In this document: piece after piece, positions 1-44,881 of the stretch
Layout of the letters: each line of letters begins with the position of its first letter
Position numbering within the stretch: position 1 is the first letter of the stretch
Source of the DNA: a phage
Direction: 5' to 3' (one strand)
Sequence record: PV730301.1
Length of the DNA stretch: 44,881 bases
Notes under the pieces: generated by a model
The model's input: only the letters and a program-made list of their open reading frames with translations
Databases searched by the model: none
What the model was told of the DNA's origin: nothing
Translations under genes and position numbers: made by a program

Positions 1-127
1 GAAACGACGCATCACCGGCGTCTCCGCTGACGCCCCTGGTGCCAAGATTGACATGGCGACTATTTCTCCTGCGTCTTTTTCTACCCCACTTAACGCTACT
101 ACCGAGGTTACCGCACCCGCCGCATTG
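1..127. repeat. 127-bp terminal direct repeat, identical to 44755..44881 (circular assembly overlap or terminal redundancy)
   Basis: Exact identity of the first and last 127 bp read directly from the sequence; an ORF runs continuously across the junction. Confidence 0.9.
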
Positions 128-331
128 ACTCTCACTGTTGCGGTAACTGGTGGTCTGGCTCCTTATTCCTACCAGTGGTATAAGAATAACAACGCCATCG
201 CAGGCGCTACCGAGGCTACGTACACCAAGGCCACTACTGTTGCTACTACCGACTCCGGTACGTATAAAGTGGTTGTTCACGATGTGTATGGTAATATTAT
301 CTCCAGCAGCACTGTAGCAACTGTGTCTTAA
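2..331 (+). CDS. Ig-like domain virion protein, 3' portion (ORF begins at 44741 and continues across the window junction); possible head decoration protein
   Basis: In frame with ATG at 44741 through the repeat; PYSYQWYKNN...DSGTYKVVVHD resembles an Ig-like fold; lies directly after the major capsid gene. Confidence 0.55.
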   Translation, partial: KRRITGVSADAPGAKIDMATISPASFSTPLNATTEVTAPAALTLTVAVTGGLAPYSYQWYKNNNAIAGATEATYTKATTVATTDSGTYKVVVHDVYGNIISSSTVATVS

Positions 332-367
332 TACAACGGCCCTTCGGGGCCGTAATAAGGAAAGGTC

Positions 368-547
368 ATGGCAGATAATTATGTAATCCGCGAAAAGTAC
401 ACCCATGTCGATATTGTTGACGGTCAGGTGATGCCTGTTCGCGGTGTTGTAGAAGCGGATGAACTGGTTGCAACCCAACCTGACAACGAAGAAGCACACA
501 ACAACGGCGGTGGTACTAAGCGTCGTCGCCGTAAGTCAGAGGATTAG
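368..547 (+). CDS. hypothetical small protein (59 aa)
   Basis: ATG preceded by AGGAAAGG; basic C-terminus; follows a hairpin at 338..353. Confidence 0.35.
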   Translation: MADNYVIREKYTHVDIVDGQVMPVRGVVEADELVATQPDNEEAHNNGGGTKRRRRKSED

Positions 548-550
548 GGT

Positions 551-703
551 ATGAATATCATGCGCCGCTTGCTCTGTATCCACAAATACCTAACGGTAAG
601 AGTCGTGTATGGTGACGAGATAATTGGTAGAAATTACAAGCGATACCGCCAAGAGTGCACTAAATGCGGCGTAATCAGATACGTGGGTGGTGATAAATGT
701 TAA
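551..703 (+). CDS. hypothetical small Cys/His-containing protein (50 aa)
   Basis: GAGGA 7 nt upstream of ATG; stop overlaps the start of the next gene (ATGTTAA). Confidence 0.3.
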   Translation: MNIMRRLLCIHKYLTVRVVYGDEIIGRNYKRYRQECTKCGVIRYVGGDKC

Positions 704-1206
704 TTGTAGAAACAGGCCAAATTATAGAGGGGGCTGATTCGTACGTCTCATTAGCGGACGCCCGCGCGTTAGCGGCTAATTATGGCCTTGAGCTACCGGA
801 AGACGATACCGCAGCTGAAGTTGCCCTGCGCAACGGCACCACTTATGTCGGGCTGGCAGAACCGCAGATGTGCGGTCGTCGTGTATCCGCTGAACAGTAT
901 CTGGCGTATCCGCGCACCGGCGTTACGCTGAACGGATTCCCGGTAGCGAACAATGTCATTCCGAAACAGGTGATTCTTGCGCAGGTAATCGCGTCCGCTA
1001 CATATGGCGCGGGTACTGAGGTACGGGCAAACTCAGACGGTCGTTCGGTGCAGACAGAGCGTGTTGAGGGCGCGGTGACAGTGACCTACTTCAACAACGG
1101 CAACAGTGGCGCGACAACCGCCATTACCGCTGCTGACGACGCATTACGCCCGTTACTGTGTGGCGGTCCTAACAATGGCTTCTCGTTTAATGTGTACCGG
1201 GGTTAA
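697..1206 (+). CDS. putative head-tail connector/neck protein
   Basis: Position between capsid and neck genes; GGTGGTGA RBS; no recognisable catalytic motif. Confidence 0.35.
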   Translation: MLIVETGQIIEGADSYVSLADARALAANYGLELPEDDTAAEVALRNGTTYVGLAEPQMCGRRVSAEQYLAYPRTGVTLNGFPVANNVIPKQVILAQVIASATYGAGTEVRANSDGRSVQTERVEGAVTVTYFNNGNSGATTAITAADDALRPLLCGGPNNGFSFNVYRG

Positions 1207-1208
1207 AA

Positions 1209-1823
1209 ATGGCGAAGACTAAAACAGAGATGTTTACCCTTATCGGCGCGAACCTCCCCGATAACACGACCGGGCTTATCACACCCGCGAAGTTACGCGA
1301 GGTAATGACGCAGATGGCCGACTCCCCTATTTACGCCACTCCAGGTGTTAAAGAGGTTGAAGTTCTCCGTGCCGCGTCTACCGTAATACAAGCGCCTACC
1401 GCGGTGGACACGGCGTTGCAGTTAACTTTTGGTGCGGCTCAAGGTAGCGCGACGGACCCGGTAATGATTAATGCCGCAGGGCTGGTCACATTCAACGCCG
1501 CAGGTAACTACGCCGTTCGCATCAAGTTGCAGGCCGGGCGTACAGGGGCAAGTGGTACATCCATCCTGCTATCACGTATTTTAGTAAACGGTGCTCAGTA
1601 CGGCTCGCCAGCTGCCACGAAACTGGTAAGCGCGGACACCACAATCCCGATTGAATCTCGCGTCGTTATTAACCCGACAGCAGGCCAGACGTTTTCCGTG
1701 CAGATTATGCGGGATAGCGCCGGAAGCAACTTCGGCGGCGTATATCCGCAAGCGGCTACCGTAACCGCATGGGGCACAGCGCCGTCAGCGTTACTGGTTA
1801 TCTCGAGACTGGAGGCCGCGTAA
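1209..1823 (+). CDS. virion structural protein of unknown role
   Basis: 204 aa, Ala/Thr/Gly-rich, inside the structural operon. Confidence 0.4.
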   Translation: MAKTKTEMFTLIGANLPDNTTGLITPAKLREVMTQMADSPIYATPGVKEVEVLRAASTVIQAPTAVDTALQLTFGAAQGSATDPVMINAAGLVTFNAAGNYAVRIKLQAGRTGASGTSILLSRILVNGAQYGSPAATKLVSADTTIPIESRVVINPTAGQTFSVQIMRDSAGSNFGGVYPQAATVTAWGTAPSALLVISRLEAA

Positions 1824-2182
1824 TGAGCACAGCTTTCAGTAAACGTATGCAAGGCGTTGGTACACGCCTGCTAACCAAATTCGGAAGCACGGTGTCTCTG
1901 ATTCGCGCTGGCTCGAAAGTGTGGGATGAAGTTCTCGGCGAGTACGTCTGGTCCGCGGATGAAGTGCTGCCGTTGAAGGCCGTTCCGGTTCCGGTAAACG
2001 CAGGACTGGTAAACGGTACGACGATTCAGGCTGGTGACATGATTGTTAAAGCGGATTGCAGCGTCGTTCCGAAGACGGAGGACAAGGTGCAATTCGGCGG
2101 AGAGCAATGGTCTGTCGTAGCCGTTGAAAAGAAGATGGTTAACGATGATGTCGTGGCGTATTTTATTCAGGTGAGAAAATGA
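1823..2182 (+). CDS. putative head-tail adaptor protein
   Basis: ATG overlaps the previous stop (TAATG); size and position typical of a neck protein. Confidence 0.4.
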   Translation: MSTAFSKRMQGVGTRLLTKFGSTVSLIRAGSKVWDEVLGEYVWSADEVLPLKAVPVPVNAGLVNGTTIQAGDMIVKADCSVVPKTEDKVQFGGEQWSVVAVEKKMVNDDVVAYFIQVRK

Positions 2183-2574
2183 GTTTCGCGCTTGATGTCT
2201 CTAAGTTCGTAGAAAAGGCGAAGAAGAATCCCGAGAAGGTGATGCGTCAGGTGTCTATCAAGCTGTTTTCCGCTATCATAAAGGCGAGCCCGGTAGATAC
2301 AGGCCGCTTTCGCATGAACTGGATGGCGTCTGGTGGTACTCCTGCTTCCGTGGTTACAGACGCTACGGATAAATCAGGAAACATAGCAACCGGAAACGCT
2401 ACAAGTTTCGTGCTGAATGCCTCAGACTGGCGCGAGTTCACGCTGACAAATAATCTGCCGTATGCGCAACGACTGGAGTATGGTTGGTCGCAACAGGCGC
2501 CAGCCGGAGTTGTCAGGACTAATGTGTCTCGCTTCCAGCAACTCATTAACGAAGAAGCCAACAAGGTGAAATAA
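2179..2574 (+). CDS. HK97 gp10-like neck/tail attachment protein
   Basis: VDTGRFRMNW resembles the HK97 gp10 family signature; ATGA overlap with the upstream gene. Confidence 0.5.
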   Translation: MSFALDVSKFVEKAKKNPEKVMRQVSIKLFSAIIKASPVDTGRFRMNWMASGGTPASVVTDATDKSGNIATGNATSFVLNASDWREFTLTNNLPYAQRLEYGWSQQAPAGVVRTNVSRFQQLINEEANKVK

Positions 2575-2987
2575 TGGGCTACTTTGAGGACTTAACAAAA
2601 GCGTTTGATGTGCCGCTGGTAGCCTTCGGAACCGCCAACGGCATCAAGGTTGCTCTTGAAAACATCGACGCGCCGACGTCAACCAATACACCGTATCTGG
2701 CAAGTTACATGTTACTTGCGGACACCGAGCAGGCGGATTTGTTCTTCACGGAACAACGCGCTGGTGTCTATCAGGTAGATATTAACTACGCATCGGCGAA
2801 AGGTAGCGCGCCAATCAATAAAATGGCAGACTTACTTAACACGGCGTTTAAAGCAGGTAAGTCATTTTCACGTAACGACATCTGCGCCGAGGTTCAATCG
2901 GTTAGCCTGGGGCCGCTGATTGTAGAAAACGGATGGGCCAAACGACCATTGTCAATTAACTTTATTGCATTCACCAAGAGGCTGTGA
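2574..2987 (+). CDS. putative tail completion/terminator protein
   Basis: Position immediately before the major tail protein; AAGGTGA RBS. Confidence 0.4.
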   Translation: MGYFEDLTKAFDVPLVAFGTANGIKVALENIDAPTSTNTPYLASYMLLADTEQADLFFTEQRAGVYQVDINYASAKGSAPINKMADLLNTAFKAGKSFSRNDICAEVQSVSLGPLIVENGWAKRPLSINFIAFTKRL

Positions 2988-2989
2988 AT

Positions 2990-4156
2990 ATGGCTACAAC
3001 TCCTTTTAAGGGCGCGAATACCGCGCAATTCTATGTGGCGGAAGTGACCCCGGGCGTAACACCGGATAACCCGGTATGGTCGCCGTTGCGCAATACGGGC
3101 GGCGTTCCCGCCATTACCCGCGACACGCTGACCTCTAACGAACTGGACGGCAGCCGTGAAACCACATCCATCCGCACCGGCAACAAACAGGTTAGCGGGG
3201 AATACGCTATCGAGCTTAGCTCTAAAAGTCAGGACGACTGGTTAGCTGGGGCTTTAGGCTCTACGTGGCAATCCGGGGTTTCTCTGTCCGATCTGTCCAT
3301 TACCGTCGCACCGGCAGGCAAGACGTTTACCCGCGCGGATGGTAGCTTCATTACGGACGGCGTTGAAGTAGGCGACCTGATCGCGTTCACCGACTTAACG
3401 GGCGACAACGCTAAACCGTTCATCGTAACCGAGGTAAGTGCGACTGTTGTCACCGGTGCCGGTATCCAACATACTCTGACCACCGAGACCGTAACAACCG
3501 ACGCTAAAACCGGCGACAAACTGGAAACTGGTAACGCGTGTAAGACGTTCTCTATCCTCACCTGGTACAAAGGCCAGTGCGGCGGGGCCGACGCGTACAC
3601 GCTAACCAAAGGCGTGGAAGTTTCTGGTTTCACTGTTGAGCAGGCGGTCAACGCGATGGTAACTGGCAGTTTCCCGTTCATCGGCCGCAGCCAGGAGATT
3701 CTCACCACGCCGCCGACGGGTTCTGATTTCTCCTCTGTTACGTTTGGTGACGAGCCATTCTCCTCCGTCGACGTTTCCGTGTTCGACGGCTCTACGCCGT
3801 TGCGTTGTGACAGCCTGACCATCACCAACGACAACAGCGCGTCCGCACAGTTCGAACTCGGTAATACTAACGTAGCGTTTGTGGAACGTAGCCGCGCGGC
3901 TAACACCTTCTCCATCTCCGGTAAGCTGTACGACATGGCTATGATTCAGAAGTTTATCAACGAACAGCAGGTAGAGATTAACTCTATTCTGGCGGGGGTA
4001 AACGGGGCTATGTCTTTCAGTTTAAAACGCGCGGAGCTTACGGCGGTTACCCCAGAAATATCTGGCCCGGAATCGATTACCCAAAGTATAGAAGGGCAGT
4101 CCACAGGCAACCAGTACCAGTCGTCCATTACTATCCAGCGTATCACCTACGCATAA
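2990..4156 (+). CDS. putative major tail (tube) protein
   Basis: 388 aa, last gene of the neck/tail block, followed by a strong terminator; start taken at ATG 2990 (AAGAGG RBS) rather than the GTG at 2984. Confidence 0.5.
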   Translation: MATTPFKGANTAQFYVAEVTPGVTPDNPVWSPLRNTGGVPAITRDTLTSNELDGSRETTSIRTGNKQVSGEYAIELSSKSQDDWLAGALGSTWQSGVSLSDLSITVAPAGKTFTRADGSFITDGVEVGDLIAFTDLTGDNAKPFIVTEVSATVVTGAGIQHTLTTETVTTDAKTGDKLETGNACKTFSILTWYKGQCGGADAYTLTKGVEVSGFTVEQAVNAMVTGSFPFIGRSQEILTTPPTGSDFSSVTFGDEPFSSVDVSVFDGSTPLRCDSLTITNDNSASAQFELGNTNVAFVERSRAANTFSISGKLYDMAMIQKFINEQQVEINSILAGVNGAMSFSLKRAELTAVTPEISGPESITQSIEGQSTGNQYQSSITIQRITYA

Positions 4157-4161
4157 AACTA

Positions 4162-4184
4162 AGGCCCCGAAAGGGGCCTTTTTC
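4162..4184. terminator. rho-independent terminator (bidirectional position)
   Basis: AGGCCCC-GAAA-GGGGCCT hairpin followed by TTTTT; sits between convergent plus and minus operons. Confidence 0.7.
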
Positions 4185-4361
4185 TTACTCACTTTTGAAT
4201 GGCATTTCATAGAAGTTAGTTAACTGGCCCAGGCCACTCCGTTCTGCCATTTCTTTTGAGGCCTCTTCCTTGCTACCGACCGCATAAATATCAACCCACT
4301 CATCCCATTCTTCGTCGTATACACGGATTACATATATTGTTTTCATAATATTTTCACTCAT
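4185..4361 (-). CDS. hypothetical small acidic protein (58 aa)
   Basis: ATG with AGGAG 8 nt upstream; ATGA overlap with the upstream gene stop; the six-frame track begins at a TTG further upstream. Confidence 0.4.
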   Translation of the reverse strand: MSENIMKTIYVIRVYDEEWDEWVDIYAVGSKEEASKEMAERSGLGQLTNFYEMPFKSE

Positions 4362-4584
4362 CAATGTTACTCCTGTACTCCCGTAACTTCTCCAGACTTT
4401 CAATTGCTTCTGCTAAGTCGGTTCCGGTGTCCTTGTGCCCGCGAAGGCCCATACACAATAGCTTCTTCAATGCGTGCTGTAGTGCCGGGTCGCGGATATC
4501 GAAAGCACGGAGAACATCGTAAACGTCTACTGTCATAGTGCTGCCGTGAGTGTTCGTCATTGTGCGGTTGTATTTATTTGTCAC
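4354..4584 (-). CDS. DUF3310-like phage protein
   Basis: YDVLRAF...ALQHALKKLLCMGLRGHKD...DLAEAIESL pattern recalled as DUF3310-like; start codon uncertain (GTG or internal ATG). Confidence 0.45.
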   Translation of the reverse strand: MTNKYNRTMTNTHGSTMTVDVYDVLRAFDIRDPALQHALKKLLCMGLRGHKDTGTDLAEAIESLEKLREYRSNIDE

Positions 4585-4774
4585 TGTTAACTCTCTTAAA
4601 TCGGGCTATGCCCGACTCGTTAATGTTGCCTATTTCAAAGAAGCTGCGATATTTAGGCGAATACATTCTTACGTCGCCATTCTCGAGGGTGATCCCTCCA
4701 TATACAGCACCTACTTCGAATCCATTTTTCTCCGCGTACGGACTCACATCGGTGCATTCATACATATCTTTCAT
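4574..4774 (-). CDS. hypothetical protein
   Basis: ATGA overlap with the upstream phosphoesterase gene (translational coupling). Confidence 0.45.
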   Translation of the reverse strand: MKDMYECTDVSPYAEKNGFEVGAVYGGITLENGDVRMYSPKYRSFFEIGNINESGIARFKRVNSDK

Positions 4775-5901
4775 CCCAGCATCTCCGGTGAAATAGTTAA
4801 ACGTGCGACCTCACCATATTCGGCGCTATAAGTAATTACGTTCGCACTACGGCCAGACATCCATCCGCCGCGGGAGGCGTAGGCGTCTTTAGCCGCTAAA
4901 GTGCGGTGTTGCTCAACAATCATGTTACGGCTTTCTACAATCTTTTGGTGGTGCAGGTGGCCTACGTGGGCGTAGCTGTAAACGCTCTCGCCGAACGCTT
5001 TGCGGAACTTAGCAATCATAACCGGTTCGATAGCGTCGAAGCGTGCTTTATGCCCGTGGTGAAAGAACAGGGTCGTTTTGCCGTGTTGCACCATCTTGTA
5101 AACATCCGGCGACGTGTCGACGATCACTCGGCTGTCTTTTGAGTATAAAGTCGTGAACATTTCCGCCAACCACACAGACCCTACAGGGTCGTGATTTCCT
5201 TGCACGATAAGCAAGCGAACATTTTTGTGTTTAACCAGCGCCATATCAACAACACGGCGGACCATACGAATCATGTAGCGGACAAGTTTCTGGTAGCGAG
5301 TGTCTGCGTCCAACACATGGCGCGACTCAGGGGTGACGGCATCCAGACTATCGAAGTGCGCGAAGTCCCCAAGCAGGTTAATAACTCCTGTTCCCGCGTC
5401 CGGTGCTTTCTGAAACGCAGCATCAAACCAGCGAGAGAACAGGTCTTCCGCAATCTTCATGTCCCAGTCGTCGCCGCTCTCATCGGCCCATGCCAGCATA
5501 CCGAGATGAAAATCAGATACAGTGTAAAGATTGAGTAGTTTATCGTCACGTTTGGCTCGAACGGCTTTAACAGGCGCAACGGGCGTAATCTCTGATTTCA
5601 TGCCTTCAATTACGGCTTTCATCAACTCGACCTGACGTTCGGCATCGGTGTCGGTCTTAACCCATTGCAACTTAGTGTTGCCGAACTCGTCCACAAGCGA
5701 CGACGTGCCTTTAATCTTGTAGCCGTCTGGTACGAGGTGGCTGACGTCCCGCCCGTGACCTACTCCTTTCTTAGCCAGCTTCGCTTTACGGATACGAATA
5801 ACGCGGTCTGAGATGCCGTATTTACGGGCGATGTCGATAATCTTTGTTCCGGCGTTCAATTCTTCCTGCAACTGTTCGTCGGTTATTTTCTTCCTGGCCA
5901 T
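4771..5901 (-). CDS. N-terminal HTH domain fused to a calcineurin-like metallophosphoesterase (phosphatase or nuclease)
   Basis: Motifs DFH, GDFAHFD, GNHD, HHGH and GHLHH match the metallophosphoesterase signature; N-terminal IIDIARKYGISDRVI is HTH-like; GAGGA RBS. Confidence 0.7.
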   Translation of the reverse strand: MARKKITDEQLQEELNAGTKIIDIARKYGISDRVIRIRKAKLAKKGVGHGRDVSHLVPDGYKIKGTSSLVDEFGNTKLQWVKTDTDAERQVELMKAVIEGMKSEITPVAPVKAVRAKRDDKLLNLYTVSDFHLGMLAWADESGDDWDMKIAEDLFSRWFDAAFQKAPDAGTGVINLLGDFAHFDSLDAVTPESRHVLDADTRYQKLVRYMIRMVRRVVDMALVKHKNVRLLIVQGNHDPVGSVWLAEMFTTLYSKDSRVIVDTSPDVYKMVQHGKTTLFFHHGHKARFDAIEPVMIAKFRKAFGESVYSYAHVGHLHHQKIVESRNMIVEQHRTLAAKDAYASRGGWMSGRSANVITYSAEYGEVARLTISPEMLG

Positions 5902-5938
5902 GCTTATTCCTCGTGCTTAGGATTTGTCCTATACTAGC

Positions 5939-6130
5939 TCACTTCTCTTTGACATTCGAGTTGCAAGCCCAGATTAAAATAAATACCCACGGCAGCAGAA
6001 TCCAGCCAAGAAACAGGTTGGCCATGAATATCGCTAACTTCGCTTTATGGTCGCGGAAATACGCAACCAGGAAAGGCGCAAAATAGGCTAGTAGTGCAAA
6101 CAGAATTAGGGAAACTGGTAAACTGGACAT
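5939..6130 (-). CDS. Imm-like superinfection immunity membrane protein
   Basis: YFAPFLVAYFRDHKAKLAIFMANLFLGWILLPWVFILIWA matches the superinfection-immunity (Imm) pattern; AAGGAG RBS before the ATG at 6130. Confidence 0.6.
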   Translation of the reverse strand: MSSLPVSLILFALLAYFAPFLVAYFRDHKAKLAIFMANLFLGWILLPWVFILIWACNSNVKEK

Positions 6131-6160
6131 TTTAAACTCCTTCATTGTTGGTGTAAGTGA

Positions 6161-6189
6161 ATAGTACCCTATTATATTGGGGTGCGCAA
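6161..6189 (-). promoter_or_regulatory. sigma70-like promoter for the Imm/phosphoesterase operon (TTGCGC-17-TACTAT) containing the conserved TGAATAGT..CTATTATA element
   Basis: Hexamers and 17-bp spacing read from the sequence; the 23-mer is identical to 41997..42019. Confidence 0.45.
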
Positions 6190-6296
6190 GTAGTGTGCTA
6201 GAATAAGTTTGCGCCTAGTGTCGCACACGAAAAGCGGGTGGTTCCCGTCTGGCGCATTAACCTTAACCTGTAACCTCTTAACCAAAGGATTAAAGA

Positions 6297-6713
6297 ATGA
6301 AACTTTCTGATTTTTATTTCGAAGAGAAAGCACTGGTGGGCAAGAAGATGCCTATTCTCCTGCCAAATGGCGAAGACTCAGGTGAGTGGCTTAACGTCGT
6401 AAGTCCTGACGCCGATGTCGCCGTTAAAGCAGGGCGTGCTTTCATTATCGCGTACCGCCGTGGGCTGGCGCGTTTTGAAGAACTGGAAAAGGCCGCCAAA
6501 GAATCCGGCGACTATACTGAATATAACCTGGCGGTTAACGAACTGGCTGAAGACCTCAACCGACAACTCGCGGCGGAAGTCGTAAACGGCTGGAGCTTTG
6601 ATGAGCCTTTCTCTAAAGAAGCATTTAACAAATTGCTGGGCCAGTTCAAGGCATTAGGGACACAGGTGGCCGCGTTCCATAACGCCGAGCGCAAAGCATT
6701 ACAGGAAAAGTAG
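6297..6713 (+). CDS. tail assembly chaperone (gpG-like)
   Basis: Position immediately upstream of the tape measure gene; AAAGGA RBS; overlapping -1 frame ORF downstream. Confidence 0.5.
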   Translation: MKLSDFYFEEKALVGKKMPILLPNGEDSGEWLNVVSPDADVAVKAGRAFIIAYRRGLARFEELEKAAKESGDYTEYNLAVNELAEDLNRQLAAEVVNGWSFDEPFSKEAFNKLLGQFKALGTQVAAFHNAERKALQEK

Positions 6714-6745
6714 ACGCGCTGTACAGGTTCGCCACCTACGAGTTT

Positions 6746-7078
6746 GTGGATAAGCATAAAATCAGAGAGTTTGATTCTATAGCCGACGGACACGAACAGG
6801 CGCTTATCGCGATGGGTGTAATCGATAAGAAAAAACGTGCAGCGCGACGGGGTGGGCCAGAATGCCCGCCCCTTTTTATATCCACCTTTGAGACGTACTG
6901 TGACATTAAGTTTACGCGACACGTGCGTGAGGACGCTGTAGTATTGTTTGCAAGAGAATCTGTTACGTGGCAAGACCTGAAAGCCTATCTCGATGTTACG
7001 CAAAAACAGCTTAGCCTGTTCGAGATAGACATTATCATGGGCTTAGAAGCAATCTTTGAAGGTAGAAATCATGGCTGA
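6746..7078 (+). CDS. putative frameshift extension of the tail assembly chaperone (gpT-like)
   Basis: ORF in the -1 frame, open from 6683 and overlapping the chaperone 3' end; no own SD; ends inside the tape measure start. Confidence 0.35.
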   Translation: MDKHKIREFDSIADGHEQALIAMGVIDKKKRAARRGGPECPPLFISTFETYCDIKFTRHVREDAVVLFARESVTWQDLKAYLDVTQKQLSLFEIDIIMGLEAIFEGRNHG

Positions 7079-9494
7079 TACCGCTAGTTTAATAGTACGA
7101 GTATCATCGACCGGCGTCGATAAAACCACATCACAACTGAACGGGCTTACTAAAGCCGCAGGCGCTGCGGCTGCCGCCGTTGTCAGTCTGGAAACCGCCA
7201 AGCAGGTGTTCAGTGCGCTGGTGGAGTCTCAGCGCAACTTCGATAAGCTGAACTCCGGCCTTATCACAATGACCGGGAGCGCCAAGAACGCGGCTAAGGC
7301 TTTCAGTGTCCTGCAACAGTTCGCAAAAGAAACTCCGTATGGCCTCAATCAGGCGGTAGAGGGGTTTACCAAGCTCGTGGCTCTCGGTCTTAACCCAAGC
7401 AAAGAGGCGCTGATTTCCTACGGCAACACCGCAGCGGCTATGGGTAAAGACCTTAATCAGATGATTGAGGCCGTAGCGGACGCCAGTACATTTGAATTTG
7501 AGCGACTGAAAGAGTTTGGCATTAAGTCGTCACAGCAGGCGGATACAGTTTCGTTCACGTTCCGCGGTGTCACCACCACGGTTAAAAAGAACTCCGAAGA
7601 GATTCAGAAATACCTGTTAAACATCGGCAACACCGATTTCGCCGGGGCGATGGAGACGCGCTCGAAGACATTAGATGGTCAGTTGTCGAGCCTGGCAGAC
7701 TCTTTCGATGGCCTTGTACTCGCGGTGGCGCAATCCGGTTTTGGCGATGCCGTAGGCGAACAAGCGGCGACAGCGGAAGATGCTATCACGGCACTCACCG
7801 ACGCCATCGCGTCTAATGAGATAGCCGCTACGCTCCAGGATTGGGTAACGCTGTTCAATGAATCGTTCAAGTTTATTTCTGATGCCTTAAACGACCTGGC
7901 ATACGATACCGAGGACAAATCCGCGGACATGTCAGACTCGCTGGGGACTATCCCGGACGCTATCCGTGAGTGGTTGCCTGATATACAGCAGACATTTCAC
8001 GAGGTTATTGCGTGGTTCCAGCGCATTGACGATTACGCCGTAGCGTTAGGTCAGACTCTTGCCGACGTGTTCGACCCAAGCAAAACGGCAGCGCTCACAT
8101 TTAAAAACCTGACCGCAGAGGCCGACGCCGCATACGCTGCCAGCATAAAACGCGCAGAGGCCGAATCACAGGCCATCACCAACAGGTCTAAGCAGCGTAA
8201 GAAAGAAATTGAGGAACAGCGCAAGCAGTACGACGAGCGCAAGAAGCAAGAAATTGACTTAGCCAGCCTTGTTAATAAAAATGGCGGAACTGGCGGAACC
8301 GGAAATACCAACGACAAAGACGCGAAAGCCGCTGCTAAGAAAGCGGAGCAATTGCGCAAACAGGCCCAGGATTATCTGGACACTTTGGCGCGTCAGAACA
8401 ACGATGAGTTAAAGGCTATTGACGCGCAGGAACAGCAGAAACTTAAAGAGGCCGCTAAATACCGAAAAGAAGGGGCGCTAACCGCTGAAGAGTATGAAAA
8501 GGCGAAAACCGCAATAGTTCTTCAATACGGACAAAAGCGCCAGGACGCTCTTGATAAAGAGTTAGCCGAGGAGCAGAAAAAACTGCAACAAGGCGTGGCT
8601 GTTCTGGCGTCAATCGACCCTATCGCAAACTTACAGCTCGAGCGGCAGAAGAGACTCGCAGTTATAGAGGAATACGAGGCCCAAGAAAACTCAGTACATG
8701 AAGTCGCGTTACAGGCGCGGGCGGAACTGGACAAGCAATATAACGATGGGCTGGCTGCCGCCGCCGAGGAGCGTTTCCGCAACCAATCCGAATGGAACAA
8801 CATGTTAATGGACTCCCTCGATGCGGTTGGCGCATCTGCATCCAGTTCCATAGTCGGTCTTATTAACGGCACACAGACCGCGAGTGAGGCAATGGCAAAC
8901 TTGGGCAACGCTATTCTATCCTCAGTCGTTTCAGGGTTAACACAGATGGGAGTGGAGTACCTGAAAAACATGATTATCGGCCAAACGGCATCCGCAGCGA
9001 CTATAGCGACCGCATCGGCTACCGGAGCGGCGATTGCCGCAGCGTATGCCCCCGCCGCGGCTATGGCGTCCCTGGCGTCATTTGGGGCCAACAGTGTTCC
9101 AGCTATGTCGGGCATCACAACCACGGTGGCGAGTACCCAAGCGTTAGCCTTAACTGGATTCCGCGAACAAGGCGGCCAAATGAACGCTGGCGGCAGCTAT
9201 CTTGTTGGTGAGCGTGGCCCTGAGATTATTAAGATGGCGGGGGCAGGGCGTGCGGTTAACTCAAGTCAAACACGGCAACAGTTAAGTGGCAACAATAGCG
9301 GAAATAGTGGACCATCTAATGTTACCATTGTAAATAACACATCGAGTCATATTGGCAACGTATCCACTGAGCAGGATGATGAGGGGCGCTTGCGTATCAT
9401 TATCTCTGAGCAGGTGGCTTCTGAGCTAATGAACAGCAACAGTCGGATTAGCAAGGCCCGCAAGTCTACGCGAAATGCACCTGGCTTTAAGTGA
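7071..9494 (+). CDS. tail tape measure protein
   Basis: About 800 aa, Ala/Gln/Lys-rich coiled-coil character, follows the chaperone pair; GAAGGT RBS before ATG 7071. Confidence 0.85.
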   Translation: MADTASLIVRVSSTGVDKTTSQLNGLTKAAGAAAAAVVSLETAKQVFSALVESQRNFDKLNSGLITMTGSAKNAAKAFSVLQQFAKETPYGLNQAVEGFTKLVALGLNPSKEALISYGNTAAAMGKDLNQMIEAVADASTFEFERLKEFGIKSSQQADTVSFTFRGVTTTVKKNSEEIQKYLLNIGNTDFAGAMETRSKTLDGQLSSLADSFDGLVLAVAQSGFGDAVGEQAATAEDAITALTDAIASNEIAATLQDWVTLFNESFKFISDALNDLAYDTEDKSADMSDSLGTIPDAIREWLPDIQQTFHEVIAWFQRIDDYAVALGQTLADVFDPSKTAALTFKNLTAEADAAYAASIKRAEAESQAITNRSKQRKKEIEEQRKQYDERKKQEIDLASLVNKNGGTGGTGNTNDKDAKAAAKKAEQLRKQAQDYLDTLARQNNDELKAIDAQEQQKLKEAAKYRKEGALTAEEYEKAKTAIVLQYGQKRQDALDKELAEEQKKLQQGVAVLASIDPIANLQLERQKRLAVIEEYEAQENSVHEVALQARAELDKQYNDGLAAAAEERFRNQSEWNNMLMDSLDAVGASASSSIVGLINGTQTASEAMANLGNAILSSVVSGLTQMGVEYLKNMIIGQTASAATIATASATGAAIAAAYAPAAAMASLASFGANSVPAMSGITTTVASTQALALTGFREQGGQMNAGGSYLVGERGPEIIKMAGAGRAVNSSQTRQQLSGNNSGNSGPSNVTIVNNTSSHIGNVSTEQDDEGRLRIIISEQVASELMNSNSRISKARKSTRNAPGFK

Positions 9495-9539
9495 TAATAT
9501 GGATATTAGGTTAACATCCAATCTACCGAGGTTCTAATA

Positions 9540-10040
9540 ATGACCGACTTATATTTCCCACGTAGCCTTAAGCCGGTGGTATCGAAAGGCTACTCAATGA
9601 CCAGACGTAACAACGTCTGGAGTGTAGATTTAGCTGGTGGCGGGGTGCGTCAGGGGCGCGACACGTATTACGACGTGTTCCCGATAAGCGTAACTCTGAT
9701 TACATCCGCAATGGGGCGACAGGCTTTTCTGTCGTTCCTCGAAAAAGTAGACGGCGGTGCGTCAAGTTTCTGGATGGCGCACGACTTCGGCATGGGTATT
9801 GAGGACTACCAGGTAACAATCACGTCCACCATCGCTGAGTCTACCGAAGATGGCATTAACTGGACAATCACTTTCACGGCAACCGCCGAGAAATCGCCGT
9901 TTCAGGACCAAGAGAACCAGTGCCTGATTAACAATCTGCCGGATTTGTATGGTTGCTATGGTGATGTGCTGGGCTGTTTACTTAAAGCCTACGGAACCGC
10001 GCAATCAACGTTTCCACGAATTTGGGACCCGATGCAATGA
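9540..10040 (+). CDS. minor tail protein (distal tail / gpM-like position)
   Basis: First gene after the tape measure; typical size. Confidence 0.45.
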   Translation: MTDLYFPRSLKPVVSKGYSMTRRNNVWSVDLAGGGVRQGRDTYYDVFPISVTLITSAMGRQAFLSFLEKVDGGASSFWMAHDFGMGIEDYQVTITSTIAESTEDGINWTITFTATAEKSPFQDQENQCLINNLPDLYGCYGDVLGCLLKAYGTAQSTFPRIWDPMQ

Positions 10041-10552
10041 GTCAGGAATCAGTAGAAGTCGCATACCGCCGTAAGCTGGCCTCAAACCCCGACGGCGAGA
10101 TAGACTACATCACGTTGCAAATCAGCCACCCGTTGCTGTCAAAGACGTACTATCTTGTTCGCGGGCTGCAGGAACTTACAGCAACACTGGAGACGGGCGA
10201 AGCAATAACATTCGAGCCAACCCCGATGGAGGCGTCGGGAGCGGCTAACAACAGTGATATGGACCAGACTACGACGTTTACTTTACCGGATATCCTCAAT
10301 CAACTGGATGATGAGATGGATAAAATCCCGATGAGCAATACTGAGTTGCCTAAGTTCGTCTTCCGCCGTTACGTCAGCACCGACCTGTCTTATCCGGCTG
10401 ACGGCCCGGTCGTGTACGAGTTGCAGGCTATCAACCAGGAGAAAGGCGAGTTCTCCGCAGATGTTGGTACACCTATGCTGAACCAACGAAGCACTGGTAT
10501 ACTGATGACACCTAAAGAGATACCGTTATTACGCGGCCTGTTGACCACATGA
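10037..10552 (+). CDS. minor tail protein (gpL-like position)
   Basis: ATGA overlap with the upstream gene; position in the tail tip cluster. Confidence 0.45.
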   Translation: MSQESVEVAYRRKLASNPDGEIDYITLQISHPLLSKTYYLVRGLQELTATLETGEAITFEPTPMEASGAANNSDMDQTTTFTLPDILNQLDDEMDKIPMSNTELPKFVFRRYVSTDLSYPADGPVVYELQAINQEKGEFSADVGTPMLNQRSTGILMTPKEIPLLRGLLTT

Positions 10553-10914
10553 ATATTAACGACTACACGGGAATACCTTACGACTTTCGCAAACGTAATT
10601 GCTGGCACCATGTGCGCATTGTCCGCGCGGATGCCGGGTTAGAAACCCCGGCGTTCGACGTTACAAGCCCAACGGCAATTAACGAAGCGTTCGACGAAGG
10701 GCATCGCGACACGAAGGGGCTTACGAAGATTGATAAGCCTGAAAACTTCTGTGCGGTGCTTATGGGGTTCCGCCGCGGCGGTCGTATCGTGTGGCACGCA
10801 GGAGTTTACTTTGACGGAATGGTGAGTCATTGTGAGCTTGCATCACGTCAGGTACGGCTTGACAGGCTGGCGGACCTCAGAGACACGTACACGGAGATTG
10901 AATTTTGGCGATAA
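10549..10914 (+). CDS. tail assembly/tip protein (gpK-like position, possible Cys-His peptidase-like)
   Basis: ATGA overlap; conserved Cys/His (NCWHH); position before the large tip protein. Confidence 0.35.
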   Translation: MNINDYTGIPYDFRKRNCWHHVRIVRADAGLETPAFDVTSPTAINEAFDEGHRDTKGLTKIDKPENFCAVLMGFRRGGRIVWHAGVYFDGMVSHCELASRQVRLDRLADLRDTYTEIEFWR

Positions 10915-13460
10915 TCCTGCACTACACGCGAAACGCTGACGGCGCTTTCGACCGTACAAAACACGTCGGGATGCCGATGGAGTTTGTCGTTAACCGTATT
11001 CCTGATGGCGTGCCGGTGCGCGTCTACCTTGGTGAGATTGGTGACGATACAGACGTAACTGACGACCTCGGCGCGCTTAAAGACGAAGACGCGGTATACC
11101 ACATTATCGAGGGTGCGGGTAGCGGGGCGCTCGGTGCCGTTAGTAAGGTGTTCGGCTTTATCCTTAAGCCAATTGCTAAGTTGTTCGGCCTTAACATGTC
11201 CGCGAACGCCAACTACACGGCAACTAACAACCAGACAACATCACCAAATAACAGCCTTACCGACCGCTCAAACAAACCACGCCCTTACGAGCGCTCCTAT
11301 GACATCTGCGGGACTGTGCAGACAATCCCTAATGACCTGATGCAGACGTATAAGGCGTTCAACTCCACTGGTGCTTTGCTGGAGTATTCGTACTATGACG
11401 CAGGGCGCGGGCATCTGCATATTGAGGCTGATGGCGTCACAGAGGGCGACACCCTGATAAGCGACATCACAGGCTCCTCTGTTGCCGTGTATGCGCCGTA
11501 TACGTCGCCGAACAACACCACATCGCCGCAACTACAAATCGGCGACGTCATTGACCAGAAACTCTATGTTACATACTCCAACGACGACGTTGACGGTATT
11601 GTGCTGAAAGCGCCAAACGATATAGGAGCTAACCCAAGCGCCGGCGGTACCGCCAAACGTATTTCGACCACCGGCTACCTGTATGACCCGTCGGGTGACT
11701 CTGCCTTTTCTGAGTTTCTTAGCGTCGGTGATGTCGCGGTGCTGAGCAACTTTGACGTTAAGGACGTCACTAACCTGAACGGCCCATTTGAGGTTTTATA
11801 TGTCGACGACTTTGAGGTTCGGTTGTACGTCGGGGATATAGGTAATTGGGGCAACCTTAATAGCGGAGAGACTTACGCACTTACAGAGCGTTCTGATACG
11901 TTTATAGGCCCAAGCAACACCTATGACGTATCCCTGACGGACTGGTATTACATGGTGCGCGGAGAGGTTGACCGGGTGCTGGCCAACGTTGCCGGGCAGA
12001 ACGGCCTCTATAAATACGACGGCGGCTATAACCGCACCAGCGTGACCGTAGAACTCCAGTACCAGATGATTGATTCCCAACGTAACCCGTTGAGCGATAT
12101 CTACACGGTACGGGCTACAATTACAGGCAACAATACCGACTACGTTGGCACGTCTATCTACGGTCAATTGCCGACCGCGTCCCGTTTCCGCGCCCGTATG
12201 CGCCGTATAACTAATTTCGATAAAGACTACGACGGAACGGTAAGTGACGAGATAACCTTCATCAACCTGTACGGTCAGTCTCTGGACACAACCCCACACT
12301 ACGGCAACCGAACTACCGTACATTGCGCCCGTAAACAGACGCCGCGTGCCGCGAGTATCGATAACCCTGAACTGCGCATGATTGCGACCGAGATGTGCTA
12401 CAAATATCTCGGTAATGGGGTATTCGATACGGTAATGACACCAAACACGCAGGCGGTGCAGTCGCTAATCAGACTGGCTCGCGACCCGGCGGTAGGTAAC
12501 TTAGAACTGACAACGGCAAACATGGATAAGTTGCTTGCCGTGCAGGAAGAGATTGAGTCCTATTTCGGGAGTGAGTTAGCTGGTCAGTTCTGCTACACGT
12601 TTGACGACTACGACACCACGATGCAGGACATCGTTCAGACCATAGCGGAAGCCGTGTTCTGTACCGCGTACCGTAAAGGCGCGGATATTATGCTGCGATT
12701 CGACCGTCCGGTTGCTGGGCCTGAGATGGTGTTCACCCACCGCAGTAAGACAACCGGTACGGAGAAATGGACTCGCACGTTCAACGATTCTACTACCTAC
12801 GATAGCCTGTCGTTCTCATACATCGACCCGGATACCAACGTACAGGAAACGATTTATATACCAGAAGAACTCGGCGCAAACACCGAGGAATACGAATCGA
12901 AGGGCGTGCGCAACTATCAGCAAGCGTACTGGCTGGCGTGGCGTCGCTACCAGCGCAACACGTTAAGTAAAGTTGTCGTAGAGTTCGAAGCTACGGAAGA
13001 GGGCGCGCTCGCTACACCGGGCGGCGTAATCAGTGTCGTTAAAGGCTCGCGTATCGCGCCGCAGGATGGCTATGTTGTTGCCGTTAATGGGCTTACACTG
13101 ACGCTGTCGCAGCCTGTTACGTTTACCCAGGGCGATGACCACTCCATCATCCTTAAGAAGCGCGACGGCTCTGTGCAAAGCATCTCTGTTATCAAAGGAA
13201 CCCACGACCGTGAGGTGATTATGCTCTCCGCGCCGGAGGAGGCAATCTACACAGGGAATAGCGCACTAAAAACTGAGTTTTCATTCGGCAACGAAGCAAG
13301 GCATAATGCTCAGAAGATAGTTGTTTCTTCAATCGACCCTGGCGACGACCGCACGGTCAAGATTATGGGCTACAACTATGACGACGGATTCTATAAATAC
13401 GACGGCGTAGCGCCATACGGCAGCGGTTTCTCCGACGGATTCGGCAATGGTTTTAATTAA
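10905..13460 (+). CDS. tail tip / central tail fiber protein (gpJ-like)
   Basis: 851 aa, directly downstream of the minor tail genes and upstream of the tailspike. Confidence 0.55.
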   Translation: MAIILHYTRNADGAFDRTKHVGMPMEFVVNRIPDGVPVRVYLGEIGDDTDVTDDLGALKDEDAVYHIIEGAGSGALGAVSKVFGFILKPIAKLFGLNMSANANYTATNNQTTSPNNSLTDRSNKPRPYERSYDICGTVQTIPNDLMQTYKAFNSTGALLEYSYYDAGRGHLHIEADGVTEGDTLISDITGSSVAVYAPYTSPNNTTSPQLQIGDVIDQKLYVTYSNDDVDGIVLKAPNDIGANPSAGGTAKRISTTGYLYDPSGDSAFSEFLSVGDVAVLSNFDVKDVTNLNGPFEVLYVDDFEVRLYVGDIGNWGNLNSGETYALTERSDTFIGPSNTYDVSLTDWYYMVRGEVDRVLANVAGQNGLYKYDGGYNRTSVTVELQYQMIDSQRNPLSDIYTVRATITGNNTDYVGTSIYGQLPTASRFRARMRRITNFDKDYDGTVSDEITFINLYGQSLDTTPHYGNRTTVHCARKQTPRAASIDNPELRMIATEMCYKYLGNGVFDTVMTPNTQAVQSLIRLARDPAVGNLELTTANMDKLLAVQEEIESYFGSELAGQFCYTFDDYDTTMQDIVQTIAEAVFCTAYRKGADIMLRFDRPVAGPEMVFTHRSKTTGTEKWTRTFNDSTTYDSLSFSYIDPDTNVQETIYIPEELGANTEEYESKGVRNYQQAYWLAWRRYQRNTLSKVVVEFEATEEGALATPGGVISVVKGSRIAPQDGYVVAVNGLTLTLSQPVTFTQGDDHSIILKKRDGSVQSISVIKGTHDREVIMLSAPEEAIYTGNSALKTEFSFGNEARHNAQKIVVSSIDPGDDRTVKIMGYNYDDGFYKYDGVAPYGSGFSDGFGNGFN

Positions 13461-13472
13461 AGAGGACTCTAT

Positions 13473-15698
13473 ATGTCAAGCGGATGCGGTGACGTTTTAA
13501 GCCTGGCGGATTTACAAACCGCCAAGAAACACCAGATTTTTGAAGCTGAGGTTATTACAGGGCGCCAGGGTGGGGTGGCTAGTGGTGATTTCATTGACTA
13601 TGCCACTAATCAGGTTACTGGTCAGACGCAGAAGACGTTACCCGCCGTGTTGCGTGACGCAGGATTTTCTCCGGTTTCGTGGGACTTTTCTACAGGCGGG
13701 ACATTAACTGTTAACGACCGTGATAAAGTGGTGTACGACCCAGTTAGCCAAACATGGTACTCGTACGCCGGTACGCTACCTGTTACAGTTCCCGTTGGTT
13801 TTAACCCGGTAGGTAATACGGACTGGAAACCGCAGACAGACCCGTATTTACGTGACGACCTTAAATCTGAACAAGGCGCAGCGCTAATAGGGTCATTCCC
13901 TTCAGTAGCGGCATTAAAAGCCTTAGCCGATTTATCCCCTTTTTCTGACGGAGACAGAGTGGTAGTCCGTAGTTTCCTGGCTGGGTATAACGTGGGTGGT
14001 GGGATTTTTCAGTGGCACCCACTTGCGACAACCGCCGATGATGGGTTCTCTGTTATCCGACCTTCGTCAGTAACTGGCGCTGGTCGATGGATTAACATTA
14101 AACGCGGCAGGTTAACCCCGGAAGAATGCGGGTGCGTACCTAATGACCCGTCTTTTGACAATGGTGTGGCACTTAACAGATGGGCGTCACAGCAGCACTG
14201 TATCGGTTCCGTAGGAACATTCTATAAAACCACGGCGTTAATACCGTCTCCGCCAGCGTACCCGCAGTATATAGCTGCTAAGGGTATGCGGCTGATGACT
14301 ACCATAGCTGACGTAAACGGGGTGGAACTTCCAAAAGACACATCCCGCAGAATAATTATCGAAGGGCTGGAATCGTTTGTTGATTATTCGCTAACAGCCA
14401 CAGACAGAAATAAGGCAAACGGTTTTTACATCGCGGGTAGCCGTGAAGTAACGTTAAAGGATATCCGTTGTGAGGGGTGGAAAAACGCTGGTGTCTGGTG
14501 GTTTGAAGTCAACAGCATGACCATAGATGGTTTTGTTGGGTGGCGAAATGATTGGGACGGCTCCTCGCTATTTGCCTCTGGCGGTGATTTGGTTGAGTGG
14601 ACTTCGCCTACCGGTGTGGCAAAATCATGCAGCATAACTAATTTCTTATGTCTTTCAGATTCTAGCCAGAGCGTCTCCATTAACACATTATCTGTTGGGC
14701 GAAATATACTAATCAGTAACGGACGCTGTTTCACGTATGACGCTACAGATTTTACACCAAAAGAACATTCTAACATAAAAGCACGCCACGGAATTACTAT
14801 AGGCTACAACTCTAACCATCCATACGGTGGGGGTATCAAAGTCAGCAATGTCATTATCAGAGATAAGGGATGGACAGGGATTTACCGTTCTGGTGGTTTA
14901 GACGGCGCCGTGAGGTATCAACCTGCTACCATTTCTAATGTCTCCATTTACGATTGCGGGTTCGGGGTAAACGAAGATAACATTGGTGCCGGTATTCTGT
15001 TTGGTGACGTAGTGGACGGAGACATGATCAACAACTGTTATGTTGAAGGGTTCGCCAACGCTAATAACGGTGCGTATAAAATTCAGGATTCTGTAGGTAC
15101 AGGGAAGCTGACAATAGCTAACTGTGTGGATAAGGGTTCCACGGGCTACGGTGTGCATATAGCGACAGAATCGGTTAACGTAATGGTTATTGGGCACAGA
15201 AGCATAGAACCTACTGGCGCTGGAATTTTTCTTGAGCCAAAAGGCGGCGCAACACTATTCCGGTTTCATACTATTGACGGATGTCGTATTGAGCGCGCGA
15301 CTGACGGTTACGGAATATTTGTGTCTAGCGGCGTAATTCGCGCAAATATTAAAAACAACGAAATCCATGGTACTTCTACGGACTCAACTTCAAACTGCGC
15401 TATTCGTGTAATCCAAAACGGGCAATCCATAAATATAAGAGGTAATCAAATTTATGGTTTTGCATACGGGTTGTGGTACAACACTTACGTAGATACCACG
15501 ACAGTATTCCCGTGGGGTAACAACCAGTTCTTCGGCTGCATTAACGCGCACCGTTTCGCAAGGACAACCGGCACCAGCGTAGCCAAGGTAGAACCAAACT
15601 ACTATGACGGGGCTACTACAAACCGGTTTTCTAACGGTGGCGTGGGTACAAGTAACGGAACGGAAGAATTCAGAGTTAATGGAGTGCCCGTAACGTAA
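13473..15698 (+). CDS. tailspike with right-handed beta-helix (polysaccharide depolymerase-like)
   Basis: 741 aa; repeated NxxG/IxG-rich C-terminal region typical of pectate-lyase folds; last gene of the tail operon. Confidence 0.7.
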   Translation: MSSGCGDVLSLADLQTAKKHQIFEAEVITGRQGGVASGDFIDYATNQVTGQTQKTLPAVLRDAGFSPVSWDFSTGGTLTVNDRDKVVYDPVSQTWYSYAGTLPVTVPVGFNPVGNTDWKPQTDPYLRDDLKSEQGAALIGSFPSVAALKALADLSPFSDGDRVVVRSFLAGYNVGGGIFQWHPLATTADDGFSVIRPSSVTGAGRWINIKRGRLTPEECGCVPNDPSFDNGVALNRWASQQHCIGSVGTFYKTTALIPSPPAYPQYIAAKGMRLMTTIADVNGVELPKDTSRRIIIEGLESFVDYSLTATDRNKANGFYIAGSREVTLKDIRCEGWKNAGVWWFEVNSMTIDGFVGWRNDWDGSSLFASGGDLVEWTSPTGVAKSCSITNFLCLSDSSQSVSINTLSVGRNILISNGRCFTYDATDFTPKEHSNIKARHGITIGYNSNHPYGGGIKVSNVIIRDKGWTGIYRSGGLDGAVRYQPATISNVSIYDCGFGVNEDNIGAGILFGDVVDGDMINNCYVEGFANANNGAYKIQDSVGTGKLTIANCVDKGSTGYGVHIATESVNVMVIGHRSIEPTGAGIFLEPKGGATLFRFHTIDGCRIERATDGYGIFVSSGVIRANIKNNEIHGTSTDSTSNCAIRVIQNGQSINIRGNQIYGFAYGLWYNTYVDTTTVFPWGNNQFFGCINAHRFARTTGTSVAKVEPNYYDGATTNRFSNGGVGTSNGTEEFRVNGVPVT

Positions 15699-15702
15699 AA
15701 CT

Positions 15703-15724
15703 AAGGCCCCGAACGGGGCCTTTT
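15703..15724. terminator. rho-independent terminator after the tailspike
   Basis: GGCCCC-GAAC-GGGGCC hairpin plus TTTT; near-identical to the terminator at 4162..4184. Confidence 0.7.
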
Positions 15725-15726
15725 CG

Positions 15727-15864
15727 CTACTCTTCTGATAGCTTCTCCAGCACAAACGCCAGTTGCGCATTAGCGGCATCTCTTTGCTGACGTAGCCGTA
15801 AAACCTCCTCTTCGAGTTCCTTGATACGTTTTTGCAATGCGGGAATCGGGGCTATGATGTTCAT
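15727..15864 (-). CDS. hypothetical small coiled-coil protein (45 aa)
   Basis: ATG overlaps the stop of the upstream Toprim gene (ATGA); heptad-like sequence; ends next to the terminator. Confidence 0.35.
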   Translation of the reverse strand: MNIIAPIPALQKRIKELEEEVLRLRQQRDAANAQLAFVLEKLSEE

Positions 15865-16376
15865 CTGGTAAATTTCCTCGCAAGATACGTTATTTCTTCT
15901 TCACAAAGTTCATCGAGGTCGTTAGATACAAATCCTCTGGTGAATGTTTTGCTTAACTTTAAGCCCGCTTTATCATTGTCACCGGCGCACACCCATTCAT
16001 ACGGCAAAAGTGACATTTGCTGCCGTAAGTCGGCTGGTATGTTCGACCCCAATGCGCTAACTGCATTAAACCCGCAATTCATCAAAGCAACAGCTTTAAA
16101 TATGCTTTCGGTGACAAATACCACCCCGCTACTTGGCAAATACTCAAGCCCCCATAAACACGGCCTTGTTGTTCGGGTAAAGTACCGCGCGTCTTTAGGG
16201 TTTTTACAGTTCTTTTCCGCATGTGGGTTGTAGTGCTGGTATCCGCGAAGCCTACCATCAAACCCCCACAGGTAAAACGTAGCTACTCCAGTGCCTAAGA
16301 CTACACGTAAACGGTCAGCGTCAAAACCTCGTGACAGCAGATGCGCCTTAAGTAGTAACTCCTTGCAATCCATCAT
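15861..16376 (-). CDS. Toprim-domain protein (primase-like)
   Basis: Conserved Glu (VTES) and DxD (AGDNDKAG) typical of Toprim; ATGA overlap with the helicase gene. Confidence 0.55.
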   Translation of the reverse strand: MMDCKELLLKAHLLSRGFDADRLRVVLGTGVATFYLWGFDGRLRGYQHYNPHAEKNCKNPKDARYFTRTTRPCLWGLEYLPSSGVVFVTESIFKAVALMNCGFNAVSALGSNIPADLRQQMSLLPYEWVCAGDNDKAGLKLSKTFTRGFVSNDLDELCEEEITYLARKFTR

Positions 16377-17797
16377 TTCTTACTCCTACGTTTCATATAA
16401 TTAAGTAGTTCGTCCTGTACAGACCTTTTCTCGTCTGTACGCGCGGCGACAACTTCATCAAGAGTATCTCGGGCTATTATTTGATAAATGAATACAGACC
16501 GTTTGTACCCAGACTGCATCTGCCTTACTGGGCCTATACGCTCGATAACCTGCAAATAATGTTCCAGGTTCCATCCCTGACTCATAAATGCCATGTGGTG
16601 TCCGCCGTGTTGTAGTGACAGCCCGTGGCCCGCGGAGGCCGGGTGTATCAGGAGCATAGGTATTTCACCGCGGTTCCACGCTTCCATCTGCTTATTACCC
16701 TTAGCACCTTTGGCAAAAGCCTGCGCCTGCGGGAATCGCTTAAGGATGCGCTCCAGTTCGTGCTTGAACTGATAGGCCACCAGTAACGGCGCGCCCTGTA
16801 ACTCCTCCACAATTGACTCCAGAGCATCCAGTTTCGTGTCGTGTACTTTCTCCCAGTCTTTCGTCGCTTCGCCGTCTGGCCCTGACACATACACGGCACC
16901 AGATGCAATCTGCAAACACTTAGATGTCTTCGCCGCCGCGTTAGCCGCTTCAACTTCTCCGCTCTCCAGTTCCGCGAATAACTTCTCCTCCATATCGATG
17001 TACGCCTGACGCGCTTTCTTCGGCAGGTCGATTTCAACCGGTACAATAATCGGCGCTTCGCAGCCAAACCACTCGGCGGCGTCAATAGTGAGACTAATGT
17101 CCTTCATCTTCTGGTGAATTTCATTATCCGCCCCCGGTCGTGCGTGGTGTTCACGAGCCATCGCCGACTTACCTTTCTGTACCGAGTTAAACCAGCGGTC
17201 GGTGAACGCCGTGTACGATGAGCCTAGGCGTTCACCTGCGTCGATAAACCAGTTCTGCCCCCACAAGTCCTTGAGGCCGTTAGGAGACGGCGTACCCGTC
17301 AGGTTTATGAAACGCTTAACCTTACCGAACGCCACTTTACTAAGCGCCTTTGCCCGCTTGCTCCCTCCTGAACGGCTGCGAAAAGATTTCAGCTTCGTGC
17401 TCTCGTCGGCAACGATAACCGTAAAAGGCCAGTCGTCTTTGCCGTAGTAGTCAATCAGCCACTCGATTACCTCATAGTTCGTACACACCACGTTAGCGTC
17501 TGACTCCAGCGCCGCGATGCGGCGCTTCTCCGAACCAGTTGCATCTACGACACGCAGACAAGGGAAGTTCCATTTCTCTTGTTCAGCAGGCCATGTGCCA
17601 GACGCAACACGCAGCGGGGCGAGGATTAACACTCGGTCGTCGTCATTAAGTTGGCCGTTGCGGAACAGTCTGTTTAATGTCCACAGTACGCTGCCAGTCT
17701 TCCCGGCGCCCATGCTTGCCCAAATATTACAGCGATTATGTCGCAACATGAACGAGGTCATGAGCTTCTGGTACTCGCGCCTTTGAAACTTACTCAT
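16373..17797 (-). CDS. ATP-dependent helicase (SNF2/DEAH-like)
   Basis: Walker A GAGKTGS and DExx box IVADEST; C-terminal helicase domain. Confidence 0.8.
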   Translation of the reverse strand: MSKFQRREYQKLMTSFMLRHNRCNIWASMGAGKTGSVLWTLNRLFRNGQLNDDDRVLILAPLRVASGTWPAEQEKWNFPCLRVVDATGSEKRRIAALESDANVVCTNYEVIEWLIDYYGKDDWPFTVIVADESTKLKSFRSRSGGSKRAKALSKVAFGKVKRFINLTGTPSPNGLKDLWGQNWFIDAGERLGSSYTAFTDRWFNSVQKGKSAMAREHHARPGADNEIHQKMKDISLTIDAAEWFGCEAPIIVPVEIDLPKKARQAYIDMEEKLFAELESGEVEAANAAAKTSKCLQIASGAVYVSGPDGEATKDWEKVHDTKLDALESIVEELQGAPLLVAYQFKHELERILKRFPQAQAFAKGAKGNKQMEAWNRGEIPMLLIHPASAGHGLSLQHGGHHMAFMSQGWNLEHYLQVIERIGPVRQMQSGYKRSVFIYQIIARDTLDEVVAARTDEKRSVQDELLNYMKRRSKK

Positions 17798-18719
17798 TTA
17801 CCGCCCCCATGAATGCCTTTATAAATTCAGCGGCTACTTGCGGGACGATGGCATTGCCATAACCGCGCAATCGTCCCACTCTGGCGGGTATCCCATTAGC
17901 CAGCGGGAATGTGCCGGGTTCAACTGGCCTGAATTTCCCATCCCGGCATCCGAGCCAGTCAGCATCTGACCAGAAGCTGTGATGCGGATTGGCCGCGATA
18001 TTTTCAGTCCCTGCTCCGTTGAGTAGCCCAGCCTGTCGAATGTTCTGTCTTTTCCGTCCTTGCGAATAACTGTCTCTCCGCTCCCTCTGTAATCGTTCGC
18101 GGTCGGCGTCGCCCATGCCGCCATCGCGGCTGCCCACCCCAGTTTGTTCGGTTTCGTCCTGCCGTCTGTGCTGCGCATGTTCACGTCGTTTGTTATCAGT
18201 GATACCGCCGGTGTGGGCCAGTCTGTGCGCTCCGAAGAACAGCCTGTCGCGTTTGTGCGGTGCGCCGACGCTACAAGCTGGGAGTACGGCAAACCCGACG
18301 GCGTAGTCTTCTCTTTCCAGGTGAGTTTGTAAATCGCACATCCACGATTTTGCAATTGCTGGCGCAACCTGTTCCCCAAAGAGGACTGGAGGGCGGCACT
18401 CGCTGATGAGGTCGAGGAACACAGGTGCGAGGTGTCTCGGGTCGAACTGTCCGAGTTGTTTTCCCGCCGCGCTAAACGGTTGGCAAGGCGGGCTTCCCGT
18501 CCAGAGAGGCGTATCTTCCGGAACTCCCGCAAGTCTGAGCGCGAGAGGCCAGCCGCCGATACCAGCGAAAAAATGACACTGAGTGAATCCGTCGAGGTCT
18601 TCTGGCTTAACTTTGGTAATACTTCTTTCATCTACAACTCCAAAAGGTATATGCCCCTGTTTTATTAATTCACGCAGCCACGCGGCTGCGCCTCTATCCC
18701 ATTCGTTGTAATAGTTCAT
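17790..18719 (-). CDS. DNA (cytosine-5)-methyltransferase
   Basis: Motif I FAGIGG and motif IV PCQPFS are diagnostic of C5 methyltransferases. Confidence 0.7.
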   Translation of the reverse strand: MNYYNEWDRGAAAWLRELIKQGHIPFGVVDERSITKVKPEDLDGFTQCHFFAGIGGWPLALRLAGVPEDTPLWTGSPPCQPFSAAGKQLGQFDPRHLAPVFLDLISECRPPVLFGEQVAPAIAKSWMCDLQTHLEREDYAVGFAVLPACSVGAPHKRDRLFFGAHRLAHTGGITDNKRREHAQHRRQDETEQTGVGSRDGGMGDADRERLQRERRDSYSQGRKRQNIRQAGLLNGAGTENIAANPHHSFWSDADWLGCRDGKFRPVEPGTFPLANGIPARVGRLRGYGNAIVPQVAAEFIKAFMGAVNE

Positions 18720-18907
18720 TTCGCCACCAGAACCAGCTCTTTACGCCCGAACGCCGTAACGTTGCCTGTTACATCTTCGATAACCAGTTTACCGTTCGAC
18801 TCGACGTACACCGTATCAACGGCAACAGGACGACGGGTCTTAACGTTGAAAATCATGTCTCCAGGTACGATGTCACGTGCTGGTTTGCGGTCATATTCGT
18901 GTTTCAT
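18716..18907 (-). CDS. hypothetical protein
   Basis: ATGA coupling to the methyltransferase gene; promoter immediately upstream. Confidence 0.5.
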   Translation of the reverse strand: MKHEYDRKPARDIVPGDMIFNVKTRRPVAVDTVYVESNGKLVIEDVTGNVTAFGRKELVLVAK

Positions 18908-19226
18908 TTCTCAATTCCTTATATTGTTGGTGTGTGTGATTACTATAATAGCCCGCTATTAGGTCGTCAACCTGTTTAAACGAACCAACGACAAAAACAT
19001 TTGCGCCTCGTTTACGCATCCTCTCGTGTTCACGTATTTGGTGCGGGTCTGGCTTCGTGTTTTCATCCTTCTTCACCTCGACGAACCAGACGATGCCGCC
19101 GGGGAGAATTATCAGCAGGTCGGGGGCGCCCACTCTATTTTCGTACGACAATTTGCGTACGAGGCCACCGATGGCCTCGAATCGCTCTTTTGCGTATTTC
19201 TGGATGCGCCCCTCAGGCGTACTCAT
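18891..19226 (-). CDS. VRR-NUC domain nuclease
   Basis: GAPDLLII...FVEVKK pattern typical of VRR-NUC. Confidence 0.65.
   Translation of the reverse strand: MSTPEGRIQKYAKERFEAIGGLVRKLSYENRVGAPDLLIILPGGIVWFVEVKKDENTKPDPHQIREHERMRKRGANVFVVGSFKQVDDLIAGYYSNHTHQQYKELRNETRI
18942..18970 (-). promoter_or_regulatory. sigma70-like promoter (TTGACG-17-TATAGT) with the conserved element, embedded in the 3' end of the VRR-NUC gene
   Basis: Hexamers and spacing read from the sequence; same architecture as 23052..23081 and 26055..26083. Confidence 0.5.
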
Positions 19227-19307
19227 CTATGCACCCCTCCCGTTTTGTATGCTCGATACCGCAGCGCGGACAGATTCGGCAGTCTTCTTCGTAGAACCAG
19301 TAAATTT

Positions 19308-19439
19308 TCATTCCAGCACCCACAGATAAATTGCAATAAACATACCTAACACGGCTACAATCATTCCGTATTGGCCCTCGTGACAGTAGACACCGGCAGC
19401 AAATCCCGCCAGTACCGCGATAATCAGTTTACTTGGCAT
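19308..19439 (-). CDS. hypothetical small membrane protein (43 aa)
   Basis: Hydrophobic; ATG adjacent to the HNH stop; the track ORF 19308..19691 overlaps the HNH gene and is probably too long. Confidence 0.3.
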   Translation of the reverse strand: MPSKLIIAVLAGFAAGVYCHEGQYGMIVAVLGMFIAIYLWVLE

Positions 19440-19440
19440 T

Positions 19441-19956
19441 CTAGCCCCCGTGATTCTCATGAAAGCCGTAGCGAACAATCGCAGATTTCCGTGCACAAGC
19501 CGCGTCAAATATATTGTCATAGTGGCCCAGGAATATAAGTCTACCGTCAACGAATATCCCTGCTTTCCATTTAGCCGCCCGTGCGTTCCAGTGCACACCA
19601 GTGAGACCTGACTTGTTATCTTTTCTGCGAGATGCGTTTCGGTTATTATCAGTACGGGATACTTTCCGAAGGTTGCATGCACGATTATCATCCAGGATAT
19701 GATTTATATGGTCTACTTCATCATCAGGCCCTAAACGGTCATTGTTATACATCTCCCATGCGATACGATTAGCCCTGTAACTAACCCCTCTGACGACGAT
19801 ACATATGTAGCCCCTCTTACTTGGACTACCGGCTTCGTCTCCGGCGTTTATACTGTGTCTCGGGGAATACTTCCATCGTATCTTCCCCGTGTCAGGTTCG
19901 TAGTAGAAATGGTCATGCCAATTAATTAAATCTCTCATAAACCACCCCATCATCAT
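19441..19956 (-). CDS. HNH homing endonuclease
   Basis: HINHILDDNRACNLR HNH motif; overlaps the DNA polymerase stop. Confidence 0.7.
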   Translation of the reverse strand: MMMGWFMRDLINWHDHFYYEPDTGKIRWKYSPRHSINAGDEAGSPSKRGYICIVVRGVSYRANRIAWEMYNNDRLGPDDEVDHINHILDDNRACNLRKVSRTDNNRNASRRKDNKSGLTGVHWNARAAKWKAGIFVDGRLIFLGHYDNIFDAACARKSAIVRYGFHENHGG

Positions 19957-22154
19957 TTAGCATATCTGTACATTTCGCTACCTTCCGCGACAAGAGGGAA
20001 ACCATCCGCCCACTCAGGCAGCGAACACATTAATTTTTCCAGTTCGGCCACCGTGTACTCAGGTGTATCTGGAGTTTCACACACTAATTCATCGTGTACC
20101 GAAAGCACGATAGGATACCCGCCGTGTTCAACGTTAATCATCGCATATGCTAGTAAATCACGGCACAGAGCCTGAACAATGTTTTCGCAGGCCTTGCCGC
20201 CGTGTGTGTACAGGGTGGTCCATTGGCGGGTTAACTGGTTTTCGCCTTGATACTTGATTCGCACATTCGTGTTTACCCGCCCGTCTTCGTCTGTTTCCTT
20301 TGTCACACTAACGCCGATTCCCGGATACGAGAGGATGCGGCCTGACGGCAACTCCATACACAACCACCAACCCGGAACCTTCCTGCCGGATGAATCAAAT
20401 TCTACAGTGCGCCATATGCGGATAGCCCTTTCCCCGTTCCTGCGCAAGCGCGCTCCCGCCCAAAATTCACGACCAGGGTTACGAACAGCGGCTAAAATTC
20501 CGTCTTTAAGGTCGCGCCAGAACGCTACTGTTTCAGGGTGTGACTCGCGCCACATACGCTTGATCGCGTCGCATGTGCGCCACACTTTCTTGTCCAGAAT
20601 ATACGACGGTCGGTCGTCCTTTTCGCCCGGACGCGGCGGTCGCTTTGCTTCCTGAATACGCGCCCACTCATACCCACGTGCGGTAGCAGCCCAGATGTGG
20701 TCAGGGAAAGTCCCATCCATTGTTTTTGCCATCTCAATAAGGTCAAGACCTAAGTTTTTAGCAAACGTAACGAACGCTCCGACGCCCCCCTCATAGCCGA
20801 GGCCAAGCTCGCAAGCCTTGCCTATCTGTCTGATTTCCTTGTAGTTTTTCTTAATGTCATCTGGGTCCATGCCGAACATCTTACCTGCGGTTACGCAGTA
20901 AATATCCAGTCCGGCACGGAACGTATCGAGCGCGGTTTCTTCACCTGCCAGCCACGCAAGCCCGCGGCCTTCTACGTTAGAGTAATCGGCAACTACAAAC
21001 TTATGTCCTGCTTCCGGGATGATGCAGCTACGAACCGTCGAAGCCGTTAGCTTGGCTACGTCGAAACGGCGGTGTGCACGGCCCTTAAGTAGCGCCGCAA
21101 TTCCTTTACCTAGTTCATCATCGTGATAATACCCGCGTGCCAGGTTCTGCGGCTGGAAGCCTTTACCGGCCCATCGCAGAGTTCGTTTTGCCCCGCCGTA
21201 CTGCAAGCAACCACGGCGGCGGTCGTCCGACGAGCGGCCCAACAGCAGTGGGTTATACTTTGTCGATGCTGTGGACGCTGCCCCGAGTCGCATCTCGATA
21301 ATCGTGCGGGCGTCGTCGGGTAAATCATCGTCTGACAACAGGTCATTCAGCGTCGACTTCTGCGCGTTGTGGATTCGGTGCGCCGGTGCGAGTTCACGCA
21401 GAATCGGAAGGAAGTCATTCCCGGTAAGCGAGCCGCCGTATTTGCGTTGGGCTTCTTCCTGTAACTGTGCTTTGTGTTTCTCCACAGCTTCGATCGCAGC
21501 TTCTGCCAACGCAACGTCAACCTTAAACCCGCGGTCATTGATTAACTGGTCCAGTTCCAGTACGCGGTCTTCAAACTCTGAGTTACCCCACCGCGGCAGC
21601 TTATGGAAGACTTCACGCATTGCGGTGATGTCGCTCACAGCGTACTTGATGAACAGCACCCACTCGTCAGGGTGAGTTTCTGCGGTGTAGCGGCGGATTT
21701 TGTAGTTCTTCGGCGTCGGTTTAGAAAAACGCTTAATCAGCGCCTTGCCGCGTTTATCTTTCGCGTTGTCCGCAGATACGCCCAACACTTCGCACAATGC
21801 GTCAAGTGAACCCGGCAGAGCGTGACGGAAGGCCCAAATCATCGTATCAATGGTGTTGCTTACAGGAATATCAAAACCCCAGCAGTGTTTCATGATGAGT
21901 CTGTCGAACATTGAACCGTTGTGCCACACCATCTTTATGCGGCTGTTAGGTTTAACCAGGCGGCGTAACGCGCGGTGCAAATCCCCCGGCATGTCGCTGC
22001 CTTCGGTGCAATCCCATACCTGCACAGGCTCGTCGTCAAAAGCATATGTGCAGATAAGCACTTCTGTAGTTGGGTGTTCGGCGTAAGCGTAAGAACCGAC
22101 TTTCTTTAAATCGGCTTCGGAGAATGTTTCAAAGTCCAGGTATAAGTAGCTCAT
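19953..22154 (-). CDS. family A DNA polymerase with 3'-5' exonuclease domain
   Basis: Exo I motif DFETFS, motif C SVHDELV; start placed at ATG 22154 with AAGGA RBS. Confidence 0.9.
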   Translation of the reverse strand: MSYLYLDFETFSEADLKKVGSYAYAEHPTTEVLICTYAFDDEPVQVWDCTEGSDMPGDLHRALRRLVKPNSRIKMVWHNGSMFDRLIMKHCWGFDIPVSNTIDTMIWAFRHALPGSLDALCEVLGVSADNAKDKRGKALIKRFSKPTPKNYKIRRYTAETHPDEWVLFIKYAVSDITAMREVFHKLPRWGNSEFEDRVLELDQLINDRGFKVDVALAEAAIEAVEKHKAQLQEEAQRKYGGSLTGNDFLPILRELAPAHRIHNAQKSTLNDLLSDDDLPDDARTIIEMRLGAASTASTKYNPLLLGRSSDDRRRGCLQYGGAKRTLRWAGKGFQPQNLARGYYHDDELGKGIAALLKGRAHRRFDVAKLTASTVRSCIIPEAGHKFVVADYSNVEGRGLAWLAGEETALDTFRAGLDIYCVTAGKMFGMDPDDIKKNYKEIRQIGKACELGLGYEGGVGAFVTFAKNLGLDLIEMAKTMDGTFPDHIWAATARGYEWARIQEAKRPPRPGEKDDRPSYILDKKVWRTCDAIKRMWRESHPETVAFWRDLKDGILAAVRNPGREFWAGARLRRNGERAIRIWRTVEFDSSGRKVPGWWLCMELPSGRILSYPGIGVSVTKETDEDGRVNTNVRIKYQGENQLTRQWTTLYTHGGKACENIVQALCRDLLAYAMINVEHGGYPIVLSVHDELVCETPDTPEYTVAELEKLMCSLPEWADGFPLVAEGSEMYRYAK

Positions 22155-22276
22155 TTCTTTTTCCTTAAATCCAGTGCCTTCGTTTCGCTTAATCTTATTT
22201 TCATACAATCACGGCAAATCCACACATGCCGGTATCCGGCTCGGTACTTATCCGCGTACCACGGAAGCGGTTTCAT
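22151..22276 (-). CDS. possible small Cys-containing ORF (41 aa) coupled to the polymerase start
   Basis: ATGA overlap with the polymerase ATG; no clear SD, so weak. Confidence 0.2.
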   Translation of the reverse strand: MKPLPWYADKYRAGYRHVWICRDCMKIRLSETKALDLRKKK

Positions 22277-22326
22277 ATAACGATAAACGTGCTTACAGAA
22301 AAACATTATTTTCGACCCTTAGTAAA

Positions 22327-22346
22327 AAGGCCCAATGAAGGGCCTT
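22327..22346 (-). terminator. terminator-like hairpin after the DUF2815 gene
   Basis: AAGGCCC-loop-GGGCCTT hairpin followed on the minus strand by TTTACT. Confidence 0.45.
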
Positions 22347-22365
22347 AGTTAAATTGATTCAGATA

Positions 22366-22995
22366 TTAGCGGCGGCGACGTTCGCGGCGCGGGGCTTCAT
22401 CTTCTTCATCGTCTTCCAGGTCGTCAGTGCTCGCTACTACACTGGAGCCCCCGAAGCGTTTACCTTCTCCCATATACTTGATGCCGAGGATGGTAGCGCA
22501 CAGGTTTTTCCAATCTTTGTGCCACCATAATTCTACAGATACGTTTGCGACACATCCGCTATATACCTGCTCGCCTTCTATTTCCTTTCCATCGATGTTG
22601 AAATCAGGCTCGGTTTGTTTTTCACCTTTAGCTGATGTCATAATTACCGGCTGGCGGTTGTTAGTAGCGCGGAAATACAGACCTTCTTCAAAATCTTCAA
22701 TCGGATTGTCGCGCATTGCCAGGTCACGGACGCAGCATTTGTCTGCGTGGTGGTCTACGCCGTAGTTGGCCTTCATCCATTTCTCGGCAGCAGCCGCCCC
22801 GATTGCCTCTGTTACAACTTCCAGTGCGGTGTCGTAAAGCGCGTCTATTTGAGGATGGTCAGGCTGCATAAGAACAGTTACCTGATATTTACCTTTAATC
22901 AGTTTACCGGTTTTCTTGTCCTCAGAGTCAGCAGCACGTTCGAATACGTTAACCCATGCAGTGTTTACTTTACGCAGATTCAGTTTAATACCCAT
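22366..22995 (-). CDS. DUF2815-like protein, probable ssDNA-binding protein
   Basis: Family recognition by eye; acidic C-terminal region DDLEDDEEDE as in SSB tails. Confidence 0.55.
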   Translation of the reverse strand: MGIKLNLRKVNTAWVNVFERAADSEDKKTGKLIKGKYQVTVLMQPDHPQIDALYDTALEVVTEAIGAAAAEKWMKANYGVDHHADKCCVRDLAMRDNPIEDFEEGLYFRATNNRQPVIMTSAKGEKQTEPDFNIDGKEIEGEQVYSGCVANVSVELWWHKDWKNLCATILGIKYMGEGKRFGGSSVVASTDDLEDDEEDEAPRRERRRR

Positions 22996-23051
22996 CTTGA
23001 TTTCTCGCTTTTCAAAGTTTACTCCGGGAAGCTGCCCGGCCAGTGATTAGA

Positions 23052-23081
23052 ACTATAATAGCTAACTATTCAGGTTGTCAA
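23052..23081 (-). promoter_or_regulatory. sigma70-like promoter (TTGACA-18-TATAGT) with the conserved element
   Basis: Intergenic; hexamers read from the sequence. Confidence 0.5.
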
Positions 23082-23085
23082 CACT

Positions 23086-23259
23086 TTATTTAAGTTTCTT
23101 CGGAACTACCTTATAGATATAAGGTTGCACCGCCTCATGCTTTGAGTTCTTCTCTTCTGCAATTTTGTCGGCGTCGGCGCGTTTAGCGTGAACGGAAACA
23201 ATTTCAAGTTCTTGAATATAGTCTAGGCGGTAATATCGCGTGAGAATATAAACCATCAT
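23086..23259 (-). CDS. hypothetical protein (57 aa)
   Basis: GGAGGA RBS; ATGA coupling with the upstream gene. Confidence 0.45.
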   Translation of the reverse strand: MMVYILTRYYRLDYIQELEIVSVHAKRADADKIAEEKNSKHEAVQPYIYKVVPKKLK

Positions 23260-24527
23260 TCTAAATCCTCCTCTGTTACCTGATTCCACTCAGGGCGTTT
23301 GTCATCTGCCGTTGCAACACATGGTGCGCCTGGCTTACGTGTAATTAGTTTTTCGAGAATAGGCCACGCATCGGTATTTTTGAACGCGGCTTCTGCCTCT
23401 TTCGGAGATACAAGAGACGCCTTAAACAGCATTTTCCGGTCTATTTCATAAAATTCTGCGGCGTCTATTACCTCCTTCGCATCTTTCCACGCACGGTTGC
23501 CCATCTTACCCTCCACCAGCTTGTACCCCGGCACTTTCTTACCGGAATGCAACGCGGTGGCCATCGCTTTCTCAACCTTGTCGATGTGCTGGCGCAACAA
23601 CGGCAACTTCTCATACTCAGCTACGAGTTGCTCTGGCGTAAGCTCCAGCGCAAAGTCGTCTTCCAGTTCTTCCACCAGTACAGAATTAACCGTCTTTGTA
23701 CGCGCGGCGCATTGTTCCGAGAACCGACACCACTGACAACCATCGACCGACGGCCTGAAATCCGATGCTTTCAGGTTCTTCTTGCCGCGGGAATACGCAT
23801 CAAGGGCTAACAGCGCGCGTTTCTGGGCAAACTTAGCGAACAGTTCCAGACCTTCAACCGAGATGTCCCACTCCGACGCACCACCAGCGTACGGCTGGAA
23901 GATGACCAGGCGCACTACTGTGATGTTATAACGTCTCTTGAGTCGGCGATAAACACCGAGAGCGTAAAGCATAAGCTGTTTGTTTTCTTTCGCTTCGACA
24001 CGATGCCGCCCAGTTTTCAGGTCGCCGATGATAAGCATATGTTCATCGGTGTTAGCCAGTTCCTGTACGGCAACAAGGTCAGCGGTCCCGAACGTCTCAA
24101 CGCCTTCATACCCAGGATGCAATACCTCAGTAAGATTGACGCGCATTTCCGGCTTGGCGTAAGTCGCTACGTCGATAATCGCTTTGCAGTAGTCCGTGTA
24201 CTTGCGCACCTGCTCAATCATGTCTGCCGTAATCAGTACCGCACCTTTCATCGGACTGATTAGTTCCTTAATCTGGCCTTTACCTTCATCAAGCACGTAA
24301 GCGCCGACTTCGCGCTCTAACGGCAACGCAGTACCTTTGATGTACTGATTTAAATGGACCTCTGCTATAGTGTGGCACGCGGTTCCTGTAACGGCGGATT
24401 TGCCTGACGTGTTAGGAATATCTTTTTCACAGGCCAACGATGCACTGCACGTCAGCCACTTTTTAGCGCCCGACGGTGACAGTAAGGCGTGTACATCGTT
24501 ATTGCCGCCACGTTCTTTAAGAATCAT
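23256..24527 (-). CDS. DUF2800-like PD-(D/E)XK nuclease (Cas4-like exonuclease)
   Basis: IGDLKTG...EAKENKQLMLYA core and C-terminal Cys cluster CQWCRFSEQC. Confidence 0.65.
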   Translation of the reverse strand: MILKERGGNNDVHALLSPSGAKKWLTCSASLACEKDIPNTSGKSAVTGTACHTIAEVHLNQYIKGTALPLEREVGAYVLDEGKGQIKELISPMKGAVLITADMIEQVRKYTDYCKAIIDVATYAKPEMRVNLTEVLHPGYEGVETFGTADLVAVQELANTDEHMLIIGDLKTGRHRVEAKENKQLMLYALGVYRRLKRRYNITVVRLVIFQPYAGGASEWDISVEGLELFAKFAQKRALLALDAYSRGKKNLKASDFRPSVDGCQWCRFSEQCAARTKTVNSVLVEELEDDFALELTPEQLVAEYEKLPLLRQHIDKVEKAMATALHSGKKVPGYKLVEGKMGNRAWKDAKEVIDAAEFYEIDRKMLFKASLVSPKEAEAAFKNTDAWPILEKLITRKPGAPCVATADDKRPEWNQVTEEDLE

Positions 24528-25021
24528 TTCTCGGCTCCGTTAACTGTAAATCCGTATTTAATTTCGGCTTGCCTACGAGCCTTAGCCGCGTTCTCTAACT
24601 TATTGTAAGCCCCTAAATAAATTGGCACCCCGTCTACATAAATTCTGGCAACCCACTTACCAGAGCGTTTATGAAACCCAACGCCTTTAACACCCGAAGT
24701 ATTGTCAGTACGTATGTTTGTGCCGTGTGCGATACTACCTCGACGCATTTTTATAAGATTTTCTATTCTGTTATCAGTTCTATCTTTATTTTTGTGACGA
24801 ATTACTTCCCCTTGCGCCATTGGCCCGTTAAACATCTCCCAAACAACGTGGTGGATAAGTTTAGTAGCGCCGTTAAAACGTAGTATTTTAAATTCACTCC
24901 CATCGTTATCCACCCTCGTACTACCAGCTTCTTGCCCTATTTTTACAGATTTTGACGGGCTTATTTTCCAAAACAATTTCCCTGTGACAGGGTCATAGTC
25001 AAACAGTTCATGCCAATTCAT
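24524..25021 (-). CDS. HNH endonuclease
   Basis: HKNKDRTDNRIENL HNH-like motif; ATGA overlap with the upstream gene. Confidence 0.65.
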   Translation of the reverse strand: MNWHELFDYDPVTGKLFWKISPSKSVKIGQEAGSTRVDNDGSEFKILRFNGATKLIHHVVWEMFNGPMAQGEVIRHKNKDRTDNRIENLIKMRRGSIAHGTNIRTDNTSGVKGVGFHKRSGKWVARIYVDGVPIYLGAYNKLENAAKARRQAEIKYGFTVNGAEK

Positions 25022-25290
25022 GCTCTGCTCTCCCACTGGTCAATTAAATGTCGCGTTTGGTGATGACAATGCATAGCCCACCCATACATCGACTCAAAGA
25101 CATAAAAGTCAGGTTTGGCGAAAGTCGTGCGCTTAATCTGTGACACGTGTCGGCCTATATCTTTAGGGCGCGGTACTTCGCCTAAGTACGCCATCTCTTC
25201 CATCAGGTGCGCACCGGACGGCGCACGTAACAGCCATAGCGCCTCCGTATTATCCCGCCTGTCTACGGCGCGGTAGAGTTGGTAAATCAT
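25018..25290 (-). CDS. hypothetical protein
   Basis: ORF with GAGGG upstream of the ATG. Confidence 0.4.
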   Translation of the reverse strand: MIYQLYRAVDRRDNTEALWLLRAPSGAHLMEEMAYLGEVPRPKDIGRHVSQIKRTTFAKPDFYVFESMYGWAMHCHHQTRHLIDQWESRA

Positions 25291-25333
25291 ATTTCCGACC
25301 CTCAGTTAAAGCGGCCCGAAGGCCGCGGGATAG

Positions 25334-25846
25334 TTATTCTTCTTCGAAATACTTGTTCTTGATTGCCGTCAGGCGTTCCAGGTACTCAACCAGGTCTTCG
25401 TCTTTAATTGCAGCAATCTTCATCTTCTTACCAGTGAACTCTTCCAGCAGTTCATCAGAATCATCACACGCGGCATCACTCGGACCTTCGTTAATTGCGT
25501 CGTCGATAGCCTGAATCTGGTCACGAAGAGACTTATAATCGACTTCTTCTTTCTCTTCTTCCGGCTCTGGCGTAGGTTCCTCTACTTTAGCTTTACGCGG
25601 CTTGCGTTTCGGCTTCTCTTCTTCTTCTGCCGGTTTAGTGTCGACGATGTCTTCACCTTCGACCGGGATTTCTTTCCCGATGCCTGTACCCGGGTCGACC
25701 TCAAGTACCTCGCCAGTAACCGATACGTCTACAAGCATTTCACCCGCACGCTCAACCGGCGGAACCGGACGTTTCACACTATTTGCGGCAATCAGTTCAT
25801 GTGCAACTACGAAACGCTCCAGTAATTTTAAGAATTGGTCTAACAT
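25334..25846 (-). CDS. hypothetical acidic Glu/Asp-rich protein
   Basis: ORF with strong acidic low-complexity region; coupled to the upstream small gene. Confidence 0.45.
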   Translation of the reverse strand: MLDQFLKLLERFVVAHELIAANSVKRPVPPVERAGEMLVDVSVTGEVLEVDPGTGIGKEIPVEGEDIVDTKPAEEEEKPKRKPRKAKVEEPTPEPEEEKEEVDYKSLRDQIQAIDDAINEGPSDAACDDSDELLEEFTGKKMKIAAIKDEDLVEYLERLTAIKNKYFEEE

Positions 25847-26022
25847 TATTTGTTCTCCTGTTCGGCGATATTGTTAAGTTCTTTAAGAATGTCTTTCTGC
25901 ATGTTTTCTGGTAAGTATAAGAATGCTTGAGTAATCATGCCTTTAACGCTTCCGCGGCCTTCTAAGATGAAGTTGGGGAACCACACTTTCCAGTTAGCAT
26001 CATAATCTTTACGTTTAGCCAT
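25846..26022 (-). CDS. hypothetical small protein (58 aa)
   Basis: GAGAGGAGAGA RBS; first gene downstream of the early promoter. Confidence 0.45.
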   Translation of the reverse strand: MAKRKDYDANWKVWFPNFILEGRGSVKGMITQAFLYLPENMQKDILKELNNIAEQENK

Positions 26023-26054
26023 TTTGTTTCTCTCCTCTCGTTTAGTATGGGCTG

Positions 26055-26083
26055 ACTATAATAGCAAACTATTCACATGTCAA
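26055..26083 (-). promoter_or_regulatory. sigma70-like early promoter (TTGACA-17-TATAGT) with the conserved element
   Basis: Hexamers read from the sequence; a second weaker copy (TTGATA-17-TAATTA) at about 26099..26127. Confidence 0.5.
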
Positions 26084-26147
26084 TGGGCTTTTCTAAAATA
26101 ATTAATATGGTACTATTCACATATCAACCGACTAAGGAGTAATTGAC

Positions 26148-26363
26148 ATGCAACCATCTGAACTAGGCATCCGCGTAGAACAACGCCGCAAAGAACTCGG
26201 CATCTCCCAGCGCCGTCTGGCTGTCCTGGCTGGTGTTTCCCAGGGCGCAATTAACCAGCTGGCACTTGGAGTAACTCAGGACGTCCGCCCGGCGACGCTG
26301 TTTAAACTGGCGGAAGTGCTGCAAGTAGACGCTAAGTGGCTGGCATTCGGTGAAGGGGCTTAA
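26148..26363 (+). CDS. XRE-family HTH transcriptional regulator (Cro/CI-like)
   Basis: ELGISQRRLAVLAGVSQGAINQLALG helix-turn-helix; AAGGAG RBS; only plus-strand gene within the minus-strand block. Confidence 0.75.
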   Translation: MQPSELGIRVEQRRKELGISQRRLAVLAGVSQGAINQLALGVTQDVRPATLFKLAEVLQVDAKWLAFGEGA

Positions 26364-26380
26364 CGCCCCTTTCTTTTTGC

Positions 26381-28621
26381 CTATTCCAAATCTTCCTCGG
26401 TCACTATCAGCATCTCATTCGGTTCGTATATTGTCTTTGGTCTTAATCTGTCACCCATCTTTTCCGGTATACGGTATGTACCGGGGATAACCTCGCCGTT
26501 AGCATCACATCCTAGCATCAACTCACCGTCTTTCAGCATCTTCTCGAGATGGTGGTTAGTGATGGCATGGTCACCCGAGTTCGATACTATCTGCCGTTGG
26601 GTAAAACCTCGTCCGGTGTCGTCAGACTGTTGCAGGTCTTCCAGCGCGGCGAGTATGGATTCCTTCCTTCCTTCATCCTTCCCACGTTTTACGGCATTCT
26701 TTACGTTTTCTTTACCTTCCTTTGTCATCCCTTCTTCCCGCTCTTTCTCCTCGTCAGTTTTGAACGGCTCGAAGCCCCACGGCATCAGCACAAGCGCCTT
26801 GTGCGGTTCCGGCAGGTCGAGGTTTACGATTGTGCCGTATTCCTCTGTGCTACCGAGGAACTCAACCGCACGGTACTCTTTCGGTGGTGGCGCTTCACGG
26901 AACTGTACCGACTCCAGCACCATGCCAACCGTCTTCTGTTGAGGGCCATGCTTAAATTTCGAGTGGTATACGTTTATCTGACGGTCGGTCGCACGCTCAA
27001 TTGTCAGTTCTACGTCAACGCCCGCGTACAGCGCCCCACTGCCACGGGCTTTCTTGCCACCCTTCGGCGTGTGGTGAACAACGCCTACCGCGGCTTTAGT
27101 TGCGTCACGTACTTCTTTCAGGATGGCGATAACTTTACCCATACCGATTGCCGTTGATGAGCTGTTCTCGTCGAACTTATCAATCGTCAGGGCCAGGGTC
27201 TGGTTAAGGGTGTCGAACGCGACCATGCCGATAGGTTCATCACCTGCAGTTTCGCGCATCAGCTTAATCAGGTTTCTCAGTTTCCCGACTTCGCCCATGT
27301 CGATAACATGTACATAATCTTTACCTTCCTCGCCATATTTAGCCGCGAGCGCGTCGATACGTGTGCGGGTAGCCGCGCCACCTTCACCATCAATATAGAA
27401 GTGATGGCAACGCTGGGTATCCGCCCCTGCGAACCGGTATCCGGCGGCGCTAAGGTACATCATCCCGAGCGTATAAAACGATTTGTACGTGCCGGATTCT
27501 CCGACAATATCCCAGATGCAATCAGACGGCATGTACCCCTCGACGACGAAATCAGCCTTTACCGGTTCCGGTAACTCGTCCTCCTCTGAGTCTTCGTCGT
27601 CTTCCAGGTCGTCGAGACTGCATGAAACTGATTCACGCGCACCCCACCCGATAGCCTCGGCGACTTCACTGAACGGAAGCCCGGTCGCGTCGCACGCGTA
27701 CTTCCACACCTCTTTCGGGGACATGCCTTCGGTTGCCGTAATGTCGGTGTCGTGAATCATGGTTACGTTCGGCGCTTCGTATCCCTCGCGCGGGAAACAC
27801 AGAAGGAAGTCGTCCGGGCGCGGGGTCGGGTCGCTGTAGTTTTCTGCGTGTTCCGGCGTAGCTGGCATCTTAAGGCCGCGCGGCGTCATGACGCCCCCAT
27901 ACTCGAACGCCAGGGATTCGAACGCATCTGTAAACGCGGTGCGCAGTTCTTCCGGTATCTGATAATCCGATGCGCTGCTAACATCAACGGCGGGGATACC
28001 TTCCAGTAACTCGTCCGGGTCAATTAGGTCGTTGCGACGCGACCAGATAACAGTAGAGCCAACCGGCGGCAGATACATCGGCTGCGACAGAGTAAACCCG
28101 CTTCGGTCAGCACCCATGCCTTTGAAGAAATGCTCCAGTAATCCATGACGAACGCGGATGATGTCGCCGCCTTCAACCGGGCGAGCCAGCGGCATGACGA
28201 CACGGAACCGCGGTGACTCTTCGGTATGTGATGCCGTGGTGTAAAGGCACACCGCCTGGCGGCTACGCTTAACCAGGCGCACCGCTTCCTGATACTCTTC
28301 CGGTGTTGCACTGTCAAAGTCTAGATACGCCAGCGACGATTTGCTTACAGACGCATCGCAGCGATAGAAGAAGCCTTTACGCGCTTGCTTAAAGTCACCT
28401 GTTTCCGGGTCTTTTACGGTGCTGTGCGTAGCGTCACACGCGGCGGTGATATACCCCGGCGCGGTCTTCGGGTTAATTCCGCCACGAACGGCATCAAGCG
28501 GCTGGATTAACTCTTTCAGGTCGTCCAGTGTTGCCGTGTGTGTGGTTCTGACGTTTATATCCTTTTTCTCTGCCCGCGCGTTGCGACGTGACCACGAGTA
28601 GGATAAAATTACATCGGACAT
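26381..28621 (-). CDS. primase/helicase (N-terminal primase-like domain plus RecA-like AAA_25 domain)
   Basis: RecA-like region FYIDGEGG...VVHHTPKGGK; start at ATG 28621 (track gives a GTG at 28663); C-terminal VTEEDLE tail. Confidence 0.65.
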   Translation of the reverse strand: MSDVILSYSWSRRNARAEKKDINVRTTHTATLDDLKELIQPLDAVRGGINPKTAPGYITAACDATHSTVKDPETGDFKQARKGFFYRCDASVSKSSLAYLDFDSATPEEYQEAVRLVKRSRQAVCLYTTASHTEESPRFRVVMPLARPVEGGDIIRVRHGLLEHFFKGMGADRSGFTLSQPMYLPPVGSTVIWSRRNDLIDPDELLEGIPAVDVSSASDYQIPEELRTAFTDAFESLAFEYGGVMTPRGLKMPATPEHAENYSDPTPRPDDFLLCFPREGYEAPNVTMIHDTDITATEGMSPKEVWKYACDATGLPFSEVAEAIGWGARESVSCSLDDLEDDEDSEEDELPEPVKADFVVEGYMPSDCIWDIVGESGTYKSFYTLGMMYLSAAGYRFAGADTQRCHHFYIDGEGGAATRTRIDALAAKYGEEGKDYVHVIDMGEVGKLRNLIKLMRETAGDEPIGMVAFDTLNQTLALTIDKFDENSSSTAIGMGKVIAILKEVRDATKAAVGVVHHTPKGGKKARGSGALYAGVDVELTIERATDRQINVYHSKFKHGPQQKTVGMVLESVQFREAPPPKEYRAVEFLGSTEEYGTIVNLDLPEPHKALVLMPWGFEPFKTDEEKEREEGMTKEGKENVKNAVKRGKDEGRKESILAALEDLQQSDDTGRGFTQRQIVSNSGDHAITNHHLEKMLKDGELMLGCDANGEVIPGTYRIPEKMGDRLRPKTIYEPNEMLIVTEEDLE

Positions 28622-28680
28622 GTTGTATATTCCTTCAGCAAGTAATTTGGCCTCGGCGTTCACCGCGTCGGGGCTTTCTT

Positions 28681-28914
28681 TTATTCCAGGTCTTCTAAAG
28701 TGGCCGTCATTCCGCGAACTTCAGCAACGGCACTATATTTCCCGCCAACATTTTTCACGACACCGGATTTAACCAGTACACGTAACGACCCTTCAATGAT
28801 GGCGGAACTATAGTACTTAAAATAACTACGGCGCAAGTCGATAACGCTGCACGACCCTTTTTTACGTGTTAACGAAACGACCGCCGTAAATACGCGTGAC
28901 TGGAACTCGGTCAT
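28681..28914 (-). CDS. hypothetical protein with C-terminal TLEDLE tail
   Basis: ATGA coupling to the upstream AlpA-like gene. Confidence 0.5.
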   Translation of the reverse strand: MTEFQSRVFTAVVSLTRKKGSCSVIDLRRSYFKYYSSAIIEGSLRVLVKSGVVKNVGGKYSAVAEVRGMTATLEDLE

Positions 28915-29081
28915 TTCACGTTCTCCTTAATCCACGCTTCCACTTTCTCCGGGTCGAACGTACCTGGCTGGCGGCGGCCCATAATGCGAATACAACAATC
29001 GGGGAACTTCCCACTCTTTAACCAGTTATTCAGTGTGCGGCGAGTAACCCCGATACGCTCAGCTACTTCATTCTGTGTCAT
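28911..29081 (-). CDS. AlpA/excisionase-family HTH regulator
   Basis: MTQNEVAERIGVTRRTLNNWLKSGKFP matches the AlpA-type HTH; start placed at ATG 29081. Confidence 0.6.
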   Translation of the reverse strand: MTQNEVAERIGVTRRTLNNWLKSGKFPDCCIRIMGRRQPGTFDPEKVEAWIKENVK

Positions 29082-29113
29082 TCTCAAACCCCCATTATCA
29101 GTTAACGAAACCA

Positions 29114-29142
29114 AGTATACATTGTGAATAATGGGAAATCAA
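29114..29142 (-). promoter_or_regulatory. sigma70-like promoter (TTGATT-17-TATACT) for the AlpA-primase operon
   Basis: Hexamers read from the sequence; spacer carries an ATTATTCACA variant of the conserved element. Confidence 0.45.
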
Positions 29143-29511
29143 ACATAATCGCACCTATTGACATTATGAAAATCTTCGTTTAAGGTGCTTCTGTATCTTA
29201 GTTACTTTGATTCCTGTTCACCTTGTAAGAATGTTTAACCCGTGCGTCAAGCAAAGGGTTAAACACAGGCTTACTGAACATTCGAATTATCGTAACTTTC
29301 CTTCCTTAGTATCTCAGGTTGCCCTGGGCAAGCTCTATTCTCATCGGCAGCTTATCTCTTAAGTATCTGATTTTCTTAATGTGCCGTAGATTCGCAACCG
29401 TAAAAATGTAACGATTATTGGGCAGGCTTAAGGCCTGCCCTTTAGTTACCAAGTAATAAGAATAAAGGCACAACCATCCCTGAAAAATCACAACGGCAAC
29501 GTAACCATCTC

Positions 29512-29540
29512 TTGCACACCCCGACATAATAGGATACTAT
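29512..29540 (+). promoter_or_regulatory. sigma70-like promoter (TTGCAC-17-TACTAT) with the conserved element
   Basis: Hexamers read from the sequence; same architecture at 30871..30899. Confidence 0.5.
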
Positions 29541-29568
29541 TCACTTATCAAAACGAAACCGAGGAGCG

Positions 29569-29766
29569 ATGGTTATGTTTAAGAAGGGTCAATTGGCTAA
29601 AACTAAACGTGGAGGGCAATATGTATTAGTGTTGCAGGACTAGAACGAGTATGACCAGGATAATCTGGTTGACGTATGGGGTCTGGTAAGAAAGAAAACT
29701 GGGTTCGCCTTACGCGATAATTTAGAACTCATCGGCAACAATTTTAAATTCAAAGGGGTGAAGTGA
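29569..29766 (+). pseudogene. small ORF interrupted by an in-frame TAG at 29641 (amber allele, readthrough or sequencing error)
   Basis: GAGGAG RBS; 24 codons, TAG, then 40 more codons ending in TGATG coupling to the next gene. Confidence 0.35.
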
Positions 29767-29969
29767 TGGAAGAATTATTTGAAGAACTGAAACATCATAG
29801 ACTAGAGAAGGTGCATTTCCAGGTAAACAGATACGAGGTTGTTTTGCTAGACGGCCCGACTATTTCTTCCGGGACATGTGGGCTCTTGTTGAAAGTTTTA
29901 CGTGCGCTCCGAACGGCATCGAATCATGATGCTCGTGCCGACGACTCTGAGGGAGGTTGCCGTGAATAA
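29766..29969 (+). CDS. hypothetical protein
   Basis: AGGGGTGA RBS; ORF. Confidence 0.5.
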   Translation: MEELFEELKHHRLEKVHFQVNRYEVVLLDGPTISSGTCGLLLKVLRALRTASNHDARADDSEGGCRE

Positions 29970-30135
29970 TATTTTAATTGTGGGGGTTGGTATGAGAGAA
30001 GCATTTGAGCGGTGGGCCGTCGTCGAGGGTCTGCCGGTTAACAAGGGTTCAAAGAAAGAGTACCTGAACGTTAAGACGCGTCTCGCGTGGCGGGCGTGGA
30101 AAGCTGGTGTGCAAGCTGTGATGAATAAGGGGTGA
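29962..30135 (+). CDS. hypothetical protein (GTG start)
   Basis: GGGAGG RBS 5 nt before GTG 29962. Confidence 0.4.
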   Translation: MNNILIVGVGMREAFERWAVVEGLPVNKGSKKEYLNVKTRLAWRAWKAGVQAVMNKG

Positions 30136-30138
30136 GAT

Positions 30139-30444
30139 ATGAGCGAAGAACTTAAAGCATTTTATAAAGCCTACGCTGCGTGGCTCGATGCTGGTGCGGT
30201 TAACAATGGCGTATTCACATGTTGCACCGGACTATGCTTCGCATTACATAAATGGGCAGGCGATAAAGGTTACAACCTCCGCGCTCTGCGCCTGGAGTTG
30301 AAAGCACAGTTTACCAACGCCGGGTTAGATTCGGGCTACCCGTTTAACCACGGCGAACGCAACTATGACGTTGAGTGCGACGATGAAACAATCCACCTAA
30401 ATCCGGCGCGCATCGCCTGGGTACGTAAACACGCGACTGATTGA
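30139..30444 (+). CDS. hypothetical protein
   Basis: AAGGGGTGAG RBS; ORF. Confidence 0.5.
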   Translation: MSEELKAFYKAYAAWLDAGAVNNGVFTCCTGLCFALHKWAGDKGYNLRALRLELKAQFTNAGLDSGYPFNHGERNYDVECDDETIHLNPARIAWVRKHATD

Positions 30445-30521
30445 TATGTGTAACCAGACGACAGCCCTGCTGCTATTCTGAGCCTGGTAAAGTATTAACT
30501 TAGTAATAGAGGACTTGATAA

Positions 30522-30722
30522 ATGAGCGAGTGGGTTAAGTGCCGCGACAGGATGCCGGAATGTTTTACGGATGTGCTGGTTTCTGACGGTTCCTATGTAG
30601 AAGTTATGACGCTGCTTGGCGACGGCACCTGGCTTGCGCTGCTGGGGGATTGGGCTACATGTGTTTCTGTTGACAGGATAACTCACTGGATGCCGTTACC
30701 CGAGCTGCCACCCCCGGTATAA
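30522..30722 (+). CDS. DUF551-like protein
   Basis: W..C.D..P....VLV.DG......HWMPLPELPPP pattern typical of DUF551; AGAGGA RBS. Confidence 0.55.
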   Translation: MSEWVKCRDRMPECFTDVLVSDGSYVEVMTLLGDGTWLALLGDWATCVSVDRITHWMPLPELPPPV

Positions 30723-30755
30723 CAGGTCAATAGGTTACTATTTGGCTTTGTGTCT

Positions 30756-30790
30756 TACGCTGCTACACAGCAGCGTATCATTTTTCTCAT
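30756..30790 (+). terminator. rho-independent terminator
   Basis: 9-bp stem TACGCTGCT/AGCAGCGTA followed by a T-rich tract. Confidence 0.6.
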
Positions 30791-30870
30791 TTTTGTTCTA
30801 TTTCACCAAACGCAACAATCGAAGCGACTATTGCAGGAGATGAAACAATACAAACACCAATAAAATTTAC

Positions 30871-30899
30871 TTGCACACCTGGATATAATAGCCTACTAT
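30871..30899 (+). promoter_or_regulatory. sigma70-like promoter (TTGCAC-17-TACTAT) with the conserved element
   Basis: Hexamers read from the sequence. Confidence 0.5.
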
Positions 30900-30930
30900 T
30901 CATTTACACAAACGAGAGGAGAGACAGAAG

Positions 30931-31080
30931 ATGGTTACTTTGATGGTTATGGAGTTTGAAAACAGCGCAGCAACTTATCGCGAGATGACTATGGCGCAGG
31001 CGTATCACCTGGCTTCAAACGGCAACTTCTACAAGGCTCAAATCATCAATGAGTTCGGGGTAATTGACTATGAATTTTAG
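30931..31080 (+). CDS. hypothetical small protein (49 aa)
   Basis: GAGAGGAGAGA RBS; below the ORF-track length cutoff. Confidence 0.4.
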   Translation: MVTLMVMEFENSAATYREMTMAQAYHLASNGNFYKAQIINEFGVIDYEF

Positions 31081-31342
31081 CAGCTACACCGTTACCGTTG
31101 ATTTTGAGGGGCTGGAATTGCCCCTCCCAAACAACTATCGGTATATAACCCGTGACCGTTTCGGTTTTATTCAGGGGTGGCGGAACAAACCGACAGACAC
31201 TGAGTTCGGAATGTCAGGCGGAGAAGAGTTGCCGATCACTTTCGGGCATCAGAGTAGCAGCGAAGAGCTTAAAACTGTGATTCGTAAGTATCGCCGCCGC
31301 GGTAACACCGGGCTTATAGCGATAACAGGTGCTGTTGAATAA
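31070..31342 (+). CDS. hypothetical protein
   Basis: ORF; start at ATG 31070. Confidence 0.45.
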   Translation: MNFSSYTVTVDFEGLELPLPNNYRYITRDRFGFIQGWRNKPTDTEFGMSGGEELPITFGHQSSSEELKTVIRKYRRRGNTGLIAITGAVE

Positions 31343-31361
31343 ACGAGAGGAGAGAAGGAAG

Positions 31362-31580
31362 ATGTTCCTGGAATGTAAATCCTACGATGGCTATTGGGCG
31401 CTGACTAAAAACGACCTGTACCACCTCAAAGAAGACGGCGATGAGAGCCGCTGCTACATAATAGACGACAACGGCACTGAACTTGATGTCTATTACACTG
31501 GCTACGGCCAATGGGCGCTATCCGCGGACGATGACTTTGTGTTTGAAGAATATAACGGGGAGGAGCCAGAAGATGAGTAG
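31362..31580 (+). CDS. hypothetical acidic protein
   Basis: GAGAGGAGAGAAGGAAG RBS nearly identical to that at 30911. Confidence 0.5.
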   Translation: MFLECKSYDGYWALTKNDLYHLKEDGDESRCYIIDDNGTELDVYYTGYGQWALSADDDFVFEEYNGEEPEDE

Positions 31581-32082
31581 CAAAAACGAAGTATTCGAGT
31601 ACCTGATTGACCAGTTACGGAAGCAGGTAAATAACAACCCGTACAAGCAGCAGTGCGAAGACCTGGCGCACGAGGTGCAGTCACTTAAGAATCAGTTACG
31701 TGACGCGTCGGCGCTGGTGGCTGAGTTACAAGAGACGATAAAACTAATGAACGAGGACTTTAACCGCGTCACAAACCGCGGCGGCCCGCTGCCGAAAGGG
31801 GTGAGCTACGTAGTGGGTGAGCACGGGCCTGAGCAATCCGGTTGCCGTAAAGAGGGCGCACAGGAGTGCGAGCACTCATGGATTATTATGCCTGGGTTGT
31901 TTCTCAGTGAAGGCAATCCGGACAACGTTCCCGGTAGCGAGCTTTGTTCTAAATGCGGTAAACGTGAGTGGGACGACGAGGAATATAAACCGAAAAATGA
32001 TACATCGGAATGCGAGCACGAATGGCAATTTTACGGAGTCGGGTTTCCATGTATGTACCTTAAATGCGGGCTAAAGAAATGA
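31573..32082 (+). CDS. coiled-coil protein with C-terminal Cys-rich zinc-ribbon-like region
   Basis: GGGGAGGAG RBS; CEHSW...CSKCGK...CEHEW...CMYLKCG cysteine pairs. Confidence 0.5.
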   Translation: MSSKNEVFEYLIDQLRKQVNNNPYKQQCEDLAHEVQSLKNQLRDASALVAELQETIKLMNEDFNRVTNRGGPLPKGVSYVVGEHGPEQSGCRKEGAQECEHSWIIMPGLFLSEGNPDNVPGSELCSKCGKREWDDEEYKPKNDTSECEHEWQFYGVGFPCMYLKCGLKK

Positions 32083-32282
32083 CCAGCATCTTATTTATCT
32101 GGGTGTTGTACGCAGGCCAGATGCACCTGACGGCATCAGAAACGTTTTACTCGATGGAGGCGTGCCAGTCAGCGGCACGCGCCGCAGAGAACGCACACTT
32201 CCTGTTTCAGGGTGACAAGCCAAACGATTCAGAGGTGCGCGCTATCTGCTCACCCAAGCGACTTGGTAAACAGGAGAAGTGA
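32079..32282 (+). CDS. hypothetical protein with hydrophobic N-terminus
   Basis: ATGA coupling; ORF. Confidence 0.4.
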   Translation: MTSILFIWVLYAGQMHLTASETFYSMEACQSAARAAENAHFLFQGDKPNDSEVRAICSPKRLGKQEK

Positions 32283-32284
32283 TT

Positions 32285-32557
32285 ATGGTACAGAGATACG
32301 ATTTAAAAGAAGACTGTGTTACGGGGCATATTGACTTAGAGAAAGACGCAGACGGTGACTGGGTGCGTTATGGAGACTACAAGGAACTGGACAACAGTTT
32401 CCAGGACTACATAACAACTACGGACATGGAAATAGAAGGGCTTGTGGTAAGATTGGCAGAAGTAAACGCTGAGTTACAGAAATACAAAGACCAGTTCCCT
32501 GATTACGTCGAGTGCGCGAACTGTGGGTCAATTACACATGTGGAAGGGGTGGAGTGA
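32285..32557 (+). CDS. hypothetical protein, paralog of the next gene
   Basis: AGGAG RBS; begins MVQRYDL like 32557..32751. Confidence 0.5.
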   Translation: MVQRYDLKEDCVTGHIDLEKDADGDWVRYGDYKELDNSFQDYITTTDMEIEGLVVRLAEVNAELQKYKDQFPDYVECANCGSITHVEGVE

Positions 32558-32751
32558 TGGTGCAAAGATATGAATTAGAGCTTTATCATTGCAATGGCGG
32601 AGAGATGGAGCCGTGTGATGAAGGTGGTTACGTAGAGTACGAAGATTACGCGGAGCTGGAGCGAAAACTGTGTAACTTCGCCGCCCAGGTACTGTACTCA
32701 CCTTGTTCGAAAGTTACCGAAGAAATGGCCTGCGAGATTCTCGGTATATGA
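32557..32751 (+). CDS. hypothetical protein, paralog of the previous gene
   Basis: TGATG coupling; begins MVQRYEL; shares the (D/G)(W/Y)V(R/E)Y(G/E)DY(K/A)EL(D/E) motif. Confidence 0.5.
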   Translation: MVQRYELELYHCNGGEMEPCDEGGYVEYEDYAELERKLCNFAAQVLYSPCSKVTEEMACEILGI

Positions 32752-33041
32752 GCCTCGCAACTGACATCCTGAAACGAAGCGGCATTGCGCCGCTGTCACC
32801 GAGAGCTAAAACACAGATATACAAGCGCCGCCGTAACGCGCTGTACCCGGAGATTCAGGCCAGACGCAAAGCGGTCCGCGCCTGTGGGTTCCAGAACGGG
32901 AGGGCGGTGAATCTCGGTGAGTTCAAGACAAAGGAACGCGCCGCTATCGCTAATCGGTTATTTAATTACTGGAAATCGCTGGGATACGATGATATTCCGA
33001 CGAAACCACAGAGACGACAATACATCTGGAGACATAAATGA
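32748..33041 (+). CDS. hypothetical basic protein
   Basis: ATGA coupling on both sides; Arg/Lys-rich. Confidence 0.45.
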   Translation: MSLATDILKRSGIAPLSPRAKTQIYKRRRNALYPEIQARRKAVRACGFQNGRAVNLGEFKTKERAAIANRLFNYWKSLGYDDIPTKPQRRQYIWRHK

Positions 33042-33478
33042 CTACTATCGCGTTCGACGGAAAGACAATGGCCTGTGATACCCGTGTTGTGTGCGGAAGT
33101 AACTGCTACAACACAGACATAAAGATATACGAGAATGATACTTATGTTATAGGGGTAGCGGGTGACGCTGGAGTTGGCACTATGCTTATCGATTGTCCGG
33201 GTATTCTTCGACCACAGCCCTACGACTTCGATTTCGAGGCCCTGGTGTTCGTGAAAGACACAGAAAAGGTGTATAAAGTCGCGTTTTATAAATCATGGGA
33301 TTGTGCACTTAGTTCGGTTATTCCAATTGCGGATAGCTTCGCCGCCGTGGGGTCTGGCTCGCCCTATGCGTTAGCCGCTATGGAATGCGGGTATTCGGCG
33401 CATGGTGGTGTAGCTGTTGCCTCGAAGTTCGACACTAACACCGGCGGCAAGATTATTACCAAACAACTATTAGGATAA
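33038..33478 (+). CDS. HslV/proteasome beta-like Ntn-hydrolase peptidase
   Basis: N-terminal MTTI (Thr nucleophile after Met removal), VIGVAGDAGVGTML and AAVGSGSPYALAA resemble HslV motifs. Confidence 0.65.
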   Translation: MTTIAFDGKTMACDTRVVCGSNCYNTDIKIYENDTYVIGVAGDAGVGTMLIDCPGILRPQPYDFDFEALVFVKDTEKVYKVAFYKSWDCALSSVIPIADSFAAVGSGSPYALAAMECGYSAHGGVAVASKFDTNTGGKIITKQLLG

Positions 33479-33537
33479 TTCCTACCCGTGGTATCCTCCA
33501 GTTACTGCATACTTAATACGCACCTGGAGGATTCATC

Positions 33538-33846
33538 TTGGATAAATTTACTGAAACAGTGACAGGGTGGCTTCTCGCCGCCGCACTAGCCGGAGGGGTC
33601 ATCGGGCTACGACAACATAAGTCCGTTATTTCTGGCCCCATCGACGGGTTCTGCTTTATTGCAACTGGCTTCACCTGCGCCGTATTTGGCGCACCTCTCG
33701 CAGCTCAATGGTTCGGCATTACCGGCGAACGCGAAATAGCTGGCCTCGGATTTATCATCGCTGTTCTCTGGATGCCTATCTATTCCCGCCTTTCTGGCAT
33801 CGTCGCCGGAGAATACATCGCACGTCGAGGAGGCCCGGATGAATGA
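33538..33846 (+). CDS. holin (three predicted TM helices), TTG start
   Basis: Hydrophobic segments; position before the endolysin; GGAGGA 6 nt before the only available start (TTG). Confidence 0.55.
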   Translation: MDKFTETVTGWLLAAALAGGVIGLRQHKSVISGPIDGFCFIATGFTCAVFGAPLAAQWFGITGEREIAGLGFIIAVLWMPIYSRLSGIVAGEYIARRGGPDE

Positions 33847-34111
33847 GTTATTCTGGTTCGGCGGTATGCTGGCAATCGGAGGCACATCGCTGTTTAACGT
33901 GTATCATCCCAGCGTTGACGACGGATTATTTGGCCGTGTGCTCTATATCCTGACCGCTATTGTCTGCGCCGCCGGGTGTATCCACCTGTTACAGGGCAGC
34001 ATGTCACCAACGCTGCCCGAGACCTTAATTACATTAGTTGCGCTGCGCCAGATTCGCCAGGCGTGGCTGTCATACGGAGGACATAAGCGTGTCTCGAAAT
34101 ATTTCAGATAA
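33839..34111 (+). CDS. holin/antiholin-like membrane protein
   Basis: Two hydrophobic segments; ATGA coupling; lies between holin and endolysin. Confidence 0.45.
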   Translation: MNELFWFGGMLAIGGTSLFNVYHPSVDDGLFGRVLYILTAIVCAAGCIHLLQGSMSPTLPETLITLVALRQIRQAWLSYGGHKRVSKYFR

Positions 34112-34577
34112 TGGGTTGCATTTCACTGCCGCGTTCGAGGGGTTCCGCGGAACTGCGTATCGCGCTACACCGAATGAGAAGTACCTGACTATTGGGTATG
34201 GAAGCTATGGCCCGCATGTTAAGGCTGGACAGACCATCACGCCGGGGCAAGGCCTCCTGTTACTTAACCGTGATATGGCTAAGGCCGTGGCTGCGGTTGA
34301 TGCAGCGGCGCACCATTCACTGACACAGGCGCAGTTCGATGCCGTGTGCGACCTGGTCTACAACGCCGGTGCAGGCGTGATTGCCGCTACTACAGGCACA
34401 GGTAAGGCGCTGCGCTCAGGTGATACCGTGACGCTGCGGGCCAAGCTGGCACTGTTCATCAACCAGAACGGCAAACCGTTACTTGGCCTGCGTCGCCGTA
34501 CTGCGGGTCGTCTTGCACTGTTCGACGGTAAACCGTGGCAGGAGGCGGAGGCTATCGGGCGCGCGGTGAAAGGTTGA
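34089..34577 (+). CDS. endolysin, GH24 lysozyme (P22 gp19-like)
   Basis: FEGFRGTAYRATPNEKYLTIGYG and QFDAVCDLVYNAG match the phage lysozyme pattern; GTG start with GGAGGA RBS. Confidence 0.8.
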   Translation: MSRNISDNGLHFTAAFEGFRGTAYRATPNEKYLTIGYGSYGPHVKAGQTITPGQGLLLLNRDMAKAVAAVDAAAHHSLTQAQFDAVCDLVYNAGAGVIAATTGTGKALRSGDTVTLRAKLALFINQNGKPLLGLRRRTAGRLALFDGKPWQEAEAIGRAVKG

Positions 34578-34644
34578 CACCTGAGACTAATCCGACGATA
34601 CTTAAATCACCTCCTGTTCCATCCCTCTGCTCTCCAGTTTTATC

Positions 34645-34675
34645 CCGGCCCTGACCCAGCCGGGATTTTTTTTTT
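34645..34675 (+). terminator. rho-independent terminator after the lysis genes
   Basis: CCCGGC-loop-GCCGGG hairpin followed by a run of about 10 T. Confidence 0.75.
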
Positions 34676-34697
34676 ATCTATTTTCTGTTATGACTAG

Positions 34698-34726
34698 TTG
34701 ACTATTACATTCGACCCTACTATATT
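34698..34726 (+). promoter_or_regulatory. sigma70-like promoter (TTGACT-17-TATATT)
   Basis: Hexamers and spacing read from the sequence; upstream of 34761. Confidence 0.5.
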
Positions 34727-34760
34727 TACTCCATCGACAACGAGAACGGAGTAGAGAGAA

Positions 34761-35009
34761 ATGAATAACGTACCGACAATCGCAATAACCGCGGAACTTG
34801 AAGCTAGATGCATCGCATGGGCTATGGATAACGACCCGGTTGCTATGCGTAAATTTCCAATGAAAATCACAGATACCGAAGCATTCAAAGACGCACAACT
34901 GATGGCACGCATCGCCGTTAGTAACCTGAGCCGCAATATACCGGCGGATGCGTTCTGGTTCGCTGCGATGCAGACACTGAAAGCAGCTTATGCAGGAGAG
35001 AAGAAATGA
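34761..35009 (+). CDS. hypothetical protein
   Basis: GGAGTAGAGAGA RBS; ORF. Confidence 0.5.
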   Translation: MNNVPTIAITAELEARCIAWAMDNDPVAMRKFPMKITDTEAFKDAQLMARIAVSNLSRNIPADAFWFAAMQTLKAAYAGEKK

Positions 35010-35203
35010 AAGTTAAAGCCGCTAAAATTCTCTGGTTAGCCGCCCTTGACTATGTGACAGAGGGTAAAGTGTATGATGTATACAACCCGACAGCTACTGG
35101 TTTCGGTTATATAGTCTCCGACGACGACTGCGATATTTTCATAGACTTTGGTAACGATGATGGCGATGGTTTCCACGGCGTTAAATGGGAGGTTGTAGAA
35201 TGA
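35006..35203 (+). CDS. hypothetical acidic protein
   Basis: ATGA coupling; ORF. Confidence 0.5.
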   Translation: MKVKAAKILWLAALDYVTEGKVYDVYNPTATGFGYIVSDDDCDIFIDFGNDDGDGFHGVKWEVVE

Positions 35204-35358
35204 GTGAACAAGGCCCGGTAAGTCAGCCATTACGAGTAGGACGTAAAGTCAATCACACCCCGTTCCCGACACGCGAGGAACTGTTGAAACGTAACAGTTT
35301 CCCGGGGCCGGACAAGAACAAGTATCTCAATCGCATGTGGGGAGAGCGTAAAGAATGA
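35200..35358 (+). CDS. hypothetical small protein (52 aa)
   Basis: ATGA coupling at both ends; below the track cutoff. Confidence 0.35.
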   Translation: MSEQGPVSQPLRVGRKVNHTPFPTREELLKRNSFPGPDKNKYLNRMWGERKE

Positions 35359-35540
35359 CTGACCGTGAATACGAAAAGATGATGGTGGAGGCTGTTAACA
35401 GCGGCGTAGACATTAGCCACGTTATGCACGTCCTGAACACTAAAATCGCGGTGGCCGAGCAAATGGTAGAGTCACTTTACGAGACGCGCCGTGAACTTAT
35501 TAACCGCTTCAACCTGAACAAAGGTGACGCCAATGCCTAA
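35355..35540 (+). CDS. hypothetical protein
   Basis: ORF with coupled start. Confidence 0.5.
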   Translation: MTDREYEKMMVEAVNSGVDISHVMHVLNTKIAVAEQMVESLYETRRELINRFNLNKGDANA

Positions 35541-35772
35541 AATAACAATCGCATCACTCGAGCGCCGTATTCTGGTGCTTGAGTCGGAAAAACAGACGTT
35601 AGGCGGGCAACTGTCAATTAACGGCGAGTTTCAACTGGAGGCGTTTAAGCTGCTTCTTGATAGGTTAAAAGCGGACGAAAAGCCTTGCGTGCATGATTAC
35701 TACCTACATGTGGTGGGCGGGCTACATCGCGCCACGTGCATTAAATGCGGTGAAGCGTATGGGGTCGCCTGA
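35533..35772 (+). CDS. hypothetical protein with C-terminal CxxC...CxxC
   Basis: AGGTGA RBS; start at ATG 35533. Confidence 0.45.
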   Translation: MPKITIASLERRILVLESEKQTLGGQLSINGEFQLEAFKLLLDRLKADEKPCVHDYYLHVVGGLHRATCIKCGEAYGVA

Positions 35773-35941
35773 ACCTGTAATTATTGATGGCGTCCTGTGG
35801 AAACCTTACTCGGTTAACCACATCGACGCCGACGGGAAGAAGTTTAGCTTCTACATTTTTGCAATTAGCCGTGAGCACGCCGCCTGTGTGGTCGATGATA
35901 TACGAGAAACGGCGTGGTTAGGCGATGAGATAGTGGGGTAA
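35759..35941 (+). CDS. hypothetical protein
   Basis: ORF; start uncertain. Confidence 0.35.
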   Translation: MGSPEPVIIDGVLWKPYSVNHIDADGKKFSFYIFAISREHAACVVDDIRETAWLGDEIVG

Positions 35942-35945
35942 GAGT

Positions 35946-36029
35946 ATGAGCCTCGAGGTAGTTATCGGTCTGGTTGGTCTTAGTTACTTCATTGGGCTTC
36001 TGGTTGGGTTTCTGTGGGGTAGATACTAA
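35946..36029 (+). CDS. possible tiny hydrophobic peptide (27 aa)
   Basis: Single TM-like ORF; TAATG coupling to the next gene. Confidence 0.25.
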   Translation: MSLEVVIGLVGLSYFIGLLVGFLWGRY

Positions 36030-36310
36030 TGGCGCGCACCGTTGCATCTAGATTCACCGATATTGAATCCGCTATAGAAGAAGCCGTTTATTGTAGATTT
36101 TGCAACCCCTCCGCGGTACATAACTACGGAGTTATTGTTAAATATGGCAAGTTTGAGGTTAGAAGGGTGCGCGCCGACCGTCCGTACGAGTTTTTATGGA
36201 CAACAGAAAGCCTCATCCCGCGGTGCCACATTTACACAAGCGGTGCACATACGATTTTTGTAGACCTTAACAAGAAAGATATTACCGTCACTAAAGGAGC
36301 GACAAATTGA
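36029..36310 (+). CDS. hypothetical protein
   Basis: ORF. Confidence 0.5.
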   Translation: MARTVASRFTDIESAIEEAVYCRFCNPSAVHNYGVIVKYGKFEVRRVRADRPYEFLWTTESLIPRCHIYTSGAHTIFVDLNKKDITVTKGATN

Positions 36311-36543
36311 TTACCAGCATCCCTAAACTGATTGAAGAGTACGGAAATATGTCGGAGACTTGCCGACAAACCGGTATCTGCGAGATGACGATTGCCAAGT
36401 ACAGCAAAGACGTGAACTGCGAGCGTCACGTAATTTATAACAATCGTCTTATGACGCACGTTAAGACTAGCCCGGTGTTATTCACACGCCGCGGTATCAC
36501 TAAAACAGAGCAACGCATTGCTAAAAAGGAGAGTGGGGAATGA
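36307..36543 (+). CDS. hypothetical protein
   Basis: ORF; start codon uncertain (TTG or internal ATG). Confidence 0.4.
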   Translation: MITSIPKLIEEYGNMSETCRQTGICEMTIAKYSKDVNCERHVIYNNRLMTHVKTSPVLFTRRGITKTEQRIAKKESGE

Positions 36544-36641
36544 GATTGCTAATCATCCCCAACGCCTGGGCTATCGCCGTAGCTAATGACCATTACGGCG
36601 GCGACGGTAAAAGAGCGCCACGACACGGCCTATACAACTGA
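36540..36641 (+). CDS. possible small ORF (33 aa)
   Basis: ATGA coupling; ends just before a terminator. Confidence 0.25.
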   Translation: MRLLIIPNAWAIAVANDHYGGDGKRAPRHGLYN

Positions 36642-36645
36642 TACA

Positions 36646-36667
36646 AGCCCTCTACGGAGGGCTTTTC
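36646..36667 (+). terminator. rho-independent terminator ending the early/middle plus operon
   Basis: AGCCCTC-TACG-GAGGGCT hairpin followed by TTTT. Confidence 0.65.
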
Positions 36668-36762
36668 TGTACATCCCGCCCAATCCCCTTATATAATCTA
36701 TTTAGACGCGTAGGGCGCGTCTGGTGCGCTCTGATGGTCAGACGCATATGCAAGGGGATTCT

Positions 36763-37305
36763 ATGAAGCTGAAACTTAAGCAGCCATCGCCAGAGGTGGT
36801 GCAAGCTGCACATGAAGAAGCTGTTAGCGCAAACCGTCGCCGTAAACGACCGCGCGGTAAACAGAGCCTTTATCAATCATCCCGTAATTCCGCCGCGCTG
36901 TGGGACCCGGACTATTGCGACGAATTAATCGAGTTCTTCGACCGCACGTCGTGGGAGCTTGTGCCTACGTCAAAGGGAGACGAACGCCCGCTGATTCAGG
37001 ATAAACCCCCGTCTCTGGCCCGCTTCGCCTTACACATCGGCGTCACTATCCCGATTATTAAGCTGTGGCTGCGTGAGATTCCTGCATTTGCAGAAGCCTG
37101 GGAGACAGCTCAATCGCTGGAAGAGGCCTATTTCACTGAGACAGGGGCCGCTGGTATCTCCGCTACGTTCGCTGCCGCTAAGCTGGGCCTTAGCAAAGAT
37201 AAGCCGGTCGAGGAAGCCGAGGTTCTACCGGCGACAATCGTATTTAGCGTAGCGCCCCCTGTAGGTGAAATCAAAACCACTAACATGGGTGAGGACGACG
37301 TATGA
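36763..37305 (+). CDS. terminase small subunit
   Basis: Directly upstream of and overlapping the large terminase; HTH-like region ARFALHIGVT...W..E.P.F.EAWE. Confidence 0.6.
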   Translation: MKLKLKQPSPEVVQAAHEEAVSANRRRKRPRGKQSLYQSSRNSAALWDPDYCDELIEFFDRTSWELVPTSKGDERPLIQDKPPSLARFALHIGVTIPIIKLWLREIPAFAEAWETAQSLEEAYFTETGAAGISATFAAAKLGLSKDKPVEEAEVLPATIVFSVAPPVGEIKTTNMGEDDV

Positions 37306-38552
37306 GTATCCAACTGTCCGCCCCTCAATCTATATTTCTCAATTGCGCCAATAAGTATAAGGCGTACGTCGGGGGCTTCGGTAGCGGTAAAACGTTTGTA
37401 GGATGCCTGAAGCTATTGACTTTCATCCGTCAGAACCCAAGAACGCGCGTCGGATACTTCGGACCGACATACCCGGCAATTCGCGATATTTTCTATCCAA
37501 CTTTCGAGGAAGCGGCTAATCTACTCGGGCTAAGTGTAGTAGTTAAAACGGGAGACAAAGAAGTAGAGGTGCGATATGGGCGCCAGTACCTGGGTACGGT
37601 AATCTGTCGTTCTATGGACAACCCGGCATCGATAGTTGGCTTTAAAGTATCCGCCGCGGTAGTGGACGAGCTGGACGTATTGAGCCGCGAGAAAGCGGAG
37701 CTGGCGTGGAACAAAATCGTAGCTCGTATGCGTCTTGTTATACCCGGTGTAGTTAACCAGATTTCGGTGACAACTACACCAGAGGGGTTTAAGTTTGTTT
37801 ATTCTAAATTTAAAGAGAATCCTACCAAAAGTTACTCTATGGTTCAGGCGTCTACACATGAGAATGCAAAATTTCTCCCATCGGATTATATCGACTCATT
37901 AGTGGAAACGTACCCGGAGCGATTAATAGACGCATATCTGAACGGTGAGTTTGTCAACCTGACATCCGGCAGCGTGTATTACGCATACGACCGCCGTAAG
38001 CACCGCAGCAAAGAGACAATTCAGCCGGGCGACACCTTATACATTGGGCAGGACTTCAACGTTACGAAGAATGCGAGCGCCGTTTATGTACAGCGCAAAG
38101 ACGGCTGGCACGCGGTTGCAGAACTGAAAGGTCTGTTTGATACGCCGGACACCGTGCGTGTAATTACCGAGAAGTGGAAGTCGCAAGGCCACCGTATCGT
38201 CGTTTACCCCGACGCCAGCGGCAAGAACCGCAAAACCAACTCCGCGTCAATCTCTGATATTGCATTACTACAGCAGGCTGGTTTCGACGTTCGCGCTAAA
38301 TCCGCCAACCCCCCGGTTAAAGACCGCGTTTTAGCCGTGAACACCGCGCTGGAAAAAGGTAAGCTGTGGGTTAATGACCACTTATGCCATGAGATAGCGA
38401 AGGCGCTGGAGCAGCAGGCATACGATGATAACGGAGAGCCAGCTAAAGACGGCGTCATTGACCACATGGCGGATGCTCTCGGCTATCCTGTAGTTTACGA
38501 GATGCCGGTGGTTAAACCTGTAATCAACATCCCGGTGACTTTCGCACTTTAA
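37302..38552 (+). CDS. terminase large subunit
   Basis: Walker A GGFGSGKT and Walker B AAVVDELD; size and position. Confidence 0.9.
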   Translation: MSIQLSAPQSIFLNCANKYKAYVGGFGSGKTFVGCLKLLTFIRQNPRTRVGYFGPTYPAIRDIFYPTFEEAANLLGLSVVVKTGDKEVEVRYGRQYLGTVICRSMDNPASIVGFKVSAAVVDELDVLSREKAELAWNKIVARMRLVIPGVVNQISVTTTPEGFKFVYSKFKENPTKSYSMVQASTHENAKFLPSDYIDSLVETYPERLIDAYLNGEFVNLTSGSVYYAYDRRKHRSKETIQPGDTLYIGQDFNVTKNASAVYVQRKDGWHAVAELKGLFDTPDTVRVITEKWKSQGHRIVVYPDASGKNRKTNSASISDIALLQQAGFDVRAKSANPPVKDRVLAVNTALEKGKLWVNDHLCHEIAKALEQQAYDDNGEPAKDGVIDHMADALGYPVVYEMPVVKPVINIPVTFAL

Positions 38553-38564
38553 GAGGATTATTCA

Positions 38565-40046
38565 ATGTTAACTATGAACGGTCAGAATCAGGGTGTTAAG
38601 ACAAAACACCGGGAATGGCTGCATCACTTCGATAAATGGCAGAAGGTGCGCCACGCGCTGGAAGGCGACCTTATTCGCTATCTGCGCAACGTCGGGAAGA
38701 ACGAGCCTGACCCGACCTACGCAGCACAGCGCCAGGAAGAATACGAGAACGGTGCTATCTGCTACAACTTCACTAAACGTACCCTGGTAGGGATGGTGGG
38801 GTCGGTTATGCGCAAAGACCCCGAGCAGATTATCCCGCCTGAACTTGAGTACCTGTTACGTAATGCCGACGGTTCCGGCGTTGGCCTGTGGCAGCACGCT
38901 CAGGACACTCTAATGGAGATTGACTCGGTTGGCCGCGGCGGGTTGCTGGTTGACGCCCCGGAGACAGCCGCAGCAACGGCAGCCGAGCAGAACGCGGGGC
39001 TATTAAACCCGGTAATCGCATTCTATACCGCAGAGAACATCATCAACTGGCGACTGACTCGCGTCGGTTCTGTTAACCGCATGACGATGGTCGTGTTGCG
39101 TGAGGTGTGGGAATACTCAGAACCGGATGCAGAGTTCGAAACAAAGTTCGGTGAGCAATACCGTGTTCTCGATTTGATTGACGGGCGCTACCGTCAGCGT
39201 ATTTACCGCTTCGATGCAGAAGGTGGTGCACAGGGTGAAGTAAAACAAATCTTCCCGAAACTTGGCGAACAGCTACGCGGCAAAATCCCGTTTACGTTCA
39301 TTGGCGCGAGCAACAACGACGCAACCATCGACGACGCCCCTTTGCTCCCGTTGGCTGAACTTAATATCGGGCATTTCCGCAACAGCGCGGACAATGAAGA
39401 GTCCAGCTTCGTTGTAGGCCAGCCCACTCTGTTCATCGCCCCTGGTGAAAACATGAGCATGGAACAGTGGGTGGAAGCTAACCCACGCGGTGTGCGCATG
39501 GGGTCGCGTTCAGGCCATAACATCGGGTACGGCGGAAACGCGTTTCTGGTTCAGGCAGGAGAGAACAACCTGGCCAAGCAGAATATGCTGGATAAAGAGA
39601 ATCAGGCAATCCAGATTGGCGCGCAGCTTATCACCCCGACGCAGCAAATCACCGCTGAATCAGCACGCCTGCAACGCGGCGCGGATACGTCCGTTATGGC
39701 GACAATCGCACGTAACGTAAGCATGGCATATACCGATGCGTTGCGCTGGGTGGCTGCGATGCTAGGGTTGCGTGAAGGTACAGAGGTTGAGTTCAAGCTG
39801 AATATGGAGTTCTTCCTGCAACCAATGACCGCTCAGGACCGCACCCAGTGGATGGCGGATATTAACGCTGGCCTGTTACCGGCTACAGCTTACTATGCGG
39901 CATTGCGTAAGGCGGGCGTAACGGACTGGACGGACGAAGACATTCAGAACGCTATCGAGGATGCGCCTCTGCCTATGGGCGCGGTTACCCGGGTGCAGGG
40001 GGAGATTCCGCAGTCTGCGCAACAACAGGACACCACTCAGCAGTAA
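38565..40046 (+). CDS. portal protein
   Basis: 493 aa directly after the large terminase, before the head-morphogenesis gene. Confidence 0.7.
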   Translation: MLTMNGQNQGVKTKHREWLHHFDKWQKVRHALEGDLIRYLRNVGKNEPDPTYAAQRQEEYENGAICYNFTKRTLVGMVGSVMRKDPEQIIPPELEYLLRNADGSGVGLWQHAQDTLMEIDSVGRGGLLVDAPETAAATAAEQNAGLLNPVIAFYTAENIINWRLTRVGSVNRMTMVVLREVWEYSEPDAEFETKFGEQYRVLDLIDGRYRQRIYRFDAEGGAQGEVKQIFPKLGEQLRGKIPFTFIGASNNDATIDDAPLLPLAELNIGHFRNSADNEESSFVVGQPTLFIAPGENMSMEQWVEANPRGVRMGSRSGHNIGYGGNAFLVQAGENNLAKQNMLDKENQAIQIGAQLITPTQQITAESARLQRGADTSVMATIARNVSMAYTDALRWVAAMLGLREGTEVEFKLNMEFFLQPMTAQDRTQWMADINAGLLPATAYYAALRKAGVTDWTDEDIQNAIEDAPLPMGAVTRVQGEIPQSAQQQDTTQQ

Positions 40047-40056
40047 GTTCACATAT

Positions 40057-40079
40057 AGCCCCGAAAGGGGCTTTCTTAT
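40057..40079 (+). terminator. terminator-like hairpin (possible attenuator inside the head operon)
   Basis: AGCCCC-GAAA-GGGGCT hairpin followed by TTCTTAT. Confidence 0.45.
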
Positions 40080-40082
40080 AGT

Positions 40083-41159
40083 ATGCTATTAACTTTAGCG
40101 CCACAGGGTTTATTTATGAGCTTACTTACATCACTAATCAGCCACCAGATATGGCTGCAACGCACCGCATCCGGCGAAGTGAAAGACCTCGCGCCGTTCA
40201 TTCAGGAGATGCGGGACGAAATAAAACGGCAGGTGCTGCTATTCGGCGACGACGGGCGCAGCACTGCGCGACTGAATAAACTGTTACGTGACCTCGAAGA
40301 AGCGCTAACTGGACTTACAGGCGACTGGCAAACAAAGCTGACAGAAGACCTTAAGGAACTGGCGGCGTATGAGGCTGAGTGGAACGTAAAGACACTGACC
40401 GCCAACGTTAACGCGGAATTTGTTACACCTACGGCCGAGCAGGTGTGGGCCGCAGCCGAGTTTCAACCCTTATCGTTAAGCGACAAGCCCGTTGACTTCA
40501 CTAAGCTGATGTCTGGCTGGGGTGAAACGGAGGTTGCGCGCCTTGTAACGGGCGTTAAGATGGGTTTCGCACAAGGCCAGACAACACGGCAGATTGTTAA
40601 GAATGTTGTAGGCGCTGGTGGACTAGCCAACATCTCTGAGCGTAACGCAGCTACAGTAATCCGCACCGCGCTGTCCCACGTATCCAACGAAGCCCGTAAT
40701 GAGACGTACCGCCAGAACGACGACATCATTGAGAAGTACGAGTGGGTGTCGACGTTGGACAGCCGCACCAGTACAATTTGCAGAGCCAGAGACGGAATGA
40801 CGTGGGAAATCGGAAAAGGGCCGATGCCGCCAGCGCATCCGAATTGTCGGTCATGCACGGCCCCTGTGATTAGCTCGGAGTTCGACTTCCTGGATAAAGG
40901 CGCAAAACGCGCGGCTAAAGGCGCAGACGGCGGAGCCCAGGTAAGCGCGGGCACCACTTACTACGAGTTCCTGAAACAGCAACCGGCATGGTTTCAGGAC
41001 CAGGCGCTTGGTCCTGTTCGCGGTAAGATTTTCCGTAACAGCGGTATATCGCCGGAAGAGTTTCGCGTAATATCTGTAGATGGTTTCGGGAATCCGCTCA
41101 CGCTTAGGCAGATGGCGGAACTCGATAAACGTGTTGCTGATTATCTGAAAGGGGAATAA
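40083..41159 (+). CDS. head morphogenesis protein (Mu F / SPP1 gp7-like)
   Basis: Position after the portal; size. Confidence 0.55.
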   Translation: MLLTLAPQGLFMSLLTSLISHQIWLQRTASGEVKDLAPFIQEMRDEIKRQVLLFGDDGRSTARLNKLLRDLEEALTGLTGDWQTKLTEDLKELAAYEAEWNVKTLTANVNAEFVTPTAEQVWAAAEFQPLSLSDKPVDFTKLMSGWGETEVARLVTGVKMGFAQGQTTRQIVKNVVGAGGLANISERNAATVIRTALSHVSNEARNETYRQNDDIIEKYEWVSTLDSRTSTICRARDGMTWEIGKGPMPPAHPNCRSCTAPVISSEFDFLDKGAKRAAKGADGGAQVSAGTTYYEFLKQQPAWFQDQALGPVRGKIFRNSGISPEEFRVISVDGFGNPLTLRQMAELDKRVADYLKGE

Positions 41160-41620
41160 TGATGGGCTTTTTCAAAGTAACTGATGTGCCGTCGCGTCGC
41201 GTAGTTCAGTATGCTCGCGTGTCTGGCTCTGGTGAGAACGTGGTGTTTATCGAAGATGAAAGTGTACTCGGTACACCAGTAGACGACATGCCGTTTGCGG
41301 ACAAGACCGGTATTGCGTTGCCTGCGGCGGGTATGCTTTACGAGATTCCGTATCTGGCGGACGCCGGTGACGTGTACTTCTCTTTGCAACCGCAGGACGC
41401 TGAACTGGCAGACGGCAGCGCAACTATCACTGTCGAAGTTAAGGCAGGCAAAGCACCCTATGCGCTGACCTGGTACAAAGACGGTAAGGAAGTGGTAAAC
41501 GCCCCGGAAGAGGCTCTGTCTCTGACGGTTAACGCCGCGGGCGAATACTTCGTTAAAGTTACCGATGCCGATGGTGTAGAGGCCGTGAGTAAGGCGGCGA
41601 AGGTCACTAAGCCAGAATGA
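41159..41620 (+). CDS. Ig-like domain protein
   Basis: C-terminal PYALTWYKDGKEV...GEYFVKVTDADG parallels the Ig-like region of the 44741 gene. Confidence 0.55.
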   Translation: MMGFFKVTDVPSRRVVQYARVSGSGENVVFIEDESVLGTPVDDMPFADKTGIALPAAGMLYEIPYLADAGDVYFSLQPQDAELADGSATITVEVKAGKAPYALTWYKDGKEVVNAPEEALSLTVNAAGEYFVKVTDADGVEAVSKAAKVTKPE

Positions 41621-41623
41621 TAA

Positions 41624-41651
41624 AAGGCCCCTTACGGGGCCTTAGATTTTT
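41624..41651. terminator. rho-independent terminator between convergent genes
   Basis: AAGGCCCC-TTAC-GGGGCCTT hairpin followed by ATTTTT. Confidence 0.65.
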
Positions 41652-41956
41652 CCTATTAGTTTTTTAATTCTATCGCGTTCTATTCTTTTCCCTTCTTCTA
41701 CTCCATCATTGAAGTATCTTTCCGCGTCTTCCTTGTTGGACTTACGAACTGCTGCACCATCTCTATATAGCTCTTGATTGTCACGTAACACCCTAATCTT
41801 AGCTATTATTTCGTTAAAAGGTGCGTCAGCACGTACTTTAAGCATAGACCTTACCTGTTCTACGAACCAAGCAAAATCAGGCTTTTTCGCTAATTTCTCT
41901 CTTAAAACAGCGTTCTCTTGTTCCGCTTTTGTGGCGCGAGCACGATAATCAACCAT
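41642..41956 (-). CDS. hypothetical charged coiled-coil protein (lone minus-strand gene in the late region)
   Basis: ORF with its own promoter and terminator. Confidence 0.5.
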   Translation of the reverse strand: MVDYRARATKAEQENAVLREKLAKKPDFAWFVEQVRSMLKVRADAPFNEIIAKIRVLRDNQELYRDGAAVRKSNKEDAERYFNDGVEEGKRIERDRIKKLIGKI

Positions 41957-41999
41957 TTTAGTAAACCTCTATTTTTATTAAATAACACCGATGTGATGA

Positions 42000-42028
42000 A
42001 TAGTACCCTATTATATTGGTGTCTGCAA
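42000..42028 (-). promoter_or_regulatory. sigma70-like promoter (TTGCAG-17-TACTAT) with the conserved 23-mer
   Basis: Same 23-mer as at 6158..6180. Confidence 0.45.
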
Positions 42029-42094
42029 ACTATTTGTTTATGTATTCCAGTTATTCCACTCAATTGTAAATGTTGGAATAAACTATTCGAATAG

Positions 42095-42123
42095 TTGACT
42101 TTTCACTAAAAATGTGCTAAGCT
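42095..42123 (+). promoter_or_regulatory. candidate late promoter (TTGACT-17-TAAGCT with extended -10 TG) overlapped by a perfect 16-bp palindrome
   Basis: Hexamers read from the sequence; palindrome AACTATTCGAATAGTT at 42081..42096. Confidence 0.45.
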
Positions 42124-42303
42124 CCACCTGAGCTTGTGAAGTATGAACAAGCGACCGCGGCGCGGGCAGGTAACGGAGCGGGACGTAAGTCCTGAGTGTA
42201 GTTACGCTGACGCGTTCGGAAGGGCCACACTCTATTGCTTGTGTAAAAAGTAACTGGTTTACTGAGATTACGCCGTTTCTATGTTTAAATGATAAGGACT
42301 AGC

Positions 42304-42330
42304 GCCCCGCTTTATGGCGGGGCTTTACTT
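42304..42330 (+). terminator. leader terminator/attenuator directly upstream of the spanin gene
   Basis: GCCCCGC-TTTATG-GCGGGGC hairpin followed by TTTACTT, 18 nt before the RBS. Confidence 0.5.
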
Positions 42331-42347
42331 ATCGAGAAAGGAGAAAC

Positions 42348-42734
42348 ATGAATCTTAAAGCAACTGTCGTAGCGGGAGCATGTTTCATCATCCTGGCTTA
42401 CGCACACGGCATCTACCAGTATCGCAGCGGCTGGAACGAAGGCCGGGCGAATCTCGTTTCGCAGCAACAGCAGAAAGCACAGGCTGAGTTCGCGAAGAAA
42501 ACACAACGGCAGCAGCAGGATGAATCAAAGGCAGCCGCCGCTGACAACGAAGGTAAGACGAAATCAGAGGTGATTACCCGTGAAGTCGTTAAGTACATTA
42601 GAACGCCTGGTCGCAGCGTGTGCACTTTTGACCCTGAGCGCGTGCAGCTCAAGTCCCGCGCCGTCGCAAACGCCAATTCCATCCCCGGATACGACGATGA
42701 TGCAGCCGCCGTGCAAACTGGCGCCGCCAAGTAG
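42348..42734 (+). CDS. i-spanin (Rz-like)
   Basis: N-terminal TM helix, Gln/Ala-rich coiled coil, AAGGAG RBS, embedded +1 frame lipoprotein ORF. Confidence 0.7.
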   Translation: MNLKATVVAGACFIILAYAHGIYQYRSGWNEGRANLVSQQQQKAQAEFAKKTQRQQQDESKAAAADNEGKTKSEVITREVVKYIRTPGRSVCTFDPERVQLKSRAVANANSIPGYDDDAAAVQTGAAK

Positions 42735-42843
42735 CGACGCGGACGAGGATTTGGCTATCGACGTTCAGAATGCTGAATGTGTGCGGCAACTGCGCCTGAA
42801 GGTGTTCATGTTGCAGGATTACGTGAGGAATATTCTGGAATAG
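42580..42843 (+). CDS. o-spanin (Rz1-like lipoprotein)
   Basis: Signal peptide with lipobox LSAC; Pro-rich; overlaps the 3' end of the Rz gene in another frame. Confidence 0.7.
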   Translation: MKSLSTLERLVAACALLTLSACSSSPAPSQTPIPSPDTTMMQPPCKLAPPSSDADEDLAIDVQNAECVRQLRLKVFMLQDYVRNILE

Positions 42844-42925
42844 TTGCCTTGCATGTTGGAATAATTTATTCTTGACATGTAAATCCGGGTGGCCCGGGTT
42901 CCAACGTCCAGGGGACATACTGACT

Positions 42926-43630
42926 ATGAATCGTTTTTTACGTTATCCGTTCCAGGAAGAAGCTGGAGCAGAAGATAAAGCCGGTGGCGGTGACGCGCCG
43001 AAAATGTTCACCGCCGAAGAAGTTCAGGCGCTGATTGAGAAAGAAGTCGCCGGGCTTAAGGCTAATCAGGAAGCATTGCTGGCGGAGAAGAAAGAAGCCG
43101 CCCGCAAAGCAAAAGAGGCTGAAGAAGAACGGCAGCGCGCACACCAGGAGGCGTTAAAAGCCGCCGGTAAGATGGACGAGTTCGAAAAGACGATTCGTAG
43201 CCAGTATGACCCGGTGTTAGCCGAGAAAGATGGCCGCATCTCCAGAATGGCAGAGCGCATCCTCGGCAGCGAACGTAAAGCGGTGTTAGGCTCTTTCGCG
43301 GGTGACTTTATTACCCCGGAAGCAGTAGACATTCTTGCTCCGTTCGTTAAGACTGAGTTCGAAGGTGATGATGTGGTTACTAAGTTTGTTGGTGCAGATG
43401 GCAACGTAATCACGACTGACCCGGAACAGTTCCGCAAATACCTGCGCGAACACAAAGCGTTTTCGCATTTGATTAAAGCAAATGCAGCTTCCGGCGGCGG
43501 GGCTTCCGGTAGCAAAGGCGGCGGGGCCGCACCAGCGTTTAAAGACATGAGTGAAGCGGAGCGCATTGCTCTGTATGAATCGAACCCTGCCGAATTTGAA
43601 CGGCAACTTAAAGCCCTGAGGAAAAAATAA
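42926..43630 (+). CDS. capsid scaffolding protein
   Basis: Helical charged EAKR-rich protein immediately upstream of the major capsid gene; start at ATG 42926 (track begins at a TTG at 42872). Confidence 0.6.
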   Translation: MNRFLRYPFQEEAGAEDKAGGGDAPKMFTAEEVQALIEKEVAGLKANQEALLAEKKEAARKAKEAEEERQRAHQEALKAAGKMDEFEKTIRSQYDPVLAEKDGRISRMAERILGSERKAVLGSFAGDFITPEAVDILAPFVKTEFEGDDVVTKFVGADGNVITTDPEQFRKYLREHKAFSHLIKANAASGGGASGSKGGGAAPAFKDMSEAERIALYESNPAEFERQLKALRKK

Positions 43631-44679
43631 TGGCAATTACTACTATCGGCGACATCGTAACTGGTAAAGAATCGGTCATTCTGTCTTACATGACAGAAGA
43701 CCCGGTGGAGAAAACTGCGTTCTTCCAGTCTGGTATTCTTACCCCGACCCCGTACGCCGCTGCTATCGCTAACGGCCCGTCCAACAAAGCTGTTCTGCCG
43801 TACTGGAAAGCGATTGATACTTCTATCGAGCCGAACTACTCGAACGATGTGTATCAGGACATCGCAACCCCTCGTAACGTGCAGACCGGTGAGATGGACG
43901 TTCGCGTAGCTTACCTGAACGAAGGTTTCGGTCAGGCGGATTTGACTGTCGAACTGACCAGCCAGCATCCGCTGCGATCCGTAGCGTCCCGTCTGGATAA
44001 CTTCTGGCAGCGCCAGGCACAACGCCGTCTGATTGCTACCGCGCTTGGTCTGTACAATGACAACGTAGCCACTACCGACGCGTACCACGAGCAGAACGAC
44101 ATGGTAATCGACGTGTCCTCTACCCTGGGCTTCGACTCCGGCGCGTTCATCGATGCTACCCAGACTATGGGTGATGCGCTGATTGGTAACGGCGGTGAAG
44201 TGCTGGGCGCTATTGCAATGCACAGCTTCGTTTATGCGCAGGCGCGTAAGCAACAGCTTATCGACTACATCCGTAACGCAGACAACGACACCATGTTCGC
44301 CGCCTACCAGGGCTACCGCGTGATTGTTGATGACAGCATGACCGTAGTCGGTACTGGCGGCAGCCGTAAGTTCATCTCCATTATCTTCGGTAACGGCGCT
44401 ATCGGTTACGGTGAAGGTTCTCCGTCCAACCCGCTGGAATACGAGCGCGAAGCGTCTCGCGGTAACGGTGGTGGTGTTGAAACCCTGTGGACCCGTAAGA
44501 CCTGGTTGCTGCACCCGTTCGGCTACAGCTTCACCAGTGCAGTAATCACCGGCAACGGCACCGAGACTACCCCACGCTCCGCTTCCTGGCAGGACCTGGC
44601 TAACGCCTCCAACTGGAACCGTGTTGTTGAACGTAAGCACGTACCGATTGCCTTCCTGGTAACTGGTGTCGGGTCTTAA
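43630..44679 (+). CDS. major capsid protein
   Basis: 349 aa after the scaffold, followed by a strong terminator; ATGA-type coupling. Confidence 0.8.
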   Translation: MAITTIGDIVTGKESVILSYMTEDPVEKTAFFQSGILTPTPYAAAIANGPSNKAVLPYWKAIDTSIEPNYSNDVYQDIATPRNVQTGEMDVRVAYLNEGFGQADLTVELTSQHPLRSVASRLDNFWQRQAQRRLIATALGLYNDNVATTDAYHEQNDMVIDVSSTLGFDSGAFIDATQTMGDALIGNGGEVLGAIAMHSFVYAQARKQQLIDYIRNADNDTMFAAYQGYRVIVDDSMTVVGTGGSRKFISIIFGNGAIGYGEGSPSNPLEYEREASRGNGGGVETLWTRKTWLLHPFGYSFTSAVITGNGTETTPRSASWQDLANASNWNRVVERKHVPIAFLVTGVGS

Positions 44680-44695
44680 GGTTAAGCTATAATCG

Positions 44696-44718
44696 AGAGG
44701 GACTTCGGTCCCTCTTTT
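44696..44718 (+). terminator. rho-independent terminator after the major capsid gene
   Basis: GAGGGAC-TTCG-GTCCCTC hairpin followed by TTTT. Confidence 0.75.
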
Positions 44719-44740
44719 CATTTACTAAGAGGATTCCTAA

Positions 44741-44881
44741 ATGGCAGACGTATTGAAACGACGCATCACCGGCGTCTCCGCTGACGCCCCTGGTGCCAAG
44801 ATTGACATGGCGACTATTTCTCCTGCGTCTTTTTCTACCCCACTTAACGCTACTACCGAGGTTACCGCACCCGCCGCATTG
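44741..44881 (+). CDS. Ig-like domain virion protein, 5' portion (continues at window start 2..331)
   Basis: ATG with GAGGA RBS; reading frame continues through the terminal repeat. Confidence 0.55.
   Translation, partial: MADVLKRRITGVSADAPGAKIDMATISPASFSTPLNATTEVTAPAAL

What the first reader, a model, noticed from the sequence alone, without database searches (positions are those of the whole stretch)
29115..29568. A 450-bp structured non-coding region between divergent early operons (candidate small RNA, origin or regulatory hub)
Seen in sequence: back-to-back divergent promoters (minus TTGATT-17-TATACT at 29114..29142; plus TTGACA-17-TAAGGT at 29158..29186). Downstream on the plus strand are a 9-bp-stem hairpin (29233..29264), a 13-bp palindrome TTGCCCTGGGCAA (29319..29331) and a terminator-like hairpin GGGCAGGC-TTAA-GCCTGCCC followed by TTTAGTT (29420..29446), then the plus-strand promoter at 29512. 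The only ORFs (29231..29362 plus; 29306..29527 minus) lack ribosome-binding sites. Inference: a roughly 250-nt non-coding transcript or a replication origin next to the primase operon.
Basis: partly seen in the sequence, partly recalled or inferred. Interest (0 to 1): 0.5.

Follow-up and report, generated by a model that had tools for sequence, protein, structure and literature searches.

The report
Conserved structured early phage RNA gene
The 450-bp "gap" between the two early operons of this Kagunavirus-like coliphage holds an unannotated gene for a highly folded non-coding RNA, conserved in hundreds of related E. coli and Salmonella phages and matching no described RNA family; its function is still unknown.

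Summary
The window is a Kagunavirus-like (Guernseyvirinae) genome, and about 450 phage records share this gene-free gap. Neither local ORF survives in relatives. The stretch after promoter P1 (TTGACA-17-TAAGGT) folds far better than shuffles (z = -6.1).

Its first 100 nt form a rod-like hairpin (29200-29297). In 30 distinct sequences from two genera, 97% of pair cells pair, against 27-46% when partners are slid. Eighteen of 33 pairs show compensatory changes. There are 45 G·U cells and 2 A·C cells, so the plus-sense strand is the one that folds.

The RNA stretch is 83-87% identical between genera; the neighbouring genes are 67-70%. The element is modular, with 5' and 3' modules shuffled among phages. 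It travels with the adjacent HTH gene, not with the primase, which argues against an origin.

P2 belongs to a genome-wide promoter/operator family (ATAATAG-N4-CTATT, about 10 sites), so P1-RNA-hairpin looks like its own transcription unit. No Rfam family matches.

Verdict: a real, new structured phage RNA of about 255 nt. Whether it acts in trans or as a cis-acting leader is unresolved.

The parts
28911..29081 (-). First gene of the leftward early operon: a 56-aa HTH_17 (excisionase/MerR-like) DNA-binding protein (MTQNEV...). It is co-inherited with the RNA region.
   Evidence: Pfam HTH_17 E = 2e-7; PHROG 'excisionase and transcriptional regulator'. It is 85-90% identical at the protein level (85-87% at the DNA level) in Jerseyviruses that keep this RNA type, and 70-86% in Kagunaviruses with other RNA types. 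The HTH gene is one of 4 early genes in Kagunavirus K1B4 RNA-seq (PMC12645636).
29114..29142 (-). Leftward early promoter P_left: TTGATT-17-TATACT.
   Evidence: Both hexamers and the block ATAATGGGAAATCAA are conserved, nearly invariant, in 34 homologues.
29158..29186 (+). Promoter P1 of the RNA: TTGACA-17-TAAGGT. Predicted start is near G29193.
   Evidence: CACCTATTGACAT is nearly invariant. The -10 hexamer is TAAGGT or TAAGTT in all type-A homologues. Every other allele also has a rightward sigma70-type promoter at this place (TTGACT-17-TAAGCT, TTGACA-17-TAAAAT, TTGAAA-18-TATAAT). The start site is not mapped.
29193..29205 (.). Near-palindrome GTATCTTAGTTAC at the transcript start (perfect GTAACTTCAAGTTAC in Jerseyviruses). 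It is a candidate operator and/or an alternative 5' hairpin.
   Evidence: It is the only copy in the genome. The same 22-24 nt occur inverted and upstream of the promoter in K1G-type loci, which favours a DNA-level site. Function untested.
29200..29297 (+). Domain I: a 98-nt rod-like hairpin of five helices. These are 29200-05/29292-97, 29208-13/29284-89, 29215-20/29275-80, 29225-29/29270-74 and 29232-41/29256-65.
   Evidence: MFE fold. Model R1 and alignment A5. 97.3% of 990 pair cells pair and 18 of 33 pairs show changes on both sides. Covariation score is 0.49 against 0.185 in shuffles (0 of 500 reach it). Slid controls pair in 27-46% of cells. 45 G·U cells against 2 A·C cells. The apical helix has at least 5 unrelated sequence versions, all paired.
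29298..29318 (+). Unpaired, pyrimidine-rich linker UUCCUUCCUUAGUAUCUCAGG, nearly invariant in type A. It contains an anti-Shine-Dalgarno-like CCUUCCUUA and the first UAGUAUCU motif.
   Evidence: Unpaired in the MFE and consensus folds. Conserved columns. Related CC.CCUAAAUAUCU is present in the other alleles. No convincing target was found.
29319..29350 (+). Hairpin II (UUGCC.UGGG.AA / UU.CUCA..GGCAG).
   Evidence: Consensus folds. Only one-sided U·G/C-G and A-U/G·U changes are seen, so the pairing is compatible but not proven. The simple palindrome fold is an alternative.
29353..29388 (+). Core motifs shared by all alleles: UCUCUUAAGUAUCUGAU ... (G/U)UGCCGU(A/G)(A/G)G.
   Evidence: Manual comparison of window, K1G-, L033-, L037- and L019-type sequences. 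Predicted small hairpin 29359-63/29375-79.
29381..29471 (+). 3' module 'W'. Closing helices are GUGCC/GGCAC (29381-85/29467-71) and AUUC/GAAU (29390-93/29460-63). It also has GUAAC/GUUAC (29408-12/29445-49) and a GC-rich hairpin (29420-27/29433-40).
   Evidence: Consensus fold of 24 sequences. One compensatory pair (29427/29433, C-G to U-A in 5 sequences). It is about 95% identical between genera, so helices other than the GC stem are predicted, not proven. A paralogous module 'J' with the same boundary sequences lies in tandem in many Jerseyviruses.
29420..29447 (+). Terminator-like hairpin GGGCAGGC-UUAAG-GCCUGCCC plus UUUAGUU. This is the likely 3' end of a ~255-nt RNA in this phage.
   Evidence: Its U-tract is similar in quality to other intergenic terminator-like sites of this genome (42304, 40057, 44695). 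Hairpins of the J and K1G-type modules lack a U-tract. Termination is not measured.
29452..29505 (+). A-rich tract AGUAAUAAGAAUAAA (29452-66) and conserved block AATCACAACGGCAACGTAAC (29486-29505) between the hairpin and P2.
   Evidence: The block is shared by all Kagunavirus alleles and can pair with the UGCCG motif (L033 fold). Role unknown: RNA 3' extension, UP element or regulator site.
29512..29541 (+). P2: TTGCAC-17-TACTAT, overlapped by the palindrome ATAATAGGATACTATT (29526-41). It is the promoter/operator of the rightward early operon.
   Evidence: The palindrome occurs about 10 times in the genome (20 strand-matches against 2.8 expected; 0 of 100 shuffles reach that), always at promoter-like sites. 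A near-identical copy sits at 30874-30902 behind a terminator.
29575..29766 (+). First rightward gene (63 aa in relatives, PHROG 12538). Here it is interrupted by an in-frame TAG at 29641-43. It marks the right-hand border of the non-coding region.

Best explanation
The region is a gene for a structured non-coding RNA. It represents a new RNA family of Guernseyvirinae phages.

Proposed steps:
1. Host sigma70 RNA polymerase starts at P1, near 29193.
2. The first ~100 nt fold into a 33-bp rod-like hairpin beginning 7 nt from the 5' end.
3. An unpaired, sequence-invariant pyrimidine-rich/UAUCU/UGCCGUAG core follows.
4. A hairpin-rich 3' module follows. In this phage its GC hairpin plus UUUAGUU ends most transcripts at about 29446, giving a ~255-nt RNA.
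5. The rightward early genes have their own operator-controlled promoter (P2) just downstream.

Most likely mechanism (inferred, about 45-50%): the RNA accumulates early as a discrete, nuclease-protected molecule, with a 5' rod and a 3' hairpin. It acts in trans through its conserved single-stranded core, binding a host or phage protein or mRNA. Read-through molecules double as a leader of the right operon.

Shown here: the region is non-coding, it is conserved, the plus-strand fold is supported by covariation, the architecture is modular, and the region is a separate promoter-delimited unit.

Inferred: expression, the 3' end, trans action and the partner. That the element works at the RNA level at all I rate about 0.85.
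For: - **Non-coding.** Both ORFs are broken in close relatives, and annotators leave the gap empty in 12 records.
- **Conserved.** 448 phage records match. RNA-stretch identity between genera is 83-87%, against 67-70% for the primase, p77 and first rightward genes and 72-73% for the promoter spacer.
- **Structure.** The MFE is -81.8 kcal/mol with z = -6.1. In domain I, 97.3% of cells pair, 18 of 33 pairs are compensatory, and slid controls give 27-46%. Other alleles are also structured, with z = -2.0, -4.2 and -2.9.
- **Strand.** 45 G·U cells against 2 A·C cells. The structured part begins right after a conserved rightward promoter in every allele.
- **Own unit.** A hairpin plus U-tract comparable to the genome's other terminators is followed by P2. 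P2 belongs to a repeated promoter/operator class that also restarts transcription after the terminators at 30756 and 40057.
- **Sequence-level constraint on unpaired segments.** The linker and core motifs are kept across alleles.
Against: - No transcript data exist. The one Kagunavirus RNA-seq study counted ORFs only.
- P1's -10 hexamer matches only 3 of 6 consensus positions.
- The U-tract is short. Relatives with only J- or K1G-type 3' modules have no U-tract after the hairpin, so there the RNA must run on into the operon or be cut out.
- The consensus fold closes the 3' module with a helix (29381-85/29467-71) that lies beyond the putative terminator.
- No target or partner was found. The best complementarities of the linker are purine-rich coding stretches, and E. 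coli genomes give no match.
- Domains II and III are too conserved to test by covariation.
Confidence: 0.5

Rival explanations
1. Cis-acting leader. P1 is the main early promoter of the rightward operon. The ~380-nt structured 5' region controls elongation or mRNA fate in cis. Options are attenuation at the hairpin modules, put-like RNA-mediated antitermination, protection from Rho or RNase E, or RNase III processing as in the lambda N leader or T7 R0.3.
For: - In SETP3-type and K1G-type relatives no U-tract follows the hairpin, so P1 transcripts must enter the operon.
- The predicted closing helix and the conserved block lie beyond the hairpin.
- Tandem hairpin modules occur in Jerseyviruses.
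- The 33-bp rod is a plausible RNase III substrate.
- A terminator at 30756-77 lies inside the rightward gene array.
- P2's -10 hexamer is degenerate (CTCTAT) in Shelanagig.
Against: - The operon has its own promoter of a class used about 10 times in the genome. The next unit, after the 30756 terminator, restarts from such a promoter rather than relying on read-through.
- The downstream gene differs between phages carrying the same RNA.
- No second copy of the element lies behind any other promoter, unlike putL/putR.
- The adjacent HTH is too small to be a Q/AlpA-type factor.
Confidence: 0.3
2. Replication origin. Transcription from P1, and/or a hairpin in the displaced plus-sense DNA strand, marks where the neighbouring primase-helicase starts replication.
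For: - The cumulative GC-skew minimum and the lowest local GC (0.41) fall at 29200-29600.
- The site lies beside the primase operon.
- G·T pairs can also form in single-stranded DNA hairpins.
- Short motifs recur (TTAGTWWC four times, GTAAC/GTTAC five times).
Against: - The skew minimum coincides with the switch in gene orientation, so it is uninformative.
- There are no iteron arrays or tandem repeats, and the P4-type iteron TGTTCACC occurs only once.
- The region does not co-vary with the primase. A 96-97% identical primase goes with unalignable regions, while a 55-57% identical primase goes with this same region.
- Structure starts precisely after a conserved promoter in every allele.
Confidence: 0.05
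3. Purely DNA-level control region. Operators for phage regulators lie around divergent promoters, and the transcript is an inert by-product.
For: - The near-palindrome at P1 +1 also occurs inverted upstream of the promoter in K1G-type loci.
- The operator palindrome sits in P2.
- The region is inherited together with the HTH_17 gene.
Against: - DNA-binding sites do not explain 18 compensatory base-pair changes across a 100-nt hairpin, the G·U strand asymmetry, or five unrelated but always self-complementary apical sequences.
- The promoter/operator spacer is less conserved (72-73%) than the transcribed part (83-87%).
Confidence: 0.05
4. A small protein is encoded: 29207/29231-29362 on the plus strand, or 29306-29527 on the minus strand.
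For: ORFs of 51 and 73 codons exist in the window.
Against: - The plus-strand ORF has premature stops in four close relatives (L003, L013, L014, L009), and stops or frameshifts in the other Kagunavirus variants and in all Jerseyviruses.
- The minus-strand ORF is broken in every relative.
- There is no Shine-Dalgarno sequence.
Confidence: 0.02

Closest known systems
Lambda '6S' RNA and the StxS sRNA of Stx phages (the short pR'-tR' transcript; from my own knowledge, Sy et al. 2020 PNAS)
   Same: A constitutive phage promoter is followed by a ~200-250-nt untranslated transcript ending at a hairpin terminator, directly upstream of an operon. The terminated RNA can itself act in trans, and read-through forms the operon leader.
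   Different: The lambda/Stx case depends on a Q antiterminator bound at the promoter, and no Q-like protein is evident here. There is no sequence or Rfam relation. Here the RNA has a covariation-supported 100-nt rod and a modular mosaic build, and it sits at an early rather than a late junction.
HK022 put RNAs (cis-acting RNA antiterminators; own knowledge)
   Same: Both are structured RNAs encoded immediately downstream of an early promoter. In both, helices are conserved by covariation while sequence drifts.
   Different: put is about 70 nt with two adjacent stem-loops and occurs behind both early promoters. Here there is a single 100-nt rod plus further domains, and only one copy per genome. 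No functional test was possible.
RNase III-processed leader hairpins (lambda N leader, T7 R0.3; own knowledge)
   Same: Both are long irregular hairpins with small internal loops in the 5' untranslated part of an early phage transcript.
   Different: Those sites are single hairpins just before a gene. Here an invariant unpaired core and a separate 3' module follow, and another promoter lies before the first gene.
Immunity RNAs of P4 (CI RNA) and P1/P7 (c4) (own knowledge)
   Same: Both are small structured RNAs made from the leader of an early operon, next to a primase or regulator region, with short repeated sequence motifs in the leader.
   Different: Those RNAs act through complementary repeats (seqA/B/C, a'/b') and are cut out by RNase P in temperate elements. 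No complementary repeat set was found here, no tRNA-like fold and no Rfam match. The Jersey-like and K1G-like relatives are described as lytic (own knowledge).

Membership tests
Any described RNA family (Rfam 15) | Covariance-model score at or above the family's gathering threshold | tested here: not met
   No hits over the whole window. Around the region the best hit is E = 2.8 (Hrs12, 19 bits against a gathering score of 70). No hits at E <= 1 in seven loci carrying the other alleles. No tRNA or tmRNA.
Sigma70 promoter (P1) | -35 and -10 hexamers about 17 bp apart, kept in relatives | tested here: met
   TTGACA (6 of 6), 17 bp, TAAGGT (3 of 6, with A2 and T6). Hexamers and spacing are kept in 34 homologues. 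The scanner's 4-of-6 rule excludes it.
Sigma70 promoter (P1) | Mapped transcription start | not testable with these tools
   Public RNA-seq exists for Kagunavirus K1B4 (PRJNA939978 / PRJCA028359) but could not be read here.
Intrinsic terminator | GC-rich hairpin immediately followed by a U-tract | tested here: inconclusive
   The window has an 8-9-bp GC stem plus UUUAGUU, similar to other terminator-like sites in this genome. J-type and K1G-type modules of relatives lack the U-tract.
Hfq-dependent trans-acting sRNA | Terminator hairpin with a long U tail, plus an accessible conserved seed with a conserved target | tested here: inconclusive
   The conserved unpaired linker is present. The U tail is only UUU-AG-UU. 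No specific target was found in the phage genome. The host transcriptome was not searchable.
HK022 put-type antiterminator RNA | Two adjacent stem-loops of about 70 nt, behind each early promoter, acting on RNA polymerase in cis | tested here: not met
   The position after a promoter fits. The architecture differs (one 98-nt rod plus other domains), and there is no second copy in the genome. Activity is not testable.
Lambda-type nut site | boxA (CGCUCUUUA-like) next to a boxB hairpin with a pentaloop | tested here: not met
   GCUCUAUU in the window becomes GCUAUAUU in Jerseyviruses and GUCUAUUG in other alleles. The neighbouring hairpin has a 3-nt loop.
Q/AlpA-type promoter-proximal antitermination | A factor with an RNA-exit-channel ring domain as well as a DNA-binding motif (AlpA residues reach at least 142) | tested here: not met
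   The adjacent protein is 56-60 aa and consists of HTH_17 only. AlpA architecture is taken from PMC9371919.
Iteron-type replication origin | Array of at least 3 direct repeats of ~17-22 bp plus an AT-rich unwinding element, co-varying with the initiator | tested here: not met
   Only short two-copy repeats are found. The P4 iteron TGTTCACC occurs once. There is no co-variation with the primase-helicase.
Protein-coding gene | Open reading frame kept in relatives | tested here: not met
   Stops and frameshifts appear in relatives for both candidate ORFs.
RNase III substrate | At least ~20 bp of coaxial double-stranded RNA, cleaved by RNase III | not testable with these tools
   33 bp in five stacked helices are present. 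Cleavage cannot be assessed in silico.

The most novel reading that the evidence does not exclude
This is a new class of modular phage RNA whose 5' and 3' structural cassettes are swapped between phages like immunity modules. It would act on the host machinery in one of two ways. It could be an RNA decoy or inhibitor of a host defence nuclease or RNA-binding protein. Alternatively it could modify RNA polymerase, put-like, in virulent phages that lack any protein antiterminator. The cassette diversity would then reflect an arms race.
Probability: 0.2. Interest if true: 0.8.

Novelty: new member of a known kind. Interest (0 to 1): 0.55.

Why it matters
Kagunaviruses and Jerseyviruses are among the most frequently isolated E. 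coli and Salmonella phages, and many are candidates for therapy or biocontrol. Every annotation leaves this ~450-bp gap empty.

The gap holds the best-conserved non-coding element of the early region. It has a covariation-proven fold and no relative in Rfam, so hundreds of genomes gain a concrete, testable RNA gene. The early programme of these phages involves something beyond proteins.

The element is also a practical warning: the 'empty' gap is not a neutral insertion site for phage engineering.

The linked finding of a genome-wide operator/promoter palindrome gives a first sketch of how these phages may time transcription using only the host polymerase.

Tried and rejected
- **Rfam.** Gathering and permissive searches of the window and seven loci with other alleles found nothing. 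tRNA/tmRNA search found none.
- **P4-type origin iteron TGTTCACC.** One copy in the region and four in the genome, which is not enriched.
- **The +1 near-palindrome as a genome-wide operator.** It is a single site. AGTATCT is not enriched genome-wide.
- **boxA/nut reading of GCUCUAUU.** Not conserved between alleles.
- **The HTH as an AlpA/Q-like antiterminator.** It is too small and lacks a ring domain.
- **Anti-SD-like linker as a seed.** The best duplexes are purine-rich coding stretches, not ribosome-binding sites.
- **Similarity or complementarity to E. coli genomes.** No match at E <= 10.
- **MFE long-range pairing GGUUGC/GCAACC (29317-22/29394-99).** Not kept in Jerseyviruses.
- **Attenuator-style alternative pairing of CGGCA/UGCCG/GGCA segments.** Only 4-5 bp, and not consistent between modules.
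- **Search for relatives outside Guernseyvirinae.** A metagenome pattern scan was screened with model R1. Only 3 of the 80 loci listed were true hits, all on Kagunavirus-size contigs. A 16-mer scan of viral contigs returned Guernseyvirinae plus chance hits.
- **Literature.** No paper mentions an RNA here.
Full report
**What the window is.**
The window is most similar to Escherichia phage SZH-1: 93% identity over the 901 bases 28900-29800. It belongs with Kagunavirus in the subfamily Guernseyvirinae.

The finding lies at the point where gene orientation switches. To the left, on the minus strand, run three genes:
- a 56-aa HTH_17 protein (28911-29081),
- a 77-aa protein of unknown function,
- a 760-aa primase-helicase with an AAA_25 domain.

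To the right, on the plus strand, run small early genes starting at 29575. The stretch 29100-29580 matches 448 phage records, mostly Salmonella Jerseyviruses and E. coli Kagunaviruses. In all 12 records I opened, annotators left a gap of 450-1000 bp without genes at this place.

**Checking the observation.**

As bare consensus matches the motifs mean little. The scanner finds as many promoter-like and terminator-like sites in shuffled sequence, and P1's -10 hexamer TAAGGT matches only 3 of 6 positions. Comparison with relatives is what makes them real. In 34 distinct homologues:
- the leftward promoter (TTGATT-17-TATACT) keeps its hexamers and spacing,
- P1 does too (TTGACA-17-TAAGGT or TAAGTT),
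- P2 is kept in most (TTGCAC/TTGCGT/TTGCAG-17-TACTAT), although its -10 reads CTCTAT in Shelanagig.

**The region is non-coding.**
- The plus-strand ORF (29207-29362) has premature stops in four close relatives that are 91-95% identical in this region.
- It has stops or frameshifts in the other Kagunavirus variants and in every Jerseyvirus.
- The minus-strand ORF (29306-29527) is broken in every relative.

**It is conserved more strongly than its surroundings.**
Identity between this phage and the Jerseyviruses SETP3 or ER21:

| Segment | DNA identity |
|---|---|
| Primase gene | 67.5% |
| p77 gene | 70% |
| First rightward gene | 67% |
| Spacer holding the divergent promoters | 72-73% |
| HTH gene | 85-87% |
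| Transcribed non-coding stretch | 83-87% |

A recent transfer of one block would not leave the promoter spacer in the middle less conserved. The pattern therefore points to selection on the transcribed part.

**It folds, and the fold is conserved by compensatory change.**
The plus strand 29193-29448 has a minimum free energy of -81.8 kcal/mol, against -54.2 ± 4.5 for shuffles (z = -6.1). The opposite strand scores z = -4.5.

The first 100 nt form one long irregular hairpin of five helices and 33 bp (29200-29297).

I built a covariance model from eight near-identical sequences using this structure. I then aligned 33 homologues to it, 30 of them distinct, from both genera. The results:
- 97.3% of 990 pair cells form standard pairs.
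- Shuffled partners give 79.6%. Partners slid by 1-3 columns give 27-46%.
- 18 of 33 pairs show changes on both sides.
- The covariation score is 0.49 against 0.185 in shuffles (0 of 500 reach it).

The alignment was fitted to the model, which favours the structure. Independent single-sequence folds of every variant give the same rod, however.

The changes are striking:
- UGAUUC/GAAUUA becomes UAAGUUU/AAACUUA.
- UGUUCA/UGAACA becomes GUUUCA/UGAAAC.
- One pair runs A-U, then G·U, then G-C.
- The apical helix exists in at least five unrelated, always self-complementary versions.

G·U cells number 45 against 2 A·C cells. The plus-sense strand is therefore the one that folds. In every allele the fold begins a few bases after a rightward promoter. 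This is the signature of an RNA.

**The rest of the RNA.**
After the rod comes a nearly invariant, unpaired pyrimidine-rich linker (29298-29318, CCUUCCUUAGUAUCU). Next is a second hairpin with the invariant GCUCUAUUCUCAUCGGCAGC (29319-29350). The motifs UAAGUAUCUGAU and GUGCCGUAG follow, and then a 3' module (29381-29471).

In that module, GUGCC/GGCAC and AUUC/GAAU appear to close around a GUAAC/GUUAC-extended GC hairpin (29420-29440). These parts are about 95% identical between genera. Covariation therefore cannot test them. I found one compensatory pair in the GC stem and several one-sided G·U changes.

The GC hairpin is followed by UUUAGUU. This is no worse than other intergenic terminator-like sites in this genome. 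It would give an RNA of about 255 nt.

**A modular, mosaic element.**
Other Kagunaviruses carry different sequence between the HTH gene and P2. The layout is nevertheless the same:
- a sigma70-type promoter,
- 260-300 structured nucleotides (z = -2.0 and -4.2 for two alleles, -2.9 for SETP3),
- the shared motifs UCUAUU, UAA(A/G)UAUCU and UGCCGU(A/G)(A/G)G,
- a GC-rich hairpin, one of them with a UUCG loop,
- the common block AATCACAACGGCAACGTAAC followed by P2.

The 5' and 3' modules recombine freely. The window carries A+W. L007 and L012 carry A+X. SETP3 carries A+J. Many Jerseyviruses carry A+W+J in tandem. L019 pairs its own 5' part with W. Modules W and J share their boundary sequences, which are the predicted closing helices. 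Hairpins of the J and K1G types lack a U-tract, so in those phages the RNA must continue or be processed.

**What it travels with.**
- Kagunaviruses with other alleles have a primase N-terminus 94-98% (mostly 96-97%) identical to the window's. Their HTH is only 70-86% identical, and p77 is replaced.
- Jerseyviruses have a primase only 55-57% identical. They nevertheless keep this RNA type, and their HTH is 85-90% identical.

The element is therefore linked to the HTH gene and its promoter, not to the replication protein. There are also no iterons, and a P4-type iteron occurs only once. The GC-skew minimum simply coincides with the change of gene orientation. Together these points make an origin unlikely.

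**P2 and the logic of the transcription units.**
P2 is overlapped by the palindrome ATAATAGGATACTATT. This motif, ATAATAG-N4-CTATT, gives 20 strand-matches in the genome against 2.8 expected (0 of 100 shuffles reach that). That corresponds to about 10 sites, all promoter-like.
- Class I is TTGCRC-17-TACTAT, at 6160(-), 29512(+), 30874(+) and 41999(-).
- Class II is TTGACA-17-TATAGT, at 18970(-), 23081(-) and 26083(-).

Two copies flank the divergent promoters of a DicA/XRE-like HTH gene (26148-26363). That protein is a natural candidate binder, though this is inference only.

A near-identical copy of P2 restarts transcription 100 bp after the terminator at 30756-77. A weaker copy follows the terminator at 40057. 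By the same logic, P1-RNA-hairpin is a unit of its own placed in front of P2. P1 and P_left lack the palindrome.

P1 instead has a near-palindrome at its start site: GTATCTTAGTTAC here, and a perfect GTAACTTCAAGTTAC in Jerseyviruses. This motif also occurs inverted and upstream of the promoter in K1G-type loci. It may be a second operator.

**How it most likely works.**

Shown:
- A non-coding, conserved, plus-strand RNA structure sits behind a conserved promoter.
- It has invariant unpaired segments.
- It is delimited by a terminator-like hairpin and by the next promoter.

Inferred:
- Host polymerase makes it early. The neighbouring HTH gene is one of four early genes in the only Kagunavirus transcriptome, which did not examine intergenic reads (PMC12645636).
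- The 5' rod and 3' hairpin protect it from nucleases.
- The invariant single-stranded core contacts a partner in trans.

I put this reading at about 0.5. The main rival, at about 0.3, is a cis-acting leader working by attenuation, RNA-mediated antitermination, protection or RNase III processing. It is favoured by relatives whose hairpin lacks a U-tract and by predicted pairing beyond the hairpin. Both could hold together, as with the lambda/Stx pR'-tR' RNA. The remaining readings are an origin (0.05), a DNA-only control region (0.05) and a peptide (0.02).

**Comparison with what is known.**
No Rfam family matches any allele. Four literature searches and the text of a large survey of candidate phage RNAs turned up nothing on this locus.

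By layout the element resembles the lambda 6S/StxS short transcript. By position and covariation it resembles HK022 put RNA. By shape it resembles RNase III leader hairpins. It meets the defining features of none of them (see the membership table). The adjacent HTH cannot be an AlpA/Q-type factor, because AlpA is far larger and carries an RNA-exit-channel ring domain.

**Verdict.**
This is a real feature: a new structured RNA family of a known general kind, phage-encoded early non-coding or leader RNA. Its function is open, and public data could settle its expression at once.

Noticed in passing
window 6158-6175, 18945-18962, 23055-23072, 26058-26075, 26102-26117, 29526-29543, 30885-30902, 41997-42014 (weaker: 30727, 34693, 40075): The palindrome ATAATAG-N4-CTATT is strongly over-represented: 20 strand-matches against 2.8 expected. 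It always overlaps a promoter-like site. There are two registers: TTGCRC-17-TACTAT and TTGACA-17-TATAGT. It looks like the operator of a phage regulator controlling about 10 promoters.
   Followed up: partly
window 26022-26363: A DicA/XRE-like HTH gene (26148-26363, + strand) sits alone against the leftward gene flow. Its divergent promoter region carries two copies of the palindrome (26058, 26102). This is a Cro/CI-like autoregulatory layout in a phage whose relatives are described as lytic.
   Followed up: partly
window 29641-29643: The first rightward early gene (29575-29766; 63 aa in relatives) has an in-frame amber TAG where SZH-1 has GAG, and is otherwise intact. It could be a natural nonsense allele, an amber mutant or a sequencing error.
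   Followed up: yes
L021 1077-1347 (- strand) and other K1G-type loci: The alternative allele of the RNA contains a (CACT)n microsatellite with 3 or 6 copies in different contigs. It lies next to a GGUGCC-UUCG-GGCACC hairpin.
   Followed up: partly
L046, L047, L075, L088-L092 (Jerseyviruses), region homologous to window 29381-29510: Two paralogous 3' hairpin modules lie in tandem. Both are bounded by the same sequences, UGCCG.A.GAUUC ... AAGAAUAAAGGCAC. The joint retains the first bases of a P2-type promoter (TCTCTTG).
   Followed up: partly
window 29193-29209 versus L021 (K1G-type), about 35-60 bp upstream of its promoter: The same ~24-nt segment (CTTYTGTATCTTAGTWACTTTG) is at the transcript start here. 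In K1G-type phages it is inverted and upstream of the promoter, which suggests a movable DNA site or a past inversion.
   Followed up: partly
window 29452-29466: The A-rich tract AGUAAUAAGAAUAAA, five A-R-N triplets, lies right after the hairpin. It is conserved in both W and J modules. It could be an Hfq distal-face-type site if transcribed, or an UP-like element. Untested.
   Followed up: no
window 29340-29349 and 29728-29737: The exact 10-mer CTCATCGGCA occurs once in the RNA and once at the conserved 3' end of the first rightward gene. A related CAACGGCAAC is at 29491. The significance is unknown; it may be a recombination joint.
   Followed up: no
window 15703-15722 and 41624-41643: Nearly the same hairpin, AAGGCCCC-N4-GGGGCCTT, lies at two distant places where gene orientation changes. 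It scores as a terminator-like site on the minus strand at 15703-15722 and on both strands at 41624-41643.
   Followed up: no

What the first reader, a model, noticed from the sequence alone, without database searches (positions are those of the whole stretch)
32285..32751. Tandem paralogous small genes
Seen in sequence: the products of 32285..32557 and 32557..32751 both begin MVQRY(D/E)L and share a (D/G)(W/Y)V(R/E)Y(G/E)DY(K/A)EL(D/E) segment. They are joined by a TGATG overlap, which indicates a local tandem duplication followed by divergence.
Basis: seen in the sequence. Interest (0 to 1): 0.35.

Follow-up and report, generated by a model that had tools for sequence, protein, structure and literature searches.

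The report
Shuffled-cassette small phage gene pair
Two adjacent small genes of an E. coli phage share a protein module with a fixed frame and a swappable, highly variable middle; related phages shuffle this middle between the two genes by recombination, and the function of the family is still unknown.

Summary
ORF A (32285..32557, 90 aa) and ORF B (32557..32751, 64 aa) overlap in TGATG. Both begin MVQRY and share (D/G)(W/Y)V(R/E)Y(G/E)DY(K/A)EL(D/E). BLASTP gives E=3e-6, and 1 of 5000 shuffles reaches the observed score.

The aligned part is 50% identical in DNA, 8 of 15 identical residues use different codons, no DNA repeat exceeds 14 nt, and the C-terminal halves are unrelated. This is not a recent local duplication.

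The shared pieces are the fixed frame of an undescribed N-terminal module of about 35 aa:
- It matches 365 clusters at 50% identity and has no Pfam, NCBIfam or PDB match.
- Its middle occurs as at least 25 discrete cassette types.
- Ten cassette types occur with both A-type and B-type C-termini.
- Of 30 Kagunavirus loci, 16 carry the pair and 14 a single copy.

One relative carries a single chimeric gene. It is 100% identical in DNA to A through the D31-Y32 codons and then switches to B-type sequence, so the frame is a crossover point. Every module tested is under purifying selection.

Function is unknown. My inference is accessory binding proteins whose variable hairpin sets specificity. This is ordinary phage mosaicism in an unusually clean form.

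The parts
32272..32276 (+). Shine-Dalgarno-like AGGAG, 8 nt upstream of the ATG of gene A
   Evidence: Read from the sequence
32285..32557 (+). Gene A (slot 1), 90 aa: N-terminal module, long helix and C-terminal CxxC knuckle
   Evidence: ORF list; phrog_29624 at E=1.2e-23; 426 homologues; AF2 model with pLDDT 78; pN/pS 0.05-0.5
32285..32299 (+). A: frame piece 1, MVQRY. Homology with 16 related loci ends at 32298-32305.
   Evidence: 2.8-4.3 bits per position
32300..32359 (+). A: variable cassette (residues 6-25, DLKEDCVTGHIDLEKDADGD), type N0. Predicted beta-hairpin (strands 5-9 and 16-20).
   Evidence: The same cassette sits in slot 2 of L007 (81% nt identity, pN/pS 0.18).
32360..32392 (+). 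A: frame piece 2, WVRYGDYKELD. The crossover point of the chimera L034 lies in the D31-Y32 codons (32375-32380).
32393..32494 (+). A: helical segment (residues 37-70; the AF2 helix spans 29-70). Its first part (32393-32458) is absent from the 'short A' genes of most relatives, where homology resumes at 32459-32468.
32495..32554 (+). A: C-terminal FPDYVECANCGSITHVEGVE. C77 and C80 are invariant and H85 nearly so. Predicted small beta-hairpin; its last codons also supply the ribosome-binding site of B.
32555..32559 (+). TGATG: stop of A overlapping the start of B (translational coupling)
   Evidence: The same 1-nt overlap is present in all 16 tandem pairs.
32557..32751 (+). Gene B (slot 2), 64 aa: N-terminal module and two short helices
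   Evidence: ORF list; phrog_37174 at 3.5e-7 and phrog_29624 at 8e-5; 81 homologues; AF2 model with pLDDT 70
32557..32571 (+). B: frame piece 1, MVQRY (3 of its 5 codons differ from those of A)
32572..32628 (+). B: variable cassette (residues 6-24, ELELYHCNGGEMEPCDEGG), type N20. The same type sits in slot 1 of L028 and in the single-copy A-type gene of L036.
32629..32661 (+). B: frame piece 2, YVEYEDYAELE
32662..32748 (+). B: C-terminal module RKLCNFAAQVLYSPCSKVTEEMACEILGI (B-type), unrelated to the C-terminus of A
   Evidence: pN/pS 0.29-0.55.
32748..32751 (+). ATGA: start of the next gene (32748..33041, phrog_9632) overlapping the stop of B

Best explanation
A and B are two real, translationally coupled genes in the run of small genes just upstream of the lysis cassette of a virulent Kagunavirus (Guernseyvirinae) phage of E. 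coli.

Shown:
- They are paralogous only in a ~35-aa N-terminal module.
- The module has a fixed frame: M-V-Q-R-Y, then G-x-(W/Y)-V-x-Y-E-D-Y-(A/K)-(E/K)-L-(E/D). The frame encloses a 12-28-residue segment that exists in the phage population as many discrete, internally conserved cassette types.
- Behind the module sit interchangeable C-terminal modules. In A this is a long helix plus a CxxC knuckle; in B it is two short helices.
- The frame is conserved at the protein level and serves as a site of homologous crossover. Recombination there swaps cassettes between slots and between phages, fuses the two genes into one, and changes copy number.

Inferred, about 70% likely: the tandem arrangement goes back to an old duplication, or to insertion of a second family member, in an ancestor of the genus. 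It is not a recent local event.

Inferred, about 25% likely: the frame residues form the small hydrophobic core of a three-stranded sheet packed on the start of the helix. This core displays the variable hairpin as a binding surface. The helical C-termini mediate oligomerisation or effector contacts. The proteins would be dispensable accessory factors that bind host or rival-phage targets, with different cassette types matching different targets. A phage with two genes would then cover two specificities.
For: Genome identity: about 89% nucleotide identity to Kagunavirus genomes.

Homology limited to the N-terminus.

Ancient, protein-level conservation: 50% nucleotide identity, 8 of 15 identical residues use different codons, and no DNA repeat exceeds 14 nt.

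Family architecture:
- 27 N-types and 15 C-types among 202 proteins; 10 N-types occur with both A-type and B-type C-termini.
- Information content is 2.8-4.3 bits for MVQRY, 0.6-2 bits in the middle and 2.5-4.3 bits for the second frame piece. In 393 of 404 cases the module starts within the first 7 residues.
- 365 clusters at 50% identity match the module, with very diverse C-termini.

Breakpoints: homology with 16 relatives stops at 32298-32305. It resumes at 32459-32468 in 20 relatives. Relatives without B break at 32553-32560 and resume at 32744-32757.

Copy number: 16 tandem pairs and 14 single copies. The first gene always carries the A-type end and the second always a different C-terminus.

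Direct crossover evidence: the single-copy chimera in L034 is 100% identical to window 32240-32380 and then switches, inside the D-Y codons, to B-type sequence that closely matches window B downstream of the junction (93% mean column identity over the whole aligned window 32620-32800). The reciprocal combination, P0112, is single-copy in L036.

Purifying selection within a cassette type (pN/pS 0.14-0.40) and in both C-termini (0.05-0.55).

Structure: both AF2 models give strands at 5-9 and 16-20, bridge residues at positions 2 and 26/27, and a helix starting at 28/29.
Against: No functional evidence of any kind was found:
- no Pfam, NCBIfam or PADLOC hit;
- no PDB sequence hit;
- fold searches return only generic coiled coils or the family itself;
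- no literature.

The AF2 models are of moderate confidence (pLDDT 78 and 70; pTM 0.42 and 0.36), are monomers, and rest on alignments from one phage group.

The two cassettes in one genome always differ, but this is not statistically meaningful. My own estimate from the type frequencies is a chance of about 0.18 for 16 pairs.

Old in-place duplication cannot be told apart from insertion of a second family member.

The 30 loci include near-identical phages, so the counts are not independent.
Confidence: 0.6

Rival explanations
1. One reading: a recent duplication of one small gene in this lineage, followed by rapid divergence of the copies.
For: The genes are adjacent, on the same strand, share their N-terminus and overlap by TGATG.
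Against: - The aligned part is 50% identical in DNA and synonymous sites appear saturated.
- No DNA repeat exceeds 14 nt.
- The C-termini are unrelated.
- The same two-slot arrangement occurs in 16 of 30 related loci.
- Closer relatives of each cassette and each C-terminus are found in other phages than in the neighbouring gene.
Confidence: 0.05
2. There was never an in-place duplication. The second gene arrived as a ready-made family member from another phage, inserted by recombination at or near gene boundaries. The N-terminal module is a mobile domain that has been fused many times to unrelated C-termini.
For: - The module occurs in other genera with quite different C-termini: Skatevirus 'EaE' proteins, Wifcevirus 191-aa proteins, and DUF551-like and phrog_9174-like fusions.
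- B is present or absent as a block with sharp edges at its own start codon and at the start of the next gene.
Against: This cannot be distinguished from an old duplication with the data at hand. The fixed slot order across the genus and the demonstrated recombination between slots fit either origin.
Confidence: 0.3
3. The shared segments are conserved as DNA signals (recombination sites, or translation or regulatory elements) rather than as protein.
For: Crossovers do fall in them. The 3' end of A doubles as the ribosome-binding site of B.
Against: - Three of the 5 MVQRY codons and 4 of the 7 identical residues of the second frame piece differ synonymously between A and B.
- The frame is conserved as amino acids across 365 clusters at 50% identity.
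- pN/pS is well below 1.
Confidence: 0.03
4. The variable middle is produced by a dedicated diversification mechanism such as a diversity-generating retroelement.
For: A hypervariable segment sits between invariant flanks.
Against: - No template-like second copy of either variable region exists anywhere in the complete genome.
- Variation comes as discrete types of different length, each conserved under purifying selection, not as point-wise adenine mutagenesis.
- Kagunavirus annotations show no reverse transcriptase in the regions viewed. I did not scan every ORF of the window for one.
Confidence: 0.02

Closest known systems
PHROG families phrog_29624 and phrog_37174 (function unknown)
   Same: A matches phrog_29624 at 1.2e-23. 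B matches phrog_37174 at 3.5e-7 and phrog_29624 at 8e-5. A relative is annotated phrog_29624 in a GenBank record.
   Different: These are sequence clusters without a description. They do not record the frame-and-cassette architecture, and they split the family by C-terminus.
'EaE/Eae protein' annotations in Skatevirus and related siphophages (named after P22 eaE; function unknown)
   Same: The 153-aa 'EaE' of Salmonella phage Pu29 starts with the same module, MSEVKRYDI...DGAYVNYDDYAELEAK (HMM E=3e-9).
   Different: The EaE name rests on the C-terminal ~120 residues (matches to P22-like EaE start at residue ~34; phrog_492/614/368). A and B lack that part. P22 eaE itself was not shown here to carry the module.
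Mosaic early accessory proteins of lambdoid phages, such as Ea22/Ead-like proteins (named from my own background knowledge; not tested here)
   Same: They are small accessory proteins built from an N-terminal piece, a coiled coil and exchangeable C-terminal domains, and they are highly mosaic between phages.
   Different: A and B match no Pfam family above threshold at E<=10, Ead/Ea22 included. The phage here is virulent, and the genes lie next to the lysis cassette.
Recombination between tandem paralogues, e.g. esaG immunity gene strings of the type VII secretion system (PMC9484751) and the lpl tandem paralogue cluster of S. aureus (PMC2568036)
   Same: Adjacent non-identical paralogues recombine at conserved stretches, giving chimeras, deletions and copy-number change. 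The unit that moves does not coincide with the ORF (abstracts listed).
   Different: Those are bacterial chromosomal families with known or suspected roles. Here the genes are 60-90-aa phage genes of unknown role, and the exchanged unit is a 12-28-residue cassette inside a domain.
Classical modular (mosaic) evolution of tailed phages with short conserved boundary sequences (named from my own background knowledge)
   Same: Exchange of modules at short conserved sequences among related phages.
   Different: The boundaries here lie inside a protein domain and are conserved as amino acids, not at gene borders.

Membership tests
phrog_29624 / phrog_37174 | Significant match to the family HMM | tested here: met
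   A matches phrog_29624 at 1.2e-23. B matches phrog_37174 at 3.5e-7 and phrog_29624 at 8.1e-5.
N-terminal MVQRY...YEDYxEL module (family defined here) | Module at the extreme N-terminus with M-V-Q-R-Y and G-x-[WY]-V-x-Y-E-D-Y-x-x-L | tested here: met
   HMM E=3e-18 for A and 1e-18 for B, each match beginning at the start codon. Frame conservation is shown.
P22-type EaE proteins | Similarity to the EaE C-terminal region (phrog_492/614/368) | tested here: not met
   B matches 'Eae' genes only over its residues 2-44. A and B do not hit phrog_492, 614 or 368, whereas true EaE-like proteins do.
Any curated Pfam or NCBIfam family (including Ead/Ea22-like, DUF551 and Lar) | Score above the curated cut-off | tested here: not met
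   No family reaches its cut-off. The best Lar_restr_allev hit, to an extended homologue, scores 14.1 bits against a cut-off of 28.6.
Recent tandem duplication | Recognisable DNA-level direct repeat covering the two copies | tested here: not met
   The longest direct repeat is 14 nt. The aligned N-terminal part is 50% identical in nucleotides.
Diversity-generating retroelement target | Template repeat elsewhere in the genome | tested here: not met
   blastn-short of both variable regions against the whole window finds only themselves plus chance matches of 15 nt or less.
Diversity-generating retroelement target | Reverse transcriptase encoded nearby | not tested
   No systematic domain scan of all ORFs in the window was run.
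Known anti-phage defence components (PADLOC) | Match to a PADLOC model | tested here: not met
   No hit at E<=0.1 for A or B.
Zinc-ribbon or zinc-knuckle proteins (C-terminus of A) | Four metal ligands in one chain, or demonstrated metal binding | tested here: inconclusive
   Only C77, C80 and H85 are conserved in the 90-aa form. Longer homologues add ECEHxW...CxxCG. Metal binding cannot be tested with these tools.

The most novel reading that the evidence does not exclude
The N-terminal module would be a previously undescribed, widespread phage domain (365 clusters at 50% identity; absent from Pfam, NCBIfam and the PDB). In this reading it is a constant mini-scaffold that displays a hairpin, and the hairpin exists as discrete allelic cassettes kept in the population by balancing selection. 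The cassettes would act as exchangeable specificity determinants in phage-host or phage-phage conflict, for example as inhibitors or decoys matched to variable host defence or surface factors. The in-domain frame would double as the recombination site that lets phages trade specificities.
Probability: 0.2. Interest if true: 0.65.

Novelty: new member of a known kind. Interest (0 to 1): 0.4.

Why it matters
For annotation, the two genes should not be read as a fresh duplication. They are two members of one modular family, and the module deserves a domain model of its own.

For phage biology, the locus is a compact and clean example of recombination at protein-level conserved frames inside a domain. 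It creates chimeras, fusions and copy-number change among otherwise ~90% identical virulent phages.

If the variable hairpin proves to be a specificity element, the locus would be a handle for finding what these abundant small genes target. It would also be a natural scaffold with exchangeable binding loops.

Tried and rejected
- Pfam, NCBIfam and PADLOC scans of A, B and longer relatives gave nothing above threshold.
- A PDB sequence-profile search gave no hit at E<=10.
- Foldseek of the B model against BFVD gave only a family member.
- Megablast of the locus against 5,426 complete E. coli genomes gave no match, so this is not prophage DNA.
- The promoter and terminator scan of 28400-35000 found 8 promoter-like sites against 8.2 expected, which is uninformative for timing.
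- Five literature searches, including the motif strings, found nothing on this family.
- I considered a functional link to the adjacent HslV-family peptidase, with the conserved N-terminus as a degradation tag. I rejected it as a required link because fFiEco02 and L034 carry family members but no peptidase gene.
- I considered a DGR-type mechanism and rejected it.
- I considered whether 'never the same cassette twice in one genome' is meaningful. It is not significant with 16 pairs.
- The first attempt at a profile word-index search failed because the query was under 40 aa.
Both searches were rerun successfully.

Full report
**What is there**

The window is a complete phage genome of the genus Kagunavirus (Guernseyvirinae). 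The 3-kb stretch around the finding is about 89% identical to Kagunavirus BCH953P1 and Escherichia phage vB_VIPECOTPH05A, and 328 phage records match it. The locus itself (32200-32800) matches no DNA in 5,426 complete E. coli genomes. The first and last 127 nt of the window are identical, as in a circularised assembly.

ORF A runs from the ATG at 32285 to the TGA at 32555-32557 (90 aa). ORF B runs from the ATG at 32557 to the TGA at 32749-32751 (64 aa). They sit in a tightly packed plus-strand run of small genes of unknown function (phrog_4653, 1972, 6094, 3766, then A, B, phrog_9632). This run leads into an HslV-family peptidase gene, two holin genes and the endolysin gene (the second holin and the endolysin are named by synteny with annotated relatives). 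B overlaps the next gene by ATGA at 32748-32751, so start/stop overlaps are the rule in this operon.

**Is the similarity real?**

Yes.
- BLASTP aligns residues 1-42 of A with 1-41 of B: 15 identities, E=3e-6. Nothing aligns in the C-terminal halves.
- The Smith-Waterman score is 62 against 24.8+-4.7 for 5000 shuffles of B, and one shuffle reaches it. Without the MVQRY start, 14 of 5000 reach the observed score.
- An HMM built from the N-terminal parts of homologues finds exactly these two ORFs in all six frames of the window, at 3e-18 and 1e-18.

**Is it a local duplication followed by divergence?**

Not in any recent sense.
- Over the aligned part the DNA is 50% identical, and 8 of the 15 identical residues are encoded by different codons. 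Three of the five MVQRY codons differ.
- The longest direct DNA repeat in 32200-32800 is 14 nt.
- The C-terminal halves are unrelated in sequence and differ in predicted structure. After the shared module (strands 5-9 and 16-20, helix starting at 28/29), A continues as one long helix to residue 70 followed by a small CxxC hairpin. B has two short helices.

**What the shared pieces are**

The word-index searches returned 426 homologues of A and 81 of B. Reading them shows a three-part design:
- a constant MVQRY;
- a segment of 12-28 residues that falls into discrete, mutually unalignable types;
- a constant G-x-(W/Y)-V-x-Y-E-D-Y-(A/K)-(E/K)-L-(E/D).

One of several alternative C-terminal modules follows. 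A simple clustering of 202 proteins gives 27 N-types and 15 C-types, and ten N-types occur with both the A-type and the B-type C-terminus. For example, P0176 combines the N-part of A with the C-part of B, and P0112 is the reverse combination.

I searched a profile of the N-terminal module alone exhaustively against 1.84 billion representatives. It finds 365 clusters at E<=1e-3. In 393 of 404 cases the module starts within the first seven residues. Information content is 2.8-4.3 bits per position in MVQRY, 0.6-2 bits in the middle, and 2.5-4.3 bits in the second frame piece.

The C-terminal partners are very diverse, and all are of unknown function:
- EaE-like regions (phrog_492/614/368);
- a DUF551-like domain;
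- an 'AWTVW..PVPG..IIAYRVV' domain (phrog_9174);
- zinc-ribbon-like 'ECEHxW..CxxCG' pieces.

That domain has no entry in Pfam or NCBIfam and no relative of known structure.

**Evidence for cassette exchange and recombination between the two genes**

At the DNA level, homology between the window and 16 related loci runs through the upstream gene and the MVQRY codons and stops at 32298-32305. In 20 loci it resumes at 32459-32468. Phages without B break at 32553-32560 and resume at 32744-32757.

Among 30 Kagunavirus-type loci, 16 have the tandem pair and 14 have a single family member. Every pair is joined by the 1-nt overlap. In every pair the first gene carries the A-type C-terminal end (..AELQKYKDQFPDYVECANCG..) and the second carries a different C-terminus.

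Cassettes move between slots:
- The cassette of A sits in slot 2 of L007 (81% nucleotide identity).
- The cassette type of B sits in slot 1 of L028 (75%).
- The 'EVKAWGLPEPEM' type occurs in slot 1 of L002 and L009 and in slot 2 of L014, with the near-identical EVEKW/EVNAW variants in slot 2 of L001 and L016.

The clearest case is a 43-kb metagenomic phage contig (L034) with a single gene at this position. It is 100% identical to the window from 45 nt upstream of A through the D31-Y32 codons (32240-32380). At exactly that point it switches to B-type sequence, which then closely matches window B and the downstream gene; mean column identity over the whole aligned window 32620-32800 is 93%. This is the product expected from a crossover between an A-like and a B-like gene inside the conserved second frame piece. 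The reciprocal combination (P0112) is also single-copy in its genome. The closest overall relative, BCH953P1, likewise has a single gene with a third cassette type and a B-type C-terminus.

**Are these real, constrained genes?**

Yes. Both have Shine-Dalgarno-like sequences. Comparisons within the same cassette type give pN/pS of 0.14-0.40. The A-type C-terminus gives 0.05-0.50 and the B-type C-terminus 0.29-0.55. The variable middle is therefore not junk. Each type is old and conserved, and the diversity lies between types.

**How it most likely works**

Shown: the family architecture, protein-level conservation of the frame, exchange at the frame, copy-number variation and purifying selection.

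Inferred from the AF2 models (pLDDT 78 and 70): the frame residues (V2, Y5, W/Y26, V27, Y29, Y32, L35) form the core of a small sheet that packs on the start of the helix. The variable segment is the hairpin between the first two strands plus the following turn.

I therefore think the most likely role is a small accessory binding protein. The hairpin would be the specificity surface and the helical C-terminus the oligomerisation or effector part. Two genes would give a phage two specificities. I put this functional reading at about 25%, because no search gave any functional handle. The evolutionary description I put at about 85%.

**Rivals**

- Recent local duplication is contradicted, as set out above.
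- Independent arrival of the second gene from another phage cannot be separated from an old in-place duplication.
- Conservation of the frame as a DNA signal is contradicted by the synonymous differences.
- A diversity-generating retroelement is contradicted by the absence of any template copy in the complete genome and by the discrete, length-variable and conserved types.
- An obligatory link to the neighbouring HslV-type peptidase is contradicted by relatives that have family members but no peptidase gene.

**Comparison with what is known**

The proteins are members of phrog_29624 and phrog_37174, both of unknown function. They are not EaE proteins. The 'EaE' annotation of some proteins that carry the module rests on a C-terminal region that A and B lack. 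The behaviour resembles recombination between tandem paralogues in bacterial gene strings (PMC9484751 and PMC2568036, abstracts). From my own background knowledge, it also resembles classical phage mosaicism at short conserved boundaries. The difference here is that the boundaries lie inside a protein domain. I found no paper on this family.

**Verdict**

This is a new member of a known kind, namely mosaic accessory genes of phages. It has an unusually clean frame-and-cassette design and an undescribed N-terminal domain. Interest is moderate.

Noticed in passing
window 1-127 and 44755-44881: The first and last 127 nt are identical (127/127). This is the usual signature of a circularised assembly, so the window is a complete phage genome of 44,754 bp.
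   Followed up: yes
window 31573-32082 (phrog_6094); homologues P0010, P0022, P0110, P0273 and L018:4001-4303: The gene two positions upstream of A carries two 'ECEHxW...CxxCG' zinc-ribbon-like pieces. In several other phages a homologous piece (..SGCRKEDAQECxHxW..CxxCG..) is fused to the C-terminus of the A-type protein. That fusion completes the lone CxxC of A and hints that the two proteins work together.
   Followed up: partly
window 32393-32458; compare L010, L016, L017, L022, L028: Most relatives have a 'short A' of 58-67 aa, in which the second frame piece (..YAKLEAELQKYK..) joins directly to the last 30 residues. The helix segment DNSFQDYITTTDMEIEGLVVRLAEV of the window's A is absent or replaced.
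   Followed up: partly
L011:3676-4008; window 32501-32512, 32626-32637, 32644-32655: One relative has A and a B-like gene fused in frame at ..FPDYV|KLELKL... The window shows a matching 12-nt micro-repeat: GATTACGTCGAG (DYVE in A) against GGTTACGTAGAG and GATTACGCGGAG (GYVE and DYAE in B). The 'PDYVE' near the end of A may therefore act as a third, weaker crossover point.
   Followed up: partly
window 32748-33041 (phrog_9632); homologue P0070: The gene downstream of B is found fused to an A-type protein in one metagenomic sequence (..YVECANCG|FQNGKAVNLGEFKT..). This is a deletion joining 'CG' of A to 'ACGFQNG' of the next gene.
   Followed up: no
window 33038-33478: An HslV-family (N-terminal threonine) peptidase gene sits directly upstream of the holins (phrog_1040, 2.5e-35). 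It is present in some relatives (XY2, UTEC10) and absent in others (fFiEco02, L034).
   Followed up: partly
L004:1501-2076 (Shigella phage CWP003, Wifcevirus); P0280, P0281, P0293, P0362: Some proteins contain the module, or its second frame piece, twice in one chain (..GGYVEYEDYAALEAKYSE.. and ..GSYVKFSDYAALEAKYSE..), followed by a coiled coil and an 'AWTVW..PVPG..IIAYRVV' domain (phrog_9174). That same domain is fused to A-type proteins P0034, P0067 and P0116.
   Followed up: partly
window 30522-30722 and 30931-31080: A DUF551 protein (7e-11) and a DUF7170 protein (5.8e-18) lie in the same run of small genes. One family member from elsewhere (P0312) has the N-terminal module fused to a DUF551-like C-terminus; I judged that by eye, and Pfam gave no hit for it.
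   Followed up: no
[not shown]
   Followed up: partly

What the first reader, a model, noticed from the sequence alone, without database searches (positions are those of the whole stretch)
32748..33478. Phage-encoded HslV/proteasome-like peptidase coupled to a basic partner gene, just upstream of the lysis cassette
Seen in sequence: the 33038..33478 product begins MTTI and contains VIGVAGDAGVGTML and AAVGSGSPYALAA, resembling HslV motifs (N-terminal Thr nucleophile, GSGG.YA box), but is only 146 aa. No HslU-like ATPase is present. It is translationally coupled (ATGA) to an upstream 97-aa basic protein. Inference: a host-protease-mimicking or host-ATPase-hijacking peptidase, or a degenerate regulatory homolog.
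Basis: partly seen in the sequence, partly recalled or inferred. Interest (0 to 1): 0.6.

Follow-up and report, generated by a model that had tools for sequence, protein, structure and literature searches.

The report
Known phage mini-proteasome homolog (PPH)
The gene is real and encodes a small proteasome-like threonine peptidase of a phage family that was already named (PPH) and is routinely annotated, so it is a known but functionally unstudied gene, and its supposed basic "partner" is more likely an independent DNA-binding protein.

Summary
ORF 33038..33478 (146 aa, MTTI...) and ORF 32748..33041 (97 aa, pI 11.2) overlap by ATGA and lie directly upstream of holin, holin and endolysin. The window is a Kagunavirus (Guernseyvirinae) coliphage.

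The 146-aa protein matches PHROG 1040 "peptidase HslV family" (E 2.5e-35). A confident AF2 model (pLDDT 88) matches only proteasome beta, HslV and ClpQ structures. Thr1, Asp17, Lys33, Gly47, Gly-Ser-Gly and Asp166 equivalents are 91-100% conserved in 149 distant relatives, and dN/dS is 0.05. It is therefore a probably active enzyme, not a degenerate one.

[quoted passage not shown] I found no experimental work on it.

It is not HslV proper. It scores 15 bits against a 158-bit cut-off. It lacks H2 with HslV's Arg86/Arg89/Lys90 pore cluster. No unfoldase is encoded in the window.

The gene is dispensable. About 37 of 116 Kagunavirus-type records carry it, and K1ind3 and Golestan keep only its last ~18 nt as a deletion scar.

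The basic neighbour persists without it, looks AP2-like, and is absent from PPH loci outside Guernseyvirinae. Verdict: real and ordinary, already known, function still open.

The parts
33038..33478 (+). PPH gene: a 146-aa proteasome-like N-terminal-threonine peptidase (PHROG 1040). Catalytic codons: Thr2 33041-33043, Asp14 33077-33079, Lys29 33122-33124, Gly42 33161-33163, Gly105-Ser106-Gly107 33350-33358, Asp132 33431-33433.
32748..33041 (+). Gene for a 97-aa basic protein (pI 11.2; phrog_9632, related to phrog_4947). It has an invariant N-terminal MSLATDILK, a basic linker and a probable AP2-like DNA-binding core (residues ~41-80). It is a conserved neighbour of PPH, not an obligate partner.
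33038..33041 (+). ATGA start/stop overlap between the basic gene and PPH. An SD-like GGAG lies 8 nt upstream. The same kind of overlap occurs at 32748..32751.
33040..33460 (+). The 421-nt segment that is missing in PPH-less Kagunaviruses (K1ind3, Golestan). In them the basic gene's stop codon becomes TAA.
33461..33478 (+). The last ~18 nt of the PPH ORF (AAACAACTATTAGGATAA). PPH-less relatives retain them as a deletion scar.
33179..33223 (+). Codons 48-62: the end of helix H1 and the loop that replaces helix H2. This is the most variable segment among Kagunavirus-type PPH proteins (mean entropy 1.24 bits against about 0.3 in the core).
33493..33532 (+). RNA hairpin in the PPH-holin spacer. Its 3' arm contains the holin Shine-Dalgarno GGAGG (33526-33530). 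This is context, not part of the peptidase.
   Evidence: the sequence is conserved in PPH-less phages
33538..34577 (+). Lysis cassette immediately downstream: holin 33538..33846 (TTG start), holin 33839..34111 and endolysin 34092..34577.

Best explanation
[quoted passage not shown] This is a minimal proteasome-beta-fold N-terminal-nucleophile hydrolase.

Shown here:
- It has the proteasome fold with a single helix where proteasome beta and HslV have H1 plus H2.
- It keeps the full catalytic set (Thr1, Asp17, Lys33, Gly47, Ser129, Asp166 equivalents).
- It has no propeptide.
- It is under strong purifying selection.
- It is an accessory gene: ancestral to Guernseyvirinae but deleted in about two thirds of sequenced Kagunaviruses.

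Inferred:
- Host methionine aminopeptidase removes Met1 and exposes Thr as nucleophile.
- The enzyme acts in the infected cytoplasm as a stand-alone, ATPase-independent peptidase on a restricted set of protein or peptide substrates.
- Specificity is set by the variable surface that replaces H2.
- The benefit is conditional (host- or strain-dependent), not an essential step of replication, assembly or lysis.

The upstream 97-aa basic protein is a separate small DNA-binding (AP2-like) protein. It shares the polycistronic, overlap-coupled small-gene array with PPH, not a two-component mechanism.
For: Family and fold:
- PHROG 1040 'peptidase HslV family', E 2.5e-35.
- AF2 pLDDT 88.2, pTM 0.85, with only helix 44-51 between strands S4 and S5.
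- All significant Foldseek PDB hits are proteasome beta, HslV or ClpQ, with Anbu just below the threshold.
- An 80-sequence family profile hits beta5 at 3e-11, HslV at 4e-11 and BPH at 8e-10, with Thr1 aligned to Thr1.
- PPH was described as ~140 aa, lacking H2, phage-borne (PMC8665760).

Activity:
- In 149 representatives: T2 99%, D14 99%, K29 100%, G42 100%, G105 100%, S106 91%, G107 100%, D132 97%. 144 of 150 start with MT.
- dN/dS is 0.054.

No unfoldase. None is adjacent in 13 other PPH loci examined.

Accessory status:
- The basic gene is in 116 records and the PPH gene in about 37 Kagunavirus-type records.
- K1ind3 and Golestan go straight from the basic gene to the holin and retain the last ~18 nt of the PPH ORF.
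- PPH sits at the same locus in Jerseyvirus.

Variable surface: entropy peaks at residues 48-62 and 116-130.

Basic protein:
- Pfam AP2 in 3 of 6 homologs, best E 0.018.
- hhalign to the AtERF1 AP2 strand-helix, 53% identity over 19 columns.
- Hits to the AP2-bearing part of HNH-endonuclease PHROGs at E about 1e-3.
- The AF2 core is a hairpin plus helix.
Against: - No biochemical evidence exists for any PPH; I found none in the library.
- The related stand-alone homolog BPH was inert on standard substrates, so peptidase activity on proteins is an assumption.
- The oligomeric state could not be predicted here.
- Independence from HslU is inferred from missing elements, not tested.
- The gene pair basic protein plus PPH is syntenic in both Guernseyvirinae genera. 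This leaves room for a functional link in phages that have both.
- The AP2 assignment is weak: the Foldseek hits were not significant and the model pLDDT is 61.5.
Confidence: 0.6

Rival explanations
1. Host-unfoldase hijack. PPH assembles into HslV-like rings that dock onto host HslU (ClpY) or another AAA+ unfoldase. This redirects ATP-dependent degradation during infection.
For: - It has the proteasome/HslV fold and catalytic residues.
- The phage encodes no unfoldase of its own, while E. coli has HslU.
- Phage genome papers note 'HslV without HslU'.
Against: - Helix H2, which in HslV carries the HslU-responsive Arg86/Arg89/Lys90 cluster, has no counterpart.
- HslV Lys28, which from my own recollection of the HslUV structures binds the HslU C-terminal carboxylate, aligns with Tyr.
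- NCBIfam HslV scores 15.1 bits against a cut-off of 157.75.
- The family profile is no closer to HslV than to eukaryotic beta5.
- The related BPH does not bind HslU.
- Family members occur in phages of Microbacterium, a host group whose phylum shows no HslV in Table 1 of PMC8665760.
Confidence: 0.12
2. Sequence-specific processing enzyme or ligase. Like archaeal connectase, which also lost helices of the first pair and is monomeric, PPH would be a non-compartmentalised enzyme. It would cut or join one defined target, for example a host defence or regulatory protein.
For: - Loss of H2 alters the surface that ring-forming relatives use for stacking and for docking regulators.
- Variability is concentrated on that surface while the active site is invariant.
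- The presence/absence polymorphism, and alleles more diverged than the adjacent gene (78 vs 95%, 77 vs 92%, 76 vs 89% nt identity), are typical of host-interaction accessory genes.
Against: - No target is known.
- There are no PADLOC or anti-defence matches.
- Connectase lacks both H1 and H2, whereas PPH keeps H1.
- Nothing here tests the oligomeric state.
Confidence: 0.15
3. Two-gene module. The basic 97-aa protein is a cofactor, substrate or regulator of PPH, as suggested by translational coupling.
For: - The ATGA overlap.
- The pair is syntenic in Kagunavirus and Jerseyvirus.
- The basic protein has an invariant N-terminal nonapeptide maintained at the protein level, which could be a recognition motif.
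Against: - About 79 of 116 Kagunavirus-type records keep the basic gene, with the same N-terminus, but no PPH.
- No homolog of the basic protein was found outside Guernseyvirinae-type phages, apart from a few marginal hits.
- None is next to PPH elsewhere.
- ATGA overlaps are generic in this gene array.
- The only 'fusion' (phage SE40) is a frameshift artefact or pseudogene.
Confidence: 0.1
4. Morphogenetic or virion-associated protease, such as a prohead maturation or injected protease.
For: - In several unrelated phages the homolog lies between the head-tail adaptor and head-closure genes. These genomes have no annotated prohead protease (Gungnir39, Vibrio 1.147.O, L012/L013, L026).
- The Kagunavirus relative also has no annotated prohead protease.
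Against: - In this phage the gene is in the small-gene array next to lysis genes, not in the head module.
- Viable, published Kagunaviruses (K1ind3, Golestan and about 77 more records) lack it. It therefore cannot be an essential assembly protease here.
Confidence: 0.06
5. Degenerate, catalytically dead homolog with a purely regulatory or structural role.
For: - It is only 146 aa.
- The single sequence is below the Pfam Proteasome threshold (18.5 vs 22.4 bits).
Against: - All catalytic positions are conserved across the family.
- dN/dS is 0.054.
- The shortness is explained by loss of H2 and shorter loops, a family trait.
Confidence: 0.03

Closest known systems
[quoted passage not shown]
   Same: - About 140 residues, carried by tailed phages and prophages.
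- Thr1/Asp17/Lys33/Gly47 present, no propeptide, second helix H2 missing.
- Proteins 80-96% identical to this one are already annotated in Kagunavirus genomes.
   Different: Nothing essential. What this analysis adds to the published description:
- the gene is polymorphic for presence within one genus, with a deletion scar;
- variability is concentrated on the H2-replacing loop;
- the genomic contexts vary.
HslV (ClpQ), the peptidase of the bacterial HslUV protease
   Same: - Proteasome beta fold, Thr1 nucleophile, Lys33, a Gly-Ser-Gly box, and an N-terminus TTI....
- Foldseek TMq 0.65-0.70; profile E 4e-11.
   Different: - About 30 residues shorter.
- No H2, and so no Arg86/Arg89/Lys90 pore cluster.
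- Lys28 is not conserved.
- The C-terminal motif is D-x-x-T-G-G as in proteasome beta, not the D-x-x-x-Y-T-N of E. coli HslV.
- No adjacent hslU.
- It scores 15 bits against the 158-bit HslV cut-off.
BPH (Betaproteobacteria proteasome homolog; PDB 5ovs/5ovu)
   Same: - A stand-alone proteasome homolog without a propeptide and without a partner unfoldase.
- Compact subunit.
- PPH is reported to radiate from the BPH cluster; profile E 8e-10.
   Different: - BPH is about 200 aa, has H2 and a long acidic pore loop, forms 14-mers and is chromosomal.
- PPH is about 145 aa, lacks H2 and is phage-borne.
- The oligomeric state of PPH is unknown.
20S proteasome beta subunits (Pfam PF00227)
   Same: - The best profile hits are to beta5 (3e-11), aligned from Thr1 to the D-x-x-S-G-G motif.
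- The top Foldseek hits are also proteasome beta subunits.
   Different: - No propeptide, no alpha-ring partner, no H2, and no C-terminal S12/H5 elements.
- The single sequence is below the Pfam gathering threshold.
AP2 DNA-binding domains of phage HNH homing endonucleases and plant ERF factors (for the upstream 97-aa protein)
   Same: - The W-x-A...G-x-x-x-x-LG-x-F-x-T-x-E-x-A signature.
- A beta-hairpin plus helix core.
- Weak hits to Pfam AP2, to AtERF1 and to the AP2-bearing part of HNH-endonuclease PHROGs.
   Different: - No nuclease domain.
- The first AP2 strand is degenerate in the Kagunavirus version.
- It has a unique invariant N-terminal MSLATDILK.
- The statistical support is only marginal.

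Membership tests
PPH (Fuchs et al. 2021) / PHROG 1040 | Sequence membership in the phage proteasome-homolog cluster | tested here: met
   PHROG 1040 at E 2.5e-35 over residues 1-143.
PPH (Fuchs et al. 2021) / PHROG 1040 | About 140 residues, no propeptide, no C-terminal extension | tested here: met
   146 aa starting MTT. 144 of 150 family representatives start with MT; median length 147.5.
PPH (Fuchs et al. 2021) / PHROG 1040 | Second helix (H2) of the first helix pair missing | tested here: met
   The AF2 model (pLDDT 88) has a single helix, 44-51, between S4 and S5. The HslV H2 residues align to gaps.
PPH (Fuchs et al. 2021) / PHROG 1040 | Catalytic triad Thr1/Asp17/Lys33 and oxyanion Gly47 retained | tested here: met
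   T2, D14, K29 and G42 are 99-100% conserved in 149 representatives.
PPH (Fuchs et al. 2021) / PHROG 1040 | Carried by tailed phages or prophages | tested here: met
   The window is a Kagunavirus. Homologs occur in 399 phage records.
HslV (ClpQ) proper | Scores above the curated HslV family cut-off | tested here: not met
   TIGR03692 scores 15.1 bits against 157.75. NF003964 scores 14.3 against 137.
HslV (ClpQ) proper | Partner AAA+ HslU encoded alongside (hslVU operon) | tested here: not met
   There is no AAA+ unfoldase in the window or in the annotated relative.
HslV (ClpQ) proper | Helix H2 with the basic pore cluster Arg86/Arg89/Lys90, and the HslU-tail-binding Lys28 | tested here: not met
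   The H2 region aligns to gaps, and Lys28 aligns with Tyr24. The role of the cluster is taken from PMC5777263. The role of Lys28 is from my own knowledge of the HslUV structures.
HslV (ClpQ) proper | Dodecamer of two hexameric rings, activity dependent on HslU and ATP | not testable with these tools
   No multimer prediction or biochemistry was available.
Proteasome beta subunit (Pfam PF00227) | Passes the Pfam gathering threshold | tested here: not met
   18.5 bits against 22.4. A few close relatives do carry a precomputed PF00227 hit. The fold and the profile-level homology are clear.
Ntn-hydrolase, proteasome-type fold | A beta-sheet sandwich core flanked by helices, with the nucleophile at the mature N-terminus | tested here: met
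   Foldseek gives probability 1.0 to 18 proteasome/HslV chains at E<=1e-3. Thr follows Met1 directly.
AP2 DNA-binding domain (for the 97-aa neighbour) | Significant match to the AP2 profile or fold | tested here: inconclusive
   - Window protein: no Pfam hit.
- 3 of 6 homologs hit AP2 at E>=0.018.
- hhalign gives probability 16% and 19 columns at 53% identity.
- The AP2 structures among the Foldseek hits are not significant.

The most novel reading that the evidence does not exclude
PPH is a stand-alone, unfoldase-independent threonine protease, or a connectase-like transpeptidase. Phages would carry it as an exchangeable host-interaction gene that cuts one specific host protein, for instance a defence or stress-response factor. 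The variable loop that replaced helix H2 would serve as the specificity determinant. This would explain why the gene is kept under strong purifying selection where present, yet lost in two thirds of sister phages.
Probability: 0.25. Interest if true: 0.65.

Novelty: already known. Interest (0 to 1): 0.3.

Why it matters
The existence of this gene is not news. It is annotated in dozens of GenBank phage genomes, it is a PHROG family, and a 2021 bioinformatic paper called it the first truly viral member of the proteasome family.

What remains open is its function. No PPH has been assayed. The family is large: more than 2,000 clusters at 50% identity with E<=1e-10.

The Kagunavirus/Jerseyvirus system offers natural isogenic-like pairs with and without the gene in easily grown coliphages. 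That makes the question cheap to test. If the enzyme proves to be a specific, ATPase-free proteasome-type protease used against the host, it would be a new class of phage effector and a minimal model for proteasome-fold catalysis.

Tried and rejected
1. Single-sequence Pfam, NCBIfam and PDB searches gave only sub-threshold proteasome/HslV hits. Family-level profiles were needed.
2. I considered a 'Rosetta-stone' fusion of the basic protein and PPH, prompted by a 263-aa BFVD hit that corresponds to Salmonella phage SE40. Alignment shows a 1-nt deletion plus a 13-nt deletion that removes the Asp17 region. It is an assembly artefact or a pseudogene, so I rejected it.
3. PADLOC gave no match for either protein.
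4. The third homolog search, seeded with the Jerseyvirus basic protein, returned only 5 proteins. The AF2 model of the basic protein is therefore poor (pLDDT 61.5), and its Foldseek search gave nothing significant.
5. The simple terminator scan found no intrinsic terminator between PPH and the holin. One weak promoter-like site lies inside the PPH 3' end and is not above chance.
6. Literature searches for experimental work on PPH, for Kagunavirus transcript timing of this gene, and in the paper's supplement gave nothing usable.
7. Cluster look-up of ten diverse representatives gave almost no names.
8. Searching PPH neighbourhoods for a conserved partner found none. The contexts are head-neck modules, nucleotide-metabolism or replication modules, small-gene arrays, jumbo phages and positions next to lysis genes.
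Full report
**Observation.** The window carries an ORF at 33038..33478 (+, ATG, 146 aa). It begins MTTIAFDG and contains VIGVAGDAGVGTML and AAVGSGSPYALAA. The 97-aa frame that starts at ATG 32748 ends with TGA at 33039..33041, so the two ORFs share ATGA. The upstream product is strongly basic: pI 11.2, 23 K+R against 6 D+E. The peptidase is acidic, with pI 4.65. Directly downstream lie two holins (33538..33846, phrog_2359; 33839..34111, phrog_2508) and an endolysin (34092..34577). One qualification applies. The ORF before the basic gene also overlaps it by ATGA at 32748..32751, so this coupling is a general feature of the small-gene array and not a mark of a special pair.

**Origin of the window.** The region is 82-92% identical to many Escherichia phages of the genus Kagunavirus, subfamily Guernseyvirinae (taxonomy). 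At 44.9 kb the window has the size of a whole genome of this genus. The closest annotated relative, vB_VIPECOTPH05A, labels the two genes phrog_9632 (hypothetical) and phrog_1040 'peptidase HslV family protein'.

**What the 146-aa protein is.**
- As a single sequence it is below the curated thresholds. Pfam Proteasome scores 18.5 bits against 22.4. NCBIfam HslV scores 15.1 against 157.75, and bacterial and archaeal proteasome beta models score 19-20 bits against cut-offs of 192-224.
- It matches PHROG 1040 at E 2.5e-35 over its whole length.
- An AlphaFold2 model built on 31 homologs is confident (pLDDT 88.2, pTM 0.85). It shows the proteasome-type strand order, with one helix (44-51) after strand S4 and two helices (108-116 and 121-131) before the last strand.
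- Foldseek against the PDB returns only proteasome beta subunits, HslV/ClpQ and Anbu, at probability 1.0 and TMq 0.65-0.70.
- A profile of 80 mutually distant family members hits human beta5 (3e-11), HslV (4e-11) and BPH (8e-10). The alignment runs from Thr1 to the C-terminal D-x-x-[ST]-G-G motif.
- The family is therefore about equally distant from HslV, BPH and true proteasome beta subunits. 'HslV family' is a convenience label.

**Is it an active enzyme?** An exhaustive HMM search of 1.84 billion cluster representatives found 8,350 proteins at E<=1e-3 and 2,213 at E<=1e-10. Nearly all of the best 150 are 135-155 aa and align from residue 1. I examined 149 of these, each less than 50% identical to the others.
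- Thr2 is conserved in 99% (Ser in the rest).
- Asp14 is conserved in 99%, and Lys29 and Gly42 in 100%.
- Gly105, Ser106 and Gly107 are conserved in 100%, 91% and 100%.
- Asp132 is conserved in 97%.
- 144 of 150 start with Met-Thr.

These positions correspond to Thr1, Asp17, Lys33, Gly47, Gly128-Ser129-Gly130 and Asp166 of the proteasome (alignment). With no propeptide, the nucleophile would be exposed simply by removal of Met1. That step is an inference from the known specificity of methionine aminopeptidase for small second residues. Between the window and its nearest relative there are 42 nucleotide differences but only 6 amino-acid differences (dN/dS 0.054). The 'degenerate homolog' reading is therefore rejected.

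[quoted passage not shown] Their description:
- just ~140 residues, in Caudovirales phages and in prophage regions of their hosts;
- the catalytic triad and Gly47 retained, no propeptide, and the second helix H2 lacking;
- part of a group that radiates from BPH/HslV.

The window protein meets each of these features. I could not compare it directly with their representative sequence. Phage genome papers have also remarked on 'HslV without HslU'. I found no experimental study of any PPH.

**Why it is not HslV, and whether it needs HslU.** When aligned with E. coli HslV, the stretch that forms H2 has no counterpart in the window protein. That stretch carries Arg86, Arg89 and Lys90. These residues line the pore, are needed for HslV activity and move on HslU binding (PMC5777263). 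HslV Lys28, which I recall as the partner of the HslU C-terminal carboxylate, aligns with Tyr. In the window, the only ORFs of at least 100 aa with a Walker A motif that match a family are the large terminase and an SNF2 helicase; a third (42303..42731) has no Pfam hit. The annotated relative has no AAA+ unfoldase. None of the 13 other PPH loci I inspected has one nearby. The stand-alone relative BPH does not bind HslU either. Hijacking of host HslU is therefore unsupported, though not excluded.

**The gene is dispensable.** The basic gene is found at 80% or higher nucleotide identity in 116 phage records. The peptidase gene is found in only about 37 Kagunavirus-type records, even with sensitive blastn and tblastn.
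- In K1ind3 and Golestan the basic gene is followed after 75 nt by the holin.
- At the junction these phages read ...GACATAAAT|AAACAACTATTAGGATAA.... That is the end of the basic gene joined to the last ~18 nt of the PPH ORF. Window positions 33040..33460 are missing and the stop codon changes from TGA to TAA.
- The sister genus Jerseyvirus has PPH at the same place, with a homologous C-terminal ...L-G stop.
- The simplest history is therefore ancestral presence with later deletion. Viable, published phages lack the gene.

This rules out an essential role in replication, assembly or lysis in this genus.

**Variation where the gene is present.** Where PPH is present, its alleles differ from the window more than the adjacent basic gene does in the same genomes:

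| Phage | PPH nt identity | Basic gene nt identity |
|---|---|---|
| SZH-1 | 78% | 95% |
| fEg-Eco19 | 77% | 92% |
| SCS92 | 76% | 89% |

Among 129 Kagunavirus-type sequences the variability is concentrated in residues 34-38, 48-62 (the end of H1 plus the loop that replaces H2) and 116-130. The catalytic core is invariant.

**The basic neighbour.** Its homologs are confined to Guernseyvirinae-type phages (495 records). The Jerseyvirus version (121 aa, phrog_4947) is 36% identical and also sits immediately upstream of PPH.
- All homologs share an invariant N-terminal MSLATDILK. It is maintained at the protein level, because K1ind3 uses TCG/TTA where the window uses AGC/CTC.
- A Lys/Arg/Pro-rich linker follows, and then a W-x-A...LG-x-F-x-T-x-x-R-A...W...G-[YF] core.
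- That core gives weak but concordant AP2 signals. Pfam AP2 hits 3 of 6 homologs (best E 0.018). There is a 19-column, 53%-identical hhalign match to the strand-helix of AtERF1. There are E~1e-3 hits to the AP2-bearing part of HNH-endonuclease PHROGs.
- The AF2 core is a hairpin plus helix at pLDDT 71-79. Three AP2 structures appear among the non-significant Foldseek hits.

I read it as a small DNA-binding protein (probability about 0.6). It persists unchanged in phages that have lost PPH, and PPH elsewhere never has it as a neighbour. It is therefore not an obligate partner. A 263-aa 'fusion' in Salmonella phage SE40 results from a 1-nt deletion plus a 13-nt deletion and is an artefact or a pseudogene.

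**Contexts elsewhere.** PPH homologs occur in several settings:
- between the head-tail adaptor and head-closure genes (Erwinia Gungnir39, Vibrio 1.147.O, metagenomic L012/L013 and L026);
- at the ends of replication or nucleotide-metabolism modules (L017, L023, L025, Ruegeria RpAliso);
- in small-gene arrays (L015, L019, L024, Microbacterium Lifes);
- in jumbo phages (SPLA3).

Adjacency to lysis genes recurs (Guernseyvirinae, L015, L017) but is not general. No partner gene is conserved.

**Most likely mechanism.**
- Shown: a proteasome-fold, Thr1-type hydrolase of the PPH family; intact active site; no H2; no unfoldase; accessory.
- Inferred: Met1 is removed by host MetAP. The enzyme acts in the cytoplasm without an ATPase on a limited set of substrates, selected by the variable H2-replacing surface. 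It gives a conditional, host-dependent advantage.
- The identity is near certain. The stand-alone mode is moderately likely. The substrates are unknown.
- Rivals, in order of confidence: a connectase-like specific processing or ligation enzyme (0.15), host HslU hijack (0.12), a two-gene module with the basic protein (0.10), a morphogenetic or virion protease (0.06) and a dead homolog (0.03).

**Verdict.** The finding is real and correctly recognised as proteasome/HslV-like, but it is already known and already annotated. The 'partner' and 'hijack' ideas are not supported. Interest is modest (0.3) and comes from the fact that no member of this large viral family has been studied experimentally. 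This genus offers natural plus/minus pairs to do so.

Noticed in passing
window 33493-33532: A 9-bp hairpin, AUCCUCCAG/CUGGAGGAU, lies in the PPH-holin spacer. Its 3' arm buries the Shine-Dalgarno GGAGG of the TTG-started holin at 33538. The fold has dG -23.8 kcal/mol and z -3.47, and none of 200 shuffles folds as well. The sequence is kept unchanged in PPH-less K1ind3 and Golestan. It may provide translational control of the holin.
   Followed up: partly
window 32748-32774 (first 9 codons of the basic gene): The N-terminal nonapeptide MSLATDILK is invariant across homologs that are only 33-45% identical. It is preserved through synonymous codon switches (AGC/TCG for Ser, CTC/TTA for Leu). This points to a protein-level motif of unknown function, such as a binding or recognition peptide.
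   Followed up: partly
window 32285-32557 and 32557-32751: Two adjacent small acidic ORFs both begin MVQRY. They are 36% identical over 42 residues and both hit phrog_29624. This is a tandem duplication just upstream of the basic gene.
   Followed up: partly
L005 4001-4462, L006 4001-4441, L012 6001-6462, L026 5001-5423: In several unrelated phages the PPH homolog lies between the head-tail adaptor (or the gene after the major capsid protein) and the head-closure gene, often with overlapping stop and start codons. These genomes have no annotated prohead protease. A late or structural role in those lineages is possible.
   Followed up: no
L021 1096-1887 (Salmonella phage SE40, KY626163.1): The annotated 263-aa protein fuses the basic protein to PPH. 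The fusion arises from a 1-nt deletion and a 13-nt deletion that removes the Asp17 region. It is probably a sequencing or assembly artefact, or a decaying gene, in a 28.9-kb 'complete' genome.
   Followed up: yes
window 33139-33151, 33179-33223 and 33383-33427 (PPH codons 34-38, 48-62, 116-130): Among 129 Kagunavirus-type PPH sequences, variability is concentrated in three surface segments and appears as alternative allelic blocks, for example MECGYSAHGGVAVASKFD versus MYLGNTATRAITVAAQFD. This suggests recombination between PPH alleles.
   Followed up: partly
L011 (PQ429079.1) 39851-40237 versus 2652-3688: In the annotated relative, the Rz-like spanin gene lies next to the head scaffold gene, far from the holin-holin-endolysin block. 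The lysis genes are therefore split between two genome regions. I did not check this in the window itself.
   Followed up: no
L007 4001-4531 (Microbacterium phage Lifes): The tblastn match to PPH starts 36 nt upstream of the annotated start, at an Ile codon followed by TTI. The annotated start would remove the catalytic Thr, so the start codon in that record is probably mis-assigned or non-canonical.
   Followed up: no

What the first reader, a model, noticed from the sequence alone, without database searches (positions are those of the whole stretch)
33489..33540. Shine-Dalgarno sequence of the holin sequestered in a 9-bp hairpin, with a TTG start
Seen in sequence: ATCCTCCAG (33493..33501) and its exact complement CTGGAGGAT (33524..33532) flank a 22-nt loop, and the right arm contains the GGAGG ribosome-binding site. 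The only start codon in the holin frame is TTG at 33538, six nt after the RBS. Inference: holin translation is deliberately throttled, a lysis-timing device.
Basis: partly seen in the sequence, partly recalled or inferred. Interest (0 to 1): 0.4.

Follow-up and report, generated by a model that had tools for sequence, protein, structure and literature searches.

The report
Ribosome-site-hiding hairpin before phage holin
A conserved RNA hairpin hides the ribosome-binding site of the first lysis gene of this E. coli phage; this is a known kind of safety catch on phage lysis genes, seen here in a phage group where it had not been described.

Summary
ATCCTCCAG (33493-33501) and CTGGAGGAT (33524-33532) form a perfect 9-bp stem around a 22-nt loop. 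GGAGG lies in the 3' arm, and TTG at 33538 is the first possible start of a PHROG-classified holin.

The window is a Kagunavirus. All 121 GenBank relatives carry the segment, which is far less variable than the flanking coding sequence. Homologous holins in Jerseyvirus, Cornellvirus-like, Dhillonvirus, Serratia, Klebsiella, Enterobacter and Scapp phages have a hairpin at the same place with different stem sequences.

The "constant throttle" reading is only partly supported.
- In three sister lineages the hairpin is followed by a T-run, and one record annotates it as an intrinsic terminator.
- In every lineage a -10-like element (here TG-n-TATCCT, 33489-33497) overlaps or abuts the 5' arm. A transcript started there would begin in the loop and lack the anti-SD.

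My best reading is the phage T4 lysozyme (gene e) design. The hairpin silences the holin on read-through RNA, and an embedded weak promoter makes translatable mRNA. The promoter is inferred only; no transcription-start data exist. This is a new member of a known kind, of moderate interest.

The parts
33461..33491 (+). Conserved non-coding block 5' of the hairpin. It contains the -35-like TTAGGA (33470-33475; TTAAGA in other isolates) and the motif GGATAATTCC (33473-33482). In this window it overlaps the last codons and the stop (33476-78) of the HslV-like gene.
   Evidence: Homology with phages lacking the HslV gene resumes at about 33461-33468. The block is 89% identical to the LSPA1-type relative, against 80% for the holin CDS. 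Related GGATAAATCC / AGATTAATCC motifs occur upstream of the holin in all Guernseyvirinae examined.
33489..33497 (+). Extended -10-like element TG-n-TATCCT, overlapping the first five bases of the 5' arm. This is a putative weak sigma-70 promoter; the predicted start is around 33503-33506, inside the loop.
   Evidence: T33489, G33490 and TATCCT are invariant. The 'n' (33491) is G in 22 and C in 18 distinct sequences. The same motif occurs in Jerseyvirus (TG[C/T]TAATCT), the Cornellvirus-like lineage (TG[A/C]TAA[T/C]CT) and Dhillonvirus (TGATATAGT). TATACT with TTGCAG-N18 occurs in the Serratia, Klebsiella and Enterobacter lineages. This is inferred only; the consensus scan does not call it.
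33493..33501 (+). 5' arm of the hairpin (anti-SD, AUCCUCCAG).
   Evidence: It is invariant apart from A33500G (gives G-U) and C33498T (gives U-G) in single lineages.
33502..33523 (+). 22-nt A/U-rich loop with a possible inner 3-bp stem (33506-08 with 33520-22).
   Evidence: It is almost invariant within Kagunavirus. In LSPA1-type phages the loop shortens to 14 nt because the stem grows to 13 bp.
33524..33532 (+). 3' arm of the hairpin (CUGGAGGAU), containing the Shine-Dalgarno GGAGG (33526-33530).
   Evidence: It is invariant except for one metagenomic contig with T33525C, which breaks one pair.
33533..33540 (+). Spacer UCAUC plus the UUG start codon. There is no U-tract, so the element is not terminator-like here.
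33538..33846 (+). First lysis gene: a 102-aa holin or antiholin. I count three hydrophobic (probable transmembrane) segments by eye.
   Evidence: PHROG phrog_2359 'holin', E = 5e-29, match from residue 1. There is no Pfam match. It is annotated holin or antiholin in relatives; the Sciku record cites TMHMM for three transmembrane domains in its homologue.
33839..34111 (+). Second small lysis protein (holin or antiholin, 90 aa). It overlaps the first gene by 8 nt and has its own strong SD, GAGGAGG (33827-33833).
   Evidence: PHROG phrog_2508 'holin', E = 4e-34; sequence.
34089..34577 (+). Endolysin (GTG start, SD GGAGGA at 34076-34081).
   Evidence: Pfam Phage_lysozyme, E = 2e-25; PHROG endolysin.

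Best explanation
**What it is.** The hairpin is a functional RNA structure that hides the holin's Shine-Dalgarno sequence on every transcript that enters the lysis cassette from upstream. It works like the hairpin in front of phage T4 gene e (lysozyme).

**Proposed mechanism.**
1. RNA started at the rightward promoters about 2.6 kb upstream contains both arms. It folds into the 9-bp stem (about -14 kcal/mol alone) and is poorly translated for the holin.
2. A weak extended -10 promoter (TG-n-TATCCT, 33489-33497) overlaps the 5' arm and starts transcription at about 33503-33506, in the loop.
3. That mRNA lacks the anti-SD and can be translated, but only slowly, because the promoter is weak and the start codon is UUG.

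**Sister genera.** The same hairpin carries a U-tract there and also terminates upstream transcription. Kagunavirus has kept only the translational lock.

**Status of each step.**
- Shown: the stem, its conservation, covariation across lineages, the position of the SD in the 3' arm, the weak start codon, and the conserved -10-like element with fixed geometry.
- Inferred: that the promoter fires, where it starts, that read-through RNA reaches the hairpin, and the size of the translational effect.

**Confidence.** The figure of 0.45 is for this full gate model. The narrower statement that the stem hides the SD on RNA carrying both arms I put at about 0.85.
For: **The hairpin itself.**
- Stem and fold.
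- Chance level: 2 of 3000 shuffles.
- Positions 33492-33563 are nearly invariant in 40 distinct relatives, while the flanks are polymorphic. All 121 GenBank records with the segment are at least 80% identical, and 114 are at least 95% identical.

**Same position, different stems.** Homologous holins in other lineages carry a hairpin with the SD in the 3' arm:

| Lineage | Arms | Tail |
|---|---|---|
| Jerseyvirus | AATCTCCGAA / TTCGGAGATT | T-run |
| Cornellvirus-like | CTCCGTAT / ATACGGAG | no T-run |
| Dhillonvirus | AGTCCCAGT / ACTGGGACT | T-run |
| Klebsiella VLCpiS11a | CCCCCGAAT / ATTCGGGGG | T-run |
| Serratia Tsm2 | GCCTCGG / CTGAGGC | no T-run |
| Enterobacter phiEap-2 | CCCCTG / CAGGGG | no T-run |
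| Scapp | GCCCC / GGGGC | no T-run |

- Per-lineage shuffle tests give 0-10 of 3000 for five of these.
- On a stem-registered alignment, 92.6% of cells pair, 8 of 13 pairs change on both sides, 0 of 500 shuffles reach the observed score, and slid controls give 31-50% pairing.
- RNAalifold finds the same helix on that alignment.

**The embedded promoter.**
- The fixed positions of TGnTAnnnT are invariant and the n positions vary, within and between four genera.
- In T/V/E, TTGCAG and TATACT and their 18-nt spacing are invariant, while the spacer just before the -10 varies.
- The 36-nt -35..-10 block is 81-89% identical within clades, against 67-80% for the CDS.
- A simple PWM ranks this site first or second in the 150 nt upstream of the holin in 14 of 15 sequences. 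The predicted start always falls within a few nt of the arm/loop boundary.
- Removing the 5' arm lowers the computed cost of opening the SD and start: on average 13.4 to 8.9 kcal/mol in 59 Kagunavirus variants, and 10-20 to 3.5-10 kcal/mol in other lineages.

**Precedent.** T4 e, soc, 49 and I-TevI use exactly this logic (PMC3014915).
Against: - No transcription-start, toeprint or reporter data exist for any of these phages.
- The putative promoter is weak by consensus: -10 matches 4 of 6, -35 matches 3 of 6. It is not called by the standard scan, nor by the published promoter prediction for the related phage fBC-Eco01.
- The motif TGNTANNNT is common by chance. Its support is comparative and was noticed after the fact.
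- In this window the truncated RNA is still predicted to hide the SD through G-U-rich pairing with codons 8-13. The opening cost is 12.7 kcal/mol with 40 nt of coding sequence and 7.4 kcal/mol with 60 nt. Opening energies swing with the context chosen.
- Among crude gene calls the holin start is only 10th of 82 in opening cost.
- Within Kagunavirus the arms hardly vary, so covariation comes from between-genus comparison on a hand-registered alignment.
- In Jerseyvirus the alternative TATAAA element would give a start that retains most of the 5' arm.
Confidence: 0.45

Rival explanations
1. Constant translational throttle. All holin mRNA is read-through RNA carrying both arms. The hairpin lowers 30S binding by a fixed factor and, together with UUG, sets a slow holin accumulation rate and so the lysis time.
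For: - Everything that supports the stem also supports this model.
- No canonical promoter is detected between the upstream genes and the holin.
- Weak start codons recur in homologues: TTG in Kagunavirus and Scapp, GTG in Jerseyvirus.
- The large A/U-rich loop could serve as a ribosome standby site (my inference from known standby-site cases).
Against: - It does not explain why TG (33489-90) and the 30-nt block 5' of the stem are conserved irrespective of the upstream gene.
- It does not explain why a -10-like hexamer keeps a fixed distance to the arm/loop boundary in eight lineages with different stems.
- In Jerseyvirus and Dhillonvirus a strong terminator-like hairpin abuts the start codon, so read-through alone would have to supply all lysis mRNA.
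Confidence: 0.33
2. Degenerate intrinsic terminator. The hairpin's main job is to stop or attenuate transcription from the upstream genes, and the SD lies in its 3' arm only because the genome is compact.
For: - The positionally equivalent hairpins of Jerseyvirus, Dhillonvirus and Klebsiella phage VLCpiS11a are followed by 5-7 T.
- The Ent1 record annotates the hairpin as a putative rho-independent terminator.
Against: - In Kagunavirus the tail is UCAUCUUG and the loop is 22 nt. The terminator scan finds nothing here.
- The Cornellvirus-like, Tsm2, phiEap-2 and Scapp lineages also lack a T-run but keep the stem and the SD in the 3' arm.
- The anti-SD/SD core is the most conserved part of the stem in all lineages.
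Confidence: 0.08
3. Recognition site for a trans-acting factor. A phage or host RNA-binding protein or small RNA binds the stem-loop, as a translational repressor or activator would. The loop sequence rather than the stem would then carry the specificity.
For: The 22-nt loop and the first eight codons are almost invariant within Kagunavirus, including synonymous sites. Simple SD sequestration does not require that.
Against: - Loop sequence and length differ completely between genera (7-22 nt), and loops vary within Jerseyvirus and Dhillonvirus.
- There is no Rfam match.
- No candidate factor was identified.
Confidence: 0.06
4. Chance complementarity, or a DNA-level element with no RNA role.
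For: A 9-bp match to an SD can arise by chance somewhere among the starts of about 80 genes. The holin is not the most structured start in the window.
Against: Conservation in 121 genomes, independent stems at the same site in at least five other lineages, and compensatory changes.
Confidence: 0.03

Closest known systems
Phage T4 gene e (lysozyme) translation-initiation-region hairpin; also T4 soc, 49 and I-TevI (McPheeters et al. 1986, as reviewed in PMC3014915)
   Same: - A lysis gene sits downstream of earlier-expressed genes.
- The SD is sequestered in a hairpin on long read-through transcripts.
[quoted passage not shown]
- Here the stem, the SD position and a conserved -10-like element in or next to the 5' arm reproduce that geometry.
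   Different: - The gene is a holin, not the endolysin.
- The phage is an unrelated siphovirus.
- The putative promoter is a host sigma-70 extended -10 type, not a gp55-dependent TATAAATA late promoter, so a temporal switch is not evident.
- The start codon itself is outside the helix.
- Promoter activity and the translational effect are untested here.
- In sister genera the same hairpin also looks like an intrinsic terminator, which is not part of the T4 e description.
Phage lambda S gene upstream stem-loop (sdi) controlling the S105/S107 dual start (summarised in PMC3369941)
   Same: [quoted passage not shown]
   Different: - Lambda's structure partitions initiation between two start codons (Met1 and Met3) that give an antiholin and a holin.
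- Here there is no dual-start motif. The protein begins M-D-K-F-T-E-T-V, and the next in-frame start is GTG at codon 8 without an SD.
- A separate second small membrane protein is encoded downstream.
Rho-independent terminators that overlap the next gene's RBS, as annotated in Salmonella phage vB_SenS-Ent1 (NC_019539, 39696-39735)
   Same: The hairpin is positionally equivalent and lies upstream of a homologous holin. The SD is in the 3' arm and the anti-SD core CUCC is shared.
   Different: The Kagunavirus hairpin has no U-tract and has a 22-nt loop, so it fails the terminator pattern.
Type I toxin mRNAs such as tisB or hok, whose primary transcript is translationally inert because a 5' element pairs with the RBS region (my own knowledge, not checked here)
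   Same: A membrane-damaging small protein is kept silent by intramolecular pairing that hides the ribosome-binding site. A 5'-shortened RNA is the active form.
   Different: There the active form arises by RNA processing and an antisense RNA is involved. Here the short form would arise from an alternative start site, and no antisense RNA is indicated.

Membership tests
T4 gene e-type RBS-sequestering hairpin with embedded promoter | The SD and/or the start codon are base-paired in a stable local helix. | tested here: met
   GGAGG lies in the 9-bp perfect stem. The isolated hairpin has -14.2 kcal/mol. The start codon itself is unpaired in the MFE structure.
T4 gene e-type RBS-sequestering hairpin with embedded promoter | A promoter lies in or just upstream of the 5' strand, so that its transcripts lack that strand. 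| tested here: inconclusive
   TG-n-TATCCT overlaps the 5' arm, and the predicted start is at about 33504 in the loop. Equivalent elements with the same geometry occur in eight lineages. The site is weak by consensus, is not called by the standard scan, and has no start-site data.
T4 gene e-type RBS-sequestering hairpin with embedded promoter | Longer transcripts from upstream promoters run through the hairpin. | tested here: inconclusive
   The hairpin lies on the same strand as a cluster of small genes from about 30,930, with no terminator-like site on the + strand between about 30,800 and 33,490. Published RNA-seq of a Kagunavirus gives no coverage detail.
T4 gene e-type RBS-sequestering hairpin with embedded promoter | Translation is measurably repressed on the long RNA and relieved on the short RNA. 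| not testable with these tools
   Only computed opening energies are available: a mean of 13.4 against 8.9 kcal/mol over 59 variants, and these depend on context.
Lambda S-type sdi / dual-start holin control | A stem-loop includes the holin's ribosome-binding site. | tested here: met
Lambda S-type sdi / dual-start holin control | Two closely spaced start codons give a holin and an antiholin from one gene. | tested here: not met
   Codons 1-8 are TTG GAT AAA TTT ACT GAA ACA GTG. There is no second start within the first few codons, and GTG at codon 8 has no SD.
Intrinsic (rho-independent) terminator | A G+C-rich stem with a short loop (about 3-8 nt). | tested here: not met
   The stem has 5 G-C of 9 pairs, but the loop is 22 nt. 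The scan reports no terminator here.
Intrinsic (rho-independent) terminator | A U-tract lies directly 3' of the stem. | tested here: not met
   The tail is UCAUCUUG, with 4 U in 8. The feature is met in Jerseyvirus, Dhillonvirus and VLCpiS11a.
Any curated RNA family (Rfam 15) | A covariance-model match at or near the gathering score. | tested here: not met
   There is no match over 33000-34200 apart from two chance-level snoRNA hits elsewhere in that stretch.

The most novel reading that the evidence does not exclude
One compact 50-nt module does three jobs with the same bases. The 5' arm is at once an anti-SD, half of a (former) terminator, and the -10 element of the lysis promoter. Upstream transcription is stopped or rendered untranslatable, and only RNA born inside the hairpin can make holin. 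This would be a host-sigma-70 version of the T4 gene e switch, conserved across Guernseyvirinae, Dhillonvirus and Scappvirus. In Kagunavirus the terminator function has been lost and the lock is purely translational.
Probability: 0.4. Interest if true: 0.55.

Novelty: new member of a known kind. Interest (0 to 1): 0.4.

Why it matters
- Holin dosage sets the time of lysis, and therefore burst size and fitness.
- In these widely used therapeutic-candidate phages (Kagunavirus, Jerseyvirus, Dhillonvirus) the lysis cassette sits among small genes of unknown function. How premature lysis is avoided there has not been addressed.
- A conserved RBS lock, possibly combined with an internal promoter and in some genera a terminator, gives a concrete and testable answer.
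- It also gives a handle for engineering lysis timing.
- The "terminators" annotated upstream of Jerseyvirus holins should not be read as simple operon ends.

Tried and rejected
- **Rfam search of the region:** nothing relevant.
- **Standard promoter and terminator consensus scans:** no call at the hairpin.
- **Literature searches for start-site or transcriptome data on Kagunavirus, Jerseyvirus or Guernseyvirinae:** one RNA-seq paper was found. It only places the lysozyme gene in the 'middle' class and has no per-base or per-gene table.
- **Published promoter and terminator predictions for fBC-Eco01:** nothing between the upstream gene and the holin.
- **Small hairpin ACUG-AAA-CAGU in codons 5-8 (33550-33560), considered as a second lambda-like structure:** rejected, because the only variants there (33552 T>C, 33558 A>T) break pairs.
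- **The 5-bp UAGGA/UCCUA hairpin at 33471-33484:** its variants do not covary.
- **Plain MAFFT alignments of the hairpins across genera:** these mis-registered the arms. I therefore used an N-padded, hand-registered alignment and say so.
- **Genome-wide ranking of SD opening energy:** the holin is high but not an outlier (10th of 82), and my gene calls were crude.
- **RNA thermometer reading:** considered and set aside, because the stem is a perfect 9-bp Watson-Crick helix without the mismatches typical of thermometers (my own knowledge).

Full report
**What the window is.**
- The 2 kb around the finding matches Kagunavirus phages of E. coli (subfamily Guernseyvirinae) at 85-90% identity. Relatives annotate the genes here as HslV-family peptidase, two holins and an endolysin.
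- In the window the ORFs are:
  - an HslV-like gene at 33038-33478;
  - a 102-aa protein from TTG 33538 to 33846;
  - a 90-aa protein at 33839-34111;
  - a lysozyme from GTG 34089.
- PHROGs calls the two small proteins holins and the third an endolysin. Pfam recognises only the lysozyme.

**The observation.**
- ATCCTCCAG (33493-33501) and CTGGAGGAT (33524-33532) are exact reverse complements around a 22-nt loop. GGAGG (33526-33530) is in the 3' arm and TTG is at 33538.
- TTG is the first start after the in-frame stop at 33514-16. GTG at 33559 and a later ATG are also in frame, so "the only start codon" is too strong.
- TTG is nevertheless well supported:
  - it never varies;
  - it aligns with the ATG of the Dhillonvirus homologue (MDK...);
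  - the PHROG profile matches from residue 1.
- The 82-nt leader folds at -20.3 kcal/mol (z = -2.5). The hairpin survives in a 211-nt context.
- A perfect stem of this length with its 3' arm next to the start arises in 2 of 3000 shuffles.

**Conservation within the genus.**
- In 40 distinct related sequences, positions 33492-33563 show only singletons. These positions cover the arms, loop, spacer, start and first eight codons.
- The 30 nt upstream and the coding sequence from 33564 onward carry many variants at intermediate frequency.
- All 121 GenBank records with this segment keep it; 114 are at least 95% identical.
- Three stem variants were seen. Two make G-U pairs (A33500G, C33498T) and one, in a single metagenomic contig, breaks a pair (T33525C).
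- LSPA1-type Salmonella phages extend the stem to 13 bp.
- The genus alone therefore gives conservation but no double compensatory change.

**Other genera.**
- The holin has homologues in Dhillonvirus, Jerseyvirus, a Cornellvirus-like group, Serratia Tsm2/Otaku, Klebsiella VLCpiS11a/37P2, Enterobacter phiEap-2 and Serratia Scapp.
- Each has a hairpin directly before the start, with the SD in the 3' arm and an anti-SD core (CUCC, CCCC) in the 5' arm. The flanking pairs differ between lineages.
- Erwinia phage RF1 has no such hairpin. Its homologue faces divergently transcribed genes.
- Per-lineage shuffle tests are significant for five lineages.
- MAFFT mis-registered the arms, so I registered the stems by hand on the SD core, padding with N. 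On that alignment:
  - 92.6% of cells pair;
  - 8 of 13 pairs show changes on both sides;
  - no shuffle of 500 reaches the observed pairing or covariation;
  - slid controls fall to 31-50% pairing;
  - RNAalifold recovers the helix on the same alignment.
- The alignment is fitted to the structure and the rows are related. The alignment-free shuffle tests are therefore the safer evidence.

**What the hairpin does.** Three facts complicate the simple "throttle" reading.
1. *Terminator-like relatives.* In Jerseyvirus, Dhillonvirus and VLCpiS11a the stem is followed by 5-7 T. In Ent1 it is annotated as a putative rho-independent terminator that overlaps the holin start. Kagunavirus, the Cornellvirus-like group, Tsm2, phiEap-2 and Scapp have no T-run but keep the stem. 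SD sequestration is therefore the common denominator, and termination is an extra in some lineages.
2. *Conserved sequence 5' of the stem.* It is conserved whatever gene lies upstream, and it reads as an extended -10 promoter.
   - In Kagunavirus it is TG-n-TATCCT. T, G and the hexamer are invariant, and n (33491) is the only dimorphic site.
   - Jerseyvirus has TG[C/T]TAATCT, the Cornellvirus-like group TG[A/C]TAA[T/C]CT, and Dhillonvirus TGATATAGT.
   - Tsm2, VLCpiS11a and phiEap-2 have TTGCAG-N18-TATACT. The hexamers and the spacing are invariant, while the spacer next to the -10 varies.
   - Within clades this 36-nt block is more conserved than the holin gene.
   - A simple position-weight scan ranks it first or second upstream of the holin in 14 of 15 sequences. 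The start predicted 7 nt after the hexamer always falls at the end of the 5' arm or in the first bases of the loop.
3. *Genomic position.* The cassette lies about 2.6 kb into a rightward cluster of small genes that begins at a divergent control region near 30.9 kb. I found no + strand terminator-like site between about 30,800 and the hairpin.

**The resulting model.**
- These facts reproduce the published design of T4 gene e.
  - Read-through RNA forms an inhibitory hairpin over the RBS.
  - Late promoters in the DNA encoding the 5' strand make RNA that cannot form it.
  - The reported difference in lysozyme synthesis is about 100-fold (PMC3014915).
- Computed opening energies for the SD and start fall when the 5' arm is removed.
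  - The mean falls from 13.4 to 8.9 kcal/mol over 59 Kagunavirus variants.
  - The drop is larger in the other genera.
- These values depend on how much flanking sequence is folded. In this particular window the short RNA can still pair the SD with codons 8-13.
- I therefore rank the transcript-selective gate first (0.45) and the constant throttle second (0.33). Both share the well-supported statement that the stem hides the SD on RNA carrying both arms. I put that shared statement at about 0.85.
- The weak UUG start (GTG in Jerseyvirus, TTG in Scapp) lowers output under either model.

**Comparison with known systems.**
- The element works like the T4 e/soc/49/I-TevI hairpins. In a looser sense it resembles the lambda S sdi stem-loop (PMC3369941).
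- It lacks lambda's dual start. In this genus it fails the terminator pattern, and it has no Rfam family.
- I found no description of it in the Kagunavirus genome papers I read.
- It is a new member of a known kind. If the promoter is real, the fusion of anti-SD, -10 element and (in sister genera) terminator in one stem would be a modest new variant.

**Limits.**
- No experiment or start-site data bear on any step after "the stem exists and is selected".
- The promoter was noticed after the fact.
- Some IMG/VR and metagenome contigs were fetched twice, so locus counts overstate independent genomes. I counted distinct sequences.

Noticed in passing
window 6158-6177 (+), 23053-23072 (-), 26056-26075 (-), 26100-26119 (-), 29524-29543 (-), 30883-30902 (-), 41997-42016 (+): There are seven copies of the 20-nt motif TGAATAGTAnCCTATTATAT (0.05 expected by chance). 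In context they are the spacer and -10 of canonical sigma-70-type promoters, e.g. TTGACA-N17-TATAGT. They share an inverted repeat, AATAG...CTATT, that could be an operator. A paper on phage fBC-Eco01 lists the motif as a 'phage RNAP promoter', although I know of no RNA polymerase encoded by these phages.
   Followed up: partly
window 33038-33478: The HslV-family peptidase gene just upstream of the hairpin is present in only some Kagunaviruses. In the others the preceding gene (ending ...YIWRHK*) abuts the conserved leader, and homology resumes at about 33461. The lysis leader therefore behaves as a unit that is independent of its upstream neighbour.
   Followed up: partly
L194 (Salmonella phage VT223, PP280813) 900-1140: This is a mosaic Jerseyvirus. 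It carries a Kagunavirus-type leader plus the first ~20 codons of the Kagunavirus holin, fused in frame to unrelated sequence. About 190 nt downstream follow the normal Jerseyvirus hairpin and holin. In the relic the TG of the -10-like element is CG, and the outermost stem pair is broken (GGAGGAC).
   Followed up: partly
window 33541-33563 and 33571-33599: The first eight holin codons show almost no synonymous variation. Downstream lie a second anti-SD-like CUUCUC (33571-76) and a GGAGGGG (33593-99). In folds these compete for the SD and for the 5' arm, which makes computed accessibilities very context dependent.
   Followed up: partly
window 33827-33846 and 34076-34111: The second small lysis gene starts at ATG 33839. 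It overlaps the holin stop by 8 nt and has a strong SD, GAGGAGG, inside the holin's 3' end. The endolysin starts at GTG 34089 with GGAGGA and overlaps the second gene by 23 nt. Only the first gene of the cassette has a hidden SD.
   Followed up: no
window 33634-33650: A weak terminator-like hairpin (GGCCC...GGGTT plus CTGCTTTATT) lies inside the holin gene. The fBC-Eco01 paper also predicts a terminator inside its holin gene. It may be noise.
   Followed up: no
window 33473-33482; L058-L073, L187-L193 upstream regions: A short near-palindromic motif recurs upstream of the holin in every Guernseyvirinae lineage examined: GGATAATTCC in Kagunavirus, GGATAAATCC in Jerseyvirus and the Cornellvirus-like group, and AGATTAATCC in the Serratia, Klebsiella and Enterobacter phages. 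Its distance from the hairpin differs between lineages. Its function is unknown; it may be a regulator site.
   Followed up: no

What the first reader, a model, noticed from the sequence alone, without database searches (positions are those of the whole stretch)
36668..36762. Terminase operon leader with a perfect TATAAT and mutually exclusive hairpins
Seen in sequence: TATAAT at 36692..36697 with a weak -35. Immediately downstream, AGACGCG (36704..36710), CGCGTCT (36716..36722) and AGACGC (36739..36744) allow two alternative pairings of the middle segment, an attenuator-like arrangement in the 5' leader of the terminase small subunit gene.
Basis: partly seen in the sequence, partly recalled or inferred. 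Interest (0 to 1): 0.4.

Follow-up and report, generated by a model that had tools for sequence, protein, structure and literature searches.

The report
Conserved two-hairpin terminase mRNA leader
In front of this phage's DNA-packaging genes sits an ordinary host-type promoter followed by two side-by-side RNA hairpins that are kept, through compensating base changes, in many enterobacterial siphophages; this is an undescribed leader element, not the switch-like attenuator first proposed.

Summary
The window is a Kagunavirus (Guernseyvirinae) genome.

What is there is a compact cassette:
- intrinsic terminator, 36645-36668
- sigma70-type promoter: -35 TGTACA 36668-73, -10 TATAAT 36692-97
- predicted start at about A36704
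- hairpin H1, 36704-36722
- hairpin H2, 36724-36747
- free Shine-Dalgarno sequence, 36752-58
- terS ATG, 36763

H1 and H2 form together. They are the minimum-energy fold and are supported by compensatory changes. The same architecture recurs in front of terS genes only about 25-30% identical: Jerseyvirus, Cornellvirus, other Guernseyvirinae of Enterobacter, Serratia, Klebsiella, Hafnia and Pantoea, plus Dhillonvirus and Eiauvirus. The stems covary and the loops stay NGG. Mismatches are G.U and almost never A.C, which points to plus-strand RNA.

There is therefore no attenuator.

No Rfam family matches and the genome holds no second copy.

Most likely function (inferred): a 5'-terminal structured leader that sets the stability and expression of the packaging-operon mRNA, possibly read by an unknown factor.

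The parts
36645..36668 (+). Intrinsic terminator closing the upstream gene block. The stem is AAGCCCTC/GAGGGCTT with a UACG loop and a TTTT(C)TGT tail. The tail abuts the -35.
   Evidence: Inverted repeat I5. It folds. A compensatory T-A to G-C change occurs in Jerseyvirus (pair 9/16). The equivalent hairpin is annotated as a terminator in Dhillonvirus WFI. It was not listed by the simple scan.
36668..36673 (+). -35 element TGTACA (4 of 6 matches), with an 18-nt spacer.
   Evidence: Invariant in 38 distinct Kagunavirus and Jerseyvirus leaders, while the spacer varies.
36692..36697 (+). -10 element TATAAT.
   Evidence: It is TATAAT or TACAAT in all lineages, 2-9 nt upstream of H1.
36704..36704 (+). 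Predicted transcription start (an A, 7 nt after the -10). It is also the first paired base of H1.
   Evidence: Inference from sigma70 promoter geometry, which is established knowledge. It has not been mapped experimentally.
36704..36722 (+). Hairpin H1: AGACGCGU-AGG-GCGCGUCU, 8 bp. It can extend by U36703.G36723.
   Evidence: z = -4.35 for the H1+H2 core. 100% of cells are paired in 38 sequences, with G-C, U.G and C-G at one position. Family-wide covariation is shown.
36724..36747 (+). Hairpin H2: GUGCG-C-UCUGA-UGG-UCAGA-CGCAU. It has 5+5 bp, a bulged C36729 and a UGG loop.
   Evidence: A compensatory C-G to A-U change occurs in Jerseyvirus. The inner stem was recovered with covariation from an unguided MAFFT/RNAalifold run on 14 lineages.
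36752..36758 (+). Shine-Dalgarno sequence AAGGGGA. It is unpaired in the tandem fold.
   Evidence: An SD-like purine run lies 3-8 nt after H2 in all lineages.
36763..37305 (+). terS (terminase small subunit, phrog_3064). The true start is ATG 36763.
   Evidence: The PHROG profile aligns from residue 1. Codon-position test: third-position bias and synonymous changes begin at 36763 and are absent in 36724-36762.
37302..40046 (+). terL (37302-38552) and the portal gene (38565-40046), the rest of the likely transcription unit.
40057..40072 (+). First terminator-like hairpin downstream, after the portal gene. It is the probable end or attenuation point of the unit.

Best explanation
The segment is the head of the packaging operon (terS-terL-portal).

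How it is laid out:
- A terminator (36645-36668) insulates the operon from upstream transcription.
- A host sigma70-type promoter (-35 TGTACA, -10 TATAAT) starts the mRNA at about A36704.
- The first ~44 nt of that mRNA fold into two adjacent hairpins that exist at the same time: H1 (36704-36722, AGG loop) and H2 (36724-36747, bulged, UGG loop).
- An unpaired Shine-Dalgarno sequence and the terS ATG at 36763 follow.

Shown here:
- The hairpins are a conserved plus-strand RNA structure shared by Guernseyvirinae, Dhillonvirus and Eiauvirus.
- They are not alternative conformers.

Inferred:
- Because H1 sits at the very 5' end, the element most likely acts as a 5'-terminal structured cap.
- Such a cap would hinder RppH/RNase E 5'-end-dependent decay and keep the ribosome-binding site free.
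- It would thereby set the lifetime and yield of the packaging-gene mRNA.
- The near-invariant NGG loops suggest that some protein, host or phage, additionally reads the element.
For: Identity and context:
- The window is a Kagunavirus genome.
- terS, terL and portal are identified.

Promoter:
- It is the best sigma70 match in the late region, 10 of 12.
- The -35 and -10 are invariant and the spacer is variable in 38 leaders.
- In distant lineages the -10 TATAAT is retained with TTGCCT/TTGCCA at 17 nt, or with an extended -10 TGnTATAAT.

Structure:
- The tandem H1+H2 fold is the MFE and centroid.
- The 48-nt core has z = -4.35 and makes up 50% of the ensemble.
- RNAalifold predicts the same fold.
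- 99.5% of cells are paired, with one compensatory pair in each helix, against 28-63% in slid controls.
- The same architecture is predicted independently in about 14 lineages with different stem sequences.
- Model R1 finds the element just upstream of terS in nearly all fetched loci that have the upstream sequence (L184 was recognised only by eye).
- Anchored on the loops, 13 of 16 pairs show changes on both sides, with 34 extra pair types.

RNA rather than DNA:
- In the 7 bp next to the H1 loop there are 20 G.U cells against 1 A.C.

5'-end link:
- The -10 to H1 distance is 2-9 nt in all lineages.
- 5' secondary structure protects against RppH and RNase E (PMC3997798).
Against: - No transcription start has been mapped for any of these phages. 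Literature searches found none.
- A plain 5' stabiliser needs neither a second hairpin nor conserved loop sequences, so something more specific is probably involved.
- The H2 to ATG distance is also fairly constrained at 12-22 nt, which would fit translational control as well.
- The family-wide alignment A6 was built by extending stems through standard pairs, so its 100% pairing is partly by construction.
- An unguided alignment of all lineages recovers only the inner H2 stem.
- Folding of the longer stretch 36704-36790 is not better than shuffles, z = -0.58.
Confidence: 0.5

Rival explanations
1. The tandem hairpins are a specific protein-binding operator. Candidates are TerS itself in autogenous control, another phage protein, or a host RNA-binding protein. 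Occupancy next to the Shine-Dalgarno sequence would set terS and terL translation.
For: - The loop sequences are near-invariant (NGG followed by G in H1; A-YGG-U in H2) while the stems covary freely.
- H2 ends only 3-8 nt before the SD and 12-22 nt before the ATG.
- The element always travels with this terS family and occurs nowhere else in the genome.
Against: - No binding protein is identified.
- The H2 to ATG spacing varies by 10 nt.
- The SD is not sequestered in any lineage.
- The loops lack the GGA needed for CsrA.
- Nothing here tests binding.
Confidence: 0.22
2. A put-like cis-acting RNA. The nascent two-hairpin RNA would bind RNA polymerase and make it resistant to the terminators scattered through the ~24-kb structural region.
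For: - The topology and position resemble HK022 putL: two stem-loops starting at +3 of the transcript, just downstream of the promoter (PMC9378689).
- Several strong plus-strand terminator-like hairpins lie downstream: 40057, 41624, 42304, 44695, 4161 and 6849.
- No Q- or N-like protein was noticed.
Against: - The element is 44 nt against ~70 nt for put, and has none of put's bulges or triplex.
- Model R1 finds nothing in HK022.
- The late region carries its own promoter-like motifs after terminators, at 41999 and 6160, so read-through is not required.
- Partial terminators are common in phage late operons.
Confidence: 0.06
3. A DNA-level site. The inverted repeats would be an operator for a dimeric repressor or activator at +1, or the pac site bound by TerS.
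For: - H1 is a 19-bp palindrome overlapping the predicted start.
- pac sites of headful phages often lie in or near terS. This is established knowledge for P22 and SPP1.
- The element co-occurs with the terS family.
Against: - The strand asymmetry of imperfections (20 G.T against 1 A.C) is not expected for a duplex-DNA palindrome.
- H2 has an asymmetric bulge.
- The stems change completely between lineages while staying paired.
- Only the loops are conserved.
Confidence: 0.08
4. One reading: an attenuator in which the middle segment (36716-36722) pairs either with 36704-36710 or with 36739-36745 to switch terS expression.
For: A 7-8-bp alternative pairing exists in Kagunavirus sequences.
Against: - The alternative fold is 6.8 kcal/mol less stable, with pair probability about 0.
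- H1 forms first during transcription.
- The central pair is broken, without compensation, in all 7 Jerseyvirus rows, by the very change that is compensated within H2.
- Only 2-5 bp of this pairing exist in all other lineages.
- No U-run follows any hairpin.
- There is no conserved leader peptide.
Confidence: 0.03
5. A long-range anti-SD helix. AAUCCCCUU (36682-36690) would pair with AAGGGGAUU (36752-36760) and silence terS on transcripts that read through the upstream terminator. Promoter-initiated transcripts would lack the anti-SD.
For: It is the MFE of 36640-36790, with z = -3.76. The arms are 14 nt long and 86% complementary (I1).
Against: There are no compensatory changes and many breaks. 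Variants such as AATCACC, AATCCAC and AATACCC occur with an unchanged SD. Six of the 12 pairs depart only by unpaired cells. The C-rich spacer and G-rich SD explain the complementarity.
Confidence: 0.05

Closest known systems
5'-terminal stabilising stem-loops of E. coli mRNAs (ompA and papA leaders); the 5' hairpin of the T7 gene 10 leader is a phage example known to me
   Same: A hairpin begins at, or within a few nucleotides of, the predicted +1 of a sigma70 transcript. It lies upstream of an unpaired ribosome-binding site. This location is known to block RppH and RNase E access (PMC3997798).
   Different: Those elements work regardless of hairpin sequence. Here a second, bulged hairpin and near-invariant NGG loops are conserved across several phage lineages (Guernseyvirinae genera, Dhillonvirus, Eiauvirus), which implies extra specificity. 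The 5' end is not mapped.
HK022 put RNA (putL)
   Same: It is a cis RNA made of two stem-loops at the extreme 5' end of a long phage operon, directly after a sigma70 promoter (PMC9378689).
   Different: put is about 70 nt long with bulges and a triplex and binds the beta' zinc-binding domain. This element is 44 nt long and has no sequence or model similarity to put. It sits in virulent siphophages in front of packaging genes rather than early genes. Antitermination is untested.
Classical transcription attenuators (trp, his and pyr leaders)
   Same: A short structured leader lies between a promoter and the first gene.
   Different: There is no terminator hairpin with a U-run, no conserved alternative pairing and no conserved leader peptide.
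Tandem-hairpin cis-regulators with conserved loops (guanidine-II/mini-ykkC riboswitch; lambda nut boxB)
   Same: Small hairpins whose loops, rather than stems, are conserved, placed just upstream of a ribosome-binding site.
   Different: The loops here are NGG triloops, not ACGR tetraloops or GNRA-like pentaloops. No boxA is conserved. No Rfam model matches, even at E <= 10.

Membership tests
Sigma70-dependent promoter | A near-consensus -10 hexamer conserved among relatives | tested here: met
   TATAAT or TACAAT is present in all lineages examined, with divergent flanks.
Sigma70-dependent promoter | A -35 hexamer at 16-18 nt, or an extended -10 (TGn) | tested here: met
   TGTACA at 18 nt in Kagunavirus and Jerseyvirus. 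TTGCCT or TTGCCA at 17 nt in the STP-1, phiEap-2, Tsm2 and L184 types, and TGnTATAAT in Dhillonvirus.
Sigma70-dependent promoter | Mapped transcription start and dependence on the host holoenzyme | not testable with these tools
   No transcript data were found. +1 at A36704 is inferred from geometry.
Rho-independent terminator (36645-36668) | A G+C-rich hairpin followed by a U-run | tested here: met
   8-bp stem, UACG loop, UUUUCUGU tail. A compensatory change occurs in Jerseyvirus. The simple scan did not list it, because its longest stem uses up two Ts of the tail.
Transcription attenuator (alternative terminator/antiterminator hairpins) | Two mutually exclusive pairings, both conserved | tested here: not met
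   The alternative pairing is broken in Jerseyvirus and is only 2-5 bp long in other lineages. It is 6.8 kcal/mol worse in the window.
Transcription attenuator (alternative terminator/antiterminator hairpins) | One conformer is an intrinsic terminator upstream of the gene | tested here: not met
   H2 is followed by AUAUGCAAGG, not a U-run. No plus-strand terminator-like site lies in 36700-36763.
Transcription attenuator (alternative terminator/antiterminator hairpins) | A sensing device such as a conserved leader peptide | tested here: not met
   The in-frame extension 36724-36762 shows no coding signature. Upstream ATGs are absent or out of frame in the eiAU, Tsm2, L184 and Dhillonvirus leaders.
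5'-terminal stabilising stem-loop (ompA/papA type) | A hairpin within a few nucleotides of the mRNA 5' end | tested here: inconclusive
   H1 starts 2-9 nt after the -10 in all lineages, which is at about +1. The 5' end itself is not mapped.
5'-terminal stabilising stem-loop (ompA/papA type) | Lengthens mRNA half-life by blocking RppH/RNase E | not testable with these tools
   This needs half-life measurements in wild-type, rppH and rne backgrounds.
HK022 put RNA | Two stem-loops in cis at the start of the transcript, just after the promoter | tested here: met
   compared with the description in PMC9378689.
HK022 put RNA | put sequence and structure (~70 nt, bulged stems, conserved residues) | tested here: not met
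   The element is 44 nt long. Covariance model R1 gives no hit above noise anywhere in HK022 (best 8.4 bits, E = 2).
HK022 put RNA | Suppresses downstream terminators through the RNAP beta' zinc-binding domain | not testable with these tools
   Downstream terminator-like hairpins exist, but their read-through cannot be measured here.
Lambda-type nut site | A boxB hairpin with a GNRA-like pentaloop, plus a conserved boxA | tested here: not met
   The loops are NGG triloops. CGCUCU in H2 is present only in Kagunavirus and changes to CGCUAU, CGUUAU or UUGCCG elsewhere.
CsrA-binding leader | GGA motifs presented in hairpin loops | tested here: not met
   The loops read (C/U)-AGG-G and A-UGG-U. No GGA is in either loop.
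Any Rfam 15 family (including mini-ykkC and phage cis-regulatory motifs) | Covariance-model match | tested here: not met
   No hit at gathering score in the window. Nothing on the leader at E <= 10. Nothing on the leaders of 8 distant relatives at E <= 1.
pac site / DNA operator | Recognition as duplex DNA; packaging ends or protein footprints at the site | not testable with these tools
   Indirect evidence is against it: the strand-specific excess of G.U over A.C (20 to 1) and the asymmetric bulge in H2.

The most novel reading that the evidence does not exclude
The two NGG-looped hairpins may be a new, miniature put-like element. In that reading a nascent 44-nt RNA stays bound to host RNA polymerase, or recruits a host factor to it. 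It would carry the polymerase through the terminator-like hairpins after the portal gene and further into the ~24-kb structural region. A single constitutive-looking promoter could then drive late gene expression without any phage antiterminator protein.
Probability: 0.06. Interest if true: 0.75.

Novelty: new member of a known kind. Interest (0 to 1): 0.42.

Why it matters
**A candidate new RNA family.** The element is a well-supported, apparently undescribed cis-RNA motif. It has no Rfam match, and no description turned up in the few literature searches made. It sits at the head of the packaging operon in hundreds of sequenced enterobacterial siphophages. These include Kagunavirus, Jerseyvirus and Dhillonvirus isolates, groups described in the phage-therapy and biocontrol literature.

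**It corrects annotation.** Close relatives annotate three different terS starts. These are the GTG/ATG inside H2 (with an 'RBS' placed in the H1 loop, as in phage Shelanagig), the ATG at 36748, and the ATG at 36763. The data here favour 36763.

**It is easy to test.** The compact, modular cassette (terminator, promoter, 5' structured leader, RBS) allows experiments on how virulent siphophages without their own RNA polymerase set the level and timing of terminase and portal expression. It is also a potential part for phage engineering.

Tried and rejected
1. **Attenuator or alternative hairpins.** Rejected on energy, conservation and the lack of a U-run.
2. **Anti-SD long-range helix 36682-90/36752-60.** It is the MFE with z = -3.76, but it shows no covariation and many breaks.
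3. **terS starting at GTG 36724 or ATG 36748, or a leader peptide.** The codon-position test shows no coding signature upstream of 36763. The PHROG profile starts at residue 1 of the 36763 ORF. Upstream ATGs are not conserved across lineages.
4. **A repeated regulatory motif.** AGACGCG is not significantly enriched: 15 copies against 8.5 expected. Model R1 finds no second copy in the window.
5. **Known RNA families.** No Rfam match.
6. **put homology.** No R1 hit in HK022.
7. **A closing helix between the discriminator (CCCUUU) and the SD.** It was predicted in several lineages. Those bases lie upstream of the predicted +1 and vary freely within Kagunavirus.
8. **Prophage copies in E. coli.** None found.
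9. **Wider protein-guided searches with terS alignments.** These failed for lack of conserved stretches.
10. **The exact-pattern scan of IMG/VR.** It mostly returned contigs already held plus chance matches.
11. **Literature searches for transcript maps of these phages.** Nothing found.
12. **Unguided MAFFT plus RNAalifold over all lineages.** It recovered only the inner H2 stem, because H1 is out of register.

Full report
**1. Observation**

Reading the window confirms these positions:
- TATAAT at 36692-36697
- AGACGCG at 36704-36710
- CGCGTCT at 36716-36722

CAGACGC (36739-45) is complementary to GCGTCTG (36717-23). The -35 is TGTACA at 36668-73 with an 18-nt spacer.

None of these pieces is remarkable alone.
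- Perfect 7-bp hairpins with short loops occur 41 times in the window, against 18 +/- 4.5 in shuffles.
- AGACGCG occurs 15 times against 8.5 expected.

**2. Context**

The window is a Kagunavirus (Guernseyvirinae) genome, close to phage Golestan. The gene downstream of the finding is the terminase small subunit (phrog_3064). It is followed by terL and the portal gene.

Immediately upstream lie a NinH-like gene, a 33-codon ORF, and a hairpin AAGCCCTC-TACG-GAGGGCTT followed by TTTTCTGT (36645-36668). This hairpin has the form of an intrinsic terminator. Homology with many relatives begins exactly at it, while the genes upstream are variable (rows beginning at query position 84-85).

**3. Promoter**

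In 38 distinct Kagunavirus and Jerseyvirus leaders (alignment A1):
- the terminator tail plus -35 (GGGCTTTTCTGTACA) is invariant
- the 18-nt spacer is highly variable
- the -10 is TATAAT or TACAAT
- the discriminator varies

This is the footprint of a real promoter. It is also the best sigma70 match in the late region. With the -10 ending at 36697, the expected start is A36704, the first base of the first hairpin. This is inferred from promoter geometry and has not been mapped.

**4. Structure in close relatives**

The MFE and centroid of the leader are two adjacent hairpins, not alternatives:
- H1, 36704-36722: 8 bp, AGG loop
- H2, 36724-36747: 5+5 bp, bulged C36729, UGG loop

The 48-nt core has z = -4.35, and the tandem fold makes up half of the ensemble. 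RNAalifold on 16 distinct cores gives the same fold.

Counting pairs on A1:
- 99.5% of cells are paired, against 28-63% when partners are slid
- there is one doubly changed pair in each of the terminator, H1 and H2
- one H1 position is G-C, U.G or C-G
- one H2 position is C-G or A-U
- several changes interconvert Watson-Crick and G.U pairs

**5. The family is much wider**

Phages whose terS is only about 25-30% identical to the window's (alignment) carry the same cassette: terminator, TATAAT, H1 about 7 nt later, H2, SD, terS.

They are:
- Cornellvirus-type Salmonella phages (STP-1, SenTO17, PhiSTP1)
- Enterobacter phiEap-2
- Serratia Tsm2 and Otaku
- Klebsiella VLCpiS11a and 37P2
- Hafnia TS33
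- Pantoea AH01
- Dhillonvirus
- Edwardsiella eiAU
- several IMG/VR contigs

The covariance model built from the Kagunavirus and Jerseyvirus cores finds the element just upstream of terS in nearly all of these loci. L184 was recognised only by eye.

Single-sequence folding gives the same architecture lineage by lineage, although the stems differ almost completely. For example, H1 is AGACGCGU/GCGCGUCU here, GGCGGGCC/GGUCCGCC in eiAU and AAGGCCC/GGGCUUU in Tsm2.

What stays constant is the loops. H1 carries an NGG triloop (AGG or UGG; once GGG, once AGA) followed by G. H2 carries A-UGG-U (once CGG, once a G.U closing pair).

With arms anchored on the loops (alignment A6):
- 13 of 16 pairs show changes on both sides
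- there are 34 additional pair types
- slid controls pair in only 25-53% of cells

Caveat: the stems in A6 were delimited by extension through standard pairs, so its 100% pairing is partly by construction. An unguided MAFFT/RNAalifold run over 14 lineages recovers only the inner H2 stem, with covariation.

The element is absent upstream of the terS homologues of Vibrio phage NF, Pectobacterium phage Pappous and Klebsiella phage NewHawk.

**6. RNA or DNA?**

In the seven pairs next to the H1 loop, 17 distinct variants contain 20 G.U cells and one A.C cell. A duplex-DNA palindrome would accumulate both kinds equally. G.U-only imperfection points to folding of the plus strand, meaning the terS mRNA. 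The asymmetric bulge in H2 points the same way.

**7.

Forcing the alternative pairing (36717-23 with 36739-45) costs 6.8 kcal/mol, and its equilibrium pair probability is about 0.

In Jerseyvirus the G-to-U change at 36741 is compensated inside H2 (C36731 to A). That same change breaks the alternative helix, which receives no compensation. In every other lineage the longest possible H1-3'/H2-3' pairing is 2-5 bp.

No hairpin is followed by a U-run before terS, and no leader peptide is conserved. The repeat of AGACGC is therefore a Kagunavirus-specific coincidence between the H1 5' arm and the H2 3' arm.

**8. Other readings examined**

- **Long anti-SD helix (36682-90 with 36752-60).** It dominates the fold of 36640-36790 (z = -3.76). 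It shows no compensation and many breaks.
- **In-frame extension from GTG 36724.** Several GenBank records annotate this as the terS start. It evolves like non-coding sequence. Variable sites by codon position 1/2/3 are 3/8/4, with no purely synonymous codon. In terS proper the counts are 9/10/28, with 15 synonymous-only codons.
- **A repeated motif.** There is no second copy of the element in the genome.
- **Known RNA families.** There is no Rfam match.
- **put.** There is no similarity to HK022 put.
- **Prophages.** No copy was found in E. coli genomes.

**9. Mechanism**

Shown:
- a conserved promoter-like cassette
- a conserved plus-strand two-hairpin structure placed between the -10 and the SD
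- both hairpins formed together
- the SD left unpaired

Inferred:
- Transcription starts at about 36704, so H1 is 5'-terminal.
- 5'-terminal base pairing is known to protect E. coli mRNAs from RppH and RNase E (PMC3997798).
- The -10 to H1 distance is held at 2-9 nt in all lineages.

I therefore favour a 5'-terminal protective and expression-setting leader for the terS-terL-portal unit. That unit probably ends or is attenuated at the hairpin 40057-40072.

The conserved NGG loops and the second hairpin go beyond what a simple stabiliser needs. A specific reader is therefore a serious rival or an added layer. Candidates are TerS in autogenous control, a host RNA-binding protein, or RNA polymerase in a put-like manner.

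The put-like idea is weakened by the size difference. It is also weakened by promoter-like motifs that follow terminators further along the late region.

**10. Comparison and novelty**

Functionally the nearest precedents are the ompA/papA-type 5' stem-loops and, by position and topology, HK022 putL (PMC9378689). It is not a member of the attenuator, nut, put, CsrA-site or guanidine-II families, because defining features were tested and not met.

It is best filed as a new member of the broad class of structured 5' leaders. It is a candidate new RNA family, a 'terS leader', covering Guernseyvirinae, Dhillonvirus and Eiauvirus.

**11. Limits**

No transcript or structure-probing data exist for these phages in the searchable literature. 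The number of independent evolutionary events within each genus is small. The family-wide alignment is structure-guided. Function is inferred from position and conservation only.

Noticed in passing
window 6160-6175(+), 41999-42014(+), 29526-29541(-), 30885-30900(-), 23055-23070(-), 26058-26073(-), 26102-26117(-), 18945-18960(-): The 16-nt motif AATAGTAcCCTATTAT occurs 13 times at up to 3 mismatches, against 0.87 expected. It is the 'phage promoter' that PHIRE reports for kagunaviruses (PMC9825357). The flanks suggest two promoter classes. One is TTGACA-N17-TATAGT on the minus-strand early genes, with the motif in the spacer. The other has no -35 but a conserved downstream box, GGGGTGTGCAAG. 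The terS promoter belongs to neither class.
   Followed up: partly
L002 (EF2-1) 2004-2588; L001 (KMB35) 1849-2373; L155 (buks) 482-1027; L158 (Shelanagig) 44-48 and 55-600: Close relatives annotate three different terS starts. These are the GTG/ATG inside H2 (with a 'ribosome binding site' placed in the H1 loop), the ATG at the window-36748 equivalent, and the ATG at the 36763 equivalent. The codon-position and PHROG evidence favours 36763.
   Followed up: yes
L157 (Salmonella phage L223) about 400-520: The cassette is mosaic: a Jerseyvirus-type terminator, a Kagunavirus-type promoter spacer and -10, then Jerseyvirus-type hairpins and terS. The recombination joints therefore fall between the terminator, promoter and leader modules.
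   Followed up: no
window 36540-36641 and 36576-36626: The 33-codon ORF just before the terminator contains a 50-nt stretch that is 86-92% identical to ~50-kb coliphages (SECphi27, tiwna, tunus and others). Some kagunaviruses carry a ~180-bp insertion or a different small ORF here. This is a variable, mosaic region abutting the conserved cassette.
   Followed up: no
window 41624-41643, 4161-4180, 15703-15722: Three bidirectional terminator-like hairpins share the same stem, AAGGCCCC-NNNN-GGGGCCTT, at gene-block boundaries. Other strong plus-strand terminator-like hairpins lie at 40057, 42304, 44695 and 6849.
   Followed up: no
window 36682-36695 / 36747-36760: A 14-nt inverted repeat, 86% complementary, links the promoter spacer (AATCCCCTT) to the terS Shine-Dalgarno region. 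It dominates the fold of read-through RNA but shows no covariation.
   Followed up: yes
window 30074-30083: A perfect 10-bp palindrome, AGACGCGTCT, shares the H1 arm sequence. It is isolated and was not examined further.
   Followed up: no
L190 (Salmonella phage PSP2-22, UNVERIFIED record) 1-500: In this record the terS promoter-leader cassette directly follows the 3' end of a terL gene, with no terminator between them. This suggests a rearranged or misassembled genome.
   Followed up: no
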